Source of the DNA: a virus
Lineage: Duplodnaviria; Caudoviricetes
Virus record (IMG/VR): IMGVR_UViG_3300028840_005170
Span: 1 to 45,323 of that record
Strand: one strand, 5' to 3'
DNA: 45,323 nucleotides
The notes beneath the pieces were generated by a model that was not told where the DNA came from, ran no database searches, and worked only from the letters and a program-made list of their open reading frames with translations. Both the position numbers and the translations under genes were made by a program. The stretch's first letter is position 1. The number at the start of each line of letters is the position of its first letter. Positions 1 to 45,323 of this stretch are shown here, one piece after another.

Positions 1-144
1 GATGTATCGTGAAGTCGAATCTCGTAGACCTTCTCGTCGACTTCCTCTTCCTCAGCTTGGCCTAGCTGCCGGAAGGGTGGCGAGGCTGCGAGCAGTTGCT
101 TGAAATCGTCAGCGGTGTGGCCCATCTGTAAGAAGTATTCGTCC
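1..144. repeat. Terminal direct repeat, left copy (circular assembly overlap)
   Basis: 1-144 is identical to 45180-45323 and lies inside one continuous reading frame, so the unit genome is ~45,179 bp. Confidence 0.97.
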
Positions 145-950
145 ACACCGCCCGTCGGAAAATCCTTGGTAGACATGGGCAGGTGCACGATGTTGACAGA
201 TGCCGCATAGGTCACGACCCCGCGAGCTACCTTCGCAGCCCCTTCCTTCCCAGCCTTATCAATATCGAAACAGACCCAGACGACTTTGTCCACGAACAGC
301 GGATTCCATTCGGCTGCCCATGTCTTGGCTCCGCCGGTTGGAGAGATAGCGTTGAATCCCTCTTGTCGCAGGAGCAGGGCCTTCATTTCACCTTCGGCTA
401 CGATGATGGCTTCGCTGTCGAGCGCGGAGAGTGGATAGAGTCGCCGCTTCCCGTGGCCCGCCATATTCACCATCTTCTGTTTGGCGGTGGGCGACCACAT
501 CCTGACATTGACGACCTCGCCCAAATCATCGTAGACCGGAATGGTGACACGGCCGCGGAAAAGGCCCAAGCCATACTCTTCACACGTTGCAACCGTTAGG
601 CCCTTACGGCGAAGGAGAGTGTCGAGCATCTTGGCATCGGTGAGTAAATCACCGTGCCACTTTTCGATAAGGGTGGGGTCGATAATGTCGGCGTCCGCGT
701 CTCCGCGAAGCCCGACCATCTTGAGGACCGCGTTGCGGGAGACCTTGAGTCGACCTTGCAGAAAATATACAAGGTCGCCCTTCGCCCCGCACGCGAGACA
801 GTGGAATACCTGCTGGTCTATGTTCAGCCCGCACGAGGGGTTCGTGTCCTTATGGAAAGGACACAGTGTCTTGAATTCCGACTCGTCAGCGGTCGGCTCT
901 AGCGACACCTCGTAGCGGTCAAGAACCTCTTGTGGACTGTCTAATTTCAT
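1..950 (-). CDS. N-terminal DnaG-type primase part (CHC2 zinc finger + TOPRIM) of a ~939-aa primase-MCM helicase that continues across the join into 45323..43310; absent from the ORF track
   Basis: Hand translation from ATG at 950: MKLDSPQEV...CPFHKDTNPSC...FHCLACGAKGD...RVTIPVYD...IIVAEGEMKA...VWVCFDIDKAG...DEYFLQMGHTADDF; in frame with the 664-aa ORF; SD GGTGAGG upstream. Confidence 0.92.
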   Translation of the reverse strand, partial: MKLDSPQEVLDRYEVSLEPTADESEFKTLCPFHKDTNPSCGLNIDQQVFHCLACGAKGDLVYFLQGRLKVSRNAVLKMVGLRGDADADIIDPTLIEKWHGDLLTDAKMLDTLLRRKGLTVATCEEYGLGLFRGRVTIPVYDDLGEVVNVRMWSPTAKQKMVNMAGHGKRRLYPLSALDSEAIIVAEGEMKALLLRQEGFNAISPTGGAKTWAAEWNPLFVDKVVWVCFDIDKAGKEGAAKVARGVVTYAASVNIVHLPMSTKDFPTGGVDEYFLQMGHTADDFKQLLAASPPFRQLGQAEEEEVDEKVYEIRLHDT

Positions 951-956
951 GGAGCC

Positions 957-1013
957 TCACCCGAAGGTGAAGAGCGGGCCCCGTCTTGGCCGGATAGACA
1001 GGTGCCCACTCTC
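957..1013 (-). promoter_or_regulatory. Two tandem RNA hairpins before the primase-helicase start; the second (UCACC-UUCG-GGUGA) overlaps the SD
   Basis: Minus strand GAGAGTGGGC-A-CCTGTCT...AGACGGG-GCCCGCTCTT, then a C(UUCG)G tetraloop stem whose 3' arm is the SD GGTGAGG. Confidence 0.55.
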
Positions 1014-1039
1014 CACTGCCGATAGAAAGGGCGAGGTTC

Positions 1040-1807
1040 CTAGACCTCGGAATTCGCCGTATCGGCATCGGGCTCGGGCTCTTCGGGCGTCGTGCCCACG
1101 GTCGACTTCTTGAGTTCCTCGTGGAGCTTGGTGAGCACCTCGAAGACGTCGGACGGGGTCCAGCCGGCATTCTCGAACTCGAATGCCCAGTACTGGGTGT
1201 TGAGCTTGCGATTGGTCTCCTCGTTCGGGCCGAACGTGTACTTGCCGGCGAAGAGCGGGACGTTGCCCCGCATCTTGGCGAGCGTCAGGAGCTTGCGGCC
1301 GTGCTTGAGGTTCGACTTCGCACAGCCGATGCAGAACATCTTGCTGGCGTCGGCAGTCCCATCGGGACCGAGCGGCTGGACGAGGAACACGAGGTAGGCG
1401 GTGACCGCTCGCACCTCGCGACCGTCCTTCAGCGTCCGCATTTCGCCGGCGTAGTACCGCCTCGCCAGCTCACCCTCGCGGTCGCGGGAGTATTCAATCA
1501 TCCCGCCACCCTCGTCGCGCGGCTGCCACTCAATCCACTCGTGCCAGAACAGCACGGGGATGAACTCGATGGGCTGGTCCTCGCAGCCGACGATGATGTC
1601 GCCGGTCACCGAGTTCACGATGTCTCCCGCCGAGAACTTCTTCTCCTTCACCTGCGGGGAGAGGTCTTGCATCAGGACGGCCCGCGGGAAGAGCAGGTCC
1701 TTTTGCTCGACGTCCTCCAGACCTTGCTGACCCTCGGTGATGTAGTCGGGGCGAGCGGGCACGCCGGCTGCTTTCGCCGGCAGGTTCTTGTCACTCTTCT
1801 TACCCAT
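1040..1807 (-). CDS. Putative phage single-stranded DNA-binding protein
   Basis: DLLFPRAVLMQDLSPQV segment, aromatic beta-rich core, acidic C-tail (EEPEPDADTANSEV), located next to the primase-helicase. Confidence 0.6.
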   Translation of the reverse strand: MGKKSDKNLPAKAAGVPARPDYITEGQQGLEDVEQKDLLFPRAVLMQDLSPQVKEKKFSAGDIVNSVTGDIIVGCEDQPIEFIPVLFWHEWIEWQPRDEGGGMIEYSRDREGELARRYYAGEMRTLKDGREVRAVTAYLVFLVQPLGPDGTADASKMFCIGCAKSNLKHGRKLLTLAKMRGNVPLFAGKYTFGPNEETNRKLNTQYWAFEFENAGWTPSDVFEVLTKLHEELKKSTVGTTPEEPEPDADTANSEV

Positions 1808-1873
1808 TGCATCATTCTCCATTCGTCGGGTTCAGTTCATCGTTTGCACTACAGCCGCGCCCTCCAATCGCGG

Positions 1874-2506
1874 TTACCTGCCCGGCTTTCGCCGGACGCC
1901 TACCGATGCTTTCACATACGTGGACACACCGGGCGGGATAGCCTCGCCTGCTTCTAGCAGAGCTTGACAAAGCCGCTCAAGTTCCTTCGAGTTGACCTGG
2001 ACCCGCATCAGGTCGGCAATCTCGTGGTTGGGATGCTCCTCGAACCACTCACGGAAATCATCCCAGCTATCCTCTTGCGGCTTCGGATACTTGGACAGGT
2101 ACGAATTCGCTTTCGCTGTGAAAGTATGCGTCGTCGTCTCACACTTGAGTAGCCCGGCTTCGGCGATGGCGATGCACAGAGCTTCCTCGACGCCCGGCAA
2201 CTTGCGATTGATGGTCTTCAGTGCTTCCTTGAGCGCGGCCTTCACGGACCGCAAGGCGAGCACCAGCGCGGCAGCGTCGGCAATGTTGCACGTGGGAGCC
2301 TTGCCATGTATGCCCTCCACGGCATCCCTGGCAGCCTTATTGGTGGTGAGCGCGGCGAGCAACGCATCGCGGAACTCGGTCCGATGCCAGCCATCGCTCG
2401 TGTAATACATCGCTGCGGTCGGGAGACCCTCCTGGAGATTCCCTAACGTCTCCACGAGGTCCGCGTCCTCTTCCGCAGCCTCTTCCCACGGCTCAGGATT
2501 CGTCAT
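1874..2506 (-). CDS. Replication-module protein (Gp157-like coiled coil)
   Basis: Helical core and C-terminal KELERLCQALLEAGEAIPPGV resemble siphovirus Gp157-like proteins found beside SSB/helicase genes. Confidence 0.45.
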   Translation of the reverse strand: MTNPEPWEEAAEEDADLVETLGNLQEGLPTAAMYYTSDGWHRTEFRDALLAALTTNKAARDAVEGIHGKAPTCNIADAAALVLALRSVKAALKEALKTINRKLPGVEEALCIAIAEAGLLKCETTTHTFTAKANSYLSKYPKPQEDSWDDFREWFEEHPNHEIADLMRVQVNSKELERLCQALLEAGEAIPPGVSTYVKASVGVRRKPGR

Positions 2507-2795
2507 TGTAGACACGCTCCAGATACTTGCTGGTCTTGGAATGGAATAGCAGGAGCTTGACGTGCCCATCCTCGGCGAGAATGAGCTGGAACACGATGGC
2601 GTTCATCAGGGCAGGGCCACTGAGGAGCAGCCAATCGCCCCGCTCAAACTCGCGGAGCTTCTCGGCGGCTACCTCCCGGAGCCGCTGCGGATTGAAAATC
2701 TCCGAGCTATCGTCGAAGATAATCCGAATCTCACCGAACACCTCAGCGGCGGCAAAGCTGTGCCCCGCACTTTTCGGAATCCACACCTTAGCCAT
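2493..2795 (-). CDS. Hypothetical protein, 100 aa
   Basis: Tight overlaps with both neighbours, SD AGGAG, alpha/beta pattern (GDWLLLSGP). Confidence 0.7.
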   Translation of the reverse strand: MAKVWIPKSAGHSFAAAEVFGEIRIIFDDSSEIFNPQRLREVAAEKLREFERGDWLLLSGPALMNAIVFQLILAEDGHVKLLLFHSKTSKYLERVYNDES

Positions 2796-4659
2796 TGCCG
2801 TTCTCCTGAAGGTTTTCGCGGTTGCCCAGTAGGACTGCTCGCACCGATTCCATGCTCTTGACTTCGTCGGAGATGTCCCGTTTCATCTGGAGCTTTGCCG
2901 CGATGTGCTCGTCGATAGAACCCGGGCACACGAGGTCGATGTAGGTAACGTTGTTCCGCTGCCCGATACGATGGCTTCGGTCTTCGGCTTGAGCCCGCTT
3001 GTCGTAGCTGTAATCGTTGGAATAGAAAACCTGCGTGCAGCAAGGCCGGCCCTCAGTGCCGATGAGCGTCAGCCCCATCCCGCCAGTTCCTGGTTCGCCG
3101 ATGAGCACACGAGCAGGGCCTTCATTGAAGTCCACTTCGATGGTCTCCCGCTCGCGGTCCGGTGTCTTGCCGGTGAGTGTCAGGTAGGGGATGTTCGCCT
3201 TATCGAGGGCTGCGGAAATTGCATCGACGTCGTAGTGGAACCGTGCCCAGACCACGACCTTCTGGTTTGCGGGCACCTCGTCCTCGAGGATTTCCATCAG
3301 GGCTTGGAGCTTGCCGTCACCATCAGGGATGGGGACGATTTTGCCATGCGTCTGCGTGTCCTTCACGAAGCCCTGTGTAATCTGCGAGAGGCGGAGAATC
3401 ATGGCAATGAAGGCGCGTGCTTCCACCACCCCATCGCTCGCATCGACCGCAGCCTGCATCTCGGCCATGTACCAGCCCGCCATCTGGTCGTAGAGTTCGC
3501 GTTGCCGCTTGCCCATCGGAACGTGGCGGACCGAGTAGACCTTCTCGGGCAGGTCCAGGCATTGGTCTTTCGTAACGATGAAGGAGTGGCGAGCCACCCG
3601 CCGCTTGAGTTCGTCGAGCTTCTCTCGACCCCAGCGACCACCCTCGCCCGCCCAGTCACTCCGCTTGCGAACCGAATCGTAGCGGTTGCGGAAGGCATTG
3701 TAGGTGCTGTAGCCCAGCACGCCCTGTTGCAGGAACTCGAATTGCGAATAGAGGTCGAACACTCCATTGGTGACGGGGTTGCCTGAGAGAATGATGCGTC
3801 GGTGAGCCGTTTCCCCGACCTCTCTCGCGGCTTTGCTACGGCTGGCTGAGGGCGACTTGATTTTGGTGGACTCGTCGCACACCATCAAGTCGAACTCAAG
3901 GGCCTTCAGACCTTCGAGCATACTGCCCACCCGCTCGTAGTTCGTCAACACGATACGAAGCCGTGCATCCGAACGAATCAAGTGGATGAGTTGCTCCATT
4001 CCGTTGTTCCCTGTGCGAAGTCGAATGATGTGCCTCGATAGCTCAACTGGGAGCCACTTGGCCAGTTCATTCCGCCAGGTTCCGATGATAGTCTTGGGGC
4101 AGACCACCAGCACATTGTAGTGCTTCCGGCCCTGGATGCACTCCGCTATCTCGTCGCACACCACCTTCGTCTTGCCCGTGCCCATTTCCATGAACAGAGC
4201 GAAGAACTCTTGATTGTGGAGAGCGTCGAGAGCAACGGCTTGGTGATGGTAGGGCTTGCGAACCGGGAAGAAGTCGCGTTTCCCGGTGCTCGCATCCCGC
4301 ACCCTCACATGGCAGCGGCTGGGATACTGAAAGGTAGAGACCGAAAGCTCAGGGTCGTCGAACAGATACTTCCAACGACGTTTCTCCCGAGCCTGGGCAA
4401 GCTCGATGGTGCGTTCCCAGTACTCGAGGAATACCTGAGCGTCATCGTCAACCTCAACGAGTTCTGGAGCGAACTCGGTGCGGAAGTGGACGATGTTCGG
4501 CTCGGTGGCAGGCACCACCCAGTAGCCGTCAGCCCGATGCCGCTGTTCAGGGAACCTGCGAATCTGCCTCCGCAGGTAGAAGGCCCGCGTATCGCTCTCA
4601 TCCAGGTCCACGCGGAAAGACCTGGCGTCGTAGACTCCCAGCTTCATCGGCCTCGACAT
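2788..4659 (-). CDS. SNF2-family (SF2) DNA helicase/ATPase
   Basis: MEMGTGKT, VCDESTKIK, LSGNP, KVVVWARF, GGMGLTL, QAEDRSHRIGQ motifs; SD AGGAGA. Confidence 0.93.
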   Translation of the reverse strand: MSRPMKLGVYDARSFRVDLDESDTRAFYLRRQIRRFPEQRHRADGYWVVPATEPNIVHFRTEFAPELVEVDDDAQVFLEYWERTIELAQAREKRRWKYLFDDPELSVSTFQYPSRCHVRVRDASTGKRDFFPVRKPYHHQAVALDALHNQEFFALFMEMGTGKTKVVCDEIAECIQGRKHYNVLVVCPKTIIGTWRNELAKWLPVELSRHIIRLRTGNNGMEQLIHLIRSDARLRIVLTNYERVGSMLEGLKALEFDLMVCDESTKIKSPSASRSKAAREVGETAHRRIILSGNPVTNGVFDLYSQFEFLQQGVLGYSTYNAFRNRYDSVRKRSDWAGEGGRWGREKLDELKRRVARHSFIVTKDQCLDLPEKVYSVRHVPMGKRQRELYDQMAGWYMAEMQAAVDASDGVVEARAFIAMILRLSQITQGFVKDTQTHGKIVPIPDGDGKLQALMEILEDEVPANQKVVVWARFHYDVDAISAALDKANIPYLTLTGKTPDRERETIEVDFNEGPARVLIGEPGTGGMGLTLIGTEGRPCCTQVFYSNDYSYDKRAQAEDRSHRIGQRNNVTYIDLVCPGSIDEHIAAKLQMKRDISDEVKSMESVRAVLLGNRENLQENGNG

Positions 4660-4717
4660 CTCTGTCTCCTTTCAATTCTGTCAACTGTAGCCGAACCATC
4701 TTCGGTTCAGTGTGCTC

Positions 4718-4746
4718 ATTATATCAGAAGGAGCAGAGCTTGTCAA
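4718..4746 (-). promoter_or_regulatory. sigma70-type promoter of the replication operon
   Basis: TTGACA-17 bp-TATAAT, perfect consensus with an extended -10 TG. Confidence 0.9.
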
Positions 4747-4770
4747 TAGAGCACTTGCCTATATGGCCAA

Positions 4771-5502
4771 TTACTTTTGCCTGCTGTGACGGAAGTCTCC
4801 CGCCCGTGTACGCGGTGCTCGCCCATCAAGTTCTACGACCACTCGCCGGATATCAGTATAGGGAAGGAAGGCATTGATAGGGCTTTCCGCCGTACCCGAC
4901 CGCAGTTCCAATCCCAATTTCCGCAGCGTCGGTGTCAAGGCTTGCAACGCAGCCGCGAGCCGGTCGTAGAGTCGCTGATTGGAATCTCGCTTGGCTACGG
5001 TGAGTGTCTTGTCGTGGCAGTAGTGCTTGACACGATTGTTGAAGTCGCAGCCCAGCAAGTAGAGCTTGCGGATTCCGAAATGCAGGGCGAGGTGAATCGG
5101 ATACCACAAGCTGGCTTTGTCCCAGCAGAACTTCGTGGCCGCATACTTCTTGAATTCCTCAAGCAGCGGATACCGCAGGTCTTCCATGAAGTAGATGTGC
5201 GGGACGAACTTGATTGGCTCGCCCATCACCGTGTCGAATTGGCGAGCGAGGCGTGTGAACTTGGGCATTGGGCGGTGCCACAACGCTCGATGATAGCAGT
5301 CGGGCTTGTCAGCCCCTACCCACACGTCAGCGGGCACCGAGGGCCACGCGGTGTTGAGAGCCAACACGACGCGACCCCAACCGCGATAGTCATCGCCCTC
5401 TCGCAGCGATGGCCCGGGGCAACAGAGGATGCCGACCTGATTCCGATAGAGGTCTCGCAAGTCGACCTCGACCATCTCACCAGCGATACTTCGCCAAATC
5501 AT
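4771..5502 (-). CDS. DUF115/MAF-like (Maf/sialyltransferase-type fold) putative glycosyltransferase
   Basis: ILCCPGPSL, LALN, ALHFGIRKLYLLGCDF, ESPINAF motifs. Confidence 0.6.
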   Translation of the reverse strand: MIWRSIAGEMVEVDLRDLYRNQVGILCCPGPSLREGDDYRGWGRVVLALNTAWPSVPADVWVGADKPDCYHRALWHRPMPKFTRLARQFDTVMGEPIKFVPHIYFMEDLRYPLLEEFKKYAATKFCWDKASLWYPIHLALHFGIRKLYLLGCDFNNRVKHYCHDKTLTVAKRDSNQRLYDRLAAALQALTPTLRKLGLELRSGTAESPINAFLPYTDIRRVVVELDGRAPRTRAGDFRHSRQK

Positions 5503-6460
5503 TTACCTTCTCCACAATGCGTTCCCAGCGTCCGCGCATGGCCTCGAGTGAATACTCAGTGGCAATGCGGGCGAGCGCGTTCTCGGCCAAACGCTCACGG
5601 AGCTTTTGATTCAGGAGCAGAGCTACAATCTGCACCGCGGCTTCGCGAGGTGTGCGATTCAACAATCCATTCTGGCGATGCGTAATCTGGTCGAGAATCC
5701 CGCCAGCCGCATCGGCTACCGTAGGAAGGCCTGCGGCAAGCATCTCCATCGGGGCAATCCCGAATCCCTCTTGACAGCCAACTGTGTAGAATCCGAGGTC
5801 GAGACCTGCGAGGAATTCCCACTTGGCCTGACCGACGGCTGGCTCCAGAAGTTCATACTCGAAGTCAGCGTCGCGGAAAAACCGGTCAAAGCCCGCCAAG
5901 CCCAAAGCGCGGAGCCGGATAGAGTGCCGCGAGCGAGCTACTAGGTTCAACGAGGCGACCAGCTTCGTGGAGAGCTTCTGGGCTCTGGGCGAAGCCACGA
6001 GGCCGATGCTGGGCTTCTCTGATAGAACATAGCTCTGCTTACGGCAAGGCGGCTCAGGCAAGCCTGGGGCTGCGGCAGGGAGCGACACATTCGTAGTCTG
6101 CTCGATGAGGCGGGCCCCGAAGCTGTTGACGCTCACATCAAGGCAGTAGGGCCGCAGGCCGTTGAGCCGAAGCGGGAAGCCATGCGTCACCGACACCACG
6201 GGCTTGCCACTGGAGCGATAGTTTGGGGCTCGGGAGGATTGATTGTGCATCACCAACACATCCGCATCGGGCTCGATGGGATAATGCTGGCCGAAGGTGA
6301 GCACGATGCCCGCATCCTGCAAGAGGGCTTGAGCATCTGGGTGGACCGAATGCCGCACATGCACCGCGTGTTCCCAATCAGGCGTAGCGGCTATCAGACT
6401 GAGGATGTAGTGCTCGACACCCCCAATCCACCAGTAGTTGCTGAAATGCTGGAGCTTCAT
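5477..6460 (-). CDS. GT-B (GT4-like) glycosyltransferase
   Basis: N-terminal IGGVEHY and EGFGIAPMEMLAAGLPTVA...GGILDQI...NGLL (EX7E); SD GAGGAG. Confidence 0.9.
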   Translation of the reverse strand: MKLQHFSNYWWIGGVEHYILSLIAATPDWEHAVHVRHSVHPDAQALLQDAGIVLTFGQHYPIEPDADVLVMHNQSSRAPNYRSSGKPVVSVTHGFPLRLNGLRPYCLDVSVNSFGARLIEQTTNVSLPAAAPGLPEPPCRKQSYVLSEKPSIGLVASPRAQKLSTKLVASLNLVARSRHSIRLRALGLAGFDRFFRDADFEYELLEPAVGQAKWEFLAGLDLGFYTVGCQEGFGIAPMEMLAAGLPTVADAAGGILDQITHRQNGLLNRTPREAAVQIVALLLNQKLRERLAENALARIATEYSLEAMRGRWERIVEKVNDLAKYRW

Positions 6461-6476
6461 TCTCGGTCTCCTCGGT

Positions 6477-6740
6477 CTAGGGCTGAACCGCGGCCGTGGT
6501 CGACACGCCCGCCTCTGAATCAATTTCCTCCTTGGTCTTGCCAACGAGTCTGCCAAGAGCATCGGTACGGTCGTCGGCTAGCTCATTGGGATATGGGTCC
6601 ACGACTTCCCACTTGAGATGCCCCGCTCCACCGAAGGTATTGGGCTCGTGAATCCGAGCCATGGTCGAGCCATCCTCATTGAGGATGCGGACCACCTTGC
6701 CCGCTGGAATGTCCCGAGCCGTGATTACCAAGTCAGCCAT
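6477..6740 (-). CDS. Small hypothetical tail-associated protein
   Basis: ATG overlaps the stop of the tail protein (TGATG). Confidence 0.65.
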   Translation of the reverse strand: MADLVITARDIPAGKVVRILNEDGSTMARIHEPNTFGGAGHLKWEVVDPYPNELADDRTDALGRLVGKTKEEIDSEAGVSTTAAVQP

Positions 6741-9454
6741 CAATCACTCGCTTGCTTGAACCAGTATTTTGTCAGCGTGATAGCGTAGTTCGAGGACGCC
6801 GCATTCTTACCATTGACCACGCCCTTTATTTGATGCCAGCCGGTTGTCGTGATTGTAACCGCACCCGACTTTACAACGTTCAAGACCGAGGCTGCGGAAT
6901 ACCAGTCTTGCCCGGAGATGACCTTGACACCATCGACATACCAATCCAGCTTTCCTCGATTCGTAGTTGTTCGGCCCAGCACGTAGAAGGTATAGGTTCC
7001 CGCCGTAAGATAGCAGCCATGCGTAAAGGTATCTCCATCGACATAGGGCAACTGAACGGCATAACCATTATACATCATATTATTGGCACCGCCCGCCACG
7101 GTGCTAATGGTGATGGCTCCACCTGAAAGTACGGTAGCCTCGTCGTGCCACATCGTGTGCCGCTTGACTTGAATCGCTCCGCCACCACCGCCGCCACTCT
7201 CGCCTTCAGTATAGAGCAGCGAACCGCTAAAGTGCGAGTCGTTATCACCGCCATAGATGCCCATCGGATTGGCGGGATTACTCATGTGCATAATCCGCAC
7301 CCGCACCTTGTCTCCAGCATCCATCAGGTAGTTGCCAACTACGGTAAGCCCGCCCGATGGGTCAGTCGGCGGCACTACGGCGATTGCTGGCGTGAAGTCG
7401 GGATACCGAGACATCATCGTCCAGCCACCGCCAACGATGGGGAAGTATTCAAGCCACAGCCACCACTGGGTCGTGGCATTGATGTCAATCATCGTGGAGA
7501 CTTGAGCCTCGAACTTGTAGTAGCCATTCTCCAAGCACGTGTACTCATAATTCACGATGTCATAGTTGCCACCGTCATCGTGAATCCACGCATCCGCAGC
7601 CCCACCAGCCGAAAGGTCTTTATCAAAGGTCACCGTCGTCGCAACACCACTTGCGATGGGCCCCTGCGAGCTACCGGTAATTACTGCGTGGAATGAGTGG
7701 TCGCAGCAGGGCCCGCCCGAGGCATCGGCCCCAGCCTCGCCCGTCTCGCCCTTCTCCCCAGTGTCGCCCTTCTCCCCCGTGATTCCATCGCCCGTCGGAC
7801 CGGTGACGACGTCGGCGGCGAGCCCGAACGTGTACCACTTGCCTACGGAGGGCGTGCCTGGGATGCGAAATATGGCCACCTTGTCGCCAACGGCGAGGGA
7901 GCCAATTCCGGGCAAGGGAATCACATTGAAGGACGCGACCTCATTCGTGGCAAAGTCAGGATTCTCGTCGGGCTCGTCGGCATCCACTGGGAAATCGTCG
8001 CACCGCAATTCGACATCGACCTTGAGGAATGGAATCACTTCCTCACCGCTATCACCCGAGGGGTCTTCCACGATTTCAGTAATGAACCCGACGTAGCGTT
8101 CCCGCCCCGCATTCTGGTCCATGGTCTTGCGAGGCAGCGAATTGCCGACGGAGGGATTCGTTTCAGTAGTGTCGATATGCCCAAGCTCGTACTCGCACGA
8201 AATCTCATTCTCGAACACGACCTTGAGCTTGGCGAATACCGTGGAGGGCACCAGTTCAACCGCATCGTAGTCGATTACTCGACACCTGAATCGCCATGGG
8301 AAGGGAGCAAGGTATTCCCCTGCGTCGTTCTTGGCTCCCTCACCGATATCGGTAATGGTGCATTCCCACTGGGCTCCTGCGTAGCGGAGCAACATTTCAT
8401 CCGCATACTTCTGAGCCATATTGGAATCGCGGATTTCAGGACAGCGGAAAATCCGTGTCTGGCGAGCGGTATCGGGCAAGCCCGTCTCACCAGTACCGCT
8501 TGGCCCCGTGGACGCATCCACATAGGGATTGTAGTAAGCGTCCTTGAACCGATAGGTCGCGGGATAGTTCTCGTACTTGATACCGCCCTCGATGACGGCT
8601 TTCCCGATGGCTCGGTCATTCCCCTTCTTGAGGCCAAGCTCCTCGACCTCACCCGCTACGTAAACCATCAGCCGCTCGTTGACGGCATCCACCGGAAGTT
8701 CCTTGATGTAGTAACTTCCATAGGGACTCCAGCCCCAACACTTGCCGCACATGACGGCAAGGTGCTCCATGATTTGTTTGCCGTTGAGTGTTCCATCAAA
8801 CTTGAGACCGGTCACGGTGACCGTCGGAGAAATCATCGACTCCTCGACTGCCTCGAAGTCGCCCATGTAATTGAGCATTACTTTCTGGCCGATGGATTCT
8901 CCATATTGCGTCTGCGGGTCGTCATCGTGCACTTCCTCCCCGAAATCCGGGTCCATCTCATCGCCGCCGCCGACGGTCCACGCCTTATTCGTCCACGTGC
9001 CGTCGTTGTTATACTTGAATCCATCGCCGACACCGGGGAAGCAGCCATCCTTTTCCGAGCCCGGATACTTCTCGGCCATCTTCCCCGCTTGCCCAATGCA
9101 ATTCACCTCCAGCTCGCCGTTGAGACCCTGCGAGTAGGTGTCGATTTGGCCCTGATACCATTTCCCCGGTGGGCAGACACCACCCGTCTCCTCGCTCGAC
9201 GCCTCATCGGTCGAGCCGTGTGTGGTAGAATCATAAAGGTGAATCCAGCGACCCAACTCGAATTCGGCAAGGGCTGCCGGCGAATCCCATTCCAGCACCG
9301 TAGTTAGCGTCGCTGTGCCACAACCGCCATTGAGGTTGAGTTCAAACTCTGCCGAGAGCACGTCATTGGAGACATCATCGCCATCGGCAATGGGGTCGAC
9401 CGGATTCGCAACACTCCCCTCAGGGTCGTCTGTGATATAGCACTTGCCGTACAT
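6740..9454 (-). CDS. Tail tip/receptor-binding protein: hub-like N-terminus, short collagen repeat, C1q-like domain, C-terminal beta-sandwich
   Basis: Second gene after the tape measure; GEKGDTGEKGETGEAG; SFHAV..VTFD..YTC..NGYYKF..GDKVRV..FSGSLL; GGGGG linker. Confidence 0.75.
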   Translation of the reverse strand: MYGKCYITDDPEGSVANPVDPIADGDDVSNDVLSAEFELNLNGGCGTATLTTVLEWDSPAALAEFELGRWIHLYDSTTHGSTDEASSEETGGVCPPGKWYQGQIDTYSQGLNGELEVNCIGQAGKMAEKYPGSEKDGCFPGVGDGFKYNNDGTWTNKAWTVGGGDEMDPDFGEEVHDDDPQTQYGESIGQKVMLNYMGDFEAVEESMISPTVTVTGLKFDGTLNGKQIMEHLAVMCGKCWGWSPYGSYYIKELPVDAVNERLMVYVAGEVEELGLKKGNDRAIGKAVIEGGIKYENYPATYRFKDAYYNPYVDASTGPSGTGETGLPDTARQTRIFRCPEIRDSNMAQKYADEMLLRYAGAQWECTITDIGEGAKNDAGEYLAPFPWRFRCRVIDYDAVELVPSTVFAKLKVVFENEISCEYELGHIDTTETNPSVGNSLPRKTMDQNAGRERYVGFITEIVEDPSGDSGEEVIPFLKVDVELRCDDFPVDADEPDENPDFATNEVASFNVIPLPGIGSLAVGDKVAIFRIPGTPSVGKWYTFGLAADVVTGPTGDGITGEKGDTGEKGETGEAGADASGGPCCDHSFHAVITGSSQGPIASGVATTVTFDKDLSAGGAADAWIHDDGGNYDIVNYEYTCLENGYYKFEAQVSTMIDINATTQWWLWLEYFPIVGGGWTMMSRYPDFTPAIAVVPPTDPSGGLTVVGNYLMDAGDKVRVRIMHMSNPANPMGIYGGDNDSHFSGSLLYTEGESGGGGGGAIQVKRHTMWHDEATVLSGGAITISTVAGGANNMMYNGYAVQLPYVDGDTFTHGCYLTAGTYTFYVLGRTTTNRGKLDWYVDGVKVISGQDWYSAASVLNVVKSGAVTITTTGWHQIKGVVNGKNAASSNYAITLTKYWFKQASD

Positions 9455-9463
9455 GTCTCGGTC

Positions 9464-9976
9464 CTATTCGCTGTCGTCGTCAGGAAGCGTGCCCGTTTCC
9501 CAATCGCTATCCTCGCTCTTGGATGCGAACTCGAAGGGAATGCCGTCTCGCTCGACATTTGTCACATCGAAGCTCGTGTCCTCGCAGGTGCAATGGCGAA
9601 AGTGAATGTAGTTCGCCGTCCAACCTGGCACACCCGTGTCCCATTGCCGATAGAGGATAACGGTGTAGCAGCCCGGATAATTGTTACCTGTATTCCCGCG
9701 AAGCTTGTCCTTGAGTAGAGCAAGGAAGGCAAGGCACGCTGTCTCGGACCGTGAACCGTCGTAGCCAGTAATGCGACCGGCTAGAATGGTGGTGATGGCC
9801 TTCTCGGAGCGACCTGTTAGCACCGCGCCGTCTCGCAACGGAATCTTATGGTCGTTGAAATCCTGGGCACCAAGGCCATTGATGGTCGGAGCCTCGATAA
9901 CGCACCGCGAATCATCCAGCGTGAGAATCACGTTATCACACTGGATTGCGGGATACCATCGCCACTCGTTCGCCAT
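9464..9976 (-). CDS. Distal tail (Dit-like) protein
   Basis: Directly after the tape measure; HKIPLRDGAV...ITTILAGRI pattern. Confidence 0.6.
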   Translation of the reverse strand: MANEWRWYPAIQCDNVILTLDDSRCVIEAPTINGLGAQDFNDHKIPLRDGAVLTGRSEKAITTILAGRITGYDGSRSETACLAFLALLKDKLRGNTGNNYPGCYTVILYRQWDTGVPGWTANYIHFRHCTCEDTSFDVTNVERDGIPFEFASKSEDSDWETGTLPDDDSE

Positions 9977-9977
9977 C

Positions 9978-12575
9978 TTAGGTAGCTCCTACCACACGAG
10001 CCTTGGTCTCCATGCGAGACCGAATCTGGTCTGTCAGTGTTCGCACATCGGTATTCGGGTCGAGCTTGTCGATGTTGAAGTTCGCATTGATGGTAACGCC
10101 GCCACCTGCTCCAGGCTCGGCAACCACGTTGCTGCGTCGTCCCGGTCCCGTGGCCGCAGGAGCCGGAGCAGACATCTGCGGTGCTCGCTCGGACCGCCAA
10201 GATGTACTCGGGCCTTCTTGCCCCATCGTCGGCTTCGGGCCCCGAACCCCAAACACCCGTTTCAGGAAGCCCCAAACTCGCCGCACAATCTTGATGAGTT
10301 TTCGGAAGGGCCACGAAATGAAATCCCAGATGCCCTTGCCGATTTTCTTGAAGAACCCCACCGATTTCCAGAAGGCCTTGACAATCCAATCCCAGACACC
10401 GATGGCCGTGTCCTTGATGCCATTCCAGACCTTCACGAAGAAGTTCCAGATAAACATCGCCCCCTTAACCATCGCTTGCCACGCCCCCACTACCGTGTCC
10501 TTCATAAAGTTCCACGTGGCCACGAAGGCGGTCTTGATGCCCTCCCAGATGGCAGTGTAGACCTCAACCCAGAACATGAAGTAAGCCTTGATGCCTTCCC
10601 AAATCTGAACGAACACCCACTTCATGGCATACCAGATGGCGAGCACCGTGGCCTTGATTCCAATCCACAAATACTCGAAGGCCTTTGCCCAGATTTTGAA
10701 GTAGAGCTTGACGCCTTCCCAATACTTGCGGACAATCCAGGTGATGGCCGACCACACCGCCTCAAACACTGCCTTGATGCCTTCCCACAATGCCGTAAAG
10801 TAGGGACCGATTTTGTCCCAGTGCATTATGATTAGGGCAACGGCTGCGGTGATGGCGATGGCGATGGCTCCGATGGGATTCAGAGCGATGGCAGCGTTGA
10901 ACGCAAGCACCGCTACCTTGACCGCGATGAACGCTGCTTTCAACACCATGAATACCTTGACCGCAGCGAGGACAATTCCAATGGCAGCCATCGTTCGCAC
11001 ACCGAACTCCGAGAACACGACCTTGAAGATGGCCATGATAGCGTCGAACACGCCCTTCGTCACCGCCTTGATGGATTCCCAGTTGTTGACGATAGTGTCC
11101 TTGATGGCGAGCACCATCCCGCCAACGACCTTGGAAATATTCGTCCACGCAAGAATCGCCACGTCGCGAACCGAATTCCACACATAGGTCGCGGTCTGCA
11201 GGATGGTCGGCCATGCAGCCTGCACCCAAGCGATGACTTGCTGGCCGATGGCGATGACTTGCATAAACACGGGCTTGCCGACGTTCTGCCAGATGGCCTG
11301 CATTGCCGACCATGCCCAATCGGTGGCTGCGGTGATGGCTTTCCAGTTCGCGGTGATGCGTTCCTTCGCCCAATCGAAAAGCCCGATGAGGCGAGCCTCG
11401 CCCGCTCGGCGAATTTGGGCAAACTTGAAGGAGGTCGTGGCTGCGATTTTTCCGAAGGCCTTCTCAGTAGAGCCGGCAGAGCCGCGAATCTGCTTTAGGA
11501 TATCGTCGAGCTTGCCGACCCCGCCCGAGGTCAGAGCAGCCACCGCACCGAGTGCTCGCACATTCGGCACCAGCTTGGCGAGCATGGAGATGTTGTCGTT
11601 CCCGTTCTCGACCATCTGGTCGTATTGCATCCGCAACAGGTTCAAGCGGTTCTTGGCAGCGGCTGCCACGGGCCCGCCTCGCTTCTGTGCCTTGTAGTAA
11701 GCCATGGTGGCATTCTGTACCTCGGCGAGCTTGCCGACCAATTGTTTGTCGAATGCCGTGCCCGACTGCCCGACCTTCTTGATGAGGTCGCCCATGGCTC
11801 CAGCCAAGCCGCGAGTACGCAGAGTGGCTGCGGAGAGGTTGAATCCTATTGAGGCCGCTGCGTCTTTGGCATCCTGTGTAGGGCGAATGAAGGCGAGCAT
11901 CGTAGCCCGCAGCCCCGTGGTGGCTTTCCGTGCTTCCAGACCCGACAAGGTCAGGCGAGCTGTCGCAGCCGCGACTTCCTCGAAGGAGATTCCCGCAGTG
12001 GCTGCGATGGGAGCAACCTTACCAATCTGACCCGCGAACTCGTTCAGGCGAATCTTACCGAGCCGCACCGTCTCAAACATCACGTCGGAAATCTGTGTTG
12101 AATCACCAGCAGCCCGCCCATACGAGTTGAGCACCGTGGTGATAGCATCGACCGCGGTCTCGGTATCCGACATACCAGCCACGCCGAGTTTCGACGCAGC
12201 CTTCATTACCGTCATGGCATCGTTTGCATCGGTGATGCCTGCCGAGAGCGTCTGGTAGTAGGCACGCGCTTGCCCCGTGGCCTTCTGGCCCGTGGCAATG
12301 GATAGAGCAATCACCTCCTTCCGCATCCGCGCCATGGTCTCGGCGGAATCGTTGGAAATGGTGGTGACTTCAGCCCACGCCTTCTCGTAAGCGGCACCCG
12401 CTCGATACGCAGCCACCCCAAGGCCCACGAGAGCGGCGGTCCCGATAACCACCGCTCTCCTGACTTGCTTCATGGCCGAGCGAGTAATCTTACCCAGCCG
12501 GCCGACTACCCGGTTGAATGGTCGCGTGTTCGCCTTGAATACCGCGGTCAAGCCCGCGGTCATGGAGGTCGCCAT
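9978..12575 (-). CDS. Tail tape measure protein (TP901-like)
   Basis: ~865 aa, Ala-rich; YQTLSAG, SDVMFETVRLGK, GLRA; periodic Trp/Phe repeats in the C-half. Confidence 0.95.
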   Translation of the reverse strand: MATSMTAGLTAVFKANTRPFNRVVGRLGKITRSAMKQVRRAVVIGTAALVGLGVAAYRAGAAYEKAWAEVTTISNDSAETMARMRKEVIALSIATGQKATGQARAYYQTLSAGITDANDAMTVMKAASKLGVAGMSDTETAVDAITTVLNSYGRAAGDSTQISDVMFETVRLGKIRLNEFAGQIGKVAPIAATAGISFEEVAAATARLTLSGLEARKATTGLRATMLAFIRPTQDAKDAAASIGFNLSAATLRTRGLAGAMGDLIKKVGQSGTAFDKQLVGKLAEVQNATMAYYKAQKRGGPVAAAAKNRLNLLRMQYDQMVENGNDNISMLAKLVPNVRALGAVAALTSGGVGKLDDILKQIRGSAGSTEKAFGKIAATTSFKFAQIRRAGEARLIGLFDWAKERITANWKAITAATDWAWSAMQAIWQNVGKPVFMQVIAIGQQVIAWVQAAWPTILQTATYVWNSVRDVAILAWTNISKVVGGMVLAIKDTIVNNWESIKAVTKGVFDAIMAIFKVVFSEFGVRTMAAIGIVLAAVKVFMVLKAAFIAVKVAVLAFNAAIALNPIGAIAIAITAAVALIIMHWDKIGPYFTALWEGIKAVFEAVWSAITWIVRKYWEGVKLYFKIWAKAFEYLWIGIKATVLAIWYAMKWVFVQIWEGIKAYFMFWVEVYTAIWEGIKTAFVATWNFMKDTVVGAWQAMVKGAMFIWNFFVKVWNGIKDTAIGVWDWIVKAFWKSVGFFKKIGKGIWDFISWPFRKLIKIVRRVWGFLKRVFGVRGPKPTMGQEGPSTSWRSERAPQMSAPAPAATGPGRRSNVVAEPGAGGGVTINANFNIDKLDPNTDVRTLTDQIRSRMETKARVVGAT

Positions 12576-12784
12576 CACCGTCTCCTACGAGGGATGCGTG
12601 GCATCCTACCTCGCTTGTCAAACTTCCCAGCTTCCTCGTCTTGGCGTAGCTCCTCATAGGCTAGCAGAGCTAGTTGGTCGTGGCGTGTGAGCCGACGGAA
12701 TGTTCTCGGCATCACGCGAAACCGCTCGCACGCTCGGTACACGTAGTACTCTAGCGTTCGCTCTCGGCTAACCGACCCGAGAAA
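12575..12784 (-). CDS. Tail assembly chaperone C-terminal extension (gpGT-like), apparently reached by a +1 frameshift
   Basis: Open +1 frame FLGSVSRERTLEYYVYRACERFRVMPRTFRRLTRHDQLALLAYEELRQDEE...; it fills the gap and ends at TGATG overlapping the tape measure start. Confidence 0.65.
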   Translation of the reverse strand, partial: FLGSVSRERTLEYYVYRACERFRVMPRTFRRLTRHDQLALLAYEELRQDEEAGKFDKRGRMPRIPRRRR

Positions 12785-13268
12785 AGCGAGCGGCCTTCAT
12801 GGCCTCGACCTCCTCCTCTGTCACACCCGTGAGTTCGGGGACGGCATTCGAGAGTGCCCGGAAATCGGGGGCGGTCATCTGGAACGCATCGAACTCGCTC
12901 TTGATTCCCTCGGCGAATGCTCGGGCATTCTCCTTGGAAATCCCGCCCTCGGGCTCCAGCGTCGAGAACTGCACCGAAGGGTCGTCTCGCATGGCCCGCC
13001 AGAGCAAGACCATCACGCGCAGTAGCTCGACCGCATCGCCTTCGGGATTGCTCTCCGCATACAGCGGACAGGGCTTCCCGTTCTCGTCGCGAACGAACTT
13101 GCCCTTTTCCCGCATAAACCCAACCACCTTCGGGGCGGGCACCGGGAGCCAACTCTCGACATCGTTCACGAAGCCGTAGGGCAAAGCGTGCATCGTTACC
13201 TGCACGCCATTGTCCAGCTCGACCTCGACTACCTTCGCCTCTGATGCCTCTCGGTCTCCAATACGCAT
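12768..13268 (-). CDS. Tail assembly chaperone (gpG-like)
   Basis: Between major tail and tape measure genes; SD GAGGAAAGGAG. Confidence 0.75.
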   Translation of the reverse strand: MRIGDREASEAKVVEVELDNGVQVTMHALPYGFVNDVESWLPVPAPKVVGFMREKGKFVRDENGKPCPLYAESNPEGDAVELLRVMVLLWRAMRDDPSVQFSTLEPEGGISKENARAFAEGIKSEFDAFQMTAPDFRALSNAVPELTGVTEEEVEAMKAARFSRVG

Positions 13269-13287
13269 CTCGGTCTCCTTTCCTCAA

Positions 13288-13770
13288 CTACGAGGTATGC
13301 GAGGGAGTCAGCCCACCGTAGGCTTTCCCCGACACCGACAAGGTGTCGTATTCCTCACCCTCTGAGAACTCCAGCGTGTCGACGGCGAACTTCGCGAACG
13401 CGAGAAGCTCGTTCGTGCCGTCGGGGTCCGAAATCAGGAAATCGAGGTCGGTGGTGTAGACGTCACCGCCATCGGTATTCGTCGTGGTCCACCCACTCGC
13501 ATTCCCTTCCTGCTTGAGCCCGTCGCGAACGGAAGGGTCCCCGCCGCCACGACCTTGGTACCGAGTGAACTTGCACGTGAAGCTCATTTCGATAGCATTC
13601 TCATCGCCGAGGCGAAGATGGTCGTGAGCACCGCGGTCCTTGATTTCTCGCGGCGTGGTATCCACCGTGAACGACAAGTCGCCCTCGTCGAGAGCAACGA
13701 CGATGGTCGCCGCTGCTCCATCCTTGATGGTCAGCTGGCCATCCCGCAGATTCTTGGTCACCTCTGGCAT
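13288..13770 (-). CDS. Major tail (tube) protein
   Basis: 160 aa, beta-rich and acidic (LSFTVD, EMSFTCKF, LEFSEG..LSVSG); SD GGAGG; expected position. Confidence 0.8.
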   Translation of the reverse strand: MPEVTKNLRDGQLTIKDGAAATIVVALDEGDLSFTVDTTPREIKDRGAHDHLRLGDENAIEMSFTCKFTRYQGRGGGDPSVRDGLKQEGNASGWTTTNTDGGDVYTTDLDFLISDPDGTNELLAFAKFAVDTLEFSEGEEYDTLSVSGKAYGGLTPSHTS

Positions 13771-13781
13771 CGGTCGACCTC

Positions 13782-14234
13782 CTATACTTGCACTTTTCCT
13801 GTGACCTCCACCATCCAATGGTGGCTACCTTCCTCAACTCCGAGGTAGGTAAGATTCGCCTCATCGAGCCGCAGGTATCCTACGAGAGTGGATGTGCTAT
13901 CGAGGAGATTTATCGTCACCTGATGCAACACCGCTCGCAGACTCTCCGCTCGTTTATCGTCGGTAATCCAATCGCGCGTTACCGCTCCTACGCCCGTCGG
14001 CTCCTGCTTGAACAGGTCAACCTGCACGAGTGGATGGCTCCAGCGTTCACTGCTCCGCGCAGGTACGCCGGCATCCTCGATGAGCTTCGGGCGACACCAC
14101 AGAGTTCGCTCGCCCGTCTCCAGCTCGGGCGGCACGAAATCCACGCTCTCCGCGGTACACCAAGCAGCCACCACGCCGTAGACGGCTCGCTTCAGGAGCA
14201 CCAACCAGTCGTCGCTATCCCACGTCTCGGGCAT
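13782..14234 (-). CDS. Tail terminator/completion protein (putative)
   Basis: Position before the tail tube gene; LVQVDLF motif. Confidence 0.55.
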   Translation of the reverse strand: MPETWDSDDWLVLLKRAVYGVVAAWCTAESVDFVPPELETGERTLWCRPKLIEDAGVPARSSERWSHPLVQVDLFKQEPTGVGAVTRDWITDDKRAESLRAVLHQVTINLLDSTSTLVGYLRLDEANLTYLGVEEGSHHWMVEVTGKVQV

Positions 14235-14475
14235 TTACCGGTTTCCCAAGATACTTTCCAAGAACCAGCAGGCGAGCTTCGAGTTCGGTCTTGCCAAAAT
14301 CTTGATACACGCCCGCGGGTGTCACCAACTTGGCTTGCACGCGGTCTTCCCGCAGATTCAGGATTACCCATTTCGCTCCGGGCACCTTCGCCGTCGCCGC
14401 CTGATACATCGGCAAGTCGCAGGCTTCGGGCGAGCACCGCGGACCATCGAAGAGGCGAACCAGCCACTTGAACAT
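14215..14475 (-). CDS. Hypothetical protein, 86 aa
   Basis: TGATG coupling with the upstream gene; fills the gap. Confidence 0.6.
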   Translation of the reverse strand: MFKWLVRLFDGPRCSPEACDLPMYQAATAKVPGAKWVILNLREDRVQAKLVTPAGVYQDFGKTELEARLLVLGKYLGKPVNARDVG

Positions 14476-14918
14476 CAGACTGCCTTTTTCAAGTAAGCCT
14501 CGAACTTCTTGCGGAACTTTACCAACGTCTTGCGAAGCATTCCATCGGGAGCCTTTTGGCTAGAACCGAATTCAAGGAACACCACGTAGTGCACGCCATT
14601 GGTAACACGAATCTCCTTGCCGACTCTACTGAACCGCCAGCTCGCCGATTTCTTACCATCCGCTATCGCAGCGGAGCTAGCGTTCTTCCCGGTCACGGGC
14701 ACTGTAATGCCGCCCGTTTCCAGAAATGCAATCCACGCCGCTCGACACCGACCCGTGTCCACGGGCGTGAGCTTCGCGGTGCCCGCAATTACATCAAAGG
14801 CTACCTTGCGAAGGATATCCCATGTGCGGCCCTCGAATCGCTTGAGGTACTTCGCAAGCACACGGTTGAATCGCATCCCTTGCCATGTCACCGACATCAG
14901 CTGTTTTTTCGTCGGCAT
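14475..14918 (-). CDS. HK97 gp10-like neck/tail completion protein
   Basis: TPVDTGRCRAAW...NGVHYVVFLEFG...APDGML. Confidence 0.85.
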   Translation of the reverse strand: MPTKKQLMSVTWQGMRFNRVLAKYLKRFEGRTWDILRKVAFDVIAGTAKLTPVDTGRCRAAWIAFLETGGITVPVTGKNASSAAIADGKKSASWRFSRVGKEIRVTNGVHYVVFLEFGSSQKAPDGMLRKTLVKFRKKFEAYLKKAV

Positions 14919-15253
14919 AGAATGCGAATCCCGGTATCGAAACCATCGCCATTCGACGAAAGGATTTCCCACTGCACCGAATTGTCGATGAGCAAGTTCT
15001 TCGCCATGTCTTGCACGACGATGGCGTCGACTGAGTGAATCAGGTACACGCTATGGTCCTGCCGAGCGTTCCCGCCCAGCAGAGCAAGTTCGTCTTCGGT
15101 GAAATCTACCTTGACCACGTCGACGGTAACCTCAGCCACCGTCTTTCCCACGGGGCCATCAATCGAAAACGTATGGCCCGTGGCTGCTCGCAGCGTGGCT
15201 TCGTGCGACCAGTATCCGAAGACAATTGCCGCTTGAGCGGTTCGGTCAGGCAT
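14897..15253 (-). CDS. Head closure/head-tail connector (putative)
   Basis: Size, beta-rich pattern and position after the adaptor gene. Confidence 0.55.
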   Translation of the reverse strand: MPDRTAQAAIVFGYWSHEATLRAATGHTFSIDGPVGKTVAEVTVDVVKVDFTEDELALLGGNARQDHSVYLIHSVDAIVVQDMAKNLLIDNSVQWEILSSNGDGFDTGIRILCRRKNS

Positions 15254-15485
15254 CGCTCATGTCCACATCGGTTTGCTCGAAGCCCGGCGTATCCACGGCT
15301 TCCAGCTTGTCCTCCCACATCTTCCGCAACTTCATCAGGGCCTCGACTGACTTCTCCGCGGTAATGGAATGCCCAGCAGAGCCGCCAATTTTGTTGCTCG
15401 GAACCCCAGCGGCTACCAGAGTGTCGAGCTGTGCATCGATGGCCGCGATTTTCACGCGGATTTCAGCCTCGGTGTATTCAGCCAC
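15246..15485 (-). CDS. Head-tail adaptor (gpW-like), 79 aa
   Basis: GTG start with SD GGAGG; helix-hairpin-helix pattern (IAAIDAQLDTL..KIGG..HSIT..EALMKLRKMW); directly after the capsid gene. Confidence 0.6.
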   Translation of the reverse strand: MAEYTEAEIRVKIAAIDAQLDTLVAAGVPSNKIGGSAGHSITAEKSVEALMKLRKMWEDKLEAVDTPGFEQTDVDMSDA

Positions 15486-15511
15486 GGCAGCCTCCAATCG
15501 ACCCCTGGGAG

Positions 15512-15550
15512 AAAACCGGGCGGCGGCGACCGAGAGAGCCAACCGCCCGG
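15512..15550 (-). terminator. Probable intrinsic terminator/attenuator after the major capsid gene
   Basis: CCGGGCGG...CCGCCCGG stem followed by TTTTCT. Confidence 0.6.
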
Positions 15551-15571
15551 AATCTCCCAAGAGCGTGTTGG

Positions 15572-16753
15572 CTAGGCGGCGTTGTTGCGATTCCCGTACC
15601 GCCAATCGATGGCGAACACACCACCGTAGTAGCGGACCTTGAACTTCGCAACCACGTCGCGAATGAATCGGTCGGGGTCTTCAGGCGTCTGCACGGTGAA
15701 GGTCTGGAGCGGCCAGATTTCCTTCCACCGCAGCATCTTCTTGAAGTCGCCGTGCAGCCAGGCATTGGTGATGCCCAGCGACACGTCGATAACCGACGAC
15801 GCGAGAATCCGCGGAGTCCCGCCCAACAGCTGGGCGAGCGGATTGGCTGCCCGCATCTCCGAGGAGCGCGTGCCTGCCGCCGCATTCTCGACGTCCACCA
15901 CCATCTGGGTGCCGACCGCGCGAATCGTCCGCTGCCGCAAGGCGTCGGGAATCACGATGTCGAGCCCCTGGACCATGATGGGGTCGCCCTCCTCATCGGT
16001 TCTCGTGGCGAAAGCCTGCCGCGAGGTCTCGATGGAGGTCCAGTCGGTCATGGGATTGACCAGCAGGTTGCCCTTCTGGCCAGCCCCAGCCGCCTGATAG
16101 AAATTGGCGTCTTGCACGCCCGAGGGGTAGTAGGGCGAGGTCACCGCGTAGGCTGCGGTGAGGATGGTGACCTCCCTCGCGAGCGCGGCTTTCTGGCCGA
16201 TACCCCGGCTGCGTTCGAGGAGCAACCCGGTCTGGTCGAACATCACGGCCTCTTCCGTGATACTGATGATTCGCCCTTTCTTCAGGGCGACATCAGTCGT
16301 CACGTACTTCGGCCCGATGCCCTTGCTTTCCGGATAGGCCTCGCCCTCCAAGACCTCTTCAACGCCTTCCGAAGCCAGGAAGCCCGGAATCTTCTCGTTG
16401 ATGGTCTTGCTCGGGTAGGGAGTGACGAGCTGGTCGCCGATGAGATTCGGCACGTCGTAGGCCGCGATGACCTCCCGACCCAGCAACGTCTGGGTAATGG
16501 CGGCGAACATGGTCGAGTCCATCGGGGCTTCAAGAACCTCGTTGGCCTCTCGCAGAACGGCGCCGTCAGGGGAAGCGAACTGGAGCGTCACACCGACCGG
16601 CCCCATAAACGCTTCCCACAGTTCGCGGACCGAGAAATCCGACGGGTCGAGTCGCGTGGCGTCGTCATCGGAATTGATGGCTTCCATGACCGCTTCGCCA
16701 GCGGGGCCCGAGCCGTGGTTTCTGACCAGCGACTTCAGGGATTGGGTCCTCAC
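15572..16753 (-). CDS. Major capsid protein (Mu gpT-like HK97 fold)
   Basis: EEVLEGEAYP, KKGRIISITEEAVMFDQTG, IVIPDAL, KFKVRYYGG..IDWRY; SD TAGGAGG; biased codon use. Confidence 0.88.
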   Translation of the reverse strand: MRTQSLKSLVRNHGSGPAGEAVMEAINSDDDATRLDPSDFSVRELWEAFMGPVGVTLQFASPDGAVLREANEVLEAPMDSTMFAAITQTLLGREVIAAYDVPNLIGDQLVTPYPSKTINEKIPGFLASEGVEEVLEGEAYPESKGIGPKYVTTDVALKKGRIISITEEAVMFDQTGLLLERSRGIGQKAALAREVTILTAAYAVTSPYYPSGVQDANFYQAAGAGQKGNLLVNPMTDWTSIETSRQAFATRTDEEGDPIMVQGLDIVIPDALRQRTIRAVGTQMVVDVENAAAGTRSSEMRAANPLAQLLGGTPRILASSVIDVSLGITNAWLHGDFKKMLRWKEIWPLQTFTVQTPEDPDRFIRDVVAKFKVRYYGGVFAIDWRYGNRNNAA

Positions 16754-16851
16754 AATGAGGTCCTCCTAAAAAGAGTCCGTCCTTGCTGTCTCCTGTCGCT
16801 TTCTACGCAGCTAGGCTGCGCGGCGAAGCGTTCGGGGTTCGTGGCCGGCGA

Positions 16852-17358
16852 TTAGCTGTCGCCGGAAGCAGCGTCGCTCAGGTCGTCGTACATGATGGAA
16901 GCCTGGTTGGTGACCAGCACCTCCGTCACGTTCGCCGACTGGTAATCCTCGGCGATGCGGAAGATGGCAGCGTCGCCCTGCCCCGCCACGCTGACCAGCG
17001 TCTGCTTTTCCAGCGTGTTGGAGCCCGAGTCGGCCGGGGCCATCATCTCGCCCTGCGTGAACTTGCTCGACGCGACGATGAATCGGAACTGGGCTCCGGG
17101 ACTGGCGTCGACCAGAACGTCCTTGGTCGCCAGGGCTGCGGAGGCCTGCCATGCCACGCCCATGTGGGTGAGCTTGTAGGCCTTCTGGGTGGTGAGCAGA
17201 TTCGTGTCCCACGTGAAACTGCTCGCGGGCTTGATGTAGCGGACGGAAGCCGACGTGTAGCCGTAGACCAAGTCGCCGATTTCGATAACCGTGGCCGACT
17301 CGACCTTGCACTTCACATACAGCTCCGGGCCGCGCACGTGTCTCTTGACGTCACTCAT
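16852..17358 (-). CDS. Capsid decoration/cement protein (putative)
   Basis: Between scaffold and capsid genes; IEIGDLV...GVA pattern; SD GGAGG. Confidence 0.6.
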   Translation of the reverse strand: MSDVKRHVRGPELYVKCKVESATVIEIGDLVYGYTSASVRYIKPASSFTWDTNLLTTQKAYKLTHMGVAWQASAALATKDVLVDASPGAQFRFIVASSKFTQGEMMAPADSGSNTLEKQTLVSVAGQGDAAIFRIAEDYQSANVTEVLVTNQASIMYDDLSDAASGDS

Positions 17359-17434
17359 CGTGAGTGCCTCCAAAATGCGTCAACACGGAATGAGCCATGG
17401 GCTCAACATTCGGCTACCAGGAGCCGATTCGACT

Positions 17435-17911
17435 CTAGCCCTTGACGGCGGCGACGGCATCCTTCGCGGTCGGCTTGCCGTCTTCGCCCGAACCGCCGCC
17501 CGCCGCTTCGCTCGCGTCGTCGCTCTTGGCGACGGGCTTCTCGTTGGCGACGAGCATTCGGTCCTTGCAGGCCTCGACCATGTCTTCCTTACCTTCCATC
17601 GCCATGAGCGATTTGCGGAAGGCCGCGGTGACCAAGCGCGGCGGAATCTTGGACTCGCCGACTGCCTCATCGACCAGCTTGCCGTTCTCCAGCTGCTTGG
17701 TCAGGTCGGCAATCTTCTTGTCCTTGTCGCCGCTCTGGGCTTCCACGAGGTCGGCCTTGAGCTTCTCGACCGTCGCATCCTTGCCGACGGTCTTCTCGAC
17801 TTCCTCACGCACCTCCGTCTCGAGGCTTTCCCGAATCTCCTTCGTGAGTGCCTCGACGACTTCGGGAGCGTTTTCCTTCACGGCTTCAACCGTGACGTCA
17901 TCCCACTCCAT
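17435..17911 (-). CDS. Nested in-frame scaffolding protein (158 aa)
   Basis: Internal TAGGAGGAGATGAC-ATG start at the boundary of the charged helical region (as with lambda C/Nu3 and Mu I/Z). Confidence 0.65.
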   Translation of the reverse strand: MEWDDVTVEAVKENAPEVVEALTKEIRESLETEVREEVEKTVGKDATVEKLKADLVEAQSGDKDKKIADLTKQLENGKLVDEAVGESKIPPRLVTAAFRKSLMAMEGKEDMVEACKDRMLVANEKPVAKSDDASEAAGGGSGEDGKPTAKDAVAAVKG

Positions 17912-18577
17912 GTCATCTCCTCCTACGGAGTCGGCTGCCTCGAAAAGGTTCGCCGTCGTGGCCGACTCAGTCACGACTGCAACGCGCCTGACTTTCTGGA
18001 TGTCCTCTACCACGAGGTCACCCGATTGTCGTGTCTTGGCGTACCGCACCCGGGCTTCGTGTGAAAGCCCCAGAATATGCGGCTGTGTGCGGGCAATGGT
18101 CCGCACCTTCGCGGCGAGCGGGTCGTCTGCGATGAGGTGCATTTCCTTGGCCTTGAGCATGTTCGCGGCTTCGTCAAACCAGACGCCGTGCACACTGCCC
18201 AGCAGGTCCTGCACATCCCGCACCTTGCTCGCATCCTTGGTCGGGTCGTGATTGGCAAAGACGCTGGCCCCTTCGTAGAGGTTCGCTCGCCGCTTCCGCA
18301 CCGCTGCGGGATACCGCCGACCATTCACCGACCGCCCTCCGCAGAGGGCCACATTGCGGAGCACCCAGTCATCGTCCGCGCCGGCTTGAATGCCTTCTTG
18401 CACGGCGAAGAACTGGAGCGTGCCCGCCCGCTTCGTTCCCTTTCCCATGTCAACTTCCTCCTTCGCGTGCTTTCGGGCTCGGTATGCCGCGTAGGCCTTT
18501 TCGCCTGATTCCTTCGTATAGATACACGCACCGTTCCCGATGGCGTACTTTCCGTTACTGCACTTTCTTAGCGGCAT
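17435..18577 (-). CDS. Prohead protease-scaffold protein
   Basis: SVNGRRYP, VFANH, GLSH, VAVVTESAT protease-like motifs followed by a charged coiled-coil tail. Confidence 0.8.
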   Translation of the reverse strand: MPLRKCSNGKYAIGNGACIYTKESGEKAYAAYRARKHAKEEVDMGKGTKRAGTLQFFAVQEGIQAGADDDWVLRNVALCGGRSVNGRRYPAAVRKRRANLYEGASVFANHDPTKDASKVRDVQDLLGSVHGVWFDEAANMLKAKEMHLIADDPLAAKVRTIARTQPHILGLSHEARVRYAKTRQSGDLVVEDIQKVRRVAVVTESATTANLFEAADSVGGDDMEWDDVTVEAVKENAPEVVEALTKEIRESLETEVREEVEKTVGKDATVEKLKADLVEAQSGDKDKKIADLTKQLENGKLVDEAVGESKIPPRLVTAAFRKSLMAMEGKEDMVEACKDRMLVANEKPVAKSDDASEAAGGGSGEDGKPTAKDAVAAVKG

Positions 18578-18665
18578 CGGCTCGCCTCACCTTTACCGGT
18601 CGCGTGCCTCGCTCTCGCGGGATGGGCTCTAGGTCTTCGGCATCGACACTACCAAATCGCCGCAT
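18555..18665 (-). CDS. Possible 36-aa ORF directly after the MuF-ART gene
   Basis: ATG 2 nt after the MuF stop; MRRFGSVDAEDLEPIPRERGTRPVKVRRADAAKKVQ; weak SD. Confidence 0.35.
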   Translation of the reverse strand: MRRFGSVDAEDLEPIPRERGTRPVKVRRADAAKKVQ

Positions 18666-18667
18666 CC

Positions 18668-20266
18668 TCAAATCTCTTGGAGATGGACCTCGAGTTTTCT
18701 TGGCTGCCATGTGTGGAACCATTTCTTCTCAGGCATCCGTTCAACTACTTCCACGACCCGAAACTTTGCTCCCGGTCGAAACAGCACTTCTTGCTCACCG
18801 CGAAAGCCATCAATCCGTGTAATGTCCACGCCCGACTTCGACCGAATGTGAAGCACTGCTCCATAAGAATCTTCCGCAGCAAAAGCCCGAGCCACACTTT
18901 GTTTTTGCGAGGTCGCAGTGTGAGCCTTGAACCGATAACCCTTCCGGCTCACCTGCTTCCGAAATCGCTCGTATTTCGCCCTGGAGCTAAACGAGAGACC
19001 GCGGAATGTTTCACCCGTGTAGGGCTTCGCCCTAATCAGAGCTTGGTCCATGTTGCGGACCGTGTCTGCCATCCAGCCCCGCATCGGCTTGCCTTGGAGT
19101 TCGGTCTTTACAATCGACTCATAGGCAGTGTACTTCCAATCCTTGATGGCTTCTCGCTCGGCCCGCGTCAAGGACCCTCGCCATCGCGGACCGGCAAGCC
19201 GCTTATCCTTCGCAGCCTTCGTAGCCTGCGCGTGCTTCGCCACACCCTTGTCAAGGTCGCCGAGCTTCGCGGCGTGCTTCTGGCCCAGCAATTCCTTCAC
19301 CGAATGCTGGGCGACCTTCTGCGGTCCGAAGATTTCAGCCAGCTGACTCTTATTCAGCGTCGCCACATACTGCGACCACGTTCGCCGTTTCGTGTAGCCC
19401 TTCAAGGAAGCTCGCTCGGTCGTCGAGAGGTCGGGCCCCTTCAGGCCCAGCTCCTTGAAGGTCTTCGTGACCGGCAGATAAAGGCAGCGGCAATTCGGAT
19501 GCTGCGGGACAACGGGCTTCGTGTTGTCCTCGATGTTCCACTCGGTGCCATCTAGGTCACCGCAGACCTCGCACGTTCGCGTATCGAAAGTTGCCGTGTA
19601 GAGCAGGGCCTTGATGATGTCTTTGTTCGCTTGGTAAGCGGCTTCGGCAGCGGACGTCGTTACTCGCTGCACCTCGGTCCGCACCAAGCGGCTTGCCTCA
19701 TAGCCCGCCATTTTCATTTGTTTGCGGACACTGCGGGCGATTGGGGCCATGCCCTGCCCTTTGGAAATTCCGTGGGCAATCGTAGCTCGCACCTTCTTGG
19801 CTCGCGTCGGCGAAATCTTGTCGATGCGGGCTTTCCAGTTCTTGCCCTTCACTTTGCCAAAGACGATTGCCTCCGCGTCCTTCCGACGCATTGGCTTGTA
19901 GAGCACATTCGGAATCTTACTGTCGATTCCCTTGGCTTCTGCGACTCTCTGCAACCCGCCGGGCCAATGCTCGGCGAGAATCATCGTGACCTTCTCGTAG
20001 TCGGCTGCGAGCAAGGTCGTGAGTTCGTCTTCCAGATGCTCGGCTACCCACCGCGAAGCTTCGGCGAGCACCGCCTGCACCTTGGGCATCACTTCAGCGG
20101 CAGTGGCGCGGCCGCTTACGGCATCCCGAACAGCCTGCTCGAGGTCCTTGAAGTGATAGAGGTAAGCCCGCTGCACCCGCTGGGCTTCCTTCGTCTCGTA
20201 CCGCAACAGCTTGGCTCGCCACGCGAGCAGGTCAGCATGGATGCGGTCGGGAACGCTCTTCGCCAC
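18668..20266 (-). CDS. MuF/SPP1 gp7-like minor head protein with a C-terminal ADP-ribosyltransferase domain
   Basis: RLVRTE, ATFDTRTCEVCGDLDG, PQHPNCRC (MuF); then TFRG...HTATS...A..FA...GEQEVLFRPGAKFRV (R-S-ExE ART). Confidence 0.88.
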   Translation of the reverse strand: MAKSVPDRIHADLLAWRAKLLRYETKEAQRVQRAYLYHFKDLEQAVRDAVSGRATAAEVMPKVQAVLAEASRWVAEHLEDELTTLLAADYEKVTMILAEHWPGGLQRVAEAKGIDSKIPNVLYKPMRRKDAEAIVFGKVKGKNWKARIDKISPTRAKKVRATIAHGISKGQGMAPIARSVRKQMKMAGYEASRLVRTEVQRVTTSAAEAAYQANKDIIKALLYTATFDTRTCEVCGDLDGTEWNIEDNTKPVVPQHPNCRCLYLPVTKTFKELGLKGPDLSTTERASLKGYTKRRTWSQYVATLNKSQLAEIFGPQKVAQHSVKELLGQKHAAKLGDLDKGVAKHAQATKAAKDKRLAGPRWRGSLTRAEREAIKDWKYTAYESIVKTELQGKPMRGWMADTVRNMDQALIRAKPYTGETFRGLSFSSRAKYERFRKQVSRKGYRFKAHTATSQKQSVARAFAAEDSYGAVLHIRSKSGVDITRIDGFRGEQEVLFRPGAKFRVVEVVERMPEKKWFHTWQPRKLEVHLQEI

Positions 20267-20270
20267 ACGT

Positions 20271-20468
20271 TCAGACCCCAAACATCTTGAACAGAAAACC
20301 GCCACCCAAGCAAGCCATGACGCCAACTGCCACGCCCGCGATGAACACCAACCTTCGCCCGACCGGGCAGCCCTGCTGGTGAGCGTCAAGCATCTTGGGC
20401 ACAATCTCCGCTATCATTTCCGCAGCCACCGAAGCCACGATTGCTTTGTCGCCTTCACTCAGTGCCAT
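20271..20468 (-). CDS. Small membrane protein
   Basis: One C-terminal hydrophobic helix (LVFIAGVAVGVMACLGGGFLF). Confidence 0.6.
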   Translation of the reverse strand: MALSEGDKAIVASVAAEMIAEIVPKMLDAHQQGCPVGRRLVFIAGVAVGVMACLGGGFLFKMFGV

Positions 20469-20572
20469 TTCCAGTTCTCCACCTGGTCGCAACGCGTTGC
20501 TGCCAATCGCTCTAACGCCGCGGGCAGGTTTTCGCCCACCCGCGGCTCGCCCTGACCATCACCTCACTCGCA

Positions 20573-20803
20573 CTACGGAGGTGCGGGAGGCGGCCCGCCG
20601 GAATCGACCTTCTTCTCCACCCTCGCAATCGCCATCCGAATCGTGGCGGCCGAGATGCTCAACACGCCCAGGACAATGTCCATGATTGTGTCGAGCTTGT
20701 CTTCGGTCACCTCGATGCCGAACACGTTGCGGGCTGCCACGAAGAGCAGCACGAGAATGGAGACGATGAAGGTTTTCTTACCCGGTGCTAGGTCCACCGT
20801 CAT
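20573..20803 (-). CDS. Holin-like membrane protein
   Basis: 76 aa, two TM segments, GKKTFIV start, IRMAI before a charged C-terminus; SD AAGGAG. Confidence 0.65.
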   Translation of the reverse strand: MTVDLAPGKKTFIVSILVLLFVAARNVFGIEVTEDKLDTIMDIVLGVLSISAATIRMAIARVEKKVDSGGPPPAPP

Positions 20804-21014
20804 CGCCGTTCTCCTTCCTGCGGATGAACTCCGCCGCAGTTTCCTGGAACGACTCGTGGGCATCCTGAGCCGGTGCCTTCAGAGCCTCCAACTGCTCGGG
20901 CGAGAGCGGCACGCTCTTCGAGGCGAGCCACTTCGCCACCCAGTCGATGAGCAACGGAAGCAACAGCTGAACCACCGGACAGGTGCCGGCGTCTTTCTTG
21001 TCATCGTCAGCCAT
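20778..21014 (-). CDS. Hypothetical protein, 78 aa
   Basis: SD GAAGGA, overlaps both neighbours. Confidence 0.6.
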   Translation of the reverse strand: MADDDKKDAGTCPVVQLLLPLLIDWVAKWLASKSVPLSPEQLEALKAPAQDAHESFQETAAEFIRRKENGDDGGPSTG

Positions 21015-21378
21015 CGTCGTCCTTCTCCTTCCGTCGCATCAGAGCCTGGTTGAGCACTGCGAACTTCAACACGAATACCTTCTGGGCGGCGTCGAACTGT
21101 TGGGTATCGCCGACGAGAAGGGCGGCCTGCATCTTCAGTAAGGCATCCCACGCGTCGTTTTCGGCTGCCATCAGTTCCTTGACTACCGCCACGGAGTAGT
21201 CGCCGTTCTTCACCTTCGCTTTCAGCGCGTTGACGGTGAACGGATACCCCGAGAGGTACGTGCCGAGCTGTTGCGAACGACCCGCCGCGGGAGCGACGCA
21301 CCCGCAAAACCCGACGAGCAGCAGCCCCACGCAAAGCAGGACTGCCACCACTATCCCGAACTTGGTCCGCATCCACAC
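21007..21378 (-). CDS. Putative lipoprotein/exported protein
   Basis: Basic N-terminus, hydrophobic stretch, lipobox-like FCGC; SD AAGGAGG. Confidence 0.6.
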   Translation of the reverse strand: MWMRTKFGIVVAVLLCVGLLLVGFCGCVAPAAGRSQQLGTYLSGYPFTVNALKAKVKNGDYSVAVVKELMAAENDAWDALLKMQAALLVGDTQQFDAAQKVFVLKFAVLNQALMRRKEKDDDG

Positions 21379-21398
21379 CTCCTTTCTCTAGGCCTCGG

Positions 21399-21689
21399 TC
21401 ACGGCGTGGCCGGGGCAGCCTCGGTTTTCTTGCCCCATTTGTCTCGACCGATTCGCTTGAGGTACTTCTCTCGGTTGCCGACCTTGAGCCCGTCGTCCTT
21501 CGCCTTCTGCTCCAGGTCGCTCTGCGAACCGATGAACACCTTCATCCGCGAGGGATACGTCTTCTTATCGCCCGTCTTGCCCGCCACGAATGCGACGCTG
21601 GTATCACCGTCCACCAGCAAGACCGCTTCGCCCGCGGCGAGTTCTACCTGCTTCACGGTGATGCGTTTGGTGGTCGTGATTTCCCGCAT
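21399..21689 (-). CDS. Hypothetical protein, 96 aa
   Basis: SD AAGGAG before MREITTT. Confidence 0.7.
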   Translation of the reverse strand: MREITTTKRITVKQVELAAGEAVLLVDGDTSVAFVAGKTGDKKTYPSRMKVFIGSQSDLEQKAKDDGLKVGNREKYLKRIGRDKWGKKTEAAPATP

Positions 21690-21702
21690 CGTACTTCTCC
21701 TT

Positions 21703-22542
21703 CTAGTTCGTGTCGACCGTCCAGCCCTTGCCCTGCAGGCTCGTCTTGGCCGCAGCACCCGCACCCGTCGGTGCGGCGTGGGAACCAGTCAGGTCGCAGT
21801 AACCATTATTCACACCCGTCGCATCGAGGTCGATGAGGATGTTATTGATTTCCGCTGCCACCATTCCCACACCGACGCCAGCCCAAGAATAACATCCGTC
21901 AACCACGGAATCCTCCAGACCGTCGATACCTTCAAGGGCACGCGTGTCTGCGTAGAATCCAATCTGGGCCAACGCGGTGCAGCCTGCCACGTTCGGTCGC
22001 CCGCCGTCAACGGTATCACCACAGTCGAGAACCTCGAGGGCAGTCCAATCCTCGAAGTCGAGATAGTCGTTGCTGTCCAGCGGGCAATACTGAATGCCAC
22101 AGTTCTCGCAGACCGTCGGAGCCGTGCTCGGGAACTTGATTTTCGTGCAAGCCGCGCCGTAGAAGTTGTAGCCCTTCAACGCCGTCAGCGAGCTTATGTC
22201 ACACTCATCGCCCCAACCCGAACACCACGCGAAAGCCGGGAACCACATGTATGCCGTGAACTCATCGTAATATCCGACGAGCCCCGAGCCATCATCGATG
22301 TGATAGCCGTCGAGCGACCCAGTGCTTCCACCGCCCGGCCCGAAATCCACGTCATTCCGAACATCGGTCACGGCCGGCAATTCCACGTTGCCCTCAGTAT
22401 CATCCACGTCGATACCGTCGAGCACCTGTGCGGCAGTCGGGACCGCGCAAGTTCCGGTCACCGCCCCGACCACGACGTCTTTTCGGAGGTCACTCGCGAG
22501 CGGCGGCGGGCTCGCCGGCGGTGCGTAGAAGTATCCGCTCAT
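21703..22542 (-). CDS. Fibre/appendage-like protein with short N-terminal repeats and LRR-like C-terminus
   Basis: Repeats ASDLRKDV/AAQVLDGI/VTDVRNDV; WTALEVLDC, CTALAQI; ends INNILIDL...KGWTV. Confidence 0.5.
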   Translation of the reverse strand: MSGYFYAPPASPPPLASDLRKDVVVGAVTGTCAVPTAAQVLDGIDVDDTEGNVELPAVTDVRNDVDFGPGGGSTGSLDGYHIDDGSGLVGYYDEFTAYMWFPAFAWCSGWGDECDISSLTALKGYNFYGAACTKIKFPSTAPTVCENCGIQYCPLDSNDYLDFEDWTALEVLDCGDTVDGGRPNVAGCTALAQIGFYADTRALEGIDGLEDSVVDGCYSWAGVGVGMVAAEINNILIDLDATGVNNGYCDLTGSHAAPTGAGAAAKTSLQGKGWTVDTN

Positions 22543-22544
22543 GG

Positions 22545-22967
22545 CTAGCCCTCCTGAATGACCGTAATCTTGACATCTTCGTCGTCGTCCCGAATCACCG
22601 TGATGGTGTCAGCGACAGCCTTGTTACAATCCCACGTGTACACGCCAGGTTGCAGGAGCTGGCTCCCCGCCACCGCTGCTCCGCCCATATTGATACCGAT
22701 GGCATCGCTGTCGCCATTCGGATTCACAATGAGCGTGAGACGAGCGAGCGAGGCCGAGAAAGTCACGCTCGCCGAGAGCAGACTCGATGCGACGGCCGCG
22801 ACATGCTGGTCGATGTTGAGGATGTTCCGAGCAGCCTCACTCGAAGCCACAAGGAGCTTACCATTCGCATCGACCGTGAGCCACGTCTGGGCACCGGCTG
22901 CGGTGAGCGCGGCGAGCAGATTCCTCAGTGGCACTCGGGCTGCGTTCTCAGTAGACGGCTCCGCCAT
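22545..22967 (-). CDS. Hypothetical (probably structural) protein, 140 aa
   Basis: TAATG coupling, SD AAGGGAG, beta-rich C-half. Confidence 0.6.
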   Translation of the reverse strand: MAEPSTENAARVPLRNLLAALTAAGAQTWLTVDANGKLLVASSEAARNILNIDQHVAAVASSLLSASVTFSASLARLTLIVNPNGDSDAIGINMGGAAVAGSQLLQPGVYTWDCNKAVADTITVIRDDDEDVKITVIQEG

Positions 22968-23254
22968 TAGAGAACTCCCTTCTCAGTAAGGACGCGCTCC
23001 AGCAGGAGAATCGCGTCGGTGGCAACCTCTTTCGGGACCTTACCTCGCCGCCAATAGCGGTCGAAATCCCGCACGACGACCGAGGATTCAAAGGAAGCCA
23101 TGCCGGTCCCTTCGGGCACCAGCCGCTCGGCTTCGTCGAATACCTCGTGCTCGTCCTCGATATCCTCATCGTTCGGTTCGGCGAGCGGGGGCGGCGTCCA
23201 GTCGGCTTCCTCAACCCGCCGCAGCAGCCGCAGGAGTGGATTCGGCTCCGGCAT
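22967..23254 (-). CDS. Hypothetical acidic protein, 95 aa
   Basis: SD GAGGAG before MPEPNPLL. Confidence 0.55.
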   Translation of the reverse strand: MPEPNPLLRLLRRVEEADWTPPPLAEPNDEDIEDEHEVFDEAERLVPEGTGMASFESSVVVRDFDRYWRRGKVPKEVATDAILLLERVLTEKGVL

Positions 23255-24644
23255 TTTTCGTCTCCTCATCTTCGGGCGGCGTCGGGTTCTCGGGCGGGCG
23301 ACCGCCGCGCACATCCGTGTCGCCCACGCCCAGCTCTTCACCTTCCTCTTCACCACGTTCCCGAGCCATCACCTCAGGGTCCACGCCCTCTCGTCGCTGC
23401 CATTCACGACGAGAGATGGCTTCGTTATCGTAGAGCGTTTCGTTCGCCCGCGTCTCGTCGAGGATTTCGCGGGACTTGATTCGCGGAGCGGCGACCTCGA
23501 CCACGTCCAGGTTCTCGTCGCCCTTCCAGCCACTCAGGGACATCCACTCCAGCACGCGCAGACAGTCGCTCTTGAACCGCTTCTCAAAATACGATTGGAA
23601 TGACTCGAACTCGACGACGGCGGGGCCCTCGCTCACCAATGCCGAAGCATAGGCGTTGTTCGCGGCATCTCCCGTCACCATGTACTCCGCGAGCCCGGTG
23701 CTCGCCGCGAGCGTTAGCAGGAGAGCCCGGCCGTCGTAACGAGCGTCTCGGGCATCGATGTTCGGTCGCTTGAACTCAAGGTCCTCTTCACCGTGGAGGT
23801 CGAACACTTGAGCCCCTCGCCACCGCTCTTGGTCCACGGTAGTGTCGTCCTTGCGAGGGTCGATGGTCTGGCTGCCCGCGTTCTTGCGTGAGGCCAGCCA
23901 TGACTGCACTTGAGCTTTCGATTTTCGCGGATGCTTTCGCACCATCGCGACGGCGGTTCGCAACCGATTCAACTTGATGCGGTCGTCGAGCCATGCCCGA
24001 TACGATTTCGCGTTCATGGCAATCAGCCAGAACCAAGGCCACGAGCGGCCACAGCCCATCTCGTCGTCTGTGCGATACCACGTCACCTCATCGGCAGGAA
24101 TCTCCCCGAAATTCTGATGGAGATAGGACTCAGGCTGCTCAGGGTCGTCAGGGTTGGGCTTGACGCCCTCCTTGTAAGCCGATGCGAGCGACACGTTGTT
24201 GTTGTTTATCAGCAAGGGGTCGAGAAATCGGGGAAGCAACATGCCATTATGCTGTTGCCACCACACCATCACCTCACCATCTCGCAACGCCCTTTTCACG
24301 ATGAGCTTCTGGCGACCGGGCCAGTCGTTCAGTTCTGCCCACTGGTTCCACCTGGTCTGCAACTGAGCATCCTTCAGATTGAAGGCGAATCCCGCGCGGG
24401 CGATGTACTTCACATAGGTGCGGAGAATCCCGCGGACGTGGGTGTTGGTCTTGACCAGCTTGCGGATATACTTTACGATTTGCGTTCGCTGTTGCGGAGT
24501 CTCGCCCTCCATTTTCAACAGCTGCGTGAGCGTCATTCCGACTGGCAGGTCGGGGTCGGCCTCCGCATACTTGAGCACATCCGCTTCGAGCAGGTCAAGG
24601 AACCGCTGTTCCAGGTCTTGCTTTCGGTCAGAGAAGGGCCACAT
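23211..24644 (-). CDS. Portal protein (lambda-like family)
   Basis: ~477 aa; ALRDGEVMV, RFLDPLLI, LAASTGLAEYMVTGDAANNAYAS, ISRREW; follows the terminase block. Confidence 0.85.
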   Translation of the reverse strand: MWPFSDRKQDLEQRFLDLLEADVLKYAEADPDLPVGMTLTQLLKMEGETPQQRTQIVKYIRKLVKTNTHVRGILRTYVKYIARAGFAFNLKDAQLQTRWNQWAELNDWPGRQKLIVKRALRDGEVMVWWQQHNGMLLPRFLDPLLINNNNVSLASAYKEGVKPNPDDPEQPESYLHQNFGEIPADEVTWYRTDDEMGCGRSWPWFWLIAMNAKSYRAWLDDRIKLNRLRTAVAMVRKHPRKSKAQVQSWLASRKNAGSQTIDPRKDDTTVDQERWRGAQVFDLHGEEDLEFKRPNIDARDARYDGRALLLTLAASTGLAEYMVTGDAANNAYASALVSEGPAVVEFESFQSYFEKRFKSDCLRVLEWMSLSGWKGDENLDVVEVAAPRIKSREILDETRANETLYDNEAISRREWQRREGVDPEVMARERGEEEGEELGVGDTDVRGGRPPENPTPPEDEETKNAGAESTPAAAAAG

Positions 24645-25273
24645 TAGAGTTTGTACCCCATAATGGTATCGCCACACTTGAGCCGAAAGTGGGCTCGCAC
24701 CGAAGGCGGCACGGTAGCAGGCGTGCAAGCCCCGTCGCCAGGGTCCCAGCCCACTCTCGGGAGATTCACATCCAGCTCCTGCGTTATCAAGAGCCCGAAT
24801 CGTTCTTGCAACCGCCAGAGCACATCGGTCGCGTCGTCGAGTAGCTCCTCGTAGGTGACCAGCTCGACCTGCTCGTGGCCCATGAAAGAGCCCACGTGCC
24901 CGAGCCAGAACTCACACATCGGGAGCGCGGCATCGTATATCCACGAAAGCCCGGCCGCTCTCGCGTCGAGGTGCATCCATTCCTCAAAGGGCTGCGGTGC
25001 TCGGACGTGTCGATACAGCGACCGAAACACGTCGTAGGGATGTCGCACAATGTAGATGCACTCGCTCGGCTCCTCTTGAAATCCGAAAAGCCCATGCCCA
25101 CCGAAGAGGTGGTGCCACGGGCACTTTCCATCTGGCCCTGCCCAGACGTTCTCCCCGGGCGCGGCCGTATGCCGAACCGGCTGCGTGTTCGGGGCATCGC
25201 CCAGCTTGAAGTTCGTCCACAGCAGGGCCATCAGCCAATGCGTACCGCTGCGGGGGAAGCTCCTAACTTTCAA
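24644..25273 (-). CDS. PAPS-dependent sulfotransferase
   Basis: 5'-PSB SFPRSGTHWL, 3'-PB IYIVRHPYDVFRSLY, VTYEEL. Confidence 0.88.
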   Translation of the reverse strand: MKVRSFPRSGTHWLMALLWTNFKLGDAPNTQPVRHTAAPGENVWAGPDGKCPWHHLFGGHGLFGFQEEPSECIYIVRHPYDVFRSLYRHVRAPQPFEEWMHLDARAAGLSWIYDAALPMCEFWLGHVGSFMGHEQVELVTYEELLDDATDVLWRLQERFGLLITQELDVNLPRVGWDPGDGACTPATVPPSVRAHFRLKCGDTIMGYKL

Positions 25274-25496
25274 GGCACACGGTCCTAATCACGGGGCCTT
25301 CCCTCAGCGGGCAAAGGTCGGGCACCTCGGTCTCCGTCAAGCCATAGTGGCATGTGATTCCCGTCAGGTCGCAGTAGCTCACATGCCCTTGAGTCTTCCA
25401 GAAGGGGCAATGGCCCTCGACCTTTTCACGATGGTGGGCTTCCATCTGCCCGGTATTGGGAGCCCACGATTCCTCAACTCTTATGCGGTCGCTCAT
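25263..25496 (-). CDS. Small Cys-rich hypothetical protein
   Basis: HCPFW..YCDLTGITC..PDLCPL; SD GGAG. Confidence 0.6.
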   Translation of the reverse strand: MSDRIRVEESWAPNTGQMEAHHREKVEGHCPFWKTQGHVSYCDLTGITCHYGLTETEVPDLCPLREGPVIRTVCLES

Positions 25497-26031
25497 CGGG
25501 CTTCTCCAGCATCCACGAGGAGCAAGCCAGACCCTTGTGAATCGGCAGACCAACCTCCGCTTCCCACTCGTCGATAGCCCTTCGCAAACCGCGATATGTG
25601 TTCGCCGAGCTGTAATGCTCTGGCGTTCGGTAGTCGTGCCCCGCGAATATCCCGCCGGGCTTCACACGTGGCCACCACGCTCGCAGGTCGTCGTAGACCG
25701 GTTGGTAATTGTGGTCTGCGTCGATGTAGACGAAATCAAACTGCCGACCCTCTCGGGCGAATCGCAGCGCGGCTGTTACCGATGTCATTTCGCAGAACAG
25801 CACCTCGAACGGCTGCTGGCTCGCCCAGAACTTCAGCATCCGAAGCGTGTCTTCGGTAGAGCCGCACTCACCTAGCCATACATCCACGGACACAAGCAGC
25901 CGAGGCTCTGCCTGGGCTAGCTGTTTTAGATGTGTGCCATTCCCATTCCCGACCTCAACGATGCTCTCCACGCCGCGCGACCGCAGCAGGAAGGGCAACT
26001 CATTGCGGTGCGTGACCTCGGTCAGTCTCAC
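25474..26031 (-). CDS. Class I SAM-dependent O-methyltransferase (Methyltransf_24-like)
   Basis: IVEVG, SVDVW, FDFVYIDADHNY, KPGGIFAGHDY; GTGA coupling to the TerL stop. Confidence 0.9.
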   Translation of the reverse strand: MRLTEVTHRNELPFLLRSRGVESIVEVGNGNGTHLKQLAQAEPRLLVSVDVWLGECGSTEDTLRMLKFWASQQPFEVLFCEMTSVTAALRFAREGRQFDFVYIDADHNYQPVYDDLRAWWPRVKPGGIFAGHDYRTPEHYSSANTYRGLRRAIDEWEAEVGLPIHKGLACSSWMLEKPDERPHKS

Positions 26032-27380
26032 GTCAGCAACCTCACTTGAGCCCACAGATTCATTACCAGCGCGTCAGCGTCATCGGGCGAGCGGCCGAGG
26101 GCCTTCTTGAGTTTCTCCTTCGGCTCCACGAAGAGTCGCTGCGAGGAGGGCTGGAAGAAGTACTTGATTCGCGGTAGCTGGTGCTCCCAACACGGGTCGT
26201 CGTCAAGGGAAACCGCTTCACTCACGCGACTCGCCAGCCAATACGCTTCGGCTCTACAGTTGCCGAATTCAATGTCGTCCGATGGCTCGCCCCAAGGCTT
26301 CTTGGCTCCATTGAAGGAATGCACGTGCTTGCCCATCTCGTTGAGCTTATCCGCCACGCCCGTCCCGATGCAATCGTCTACCACGTAGAGGTCCACGAAT
26401 TGCATCACCGCGAGAGCCCCATTGACGATGATGCGGGTGTCGCTCTTCGGGAACTGCTTGTGAGCAACTACCCGCCCGCCATCCATCGCCAACACGACCG
26501 CCGCATCGTCACCGAATCGAGCGGCGTCGATGCTCACCACCTTGGGCCCGCCCTCTTGGGCGAGCGGGCGGTCGACCATGGCTCGCACCTCGGTCGGTGT
26601 CCAGAAGGTATCGAGGGCATGGCTCGGGAAAAGGCCGCGAACACGAGCCTGATAGAGCATGTGATGTTCGCCCCATCGCTGCCGCTTATCCTCCACCCAC
26701 TTGAGCGTCACCGCCCCGGGAATTCCCTCCTCACCCGATGTCACATTCGGGTGCTCTAGGGCATCCAGATGGATTACCTCCACGCTGCCATCCGTGGTCT
26801 CGCAGGCATCGTAGAAGCGGCCGACGGGCACCAGCGGGTTGCCAATCATCATTAGCACCGACCGCTGCCCCGTGATGTTCCCATCAATGGCCTCATAGAG
26901 GTCGTCAGGGAAGCCATTGGCCTCATCGACGATGACGAGAAGGATGGGCGCGTGAAAGCCCTGGATGTTCTGCTGGTCGTCGGTCGAGAATCCAAGAATC
27001 ATGTTCTTGGAACCTGGGCGACGCTCAGCCTTGACTGTCAAAAAGCGACCGGGTATCGGGCGGCCAGTGGCTTTCGCCCGATGGCAATGGCCATGAATCT
27101 CCTTCCACAGAAGCTCACGCACCTGCCTACCCGTGGGCGCGGTCGTGACGACGGTGGCTCGGTATTCCTCATACGCGAACAACGCAGCGGCAGCCGAGAT
27201 GCTCGTCTTACCTACCCCATTGCCAGAGTGCACTGCGATGATGGTCGGGCCCGAGCCATCAAGGGCCCTCCCCACCGCTCGCATCACCTTCGCTTGCCCT
27301 ATCCACGGGTTGAATCTCAGGCGTGTCCTCGAATACATCGTCGGGTCCGCTCGGAACAGCTCCCGATTCCGCAGACCCAT
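26028..27380 (-). CDS. terL: Terminase large subunit
   Basis: Walker A SGNGVGKT, Walker B LVIVDEA, IGNP, nuclease SIDAARFGDD, RSPDDADAL. Confidence 0.93.
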   Translation of the reverse strand: MGLRNRELFRADPTMYSRTRLRFNPWIGQAKVMRAVGRALDGSGPTIIAVHSGNGVGKTSISAAAALFAYEEYRATVVTTAPTGRQVRELLWKEIHGHCHRAKATGRPIPGRFLTVKAERRPGSKNMILGFSTDDQQNIQGFHAPILLVIVDEANGFPDDLYEAIDGNITGQRSVLMMIGNPLVPVGRFYDACETTDGSVEVIHLDALEHPNVTSGEEGIPGAVTLKWVEDKRQRWGEHHMLYQARVRGLFPSHALDTFWTPTEVRAMVDRPLAQEGGPKVVSIDAARFGDDAAVVLAMDGGRVVAHKQFPKSDTRIIVNGALAVMQFVDLYVVDDCIGTGVADKLNEMGKHVHSFNGAKKPWGEPSDDIEFGNCRAEAYWLASRVSEAVSLDDDPCWEHQLPRIKYFFQPSSQRLFVEPKEKLKKALGRSPDDADALVMNLWAQVRLLT

Positions 27381-28053
27381 CGCCTCCGTCCTCAGGCCTT
27401 TGGCCAGGTCGTAGCACAATGAGTCCTTCAACCTCATTCGCAAGAGCCTCCAGCACTGCTGGGTCCTTCACATGCCGACGAACCGCCTCCAGTATCTGCG
27501 AGGTGACCGCATAGAGGTCGGCGGCCGAAAGCGTGGCTTCCAAGCGTTGCTCGACGCGGGCCATCTGCTCCACGAGGTTCCCGACGTCTTTCACGAAGAC
27601 CTGCACCGTGGCAATCTGCCGCGCCTCGAGGTCTGCAAGTTCCACGGTGCCGAGCTTCTCCAGACACGCGGCGGTGAACGCTCGGGCGAGAGCAATCTCG
27701 TCGGTGAGGTCCTTGATATCGTCCGCTTCCAGCTCCTTCTCGTATAGAGCCTTCAGCGTTTCCGATTTCAAGTGCCCCGTGTAGCGGCCTCGCATCAGAT
27801 TCCTCCGACCATTTCTCACATGCCCGCCGTGCTTGCGACAGCGCGTCGAGCCCGCAACGGCCCAGTTGCGACAACGTTCGCCCGTGGCTGAACACGTTGA
27901 ACTGCAACGCTGGCCCCACGCGGTCGATTTTCGCGGCGTCGGGAAATCTCGGTCGTCGGCCACGAGCCTACGTCGGTTGCCCGCTGAAATCGCGTCGCGG
28001 TCCTTCTCCGCTCTCGGGCCTCGAGGCTTGTGTGGGTATTGGCCTCTTGGCAT
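27259..28053 (-). CDS. terS: Terminase small subunit (HGGxSTG-like Cys/His domain)
   Basis: RCSSTCSATGERCRNWAV..RCRKHGG, helical oligomerisation region, directly upstream of TerL. Confidence 0.7.
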   Translation of the reverse strand: MPRGQYPHKPRGPRAEKDRDAISAGNRRRLVADDRDFPTPRKSTAWGQRCSSTCSATGERCRNWAVAGSTRCRKHGGHVRNGRRNLMRGRYTGHLKSETLKALYEKELEADDIKDLTDEIALARAFTAACLEKLGTVELADLEARQIATVQVFVKDVGNLVEQMARVEQRLEATLSAADLYAVTSQILEAVRRHVKDPAVLEALANEVEGLIVLRPGQRPEDGGDGSAESGAVPSGPDDVFEDTPEIQPVDRASEGDASGGEGP

Positions 28054-28160
28054 TGGCGATTACCTCACGCATCTCTCGGGCGATGGCGGGCGTCAAGCGG
28101 ACGAGCAAACACATTCCAGTTCTCCGGAAAAGGCGAGTCGAGGCTCGCATCTCTGAGCAG

Positions 28161-28189
28161 AGCATAGCACACGCGGCTAGCAGAGTCAA
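28161..28189 (-). promoter_or_regulatory. sigma70-type promoter of the packaging/structural operon
   Basis: TTGACT-17 bp-TATGCT with an extended -10 TG, ~110 nt upstream of terS. Confidence 0.75.
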
Positions 28190-28366
28190 GAGCGACTTGC
28201 TCCATGTCGCACTATATTTCGCACAAAATTTCCCGTTCCGAATCATTCAAGAACTGGCTGCGAGAATGAGAATGAGAATGGTCCTTTTCACCTTCAACTT
28301 CGTCCCTCTACCCTTCACCCGCAGGCCGACGGCAAAAATCCATGGCTCCATTTCTGCGAGCAGAAA

Positions 28367-28537
28367 CTGTTCAACTATATGTATGTTCGCTCTCCTCTCA
28401 TTTTCACTTCTGCACCTTTCAGCGAGCTGTTCAGAGTCTGAGGATTCTTCGGACATGCATTTTGTTGAACAGTCTCGACCTCGAATCCCGAGTCGCCCGT
28501 TTCCTCCGGAAGGAGGGACATGCATTTAGTTGAACAG
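28367..28537. repeat. Three copies of a 22-bp element (two direct, one inverted) in a lower-GC non-coding gap
   Basis: GGACATGCATTTTGTTGAACAG 28451-28472; GGACATGCATTTAGTTGAACAG 28516-28537; inverted copy CTGTTCAACTATATGTATGTTC 28367-28388. Confidence 0.85.
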
Positions 28538-28538
28538 G

Positions 28539-28937
28539 CTATTCCTCATCTCGCGAGAGATGCCCGAAGGCGTGGTCTCGATGGACGCCATCGAGCTTGC
28601 TGGGCTCGACCTGATAAGCGGCGAGCGTCGTGGTCAGGGCTTTCATGGCCGCACTGAAATCCTCGAGTTGCCGCTGGAAGAGCGGACAGCTTGTGCAGAA
28701 GGAGAACCACAGCGGCTCCGCGCATCGACCGCCACGCATCCCCTGACACTGAAGGGCGTCCGCTCGGGCAGCGTTCACCGTGAGCAGAGCCACGGTCAAT
28801 CGCTGGGCGGCTTCTCGCCGCGGTAGCATGTGAGCGTGCACCAAGACGGCGACGCCATTGAAGGCTCGTTCGAGTTCCTCATCCGAGAGACACCCGAGCG
28901 GGAGCCAGGCTCGGTATCGCTTGAGGCTGCTGGCCAT
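28539..28937 (-). CDS. Hypothetical protein with a Cys cluster
   Basis: SD GGGAGG; CQG...RC...FCTSCP. Confidence 0.65.
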   Translation of the reverse strand: MASSLKRYRAWLPLGCLSDEELERAFNGVAVLVHAHMLPRREAAQRLTVALLTVNAARADALQCQGMRGGRCAEPLWFSFCTSCPLFQRQLEDFSAAMKALTTTLAAYQVEPSKLDGVHRDHAFGHLSRDEE

Positions 28938-28949
28938 GCTCCCTCCCTT

Positions 28950-29333
28950 CTAGGTATCGAATGAGGCTTCGGTACCTGCGTCGATGATGGCGAGCACGTC
29001 GCTCTCCGGCATTATCTGAACGGGCACTCCGTCGAGCTTCACCCAGACGCCTGCGTATTTCGGGAAGAGCACTCGCATCCCGACCTCGAGGGCCACGGGC
29101 CGACGGCCGACCACGATTTTCACACGGTCGAGCGTGTAGGTGCCGACGTCGCGGGCTCGGAGCGAGGCAGCGTCGAGCTTGGCCTCGACCCACTTCCCGG
29201 GGCCCTTGGCGAGCACGACGCCAGCGACCGGTCGCTCCTTCTTGCGGGCCTCATCGGGCAAGATGATGCCGCCGGGCGAATGCGTCGGGGCCTCATCTGG
29301 GCGAATCACTACGTTGTCGTTCATCGGCTTCAC
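28950..29333 (-). CDS. groES: Co-chaperonin GroES with an enlarged roof loop
   Basis: KPMNDNVVI, GGIILPD, GVVLAKGPG, VGMRVLFPKYAG, ESDVLAII; SD AAGGAG. Confidence 0.93.
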   Translation of the reverse strand: MKPMNDNVVIRPDEAPTHSPGGIILPDEARKKERPVAGVVLAKGPGKWVEAKLDAASLRARDVGTYTLDRVKIVVGRRPVALEVGMRVLFPKYAGVWVKLDGVPVQIMPESDVLAIIDAGTEASFDT

Positions 29334-29399
29334 GATTCTGTCTCCTTTCTCCGTGGTGCCCCGCGAACACGAGCCACGCAAGGGCGGTTAGGGCGAACG

Positions 29400-29681
29400 C
29401 TATGATTGTTGCTGTAACCATTCTACGATGATGTCTCCATGGCACATCTCGGGAGCACACCAGCAAGCCAGCCGCTTGCCCTTCAGGGCGAGCACCGCGG
29501 CTCGGAAGCGGGCGTCTCGCTGGATGCGGTCCTCGAAGTAGACGGCATAGCTCCGGAGCACTTGCTCGCGGTCTCCATCGGGGCCAATGACGAATGGATT
29601 CCCGTAGATGGTGACCCGGTCGATGCGGCAGTAAGGGCGAGCCGGCTTATCTCTCAGGTTGACGACCGTCGTCTCAGCCAT
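29400..29681 (-). CDS. DUF4326 family protein
   Basis: IDR..YGNPF..GDREQV..LKGKRLACWCAP..CHGDII. Confidence 0.88.
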   Translation of the reverse strand: MAETTVVNLRDKPARPYCRIDRVTIYGNPFVIGPDGDREQVLRSYAVYFEDRIQRDARFRAAVLALKGKRLACWCAPEMCHGDIIVEWLQQQS

Positions 29682-30403
29682 GCGTCGTATTCCTCCACGG
29701 TATCGAAATCCTGCGTGCCGTCTTCGAGGTGATAGTAGTTCCCGCACCACCAGTGGCGATTCTCGGGAATCCCGTTCCACAGTCGGTAGAGCTGGCGAAT
29801 GCGACCGCGGTAGTAAGTGCGTGGTCGGCCGTCGATGGGCGCGTCCTTCCGGAGTTGCTCCATCAGAGCCATGAGGGCCTTGTGATGCACTTCGGTGTAG
29901 GTCATCCCGAAGATTTCCATGTCATCGCCGACGACCGCGAAGTCCGTCGCGAGCCCGAAAATCAGTTCGAGGCAGGCCTCGGTATAGAGCACGTCCCCGA
30001 GCAAGACGATGGTGCGCGTTGCGGTGCCGAGCTCCAGCTGCGTGCAGTAGATGGAATCGAGGAGCGTCTCGTGGCTCGCGGGATGATGTGTGCTGACGGT
30101 AGCCTTGCCCGTGGCAACAGCGTCGAAACGGGCATGGCGAGCTACGATGACGAGTGGCTGGCCGCCGAGCAGCCTCAGCGTCCGCTCGATGAGCGGCTCG
30201 CCATCGATGTCCACGAATTGCTTGGGCTCCTCGCGAGCCCAGCGAGAGCCGACGCCCGCACACATCAAGAGCACGCGTGTTCGCTCGTGTGTGCCGATGT
30301 GCACCTCGCGGCGACCGCAATTCGAGCAGGTTCTCGTGTCCTCGGAATGCCCGCGGGCTACCGCCAGATACGTGGTGCCGCAGTAGCAACGACGTGTTCT
30401 CAT
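29654..30403 (-). CDS. Sugar/phosphate nucleotidyltransferase (NTP_transf family) with an N-terminal Zn ribbon
   Basis: CYCG..CSNCG, then LMCAGVGSRW..PKQFV..GEPLIERT, LLGDV, DFDT. Confidence 0.82.
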   Translation of the reverse strand: MRTRRCYCGTTYLAVARGHSEDTRTCSNCGRREVHIGTHERTRVLLMCAGVGSRWAREEPKQFVDIDGEPLIERTLRLLGGQPLVIVARHARFDAVATGKATVSTHHPASHETLLDSIYCTQLELGTATRTIVLLGDVLYTEACLELIFGLATDFAVVGDDMEIFGMTYTEVHHKALMALMEQLRKDAPIDGRPRTYYRGRIRQLYRLWNGIPENRHWWCGNYYHLEDGTQDFDTVEEYDAWLRRRSST

Positions 30404-30807
30404 TTGGCCCTCCTCTTGGCTCGCTGTCGCCGACGATACTCGCGAAAGTATTGGCGGCGTGTCTCTTCGGTCCAGCCATCCCGATGATACTCGCTTGGCC
30501 GACCACGCGGAGCGGGCTCCAAGCGATAGGGGCAGTCGGCACACGCCGACTTCGGGAGGTCACAGATGATTCGGTGTTGCAGGTAGCGGGAGCAGTGGTA
30601 GTAGCGGCTCTGTCGCGAGGGCACGTAGTCCCGGCAGAGCGGGCAGACCTTGCGACCGCGACGGTCACAGCCTCCCCGCTTGCAGTTCTCCGCAAAACGC
30701 GTCCCGTCGCTCTCGCGTTCCGGTGGCAGGGATTCGGCTAGCTCGTGGAGTGTCTCGCGTAGAGCAGAGCCAGAATCTGTGTCACGCTTTCCTTCGGATT
30801 CGCACAT
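30400..30807 (-). CDS. Cys-rich hypothetical protein (possible Zn-binding)
   Basis: Multiple CxxC groups, basic C-terminus, ATGA coupling downstream; start uncertain. Confidence 0.5.
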   Translation of the reverse strand: MCESEGKRDTDSGSALRETLHELAESLPPERESDGTRFAENCKRGGCDRRGRKVCPLCRDYVPSRQSRYYHCSRYLQHRIICDLPKSACADCPYRLEPAPRGRPSEYHRDGWTEETRRQYFREYRRRQRAKRRAK

Positions 30808-31127
30808 GCGTACCACCCTCTGTTCATGTCGGTCCCGTCGCCCTTGCAGAATTCGGTGAGGTCGAGCACCCACCCCGGGCCGACCACGAATACCGGGAAT
30901 CCGCGCGTCGCCCACCGCAAGAGCACGAGCCGCTGTCGCCCGCGGAATACGCTGATGTTCCAGCGAGCCGCTGCCTTGAACTCGACCCAGAAGCCGATGC
31001 CGTCTCGCGTGATGCAGGTCCAGTCGGGAAGCCCCGCTTGGTACTTGCTGCCCGCCAGATTTTCGTACTCGACACCGCGCTCCAAGAAGTGCGGCCTGCA
31101 CCTGGCTATGAGTGCCTTCTCCTTCAT
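30738..31127 (-). CDS. VRR-NUC/PD-(D/E)xK nuclease (resolvase-like)
   Basis: MKEK...GLPD...FWVEFK...Q...G.PVFVV. Confidence 0.8.
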   Translation of the reverse strand: MKEKALIARCRPHFLERGVEYENLAGSKYQAGLPDWTCITRDGIGFWVEFKAAARWNISVFRGRQRLVLLRWATRGFPVFVVGPGWVLDLTEFCKGDGTDMNRGWYACANPKESVTQILALLYARHSTS

Positions 31128-31270
31128 GGAATGCAGTGCCTCCAAAGCCAGACGGCCCAGCGACCGGTCACAGTGAGCATCGTGACCGCCAAGAACGCCA
31201 TCACGCCGAAGAAGAAAATCGCCACGATTGCCTCGCCCATCTTGACGAGTGGCTGCTTCTCACTTGCCAT
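31124..31270 (-). CDS. 48-aa membrane peptide (not in the ORF track)
   Basis: MASEKQPLVKMGEAIVAIFFFGVMAFLAVTMLTVTGRWAVWLWRHCIP; SD GGAGG; ATGA coupling. Confidence 0.7.
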   Translation of the reverse strand: MASEKQPLVKMGEAIVAIFFFGVMAFLAVTMLTVTGRWAVWLWRHCIP

Positions 31271-31574
31271 CGGTCTTGCCCTCCAACCAGTTCAGGGTGG
31301 GCCGGAGCTTATCGAGGGCCTCCTCGAGGTCCAGCTCACCGTAGATTCCGACCAAGCGATTCTTGTTCATCGGCTCGTCTCCCCATGGCGAGTCGTCGCC
31401 CTTCGCGTAGAGCCTGACGTTCCAGCCGCTGGGATAGCATCTCGCGGAAATCCGCAGGACCGTACACTCATCTCGCGTGTCGAGTGTGATGGGAAGCCGC
31501 ACGCCAGCCACGCCCCGCTCGCCTCCACGCTGCCGAAGCAGGCTGGCTACCAGGAAATTGAATAGCTCCTCCAT
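31260..31574 (-). CDS. Hypothetical protein, 104 aa
   Basis: TGATG coupling, SD GAGGAG. Confidence 0.65.
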   Translation of the reverse strand: MEELFNFLVASLLRQRGGERGVAGVRLPITLDTRDECTVLRISARCYPSGWNVRLYAKGDDSPWGDEPMNKNRLVGIYGELDLEEALDKLRPTLNWLEGKTDGK

Positions 31575-32038
31575 CAGCGTCTCCTCTCGTTGCTGAGGAC
31601 CAGCGTCCAGGGTACGAGCTTCGTGTAGACGTCGGCGAATCTGAAATCGTGGATGGGATACTTGTAAGGGTCGTAGGGCCAGTCGTGGCAGACCAGGAAT
31701 TCGGCTTCCGCGAACTGCTTGACGTATGGCACGCGCGTGTCGGCGGGCCCCGAGTCCACGAGCACCACGGAGTAGACGAACTCGGGAATCGCCTTTGGGT
31801 CATGTAGCACTAGGTGGCCCTCTGGGCCATCCGTGGCATACTTGGTGGCGGCGCGGAAGTAGTCGGGATTGGTCTCGACGGTCACCAACCGACGCTGCTC
31901 CGCACAGAGTTCGTGGAGCATGGGCGTGGAGAAAAGCCCGGCTCCAAGCTCCAGCACCGGGCCCGTCGTCTTGCACACGCACTCGATGAGAATTGGCAGG
32001 TGCGAAGCATATCCATATTCCTCGTTCGCTGGGAACAT
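31574..32038 (-). CDS. SAM-dependent methyltransferase-like protein
   Basis: VLELGAGLFST, LVTVET, VLVDSG, LVCHD. Confidence 0.7.
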   Translation of the reverse strand: MFPANEEYGYASHLPILIECVCKTTGPVLELGAGLFSTPMLHELCAEQRRLVTVETNPDYFRAATKYATDGPEGHLVLHDPKAIPEFVYSVVLVDSGPADTRVPYVKQFAEAEFLVCHDWPYDPYKYPIHDFRFADVYTKLVPWTLVLSNERRR

Positions 32039-32051
32039 AGCTCGGTCTCCT

Positions 32052-32936
32052 CTACCAGTTGTGAGCGTCTGATGGCAGCTGGCTCGCCACTGCGTACTGT
32101 CGCATCGACTCGGGCTGCCATCCCTTGAACCGCGGGAACTTGAGCTTTCGATTGACCGTCATTTCGTCGAACTCGACAAGACAGACCCGGCCGATGCAGT
32201 CCCGGTCGAGGGCTTTGCGGGTCGCGTCGTCAAAGCCCGTCCCACATCGGCCGAGGTCGTGTTCGTCGCCATGCTCGTCGAGCACCATCAGGTGAATCCC
32301 ATTCGCATCGCCGGCCCACTTGCCCGCTCTCCCGAGACCGAGCCCCACGCAGACCGCGTAGATTCGATGGGGCGGCTTCCACTTGTACCAGTCGTGATAG
32401 AAGTAGCCCTTGAAAACGAAGCCCTCGGTCTTCCATTGACCGGTCTCCGCTGCCTCGCTCCACCATTCCTTGATGCGGTCGAGCGGCGTGTCTCGCGGGA
32501 TGGTCCAGAGACACTCGGGTAGCTCCACGCCCTCGTCGCGACAGCGCTGGCGAGCGGGCGAGTAGAGTTCTGCGGTGAGGTCTTGGCCACGCAATCGGGG
32601 TACCGCGAAGGGCAGGTACCGCAACTGCTCGGGGCATTCCTTGATGGCCGTCGGAATAGCGGTGGCGAGATGGCCCGGCCAGATGAGTTCGCCATCGAAT
32701 ACAGAGTTCGGGACGGTCGGGGCTTGCCACGCCTCGAAGACGATGGCGTCGTCAATTTCCAGTTCGATAACCTGACCGAGCCGGCCGAGCCTGTGCCCGT
32801 GGATTCGCATTACTCGCGAGGTCGCGGAGGTAACGATGCGAGTCCAGCGGCCATCACGCTTCCGCTCCACGTGCAGGAGCTTCGCCATCGCTTTCCCCGG
32901 TCGGTAGCCCTTCTGTGGTCTGTAGATTTCCATCAT
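32052..32936 (-). CDS. ATP-dependent DNA ligase
   Basis: ERKRDGR (KxDG), FDGEL, EGFVFK, WYKWK, CGTGF, LKFPRF. Confidence 0.9.
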   Translation of the reverse strand: MMEIYRPQKGYRPGKAMAKLLHVERKRDGRWTRIVTSATSRVMRIHGHRLGRLGQVIELEIDDAIVFEAWQAPTVPNSVFDGELIWPGHLATAIPTAIKECPEQLRYLPFAVPRLRGQDLTAELYSPARQRCRDEGVELPECLWTIPRDTPLDRIKEWWSEAAETGQWKTEGFVFKGYFYHDWYKWKPPHRIYAVCVGLGLGRAGKWAGDANGIHLMVLDEHGDEHDLGRCGTGFDDATRKALDRDCIGRVCLVEFDEMTVNRKLKFPRFKGWQPESMRQYAVASQLPSDAHNW

Positions 32937-33534
32937 CGGTCTCGTTCCTCCAGCGTTCCAGAGTGAGGCGAGTGTATTCCAGCCACCGCCCGCCAAGGTC
33001 ATCGTGCACCGTGTAGGGGAAGGTTCGCAGGGCTTTCGCCGTGCGAGCATCGATGTCCGTGGAAGCCAGCCAGTTCGGGTGCATAAACTTGACACCCTCC
33101 ACCTTCAGCCCGAGGTCGTCGATGTTCCGGACGATGGCTTGCATGTCCGCATCGGGCAGCGGCAAGCCCAGCGATTCGTAGATGGCGGCATCCACGAGGT
33201 CACTGAATTCCTTGAGCCGCGAGAAGAACGGCTGGAGCGGGCACCTCACATCCCCAACGACTACCTCGTGGGCATCGTGGAGCAAGAGGTGCAAGAGCAA
33301 GAGGGGCTGGTCACCGTATTCTGCTCGGCCCTGCTCGTAGCAGAACATCAGATGGTCCGTCACCTTCGGGCTCTCGCGGTAGCAACAGCCTCCCCATCGT
33401 GGTGTCTGCCCGAGAGCGATGGCGATGTCCGCTAGGTGAATCGCCTCGGGCTTGAGGTCGAGCACGTAGAGTGTCTCGCCACTGGGCATCATCATCGGTA
33501 CAGCCCGCGGCTGCACACCATTCGCGTTGCCCAT
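32854..33534 (-). CDS. HD-domain 5'-deoxynucleotidase (YfbR/YfdR-like)
   Basis: DIAIAL..PRWGG..VTDH..LLHDAHE..GDV..P; SD AAGGAG. Confidence 0.85.
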   Translation of the reverse strand: MGNANGVQPRAVPMMMPSGETLYVLDLKPEAIHLADIAIALGQTPRWGGCCYRESPKVTDHLMFCYEQGRAEYGDQPLLLLHLLLHDAHEVVVGDVRCPLQPFFSRLKEFSDLVDAAIYESLGLPLPDADMQAIVRNIDDLGLKVEGVKFMHPNWLASTDIDARTAKALRTFPYTVHDDLGGRWLEYTRLTLERWRNETDDGNLQTTEGLPTGESDGEAPARGAEA

Positions 33535-33555
33535 CGGTCTCTCCTTTCCAAATCC

Positions 33556-33597
33556 AAAAGAAAAGCCCCGAACCACCATCGCTGGCGGCTCGGGGCT
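33556..33597 (-). terminator. Intrinsic terminator closing the early small-gene cluster
   Basis: AGCCCCGAGCCGCCA-GCGA-TGGTGGTTCGGGGCT followed by TTTCTTTT. Confidence 0.88.
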
Positions 33598-33632
33598 ATG
33601 TGGCCCAAGACTCTGGATGCGTCAACTCGCGT

Positions 33633-34409
33633 TCAGGTTCCATCGCACATGAAGGCGGCTTCGTACCAGTGGATTCCATCCTGCCACTGCTCTCTGAACC
33701 AGGCTTCGTCATAACCTGTTGCTGCCAGGGCAGCCAGGTCATTACCTCGTTCGTCGAGCCAGTTGCGGATGTTTCTCATCCACACCTCAAAGGCGTCGCT
33801 CTCGCAGGTCGCCACGAGCCGGGCGTGCTGGCGAATCGGGTCGGGCTCGTCGGGAGCGGTGAGCCAACCGCGATTCGCGGCGGCACACTCAACTTCCGGG
33901 TCGCGGTCTCCGAATCTCTCCAGCCGAGTCTTCTCGACTCGCAGCTGTTGCAGTTGCTTCTCCAGCTTCCACACCTTCACGAGTTTGCGGGCCTTGCTCA
34001 GGTCCACATCGCTCGGTCGCGGCATGTGATGCCGCTTCGAGTGAGAGCGAAAGCCGCAGACGCAGCGAATGAGGTAGAGCCACAGTTCGCCGTGCCCAGG
34101 AATCTTGATTCCCTTCAAGCAGGATTCGGTCGCCGTCTTCGGAGACCACATCCGCTTGGCAAACACGTGGCAGACCTCGTGGGCGATGGTCTCGTCGTAC
34201 GATTCCATCTTCCCGATTCGCTGGAGCATCGTGGGATAGGCGAGATTGTACTTGCACCAGATGCTGTTCGCCTTGCCCGCGGTGCCGCCCCTGCTCGCCC
34301 AGAACTGGATATCTGGGTCGGCTCGGTTCTTGACCTCCGGCAGGATTGAATCCCGCAGATGGTCCCACCAGTACTGATGCCGCTGTGCCACCCATTCCAC
34401 TACGTCCAT
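33633..34409 (-). CDS. SprT-like zinc metalloprotease
   Basis: TAGKA, DETIAHEVCH (HExxH), GHGELW, RHH; SD TAGGAGG. Confidence 0.82.
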   Translation of the reverse strand: MDVVEWVAQRHQYWWDHLRDSILPEVKNRADPDIQFWASRGGTAGKANSIWCKYNLAYPTMLQRIGKMESYDETIAHEVCHVFAKRMWSPKTATESCLKGIKIPGHGELWLYLIRCVCGFRSHSKRHHMPRPSDVDLSKARKLVKVWKLEKQLQQLRVEKTRLERFGDRDPEVECAAANRGWLTAPDEPDPIRQHARLVATCESDAFEVWMRNIRNWLDERGNDLAALAATGYDEAWFREQWQDGIHWYEAAFMCDGT

Positions 34410-34536
34410 TGGACGTCCTCCTAAATGTGGCAGCCCGCGATGTTGCGAGCTACGCTGTTTACTGTGGCTGGTCCCGCTCACCAGCTTTCGCCGGCAAGCG
34501 GGAACGGTGCTCGCCCGGGAATGGGAGAGGCGAGTG

Positions 34537-34890
34537 TTACTTTGCTTTGCCCTTGAGTCGAGCGAGTTCCAGCTCGGCTTTCGCCAGCTTGGCTTGGAGC
34601 CGCAGGATTTTCTCATCGCGGTCCATCGCTTTCCGGGTGTCCCCGAACTTTCGCTTGAATGCCAGCTCTAGCCCGGTCACGCGGGCTTCGGCTTTCACCA
34701 AGCTCTGCCGGAATTCCGGGAGCTTCGCGGCTTGCTCTTCCGCTTGGCTCACGATGGTGCGAGCAACCTTCGCACCGTGTCGGGCCTGCAGGATTCTCTG
34801 CCAAGCCCGTCGCCGGGCTTCCTTGTGTTTCTTGAGTTCCCGCTTGGCCTTGCTCAACTCAACGACTCTTCCCTTCTTGGCTTTCGCCAT
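34537..34890 (-). CDS. Basic coiled-coil early protein, 117 aa
   Basis: SD TAGGAGG; K/R/A-rich. Confidence 0.8.
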   Translation of the reverse strand: MAKAKKGRVVELSKAKRELKKHKEARRRAWQRILQARHGAKVARTIVSQAEEQAAKLPEFRQSLVKAEARVTGLELAFKRKFGDTRKAMDRDEKILRLQAKLAKAELELARLKGKAK

Positions 34891-34930
34891 CGTACTGCCT
34901 CCTATCTGTGAGAAGGAACGGATGCTACCG

Positions 34931-34972
34931 CTATGGCCCGCAGCCCGGTTTCCCAGGCTGCGAGCATTTGTC
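34931..34972 (-). repeat. Intergenic hairpin motif, copy 4
   Basis: GACAAAT-GCTCGCAGCCTGG-GAAA-CCGGGCTGCGGGC-CATAG. Confidence 0.85.
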
Positions 34973-34999
34973 GTGGCGTGCCGGCGCTGGCGAAGTCGC

Positions 35000-35440
35000 C
35001 TAGCTCTCCTGCTCCTGCTTCTCCTTCTTGAGAAGCTCCAGCTGCTTGGTGAGCTTGTCGATTTTCGCCTGCGTCTTGGAGATGGGGTCGTCCTTCGCCG
35101 CGATGGCCGCCTTCTTCTCCTGCCACTTCAGAATCTGGAAGTCGCAGTAGGCCATCTTCCCGGCCTTGGTCGCGGGGAAGTCGCCCGACCCGAGCTTGCT
35201 CAGGACCAGCTTGCCGTCTTTCTGGAAGACGGGGATGGTCTTGGCCCGGTTCGCAACGCGAACCTTCTTCTTCAGGGCCTTGGTCAGGGCGGCGTCCCGC
35301 TGCTCGGCGGTCAGCGTCTTGACGCTCTCATCCTTCTTCTGGAGCTTGGCCAGGAGATTCTCGCAAACCTCCTTCTGCTCCGGAGCGGTGAGAATGACCG
35401 GCTTGCCGTTCTTGTCCTTGCCTTCGTACTTCTTCGCCAT
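35000..35440 (-). CDS. Lys-rich early protein, 146 aa
   Basis: MAKKYEGKDKNGK...; phage-like codon bias only from this ATG onward. Confidence 0.8.
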   Translation of the reverse strand: MAKKYEGKDKNGKPVILTAPEQKEVCENLLAKLQKKDESVKTLTAEQRDAALTKALKKKVRVANRAKTIPVFQKDGKLVLSKLGSGDFPATKAGKMAYCDFQILKWQEKKAAIAAKDDPISKTQAKIDKLTKQLELLKKEKQEQES

Positions 35441-35454
35441 TGGAATGGCTCCCA

Positions 35455-35569
35455 TCTGTGCCCTCTTCGGGCGTGTGACTCGGTCTCGACCATCACTGCG
35501 ACGGGCGAGCGGGGTCAGGTTCTGATAGCCGCCTCCTAAACGGCTGTCGAGAAAAATGGGACAGACTCG
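35455..35569 (-). ncRNA. Candidate structured leader motif, copy A
   Basis: Shares blocks CGAGTCTGTCCC, TAGGAGGCGGmTATCmGA and CACACGCCC..GGGCACAGA with 36646-36754. Confidence 0.55.
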
Positions 35570-35637
35570 GACTGGTGCTCTCGCCCGCGGTTTGGCGAAC
35601 GAGAGCAACGTGTTGCTGCGAGGGATGATTCGGTCGG

Positions 35638-35892
35638 CTAGACGGTGGGCGGCGGTGCGTCGTATTGTTGCACCACCTCGAAGCACCGATTGACGACCGC
35701 ATTCACCGCGGCATCGCGGCGGAGCTTGGCGAGATTCCGCTCCATGCGGGCGAGCTTGCGAGCCGTCGCATTCGGTTCCAAGCTCGCAGTGTCGGTGCAC
35801 GCTTGCTCGCAGAGAGCCACCCGTTTGACCGCAGCGGCGTAGTCTGCCATTGCGGTCTCGAGGGCGGCCATCCATTGAGGCACGCCTGCCAT
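35638..35892 (-). CDS. Hypothetical early protein, 84 aa
   Basis: SD TAGGAGG within a 21-bp repeat. Confidence 0.75.
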   Translation of the reverse strand: MAGVPQWMAALETAMADYAAAVKRVALCEQACTDTASLEPNATARKLARMERNLAKLRRDAAVNAVVNRCFEVVQQYDAPPPTV

Positions 35893-35946
35893 TGCTCTAC
35901 CTCCTACTCTGTCTTCGGATTGGCAGAGGGCACGTTGCTCTCTGCT

Positions 35947-35988
35947 CTATGGCTGCTCGCCGGCTCTCGCCAGCGGGCAGCATATGTC
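35947..35988 (-). repeat. Intergenic hairpin motif, copy 3
   Basis: GACATAT-GCTGCCCGCTGGC-GAGA-GCCGGCGAGCAGC-CATAG. Confidence 0.85.
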
Positions 35989-36007
35989 GGGCAGCCGGAG
36001 GCTGCGG

Positions 36008-36175
36008 TCAGCAAGCGGCAGCCACTGACTCGTTGAACCGGGTCAGGTGCTTGCAGTGCTTGTGGAACCGCCATCCGGGGCAGGTGCAGTAAATCCTGCC
36101 GTCTCTGCCGAGGCGAATCGAGTAGTAGCGGTCACTGCTCGAACTCTTGTAACGCCTCAGTGCTTTGCCAGCCAT
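36008..36175 (-). CDS. 55-aa SWIM zinc-finger protein (not in the ORF track)
   Basis: MAGKALRRYKSSSSDRYYSIRLGRDGRIYCTCPGWRFHKHCKHLTRF...; CxC..CxH; SD TAGGAGG. Confidence 0.85.
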   Translation of the reverse strand: MAGKALRRYKSSSSDRYYSIRLGRDGRIYCTCPGWRFHKHCKHLTRFNESVAAAC

Positions 36176-36213
36176 CTGCTCTCCTCCTACTCTGTTTTCA
36201 AAGGGACGCCGGG

Positions 36214-36255
36214 ATATGCTCGCCCGCCGCGTTTCGGCAGCGGGCGAGATTTGTC
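36214..36255 (-). repeat. Intergenic hairpin motif, copy 2
   Basis: GACAAAT-CTCGCCCGCTGCC-GAAA-CGCGGCGGGCGAG-CATAT. Confidence 0.85.
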
Positions 36256-36278
36256 AGGCTCGCAAGAGCGCGGCTCGG

Positions 36279-36629
36279 TCAGCCGCCCATGGCCTCGAGC
36301 TTCTTCGTGAGCTTCGCGACCTTGGCTTCGAGGGCCTTGCGGCGAGCGGCCGCGCGGTCGGCTTTCGCCTTCTCCCTCTCGGCCTTCTTTTCGGCCCGCT
36401 CGGCTTCGCGGGCTTCGCGGGTCGCGGCCCGATGGGCCTTCGCCACGGTGCGGTCGACCGCGACCGCCAGCTTCTGGAGCTTCTCGGTCGTGTCGTAGCC
36501 CGCCTTCGTGGCGGCCTGCTCGAGGGCGACGATTGCCTTCTTCACCGCGACCTGCTTGGTCACGATGCTCGCGGGCACCTTCACCTCGGTCGTGGCCTTC
36601 TTGCTCTTGCTCTTCTGTGCCTTCGCCAT
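36279..36629 (-). CDS. Ala/Lys-rich basic coiled-coil early protein, 116 aa
   Basis: SD AAGGAG; histone-like composition. Confidence 0.8.
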   Translation of the reverse strand: MAKAQKSKSKKATTEVKVPASIVTKQVAVKKAIVALEQAATKAGYDTTEKLQKLAVAVDRTVAKAHRAATREAREAERAEKKAEREKAKADRAAARRKALEAKVAKLTKKLEAMGG

Positions 36630-36645
36630 CGTATCGCTCCTTCAG

Positions 36646-36754
36646 TCTGTGCCCGCGGATGCGGGCGTGTGGTTGGCGAGCACCGAAATGGTCTCGCCGA
36701 GCCGACTGCTCGGATATCCGCCTCCTACGGATATAGAGTTCAGGGACAGACTCG
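36646..36754 (-). ncRNA. Candidate structured leader motif, copy B
   Basis: AGTCTGT/ACAGACT closing stem around several hairpins, one (ATATCCG/CGGATAT) presenting TAGGAGG in its loop. Confidence 0.55.
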
Positions 36755-36759
36755 AATGG

Positions 36760-36801
36760 CTATGGCTGCCCGCCGGCTTTCGCCGGCGGGCAGCATTTGT
36801 C
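36760..36801 (-). repeat. Intergenic hairpin motif, copy 1
   Basis: GACAAAT-GCTGCCCGCCGGC-GAAA-GCCGGCGGGCAGC-CATAG (perfect 13-bp stem). Confidence 0.88.
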
Positions 36802-36824
36802 TTGGTCGCTCGGTCGTCTCGCCG

Positions 36825-37052
36825 TTAGACCAGAGCCGGGATTCCCAGCTCGGTGCAGTAGCGGCGGAGGCGAGCGGTGCGGCGATAGATGATGCGGCGG
36901 TACTTGTTCCGCATCCGGCGGACCTGGCTCTTGGCCTTGCGGCTGAAAGCTCCGCGCAGGTCGACCGCCTTCCATTCGCCCAAGAGCCTCTCGTTCCGGC
37001 GGATTGCGGCGAGGTGCTCCCAAACGCGCTCCTGCATTCTGCTCTGCGACAT
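36825..37052 (-). CDS. Arg-rich 75-aa protein, first gene of the early transcript
   Basis: SD TAGGAGG; RKAKSQVRRMRNKYRRIIYRRTARLRR. Confidence 0.8.
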   Translation of the reverse strand: MSQSRMQERVWEHLAAIRRNERLLGEWKAVDLRGAFSRKAKSQVRRMRNKYRRIIYRRTARLRRYCTELGIPALV

Positions 37053-37073
37053 CTTCCTGCCTCCTACTCTGTC

Positions 37074-37165
37074 TTCGGATAGGGCTGCCTCGTCAGGCCC
37101 GGGTAGCCCATAATCCCCGGGCGACTCGCGGAGTTAGGAGGGCTCCGCGAGTTTCGGCATCCGAA
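37074..37165 (-). ncRNA. Hammerhead ribozyme, type II; predicted cleavage between 37123 and 37122
   Basis: UGCC-GAAA-CUCGCGGAG[cccuccuaa]CUCCGCGAG-UC/GCCCGGG[gauuaugggcua]CCCGGGC-CUGACGA-GGCA: complete core (GAAA, GUC, CUGAnGA), three paired stems, extended stem II UUCGGAU/AUCCGAA, loop I GGGCU complementary to the stem II bulge AGCCC. Confidence 0.92.
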
Positions 37166-37520
37166 TAAGAGTCTGTGTTCTCCGTCACCGCGGGTACTTT
37201 CAGGCTCGGCTGAGTAAGCCCGGCACCGCTCCGAACTGAAGGAGGGAGGTGCTCGCCCGATTTCCCGAGGCTCGCGTCTCACGACGGAAGCCCGCGTTTA
37301 CCAGAGCATCCCGAGAAATCCTTTTCCACCGTGTGGCGGCCGTCGGGACGGACGGCTCGCCGGTTTCGGATTTCGTGGCCCAGAGTGCCTCTCGCCATTT
37401 GGCGGTCACCGGCGGGAAAATGCTTTGCGAGATACCACGCCCAGCGGTCGCTTCGGTCGTCTCGCCGCTCGTTCCCACGTTTTGCCCGGGGCTTCCAATT
37501 GTCAATGAGCATCAGTTCAT
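37166..37520 (-). ncRNA. Long structured non-coding leader / candidate ncRNA
   Basis: No RBS-supported ORF; long-range pair GGAAGCCC (37496-37489) with GGGCTTCC (37293-37286) enclosing several hairpins. Confidence 0.5.
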
Positions 37521-37525
37521 CTACC

Positions 37526-37554
37526 AGTATCGCACACGGCGATAGAGGTGTCAA
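37526..37554 (-). promoter_or_regulatory. Strong sigma70-type early promoter
   Basis: TTGACA-17 bp-GATACT, extended -10 TG, AT-rich UP-like tract (AAGATATTTTTTGAGAAA) upstream. Confidence 0.88.
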
Positions 37555-37645
37555 TGGTTTCTCAAAAAATATCTTGCATCCTGTTGCATCCAGGAGCCGC
37601 CTCGAGGCATTCCAGAAATAGTCGCCATTTTCCTGGGCTGCCGTG

Positions 37646-37768
37646 GCTGCTCTGCTGCTGCTCTGCTGCTCTGCTCTGCTCTGCTGCTCTGCTGCTGCCC
37701 AGCAGAGCCTGAGGCTCTCTGCTGCTCTGCTCTGCTGCTCTGCTGCTCTGCTCTGCTGCTGCTCTGCT
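37646..37768. repeat. Tandem array of GCTCT/GCT units with a central inverted unit
   Basis: ~120 bp of (GCTCT)(GCT)n, interrupted at 37700-37718 by CAGCAGAGCC-TGA-GGCTCT. Confidence 0.92.
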
Positions 37769-39780
37769 CACACACCGCCATGCCCCTTCGTGCTGGTGCC
37801 TTCGTATTTCCGCTGTTCCCGAATGGCCCACGTCATTCGTGTGGCTGCCACGCTTGCGGCAAGAGCCGCCTCGAACTGCTCTCGCGTGGCATCCCGTGGA
37901 ATGCTCTGGGCTTGAGCCCACGAGGATACCGAGACCTTCACATCGACCCGCATCGGAATCCGGAAGTCGCTGGATTCGGCGATGGGCACCACCCGCTGGT
38001 AGAACTCGTAAGCCCGCTCCCGCAACACGCTCCAGAGATGTGAGTCGTGCACAAGGTCGAGAAGCCACGGGTCGAACTCGGGCCCGAGCTGTTCGTCGAT
38101 TTCCGTGGCCTTGAGCTTGGCGTGGTCTCCCGCGGTGCCTTGAATGATGTAGTTCACGCCCTTGTACGAGTGCTTTGCGTGAAGCCGATAGATGCGGCCA
38201 AAGTAATTCTTGACCCAGCCACGGACGCGGCACATGGTAGCCACGAGCTTCTGGAACTTCTGGATTTCTGGAATCATCGTGTGATACTCGGCGTAGAGCT
38301 TCTCCGCTACCGCTGAGGTCTCGGCATTCGTGAGGTGCTTGGCTTGCTCCTTCATGGCGGTGCCTGACACCAGAAGCTGGTGGAGCTTGGCTTCCATCCG
38401 CTCATCACCACGACGGAGGGCGAGCACGAGCACCGCGGTGAGGGATTTCAACAGGGCCTTCTTGCCCATCCCATAGATGAACGAGAAGTTCTGGGTCTTG
38501 GCGAATTGCCGAGGGACGCCCAGCATGTCTGCGAGGAATTGATGGAAGTCGGCGTCGATGTTTTCCGCATAGGCCTTCATAATCATCGGGCTCTGTGTGT
38601 AGTGCCCGAAGATTCGATACTCCATTTGTGAGTAATCAAAGTAGAGGAACACGCGACCGGGGGCTGGGATAATCCAGCCCTCTGCCACGTCGTCAATGTT
38701 CTGGAAGTTCGGGTCGCTCGACGAGAGTCGGCCCGTAATGGTGCCCCATTGCTTGAACTCGGGATGGATGCGGTCGTTCTCGTCGAGCCGGTTATACCAG
38801 CCCTCGCAGTAGGTCGAGAGGAAGTGCGAGAGTCGCGTGGCTCCGGCTAAAGTTTCGCCGAAATTGTCCGGGCACTGTGCCGGGTATTTCGCCGACTCTA
38901 GCCCGAGAGCGGTCCAGGAGGGGTCGCCCGTTCGGGTGAAGGCGATGGGCTCTATGCCCAGCTCGTGCCATAGGAATTTGGTGAGGGCTTTACCAGAATT
39001 GACATTGACCTCGTAGCCCGCCACGCCCTTGATAATCTCCAAGAGCTTGATGAGTTCGGGGAGCAAGCCCATCCAGTCGTCTCGGAGATTCTCCCGGTGA
39101 ATCAGAACGCCACGAATCTCGGACTTGAGCAGGAGCTTGGTAGTCCGCTTCTCAATTTCCCAGATACGCGTGGAAACTGCGGGGAGCTTGGCAAGCAGTT
39201 TCAGGCGGAGCTTCGCAGCCAGGCACGCGTCCCGTTCGGCATAGGGGCCCAGCACACGGATAGGAACGCGTCCGAAATCCTTGGACTTGATAGATTTCAG
39301 ATAGGCTGCTGGCTTGTCGTCTTTGCGGCCACCGACGTAATCAGCAGCGGCAGCGGCAAGCGAGTAGCCTCGCCCGCCGAATCGCTTGTCTCGTTGTTCG
39401 TCCACGATTCGCAAGAGCACCATCGTATCCTCGATGGGTCCGGCAAACTCAATGCCGTCGAAGTGCATAAAGCGAGCGTCGAACTTCGCATTGTGATTCG
39501 CATACAGGATATCCTTTCGTGCGAACAGAGTGCGAAGGTACTCTTGCACCGCGGCGAGCGGGAGATTCTCGTATTGGTCGACCTCTTGGCAGTGGTGCCG
39601 AATCGGAAGATACCACGACTCGGTGCCTTGCTCGTTCGCCAGAGCATAACCGCAGACACGATGCCCGTGGAAGGGCTTGAACGCCTTGTCCTTATCATCC
39701 CAGCTGGTGGTCTCAACGTCGCAGACCACCACGGAATTTTCGGACCATTCGGGCAGGGCCTTGAGGTCTTGAACTATCAT
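37768..39780 (-). CDS. polA: DNA polymerase, family A, with 3'-5' exonuclease
   Basis: CDVET, NHNAKFD, YAERDA; TITGRLSSSDPNFQNI, DYSQMEYR, RQFAKTQNFSFIYG, NYIIQGTAGD, VHDS. Confidence 0.96.
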   Translation of the reverse strand: MIVQDLKALPEWSENSVVVCDVETTSWDDKDKAFKPFHGHRVCGYALANEQGTESWYLPIRHHCQEVDQYENLPLAAVQEYLRTLFARKDILYANHNAKFDARFMHFDGIEFAGPIEDTMVLLRIVDEQRDKRFGGRGYSLAAAAADYVGGRKDDKPAAYLKSIKSKDFGRVPIRVLGPYAERDACLAAKLRLKLLAKLPAVSTRIWEIEKRTTKLLLKSEIRGVLIHRENLRDDWMGLLPELIKLLEIIKGVAGYEVNVNSGKALTKFLWHELGIEPIAFTRTGDPSWTALGLESAKYPAQCPDNFGETLAGATRLSHFLSTYCEGWYNRLDENDRIHPEFKQWGTITGRLSSSDPNFQNIDDVAEGWIIPAPGRVFLYFDYSQMEYRIFGHYTQSPMIMKAYAENIDADFHQFLADMLGVPRQFAKTQNFSFIYGMGKKALLKSLTAVLVLALRRGDERMEAKLHQLLVSGTAMKEQAKHLTNAETSAVAEKLYAEYHTMIPEIQKFQKLVATMCRVRGWVKNYFGRIYRLHAKHSYKGVNYIIQGTAGDHAKLKATEIDEQLGPEFDPWLLDLVHDSHLWSVLRERAYEFYQRVVPIAESSDFRIPMRVDVKVSVSSWAQAQSIPRDATREQFEAALAASVAATRMTWAIREQRKYEGTSTKGHGGV

Positions 39781-40712
39781 AATCCCAGTATCCCAGCGAG
39801 TTCATCCCCATAGCGGTCAACGTTCTCGCGGTCAAAGCGGCGAATCCAGCTAGGGTGTGGGAGATGGCGGTGCGGGATTCGCCACTGTGTCAGTAGAGCC
39901 ATTGCATTGTCGCCGAGAGCCACGACCTGAGCGGGCTCCAGCAGAGCCACCATCTCGGGCGAGAGCAACGGCTCGCCCTGCTTCGTGTAGGCGTTACAGA
40001 GGTGCACATCCTTAGGCTTGAGCCCAGCCCGCTCCATGATGCGGTAGAGGAATCCGCAGGTCGAGTCGTCGCGGCGAGAGAAGAACGGGCGATGGTCAGC
40101 CACGTGGGATTTCGGATTGACGCGGTCGCCGACGAACAGCACCTTGCCGCGCTCCAGCGTGCCGGTGCTCTTGCCGCGTGGAAAGGCTTCCGCGCTGGCA
40201 ACCGTCGTCTTGATTACGCCAATCACCTTGTGCAGGTCCTCGTGCCCGAAGCCGACACCGCCCTCGCTGCGAATGCGGACTGACGGCATCATAGACCACC
40301 ACGCCCGATGCCGTTGAGCATACATCACCGCAGCCGCTAACACATCCTGCTGCGATTCAAGCGGTTCCTCTTGCTGGCTCCAGCGTTCTGCCAGCAGGTC
40401 AGCCGGTGCCGACAACAGGATGAACACGCCGCCCGTGCGACAAGCCCGGAGCGACATCACCCACTGCTCAGTGCGTGTGAGCCCGAGCGGTCGCTGGTGC
40501 ACGGCAGCCATGATTACCTCGCTCGGCCACCAGCGGTCCACGATTGCCCGCACCGCGTGGGTCTGCGGATAGCAGAGGTCGAAAGTCTGGGAGCCCGCTC
40601 GCCCGCGGTCGGCTGACCGCTTGTAGTAAATCGGCCAATCCAGAATCCGGGCTAGCTCCTCGCAGAGCGTCGTCTTGCCTACGCAGTTCGGTCCTTCCAC
40701 ATAGACAGCCAT
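39777..40712 (-). CDS. dNMP (thymidylate-type) kinase fused to a uracil-DNA-glycosylase-superfamily domain
   Basis: VEGPNCVGKTT and IVDRWWPSE (kinase); VLFVGD..PF..CGFL..LCNA..VVALGDNA..LPHPS (UDG fold). Confidence 0.8.
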   Translation of the reverse strand: MAVYVEGPNCVGKTTLCEELARILDWPIYYKRSADRGRAGSQTFDLCYPQTHAVRAIVDRWWPSEVIMAAVHQRPLGLTRTEQWVMSLRACRTGGVFILLSAPADLLAERWSQQEEPLESQQDVLAAAVMYAQRHRAWWSMMPSVRIRSEGGVGFGHEDLHKVIGVIKTTVASAEAFPRGKSTGTLERGKVLFVGDRVNPKSHVADHRPFFSRRDDSTCGFLYRIMERAGLKPKDVHLCNAYTKQGEPLLSPEMVALLEPAQVVALGDNAMALLTQWRIPHRHLPHPSWIRRFDRENVDRYGDELAGILGL

Positions 40713-41608
40713 TCCTCTTCCTCCACTTCGTGGGTGCCGTCGAAATACCGAGCAGGGCAAGCGACGTCTCGGGGCGACGACACCTGCTCATTCGTGCCAG
40801 GGTGGATGAACTCTTCCTCATCCCACTCTTGACAATCGGCATTGTAATGCACCTCGTCGGGCTGCCACATCGGCGTCCAATTGCCCGTGTGCTTTGCTCC
40901 CTGCCACCAGCAAGTGCCGCGCTCACACGCGGACTCGAATAGCTCGGCATACTCGGGGCATTCGCCGAGCACCGCGGCCTTGAGTCGGCGAGCAAACAGC
41001 ACGGTCTCCCACGTTTGCGACATGGAGCAAACGCGTTTATTGTACAGCTGGGCGAGAATCCCGATAGGGGCCTTCATGTATATGAAGGTGGCGATGGAAT
41101 GCGGCAAGACGTACCGAGCCGACTGCACCGGAATCCCCGCGTCGACCAGCTCAGCGTATTGTGTCTTGCCGTAGAGACACGTCGTCATGTACGTGTTCAT
41201 TCGCCACTCGCCCTCAGCCATGCAGCGCGGCACGATAATGTCGCAGTGCCGAAAATCCGTGTCGCCCGTGCACTGCTGCATAAAGGTCACGCCGACTCGC
41301 TGTCGCACAAGCTGGTGTGTGAAAATTCGGGAGACGCCCGTGATGCGGAGCAGGAAGGTCGGCATCTCGGCGAGCATCCACATCCCCTTGCCCTTGATGG
41401 CTGCGTGTGCTCTGGAGCCCGGCATCGGATTCCGGATGGGCTCGATGGCATGTGTCGCCTCGACTAGCTCCGCCATGTGTGGATAGATGGTTAGCCATTC
41501 CGGGGCTTCCATCACCTCCACGCAGACGCTATCCTCCATGTCCACGAACCGCGTCAGCGGCACCTGCCCCTTGAAGGACCTCATTGGATTGGGGTACTTT
41601 CCAGACAC
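40679..41608 (-). CDS. thyX: ThyX-like flavin-dependent thymidylate synthase homologue with an altered active-site motif
   Basis: ITGVSRIFTHQLVRQR, YAELVDAGIPVQSARYVLP, KRVC..Q.WE, CERGTC. Confidence 0.82.
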   Translation of the reverse strand: MSGKYPNPMRSFKGQVPLTRFVDMEDSVCVEVMEAPEWLTIYPHMAELVEATHAIEPIRNPMPGSRAHAAIKGKGMWMLAEMPTFLLRITGVSRIFTHQLVRQRVGVTFMQQCTGDTDFRHCDIIVPRCMAEGEWRMNTYMTTCLYGKTQYAELVDAGIPVQSARYVLPHSIATFIYMKAPIGILAQLYNKRVCSMSQTWETVLFARRLKAAVLGECPEYAELFESACERGTCWWQGAKHTGNWTPMWQPDEVHYNADCQEWDEEEFIHPGTNEQVSSPRDVACPARYFDGTHEVEEEEWLSMWKDRTA

Positions 41609-42063
41609 GACACGCCTCCTTTCTCCGTGAGTAGGTCGAGCATCCGCTCATTTGGCGAGACCCAGTTGTCGGGCTTCACGCCACCGATTTCCTTCTGGAA
41701 GTTCGCCACCACGACGAGCTCCCACAATTCCTTGATGGGCAGGCCGGTCGACACGCCAACCGAAATCACAACCCAGAGTAGGTCGGTGACGGCGTCGGCA
41801 TATTTCACGACGTTATCGGTGGCGATGGCCTCGAACATTTCGGCCAGCTCCTGCAGAATCATCGCGGTGCGGCAGCGGAATGCGGAATCCGACGTCGCGT
41901 CTTCGTGCAGACTGCGGAGTTTCTCGGCGAAATCGGTGGCGGTCCGCTGGTCGACCTCGCGCGGCACCGCGGGGATGTGCGTGCGAGGAAAGCCACGCGT
42001 ATCCATCCACGTAGTGACATCCTCGACTGCCATGCCCAGCGACTTGTAAACCTGCTTGCTCAT
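41581..42063 (-). CDS. MazG-like (all-alpha) NTP pyrophosphohydrolase
   Basis: R..MILQELAEM..AI..YADAVTDLLWV..G.P..ELWELV..AN.QK..KPDNWVSP; SD AAGGAGG. Confidence 0.82.
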   Translation of the reverse strand: MSKQVYKSLGMAVEDVTTWMDTRGFPRTHIPAVPREVDQRTATDFAEKLRSLHEDATSDSAFRCRTAMILQELAEMFEAIATDNVVKYADAVTDLLWVVISVGVSTGLPIKELWELVVVANFQKEIGGVKPDNWVSPNERMLDLLTEKGGVSCLESTPIQ

Positions 42064-42500
42064 TCGTGCCCTCCTTTCCATTCTCGGATGAGGACCTCGT
42101 CGTCGCCGCCCATCCAAGCATCGACGGCGTCGAGCCCCTTCAGGAATCCGTAGCACGACTGCGAGAGCATAATGTTCAGCCCGTAGTCGTGCGTCGTAAA
42201 TGCGATGGTGCGAATGTCCCTGGAATACGCGAGGCCCATTTCCCACACGGTACCCGGGTCGAAGTCGTCTATGTAGGCGAGCACTACGTCGCTACCGGTG
42301 AGCTTCTGGACGTTCGTCACGAAAATCCGGTTCGCCTCTTCCACGCCGCCCTCGGGTCGATACTGCGGCTGGTCACGACGCGGCGAGAAACACGGAATTT
42401 CGTTAGCCCGGCAGAGAGCTTCGACGGCCTGCACGATTCCCAGCTGGCTCCACGAGAAGAACGGAGCCGCGATATACAGCTGTGCAATTTTCCGAGCCAT
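42060..42500 (-). CDS. Nucleoside 2-deoxyribosyltransferase / nucleotide N-glycosidase family protein
   Basis: LYIAAPFFS, FSPR, SDVVLA, DPGTVWEMGLAY, NIML; SD AAGGAGG. Confidence 0.9.
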   Translation of the reverse strand: MARKIAQLYIAAPFFSWSQLGIVQAVEALCRANEIPCFSPRRDQPQYRPEGGVEEANRIFVTNVQKLTGSDVVLAYIDDFDPGTVWEMGLAYSRDIRTIAFTTHDYGLNIMLSQSCYGFLKGLDAVDAWMGGDDEVLIREWKGGHE

Positions 42501-42512
42501 GCTACCTCCTTT

Positions 42513-43313
42513 CTACAGAGTTCCCTGCACCTCGATGCGAGGCATCAGGCGATTGCGGATGTGATTGCGAATCATCGTGCGAGCGGGCTTGGCATAGGGC
42601 GTGCCCGCAAACCATTGCTCGGTCCACGCCAGTTGCTTGGTCAAAGCGTCGAGAGCCCGCTTGGCCTTGTAAGGCTCGCCTTTCCCGGTGCCCTTGACGC
42701 CACGATGCTTGTAGGGGAAGACGACGTCGAGGAGCTTGAATCCCCGGCGGTGAGCTTCCATGTTGAAAGTGAAATCCCACCAGTACCGCGTATGCTTGAA
42801 CAGCTCGGCCCAATCTATGGTGGTCAACACACGACGGTGAATGAAGGTGCTCCCGAACGTGGCCCACGGACAGCTATCAATCTCGCGGGCATCGTGCACC
42901 GCCAGCTCGTCATTGTATTTCCAATGCTGATAGAACTTGGAGACGGGCCCCACGACGCCGACGCTTTCATCGGCATCGAAGAGTTCCAGTACTCGCTTGG
43001 CCATGGTGAAGGGGCATTCGTATACAGCATCGTCGTCCATCACGCCGATGATTTCGTGCCGCCCGATAAGGAAGTCATGGAACAGGTATTCCAGCATTCC
43101 CGGCAAGAACCCATCCGTCTTCCCGCAGTAATCCTTGATGGGGTGGCCCGAATCCCCGAAGAGCGTTGCCTCTTCTTGCGGGAGGTGCTCGCCATGGACT
43201 GCGATGCAGAAGTCGGCGACGGATGCGGTCCAGGGAATCTCAAGGTTCGCCCGCATTTCGGGCCAGAGCCTGCGACCTGTGAGACGCGTCTGGTAGAGGA
43301 TTAGCCGTTTCAT
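42513..43313 (-). CDS. GT-A fold (GT2-like) glycosyltransferase
   Basis: IIGVMDDDAVY (DxD), VGVVG, WWDFTFNMEAHRRG; ATGA coupling to the helicase stop. Confidence 0.65.
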   Translation of the reverse strand: MKRLILYQTRLTGRRLWPEMRANLEIPWTASVADFCIAVHGEHLPQEEATLFGDSGHPIKDYCGKTDGFLPGMLEYLFHDFLIGRHEIIGVMDDDAVYECPFTMAKRVLELFDADESVGVVGPVSKFYQHWKYNDELAVHDAREIDSCPWATFGSTFIHRRVLTTIDWAELFKHTRYWWDFTFNMEAHRRGFKLLDVVFPYKHRGVKGTGKGEPYKAKRALDALTKQLAWTEQWFAGTPYAKPARTMIRNHIRNRLMPRIEVQGTL

Positions 43314-45323
43314 ACTTCGCTCGCTCCTTCCATGGTCAAGAGGCTATCGTTATGGAGCTTGTTCTCTAGGTCGAGGGAACGCAGGAGAGCAATGAAGGCG
43401 GGCGTCTTGACGTAGAAGCCACGCTCGCGTTTGGCAGCGTTGCTCCGCACCAGCACCGAGATAAAGGTGCGAGCGGTATCCTGGTCTAGCTCCGTCAAAT
43501 CCATGATGTCGAAAATCCGGAAGCTGTGCATGTCGAGTAATTGCTTGACCACGTCCCGAGCATAGGGCAGGCGTGTGATGGCTTCGGTAATGGCGTCCTT
43601 CTCTCGCAGTTCGGTCTCGCCCTGTAAGAGTCGCGAGTATTCAAGGTAGCCGAAGGATGCCTTCGCGTACTGCTCCTTGAGAAACGCGATGATGTATTCC
43701 ACGTGGCAGCGATGGACCTCCAGCGTTTCATAATCGGTGGTCGAGAAGGTGCGAGCGGCCAGACTCGCTGACAAGCGGGCGAGCTTGAGTCGCTGGTCCG
43801 CGGGCTCGACGAGGGGAATGGTGGCGACAAACATTTTGCCCAGCTCGGTCGCTCCCTCCAGAATAGCCTCAATGGCATCCTCGTCGATACGTATTGCACT
43901 CTCGCCACGGCTCCAAGCCCAGAGTACGAGGTCCCGGCAAAGGTCCGTGGTATATCGGTGTTTCGCTTTTGGCCGCTTTCGGTCAGGCATGTTGAGCACC
44001 GACTTGGGAACTTCACCGGATGCTACGGTGATGGCGAAATCGAATCGACGAATGTCCTCGAGGTTCCCGATGAGTTCTCGCACGGCTTCGATACCGAAAT
44101 TGTAACCGAGCAAGGGGCGGTCCGAGCGAGCATTGGAAATCCAGATGAGACGTGTGCGAGCGTGTGTCCGCATCTTCTCAATTTTGGAAATCTCGGCGAT
44201 GCCTGAGGACCGCATTTCAGTGAGCTTGGCAATCACCTCGGGCGACATGCCCTTCACCTCTTCCAGCACGACAAGCCGCCGGTCATTCAAGGGAATGATT
44301 CCCCATGTCACGAACCAGCGTCGGCTCGTTTCCTGAAGCCCGCCGAGTAAGCCCGCTACGCTGGCTCCCTTCGAGTCGAGCTTCTCCCCGACTTGATAGT
44401 GCCGCATCATATGTTTGATGGCTTCGGACTTGCCCTGCCCGCTATCTCCCAGCACCAGCCCCTCCACCCATCCCTTCTCTAGTCTCCCCTGGAAGGGCAG
44501 GTAGAGCGGCGAATGGTAAACCAAATCGTAGAAGACGTGCAAGGCCCGCCGCTGAAAAATCCTGGTGACATTGGCTTCGAGGTCGGTGTAGATGGAATCC
44601 AATCGGCGAGTCAGAGATTCAAGTGTCCATTCCTTGGGCTGGAAAATCTTGAGCGAGGCGGGCTTGGCTAGGTCGAATGTGTCGAGCGAGTCGATGGCGG
44701 GGTCGGCTTGATAGGCGAGGAGCGTCGCGTACTGTGTTCGTGGCTCCGGGCACACGCGAGCTTCAATGGAATACGAGGTATTCGTCTGCACACCATATCC
44801 CACGTAGAAGGCTCGTCTGACGATGTGCTCGTCTTCGGCTAACGTCATCTGGAGTTGGGGAATCAGGCGAAGCTCCTCGACGTTCTGTGATTCCTGAACA
44901 CGGAATTGGCAGACCTCGCAACTGCGTGGGATTCCTGCCAGCGTTTTGAGCACACGTCGTTGCTCGGTCGCTGTGACATTTACCAGCCGCAGAATGTTCG
45001 GGTCGCGTTCGCCGACCTCGACGACCGCTTTATCAGAATCAAAACACCCACACGCCGAGCAGATGTCGCGGTCTCGCGGACAGAGGACCTCTACTTTTTT
45101 GGGAATGATGAAGGGGGCTGTGTCCTTTGCAGAGACCGCGACCTCGCTCTTGACGAACTTGCCGTGGTATTTGGCTTTCGATGTATCGTGAAGTCGAATC
45201 TCGTAGACCTTCTCGTCGACTTCCTCTTCCTCAGCTTGGCCTAGCTGCCGGAAGGGTGGCGAGGCTGCGAGCAGTTGCTTGAAATCGTCAGCGGTGTGGC
45301 CCATCTGTAAGAAGTATTCGTCC
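43310..45323 (-). CDS. C-terminal MCM-type AAA+ helicase part of the primase-helicase
   Basis: Cys cluster CPRDRDICSACGC..CEVC, QNVEELRLIPQ, LVLGDSGQGKS, GASVAGLLGG, VVLEEV, RTRLIWISN, arginine finger IRRFDF. Confidence 0.88.
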   Translation of the reverse strand, partial: DEYFLQMGHTADDFKQLLAASPPFRQLGQAEEEEVDEKVYEIRLHDTSKAKYHGKFVKSEVAVSAKDTAPFIIPKKVEVLCPRDRDICSACGCFDSDKAVVEVGERDPNILRLVNVTATEQRRVLKTLAGIPRSCEVCQFRVQESQNVEELRLIPQLQMTLAEDEHIVRRAFYVGYGVQTNTSYSIEARVCPEPRTQYATLLAYQADPAIDSLDTFDLAKPASLKIFQPKEWTLESLTRRLDSIYTDLEANVTRIFQRRALHVFYDLVYHSPLYLPFQGRLEKGWVEGLVLGDSGQGKSEAIKHMMRHYQVGEKLDSKGASVAGLLGGLQETSRRWFVTWGIIPLNDRRLVVLEEVKGMSPEVIAKLTEMRSSGIAEISKIEKMRTHARTRLIWISNARSDRPLLGYNFGIEAVRELIGNLEDIRRFDFAITVASGEVPKSVLNMPDRKRPKAKHRYTTDLCRDLVLWAWSRGESAIRIDEDAIEAILEGATELGKMFVATIPLVEPADQRLKLARLSASLAARTFSTTDYETLEVHRCHVEYIIAFLKEQYAKASFGYLEYSRLLQGETELREKDAITEAITRLPYARDVVKQLLDMHSFRIFDIMDLTELDQDTARTFISVLVRSNAAKRERGFYVKTPAFIALLRSLDLENKLHNDSLLTMEGASEV
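45180..45323. repeat. Terminal direct repeat, right copy
   Basis: Identical to 1-144. Confidence 0.97.

Follow-up and report, generated by a model that had tools for sequence, protein, structure and literature searches.

Does a self-cleaving ribozyme placed directly ahead of a phage gene only process the leader, or does its cleavage also control access of ribosomes to that gene? The question is raised by a hammerhead ribozyme in the leader of a run of small phage genes, of which two elements, a 5' arm and the loop of stem III, are complementary to the ribosome-binding site (RBS) of the first gene of the run. A review describes the biological role of bacterial ribozymes as largely elusive, and in its available text processing of polycistronic RNA and altered stability or translation are given as suggestions only (PMC6765202). 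The present locus offers a small, testable case, of approximately 130 nucleotides, in which arm, loop and core can all be mutated.

Genomic context

The window analysed here is the whole stretch of 45,323 nucleotides, which corresponds to the complete phage record (45.3 kb, 60% G+C) and has a 144-nt terminal overlap. All annotatable genes are on the minus strand, as are the promoter-like, ribozyme and hairpin features described below, and they include genes for terminase, portal, head and tail proteins, primase-helicase, thymidylate synthase, DNA polymerase and ligase. The nearest cultured helicases are approximately 32% identical to that of the phage. The polymerase gene (39780-37768) is followed by a CTGCT-type tandem repeat, a promoter-like site, a leader of approximately 470 nt and the run of small genes. 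The tandem repeat (37646-37769) lies between the polymerase gene and the promoter and is a possible origin or genome end. The promoter-like site (37554-37526; TTGACA, 17 nt, TG-GATACT) agrees with the sigma-70 consensus at 10 of 12 positions, with a start predicted near 37520. It is the sole such site between 33000 and 38200 and one of two in the genome that score at least 10 matches. A 12/12 sigma-70 consensus promoter with TG (4718-4746) is found ahead of a helicase gene, and the replication genes also lie behind it, across the contig join.

The first gene after the hammerhead encodes a 75-aa Arg-rich protein (36825-37052, ATG at 37052). A protein search with it returned only the protein itself, no ESM Atlas family was found (best 0.80), and none of the seven small genes of the operon had a match in PHROGs. 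The 145-aa Lys-rich protein encoded further downstream (35000-35437) likewise returned only itself in the protein search, and tblastn detected homologs in six relatives, with 37-58% identity over 40-79 aa; on these homologs it is a conserved early gene of unassigned role. The operon is termed early because of its layout, namely the promoter-like site and synteny, so that the description of the 75-aa gene as the first early gene in the first-pass annotation is a reading of that layout.

The leader has features of its own. The predicted transcript opens with AUG-AAC-UGA (37520-37512), a frame of two codons; its stop shares bases with the AUG of a longer leader frame, of 78 codons, which was not found among called genes. 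Four versions of a leader ORF (37279-37554 with shorter forms, and 37200-37505) were looked up in the protein collection and none was present; this absence is weak evidence, because our version of the 116-aa gene is also missing from that collection. Right behind the predicted start, at 37500-37511, is a boxA-like element, and similar elements are found in the leaders of two relatives, G004 and G006. It suggests rRNA-type antitermination of the small-gene operon. BoxA is described in PMC10250234.

Scans of viral contigs with polymerase peptides for close relatives and with the 21-nt RBS motif gave no match, and blastn of 34300-37650 against cultured phages gave nine short matches only, with 1-2% cover. 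Across these searches the element was found in this genome only. The hammerhead region is identical in two DNA runs, either of which may be the source of the record, and no RNA run was listed that contains the stretch.

Fold, core and predicted cut site of the hammerhead

The Rfam model RF02276 (Hammerhead_II) matches positions 37159-37079 with 41.6 bits (gathering cut-off 37, E 3e-5). This is the only gathering-level Rfam match in the window, and no second ribozyme was detected between 33000 and 38200 at E values up to 10. The Infernal comparison with the Rfam hammerhead models, proposed as a check when the locus was first annotated as a complete type II hammerhead, thus came out above threshold, and the core is intact with all three stems. 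The 5' strand of stem II and the core GAAA (37155-37152) occupy 37152-37159. They are followed by the 10-bp stem III (37124-37152), closed by loop III CCCUCCUAA at 37142-37134, and by the GUC triplet (37125-37123) with the core UC at 37124-37123. Stem I (37097-37122) has 7 bp and a 12-nt loop I; the core CUGACGA (37096-37090), which matches CUGANGA, the 3' strand of stem II and a pseudoknot strand AGCCC follow at 37082-37096. Stems I and III are loop-closed and stem II is open, with 3-4 bp plus an extension, as in type II hammerheads. The type II pseudoknot can be drawn between GGGCU of loop I (37109-37105) and AGCCC (37086-37082), over 5 bp.

From the hammerhead consensus, cleavage is predicted 3' of C17 (37123), so that the 3' product would start at 37122. 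This agrees with the site given previously, the GUC at 37123 about 70 nt from the ATG at 37052. The stem I hairpin would form the 5' end of the processed mRNA. With three 5' ends tried, the hammerhead fold lay 0.7-2.1 kcal/mol from the ensemble. By each feature checked in the sequence, the locus belongs to the type II hammerheads.

Position of hammerheads in related phages

A loop-blind scan of viral contigs, in which a GCC/GGC stem II was required, yielded 135 loci from 6 of the 64 parts of the collection (approximately 1300 estimated overall), and a helicase-based search gave relatives at 41 loci, of which 35 records were searched whole. After a stem filter, the blind loci and the hammerheads of the helicase relatives made up 147 distinct cores. 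An SD-like (Shine-Dalgarno-like) motif and a start codon occur within 80 nt of 123 of them, compared with 29% in shuffled sequences, and the median distance from cut to start is 60 nt. A position close to the SD is thus, by sequence comparison, the norm among phage type II hammerheads. As a side result, most phage type II hammerheads are found approximately 60 nt before a start codon and usually have a plain, short loop III.

Members of the family were present in 8 of the 35 helicase-relative records and in 5 of the 13 near-complete ones. G014 contains an array (L653:14123-19420) of ten type II hammerheads, as selected by our own filter, in approximately 5.3 kb, and most of the copies directly follow a stop codon and precede an SD, among small genes. 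The site equivalent to the present one is occupied by a hammerhead in both G004 and G014, in the order polymerase gene, hammerhead, first small gene; in G006 it is taken by a long hairpin. A promoter read by eye ahead of the G014 leader was not returned by the scanner and was discarded.

In the present genome, four related intergenic hairpins of 13-16 bp (36801-36760, 36255-36214, 35988-35947 and 34972-34931; family D2) lie between 34931 and 36801, and with two looser hairpins near 35600 and 34500 they fill every gap between the small genes. These gaps thus hold hairpins where relatives have hammerheads, and the hairpins are possibly RNase III-type processing sites.

That the position is common in relatives fits the processing role proposed in the literature. 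As described in the available text of PMC3088659, prophage genes are flanked by type II hammerheads in tandem, which cleave native polycistronic RNAs, and the early transcript of halovirus HF2 starts near its own hammerhead cut.

The 5' arm and the extension of stem II

The 5' arm of the hammerhead (37159-37177) pairs with 37080-37066 and thereby extends stem II by two helices, of 6-7 bp and 5 bp, which together contribute 12.2 kcal/mol to the fold. The extension ends at the first U of the SD, in line with the previous statement that it reaches the SD. This U is the only one of the seven SD bases that is paired in the best fold. In a second register the arm pairs with 37069-37061 and covers six of the seven, at a cost of 2.9 kcal/mol. 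The arm UUCGG can also fold back onto the core CCGAA; the resulting arm-core hairpin has the same energy as the bare core fold (-37.4 kcal/mol each), and with the extension the ribozyme is favoured. The 3' strand of the extended stem II together with the SD UAGGAGG (37060-37080) belongs to a repeat family, D12, and this 21-mer recurs ahead of the gene at 35892, where a second copy of the RBS region, 25/27 identical (35897-35923), is found without a hammerhead.

Pairing between arm and RBS was compared with that of shuffled arms, in tests and at arm lengths that were both chosen after the data were seen. For arms of 15 and 20 nt, z was -3.4 and -2.9, and none of 94 scorable blind hammerheads was as low. 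At 25, 30 and 40 nt the signal fell to -2.4, -2.0 and -1.65, with 1, 3 and 6 blind cases as low, and an alternative definition of the arm gave p 0.079. A z of -2 or below was reached by 1-4 of 20 hammerheads from relatives compared with 1-5 of 93-94 blind ones (Fisher p 0.017-0.44 over five arm lengths).

In the first hammerhead of G014, an unrelated arm forms 9 bp with the hammerhead's own SD (p 0.008 at 15 nt, 0.002 at 20 nt and 0.26 at 30 nt). None of the seven other scorable copies in G014 has such an arm (lowest p 0.057), the targets of two more being too short. The arms of G019 and of one of the two G010 copies also pair with the SD (p 0.002 and 0.008 at the best arm length), and that of G017, which is the end of a coding region, has a p within 0.002-0.008 at one length. 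No signal was obtained for an SD-pairing arm in the leader hammerhead of G004 or in G002, G007, G016 and G030. From this comparison the arm has more support than loop III.

Loop III and its complementarity to the SD

Seven of the nine nucleotides of loop III can pair with the SD UAGGAGG (37066-37060), so that the exact complementarity reported in the first-pass annotation holds over 7 nt of the loop. By complementarity, a loop III pseudoknot could pair all seven bases of the SD. The transcribed strand of the genome contains a single CCUCCUA and ten copies of UAGGAGG, seven of the latter between 34417 and 37066; on both strands UAGGAGG has 11 matches compared with 3.1 expected, a number not reached in 100 shuffles. 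The chance of finding such a 7-mer in a 9-nt loop is 1.4e-4, or 5.8e-4 over four registers, before allowing for the selection made by the scan. The match runs from the loop on into stem III past a one-base bulge. Stems II and III stack coaxially in the active hammerhead fold, and the SD region is probably not bound by loop III and the extended stem II simultaneously, because of this end-to-end stacking.

A joint scan of genome, metagenome and viral contigs with four hexamers yielded 116 cores, among which CCTCCT was fully exposed in 6, TCTCCT in 4, TCCCCT in 9 and CCCCCT in 2. One of the six exposed CCTCCT cases is the present genome and four have the same loop sequence. When the stem III region was scanned, 10 of 105 CCTCCT matches were true cores, compared with 13 of 79 for the control TCCCCT. 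At least four bases of the hexamer were free in 7 of the 10 CCTCCT cores compared with none of the 13 TCCCCT cores, and this greater unpairing speaks mildly for the anti-SD reading. Loops matched their own RBS no better than those of others (permutation p 0.35-0.67, 18-19 loops). Among the 147 cores, loop III has 3-5 nt in 124, contains CUCC or UCCU in none, and matches its own RBS over at most 5 nt. The loop III of the present phage was not found in the hammerheads of relatives, and G038, G039 and G040 contain sister hammerhead copies without an anti-SD loop. A family-wide selection for anti-SD loops was therefore rejected, given no enrichment over controls, no preference for the own RBS and no conservation, and on the same grounds the emphasis originally placed on loop III is not upheld.

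Other loops and leader stretches resemble anti-SD sequences. L097, a lone hammerhead in a complete genome, has a 14-nt loop that matches its own SD over 7 nt. In one lineage (L035 of G036, L405, L411, L421 and L443) loop III ACCUCCUC is kept while stem I varies; a sister copy has UCCCUCC, and SD matches extend over only 4-5 nt. Six hammerheads from soil-type genomes and metagenomes (L398, L399, L422, L454, L459 and L510) have exposed C-rich loops III similar to AUCCCCU, several with a shared motif downstream and no clear SD. A second anti-SD-like stretch is present in the leader of the phage at 37235-37257, and CUCCUUCAGU is a 10-nt complement of the RBS of the 116-aa gene (36646-36637); several matches of 10-11 nt between these regions arise by chance.

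Predicted RBS accessibility and release of the products

After cleavage the two products are held together by approximately -5.6 kcal/mol in nested folding, which is weak enough for them to separate. Opening of the 30S footprint required 12.9-18.6 kcal/mol in the hammerhead fold, compared with 8.9 for a product whose pseudoknot strands were blocked. Without constraints the figures were 9.7-13.5 for the precursor and 10.6 for the product, and 5.6-8.4 and 7.1, respectively, for the segment from SD to AUG. Because the constrained and unconstrained figures disagree, a gain in RBS opening is plausible yet model-dependent.

Both inhibitory elements had been placed on the 5' product. This is the case for the arm and loop III. 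However, a third stretch, CCCUAUCC (37084-37077), pairs with the SD in nested folding and stays on the 3' product, and therefore not all SD-pairing elements leave with the 5' product. Of the proposal that cleavage releases an anti-SD strand and switches translation on, the release is thermodynamically plausible and the arm is unusual among phage hammerheads and has a counterpart of different sequence in G014, whereas the weight given to loop III does not stand and the gain in RBS opening depends on the model.

Module B and the UAGGAGG hairpin loops

The first annotation had named the other UAGGAGG sites as targets on which the freed fragment could act in trans. Two of them, at 36727 and 35538, are not followed by a start codon and form hairpin loops, each behind a long intergenic hairpin; they are not SDs, and loop III could form a kissing interaction with them. 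Both belong to a repeated leader element, module B. Copy 1, in the leader of the 116-aa gene (36629-36754), consists of CGAGUCUGUCCC, a UAGGAGG-loop hairpin (36734-36714), CACACGCCCG and GGGCACAGA; copy 2, in the leader of the 145-aa gene (35437-35569), has the same blocks and a hairpin at 35545-35527 with loop UUUAGGAGG. The copies have diverged in a covarying manner, in that the loops and the three blocks are kept and the hairpin stems have changed yet still pair.

Loop III is complementary to the two module B loops over 7 and 8 nt. The arm motif ACAGACUC (37176-37169) occurs once on the transcribed strand, and its complement GAGUCUGU only in the two module B copies; shuffles of the 63-nt 5' domain matched two conserved blocks in 72 of 20000 cases. 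The arm motif also directly repeats the 3' strand of module B itself, so that shared ancestry could explain the match. For the RBS at 36189, the predicted binding energy of the fragment is -10.6 kcal/mol, stronger than that to its own 3' product. Against six other early RBSs, with gene starts set manually, 22 of 1500 shuffles and 65 of 318 other windows of the leader were as good as the arm. Strand invasion as a means of opening the module B SDs received no support, as occupation of GAGUCUGU changed the opening energies only from 5.6 to 5.7 and from 12.7 to 12.8 kcal/mol. A search of 18 stretches from nine relatives turned up no start-less TAGGAG hairpin loop.

Interpretation

We give about even credence to the reading that the hammerhead cuts the leader and that the arm covers the ribosome landing site of the first gene until the cut-off leader falls away. 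In such a scheme, transcription would start near 37520, and the newly made RBS region would pair with the arm, displace the weak arm-core hairpin and complete the ribozyme. In the precursor the 30S landing site would be masked by the arm or, alternatively, by the loop III pseudoknot. After cleavage the pieces would be held only by stem II and its extension and would then separate, leaving a processed mRNA with the stem I hairpin and pseudoknot at its 5' end and a more open RBS. What can be read directly from the sequence is the ribozyme fold and the complementarity of arm to RBS and of loop III to SD. The masking reading is favoured by the core, the position, the synteny with G004 and G014, the z values of the arm, the arm of G014, the energetics and the engineered precedents described below. 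It is weakened by the fading of the arm signal with length, its absence from G004, the pairing of a single SD base in the best fold and the lack of conservation of loop III, as well as by the small unconstrained difference between precursor and product, the presence of CCCUAUCC on the 3' product and the lack of a close relative. That the base function is the processing common to phage hammerheads, with masking as a local add-on carried mainly by the arm, is likewise held with evenly balanced confidence; loop III would then be a secondary, unconfirmed element of masking.

Processing may also be all there is. The hammerhead would then only trim the leader and leave a hairpin-protected 5' end, and the complementarities would be by-products of reused short motifs, singled out by a large scan. 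We regard this as possible but rather doubtful. The SD-proximal position is normal (123/147), exposed anti-SD hexamers are no commoner than controls and loops do not prefer their own RBS, ACAGA and GGCGAG(C)ACC recur across leaders, and processing of polycistronic RNA is the role suggested in the available literature (PMC3088659, PMC6765202). It leaves unexplained, however, that two separate elements, arm and loop III, target one RBS, that blind loops of 3-5 nt in 124/147 and none with CUCC or UCCU form the background, and that the leader arm of G014 repeats the design.

The released leader might, alternatively, be a trans-acting small RNA whose loop III kisses the UAGGAGG loops and other small-gene SDs while the arm pairs adjacent to those sites, so that the accumulating fragment damps or retunes the operon. 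The two start-less (U)UAGGAGG loops, kept with three blocks on stems that vary but pair, the 7 and 8 bp available to loop III, the restriction of the complement of ACAGACUC to module B (72/20000 shuffles) and the binding at 36189 argue in its favour, as does the use of anti-SD hairpin loops to define the cuckoo sRNAs (PMC4615179, available text). We nevertheless consider it unlikely: 65 of 318 leader windows bind early RBSs as well as the arm, occupying GAGUCUGU leaves the module B SDs unopened, start-less TAGGAG loops are absent from the relatives' stretches, and the arm motif directly repeats the module B 3' strand. The module B loops could presumably bind a GGA-binding protein instead. They may also be 30S-binding stabilisers of the STAB-SD kind (PMC4113751, available text). 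A combination of the ribozyme-timed switch with a released two-handed antisense RNA, in which arm and loop III dock on the UAGGAGG loops and downstream SDs, appears improbable to us; if true, the early operon of the phage would be timed by a feedback clock made of RNA alone. Least probable, and in our view very unlikely, is control in the reverse direction, from RBS to ribozyme: pulling the arm off the core would require the RBS strand, SD pairing at loop III would extend into stem III, and ribosomes or early mRNAs would set the cut rate. The equal energies of the arm-core hairpin and the bare core fold, with the extension tipping to the ribozyme, and the continuation of the anti-SD match into stem III after the one-base bulge agree with it, and in E. 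coli a hammerhead is inhibited by an engineered RNA that binds at loop 3 and opens stem 3 (PMC3664830, available text). However, stem III is stable (-16.9 kcal/mol), the bases flanking the loop remain paired in the ensemble, and the comparison of relatives gives no support.

Relation to known systems

Masking of the RBS by the arm, the reading that we prefer, can be set beside several known systems, compared here from the available texts of the papers cited. The locus shares the open stem II, the pseudoknot between loop I and the 3' tail and the intergenic phage position with the type II hammerheads of bacteria and prophages (RF02276; Perreault et al. 2011, PMC3088659). The halovirus HF1/HF2 hammerhead (PMC3088659) is likewise just before the first gene, in an early polycistronic transcript with a 5' end mapped near the cut. 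In comparison with the hammerheads in that paper, the present one has a long two-part extension of stem II up to the SD and, as loop III, 9 nt with an anti-SD sequence. On a word search, neither "translation" nor "ribosome" occurred in the available text of PMC3088659, and the literature searched, comprising few subscription papers, contained no natural hammerhead whose arm or loop masks the SD.

The anti-SD motif in a hairpin loop recalls the cuckoo/ar14 sRNAs (PMC4615179). However, a cuckoo RNA comprises 2-4 adjacent hairpins with CCUCCUCCC and is no ribozyme domain, whereas a single loop CCCUCCUAA is present here, and with one loop and no such Rfam match an identity with cuckoo/ar14 was rejected. 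Like STAB-SD (PMC4113751), the sites at 36727 and 35538 are SD-like, lie approximately 90-100 nt ahead of a start codon and do not direct initiation; unlike STAB-SD they sit in hairpin loops. In RiboJ, which increases protein 2- to 10-fold (PMC6206723), an upstream leader is similarly removed and a hairpin-capped 5' end is left before the RBS, but RiboJ is synthetic and is without a designed RBS mask.

The closest parallel to RBS masking is in engineered ribozymes. Hammerheads that mask the RBS and are switched on by cleavage were constructed in E. coli (Klauser and Hartig 2013, PMC3664830), and versions with a twister ribozyme followed the same principle (PMC5052635). As in these, the RBS here would be covered by part of the 5' product and freed by cleavage. 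In the engineered maskers the SD is fully paired in an extended stem I and controlled by aptamers or RNAs, whereas the stem II extension of the present hammerhead is predicted to mask mostly 5' of the SD and has no ligand domain. The leader hammerhead of G014, with a different SD-pairing arm, is an independent case. If cleavage gates translation, the present locus would represent in nature a design that has so far been seen in engineered switches.

Follow-up and report, generated by a model that had tools for sequence, protein, structure and literature searches.

A long non-coding leader with a boxA-like element and a predicted type II hammerhead at the head of a phage early operon

The early region of an uncultured marine phage opens with some 400 nucleotides between a strong promoter and a ribozyme motif, and the question raised by this locus is what such a long stretch is for. 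The initial annotation had read it as an abundant immediate-early non-coding RNA with a ribozyme-made 3' end, possibly a decoy or anti-defence RNA, or an RNA antiterminator comparable to HK022 put. The window, that is the whole stretch of 45,323 nucleotides analysed here, is a circular tailed-phage genome of ~45.2 kb, as judged from its terminal overlap, and its sequence is present in one sediment and one seawater metagenome run. All of its recognised genes, including those for terminase, portal, tape measure, helicase, ThyX, and DNA polymerase A, are on the minus strand. GroES, ThyX, and a glycosyltransferase are also encoded by the phage (window 28953-29381, 40682-41608, and 5480-6562, minus strand).

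On this strand, the early region runs from the polymerase stop codon at 37768 through a GCAGA-repeat spacer and a promoter at 37554-37526 to about seven small basic genes and a terminator at 33597-33564, beyond which co-oriented genes continue. Relatives were gathered through DNA polymerase A. They have the same order of polymerase, spacer, promoter, leader, and small early genes, with the promoter at the equivalent place 3' of the DNA polymerase. The features of the locus are the following.

37526..37554, minus strand: early promoter, sigma-70-type TTGACA-17-(TG)-GATACT, 10/12 match with an extended -10; predicted +1 near 37520
37163..37520, minus strand: non-coding 5' leader of the early operon, ~360 nt ahead of the hammerhead, ~398 nt if cut at 37123
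37499..37510, minus strand: rrn-type boxA-like element GCTCATTGACAA, 16 nt past the -10 hexamer
37446..37467, minus strand: 21/22-nt repeat, with a second copy at 36824-36804 directly after the gene 1 stop codon
37286..37496, minus strand: predicted multi-branch domain closed by an 8-bp helix, 37496-37489/37293-37286
37315..37374, minus strand: locally stable predicted subdomain, GAAAUCC/GGAUUUC around GCCGUC/GACGGC, pairing probability 0.9-1.0
37079..37159, minus strand: type II hammerhead, Rfam RF02276 at 41.6 bits (gathering cut-off 37), also found by a descriptor scan
37060..37065, minus strand: Shine-Dalgarno (SD) sequence AGGAGG of gene 1, inside a start-associated motif, ACAGAGTAGGAGG, common to two other early genes
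36825..37052, minus strand: gene 1, the first early gene, a called gene for a basic, Arg-rich protein of 75 aa
36760..36801, minus strand: 13-bp GNRA hairpin with GACAAAT/CATAG flanks; further copies at 36255-36214, 35988-35947, and 34972-34931
33564..33597, minus strand: strong intrinsic terminator of 15 pairs and a U-run, which closes the early cluster

The spacer that separates the early promoter from the polymerase (window 37645-37770) is of low complexity, has similar repeats in the related locus L057 and the virus record G001, and possibly lies near a genome end or a replication origin. The early promoter is not unique in the window, as a perfect sigma-70 promoter with an extended -10 is located at 4746-4718 (minus strand), ahead of the helicase. 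In G001, the perfect-promoter counterpart is also found at the helicase gene. The gene 1 protein matches no PHROG or Pfam family, and its look-alikes in the Atlas are weak and helical only. Of the 37 window proteins scanned, none was recognised as an RNA polymerase or an antiterminator.

The claim that the leader lacks an RBS-supported open reading frame is borne out, the only SD-like/start pair found being AAGG/AGGA at 37323-37322. Codon log-odds are negative in all six leader frames, compared with positive values in eight of the nine real genes tested. The longest leader ORF has no homologue, and five candidate ORFs are absent from the protein collection. The hammerhead is the sole Rfam match in the window, and 37520-37163 matches no Rfam family. 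The leaders of the relatives have no Rfam match to known RNA families, and no tRNA or tmRNA has been found. Apparent resemblances to c-di-GMP-I, glutamine, twister, pistol, and hatchet RNAs find no support in Rfam.

No homologue of the leader was found among GenBank phages, related loci, virus records, or viral contigs. A blastn search of GenBank phages returned nothing, the one hit of blastn and nhmmer among 71 loci was L056, whose sequence is that of the window, and the comparison with five virus records gave E-values of 0.1 or worse. An nhmmer search of 138 hammerhead-upstream regions gave no homologue, and pattern scans of viral contigs for the leader were empty. The collections behind these searches left out the closest relatives by polymerase identity, P0002 (79%) and P0004 (52%). 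In a local alignment with 137 hammerhead-upstream regions, the best score was 32 against a null maximum of 26, which came from one short patch and was judged spurious. The leader bodies of the relatives are mostly not alignable. One of 136 leader pairs, that of the window with L067, has a weak similarity (uncorrected p ~0.01) that is seen nowhere else. A leader motif of ~47 nt, with no Rfam match, is common to L061 (10430-10476) and L064 (10155-10200). No strain variants over the leader have been found in four DNA runs.

The repeats that had been noted in the leader are indeed present. The 21/22-nt repeat at 37467-37446 recurs at 36824-36804 with one indel, and its exact 15-nt core is beyond chance, as only 13 of 1000 shuffles reach 15 nt. 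The shorter match, CGGGCGAGCACC, is found both at 37259-37248 and at 34517-34506, and a 12-nt match of this kind is ordinary (reached by 695 of 1000 shuffles). The 10-mer CGGGCGAGCA, a pattern picked post hoc, is present three times in the early region (minus strand).

The proposed structure fares less evenly. The two arms of the long-range helix, GGAAGCCC at 37496-37489 and GGGCTTCC at 37293-37286, are in place, and the helix is predicted in the released piece with a pairing probability of 0.98. On the other hand, it is a chance-level find, since perfect helices of at least 8 bp average 1.5 per shuffle and at least one occurs in 75% of 300 shuffles, and its probability falls to 0.0 in the uncleaved transcript to 37060. 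Two of the nested stems, GAAAUCC/GGAUUUC and GCCGUC/GACGGC, are predicted at 0.9-1.0, while the third, AGCGG/CCGCU, is predicted at 0.0. The ~398-nt piece, which includes part of the hammerhead, has a folding z of -1.23, and this becomes -0.66 without the hammerhead. Sliding windows over the leader give z below -1.4 once only, compared with -3.9 to -9.8 for the hammerhead and several intergenic regions, and the leader holds 22 helices of 6 bp against a shuffle mean of 20.6. Folding prediction therefore provides weak evidence for a folded leader RNA. Leaders in the equivalent slot are well folded in L057 (z -4.0) and L068 (z -2.4), which is not the case in L060 and L073 (-0.2). The L057 leader (2564-3005, ~440 nt) is clearly folded, occupies the same slot, and is unrelated in sequence to that of the window.

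These observations bear on the reading in which the released ~398-nt piece is a functional non-coding RNA, for instance a sponge for Nus factors or a decoy that diverts a defence system or an RNA-binding protein of the host, with promoter, boxA, and hammerhead serving its quick production with defined ends. Such an RNA would fit the presence of a long non-coding slot in eight related loci, two of which (L057 and L068) have a clearly folded one, and also the closed domain that the released piece is predicted to form (8-bp helix at 0.98). However, the leader itself has a z of -0.66 and helix counts at chance level, no sequence homologue is found in phages, family loci, or 137 hammerhead-upstream regions, and the leaders of the relatives are mostly unalignable. 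With folding unexceptional and no homologue found, the earlier proposal of an abundant, stable, specifically folded, or decoy/anti-defence RNA receives no support, and we regard a functional RNA here as unlikely.

The boxA-like element at 37510-37499 was absent from the initial annotation. It is the sole perfect match in the window to GYTCWTTGAMAA, which can be taken as a natural rrn-leader boxA pattern because, among 151 genomes from one bacterial phylum, 23 have it upstream of 16S rRNA, the exact 12-mer of the phage not being among them. Within the same 151-genome set, the rrn-leader variants CATT and GAC occur in three and four genomes, respectively. Compared with the gammaproteobacterial boxA consensus as given in PMC5725501, GYTCTTTAANA, the phage element has two mismatches. 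Both deviations occur separately in natural rrn leaders. In one MAG in which the pattern was checked, no rRNA is located beside any of five matches.

The comparison covered twelve loci, namely the window itself and 11 relatives in which a promoter follows the polymerase (L069 ends too early). In a loose scan that allowed three mismatches, a level reached by 0-32% of background windows, and in which the automatic promoter choice for L068 is probably wrong, a boxA-like motif lies within 200 nt of the promoter in eight of the 12, three of them at +16/+17. All eight long leaders have the motif, and none of the three short ones, in which the SD follows the promoter by 30-52 nt, does. The count leaves aside L062, L063, L075, L076, L078, and more distant loci, in which the post-polymerase genes differ, as well as G001/G008, in which the early cluster is elsewhere and no promoter or boxA is seen by eye. 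A second boxA-like motif in the window, CCCTTTGAAAAC at 36201-36190 (minus strand), overlaps the start-associated sequence of the third early gene. No boxB or boxC has been identified in the leader, and no boxB-like 5-bp stem adjoins boxA in the predicted fold.

The antitermination role that had been suggested for this RNA is plausible in one form, via an rrn-type boxA and host Nus factors, but not through an RNA like HK022 put, which is described as a double hairpin of ~65 nt (PMC8632103). A factor-independent, put-like antiterminator would suit a promoter-proximal non-coding RNA upstream of a terminator-closed operon, in a phage whose 37 scanned proteins include no recognised RNA polymerase or antiterminator. 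The first 90 nt of the leader are nevertheless without a double hairpin, the leader shows no similarity to the HK022 cI-nun and cro-cII regions (p ~0.5), and those HK022 regions are themselves without a boxA-like motif, which makes a put-like leader very unlikely. An antitermination system similar to lambda N/nut has also been considered, in which boxA together with the 21-nt repeat or the GNRA hairpins would be nut sites for the Arg-rich gene 1 product and would give read-through at 33597. We consider this very unlikely. The gene 1 protein is without a PHROG or Pfam match and its look-alikes are weak, no boxB-like stem is located by boxA, and the hairpins are 13 bp long and placed where relatives have cleavage signals, against which stand the boxA-like motif, the Arg-rich 75-aa product of the first gene, the beyond-chance repeat at 37467/36824, and the strong terminator ahead of co-oriented genes.

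The hammerhead consists of stem III (37151-37125), stem I (37122-37097), a CUGACGA core, and a GCC/GGC stem II. It has the GAAA / NUH / CUGANGA core of RF02276, with stems I and III closed and stem II open. The GUC triplet ends at 37123 and the predicted cut is after this position, with the start of gene 1 70 nt downstream. Loop I can form a 5-bp pseudoknot with the 3' tail (GGGCU 37109-37105 with AGCCC 37086-37082, duplex -9.4 kcal/mol), a contact described as typical of most type II motifs (Perreault et al. 2011, PMC3088659). The promoter, the hammerhead, and the non-coding character of the annotated ~400-nt RNA are sound at the level of sequence, and its ends would follow if the hammerhead is active.

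Folding of the longer transcript complicates this picture. With its 5' context included, stem I loses to leader sequences in ViennaRNA predictions (pairing probability 0.00-0.04), and the active hammerhead fold would cost 3-8 kcal/mol of ensemble energy, a value computed with the pseudoknot outside the model. The 8-bp helix is predicted to form by 37280, before stem I is made, and it would sequester one arm competing with stem I. The predicted competition could also mean that the leader is a ribozyme switch, in which 37491-37484 or 37194-37184 pairs with stem I and keeps the ribozyme off until a ligand, a protein, or Nus-assisted folding releases it, timing early expression. The chance of this appears slim: the competing arms are short, GC-rich, near-palindromic, and expected by chance, the pseudoknot (-9.4 kcal/mol) is outside the model, and most hammerheads of the family have no leader.

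Hammerheads of this class recur in relatives. RF02276 matches are found in four of nine virus records, with nine in G002 (seven above the cut-off), three in G006, two in G001, and one in G005. In L073 8493-13782, which corresponds to ~64100-69430 of G002, a 70-kb phage, ten type II hammerheads are detected by descriptor, nearly one per early-gene junction. Nearly all of them are placed immediately 3' of a stop codon and ahead of an RBS, and a leader of ~340 nt terminates in the first. The leaders of L067 and L064 likewise end in a hammerhead.

A pattern scan of viral contigs returned at least 131 stretches from about half of the collection. For the analysis, 127 distinct matches were used that have 250 nt or more of upstream sequence. 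These are pattern matches, with related phages not collapsed, and the counts that follow are of sequences and not of independent events. Among the matches listed, 111 of 127 lie within 10 nt of the stop codon that ends an open frame 40 or more codons long, compared with 6% of 560 control positions. Under a stricter rule of 60 codons and no overlap, 76 of the 127 listed adjoin an upstream stop (control 4%). An SD and start codon follow within 50 nt in 95 of the 127 matches listed (control 14%), and a pseudoknot of at least 4 bp can be drawn in 99 of the 127 listed (18% when permuted). Because 111 of the 127 matches listed adjoin an upstream stop, the usual 5' product of this viral hammerhead class would be an mRNA. 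The class is thus normally an intercistronic cutter, so that a 3' end made by a ribozyme does not point to a dedicated non-coding RNA.

This argues against a functional released RNA, as the hammerhead class normally releases coding mRNA. In its favour, a hammerhead also ends the leader in G002, L067, and L064, and a cut 3' end behind stem III could protect the released piece. An extended form of the proposal can be drawn up, in which the family has a fixed slot of strong promoter, rrn-type boxA, and ribozyme exit for making large amounts of a payload RNA, specific to the lineage, within minutes of the start of infection. The released boxA-bearing RNA of 398 nt would build up in this phage and titrate NusB/E or a defence protein, with the effect of curbing rRNA synthesis or immunity in the host. 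We consider this form quite unlikely.

Early-gene junctions also carry elements of other kinds. All four copies of the GNRA hairpin are located after early stop codons, and double changes are observed at nine of 13 pairs among the copies, a figure that overstates covariation because several of the changes stem from one register-shifted copy. The four hairpins are candidate processing stems of the RNase III type, although most copies are without a lower stem. By eye, the junctions of G001 contain a tRNA-T-arm minihelix, long imperfect stems, and two hammerheads, and those of L057, L061, L064, and L065 contain long stems or T-arms. Hairpins resembling T-arms or minihelices are also seen at early junctions or in leaders at L153 1310-1365, L057 2930-2965 and ~3400, and L073 ~8255. 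ARAGORN calls no tRNA at the T-arm-like hairpins, which are possible processing signals for RNase P/Z. An uncatalogued multi-stem element is found in two copies, at window 36753-36640 and 35570-35450 (minus strand). It starts with GAGTCTGTCCC, has an SD-like TAGGAGG in a hairpin loop, and ends with CACACGCCCG..GGGCACAGA just ahead of an RBS. The first copy has a z of -5.1, and the element has no exact-pattern match in viral contigs.

Based on these observations, we propose, with a probability of about 0.6, that the locus is a T7-like early operon in which the leader likely recruits Nus factors of the host through boxA and is removed by cleavage, so that the first mRNA gains its 5' end. Host sigma-70 polymerase would start near 37520, and NusB/E and partners would bind boxA, shielding the long untranslated stretch from Rho and chaperoning its co-transcriptional folding. 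According to PMC8632103, assembly of the rrn Nus complex depends mainly on boxA and the complex chaperones co-transcriptional folding; Nus factors are also described as able to block Rho, in a context-dependent manner (PMC5725501). The hammerhead cut after 37123 would leave a structured 5' end of 70 nt on the gene 1 message, and RNase III would cut the four 13-bp hairpins, so that the 4-kb transcript would be separated into cistrons as far as the 33597 terminator. The released ~398-nt piece would then be a processing product.

Several results weigh against this proposal. It is weakened because 360 nt far exceeds what a boxA needs. The folded slots of L057 and L068 (z -4.0 and -2.4) suggest a payload, and three relatives have short leaders and no boxA. 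Also, the ViennaRNA competition for stem I speaks against a simple picture of leader removal.

The individual parts are already known, and the 400-nt leader itself would matter only if it is stable and functional. No report of phage leaders that combine boxA with a hammerhead, or of the adjacency of hammerheads to stop codons, was found in the literature searched, which excluded most subscription journals. The T7-like boxA operon proposed here can be compared with four known systems.

As in an rrn leader, whose Nus complex comprises NusA, B, E, G, SuhB, and S4, a long untranslated RNA that requires folding and processing has a boxA-like motif close to its 5' end. Unlike an rrn leader, the phage element has two deviations from the consensus and no identified boxB or boxC, and it drives mRNA rather than rRNA. 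HK022 put is likewise a promoter-proximal non-coding RNA in an early operon, but the phage leader has a boxA-like motif and neither the ~65-nt double hairpin nor any sequence similarity to put.

In T7, where host promoters A1-A3 serve the early region, GCTCTTTAACAA is found between promoter A3 and gene 0.3 (its label as boxA is our own), and the terminator is TE. The T7 early region has further RNase III sites besides R1.1. R1.1 itself is described as an RNase III site of that region (PMC6121014). The phage locus resembles the T7 early region in its host promoter, a leader with a boxA-like motif, small early genes separated by cleavage signals, and a closing terminator. It differs in that the first cut is predicted to be made by a ribozyme, the leader is longer, and no phage RNA polymerase gene has been recognised.

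For hammerheads, tandem copies flanking genes have been described, as has a hammerhead 13 nt before an early ORF in the haloviruses HF1/HF2 (PMC3088659). Processing of polycistronic transcripts by bacterial and phage hammerheads is presented in PMC6765202 as suggested and unproven, with the purpose still open. The phage hammerhead shares the permutation, core, and loop I-tail pseudoknot of the RF02276 type II motifs, its position just before an early-gene RBS, and its serial copies in relatives. Unlike known type II hammerheads, it ends a long boxA-bearing non-coding leader. A further difference from known hammerhead systems is that, in this phage family, equivalent early-gene junctions behind a boxA leader may hold a hammerhead, a long stem, or a tRNA-like minihelix. 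Together with the stop-codon adjacency of 111 of the 127 matches listed, this interchange makes the idea of a ribozyme as a substitute for RNase III directly testable.
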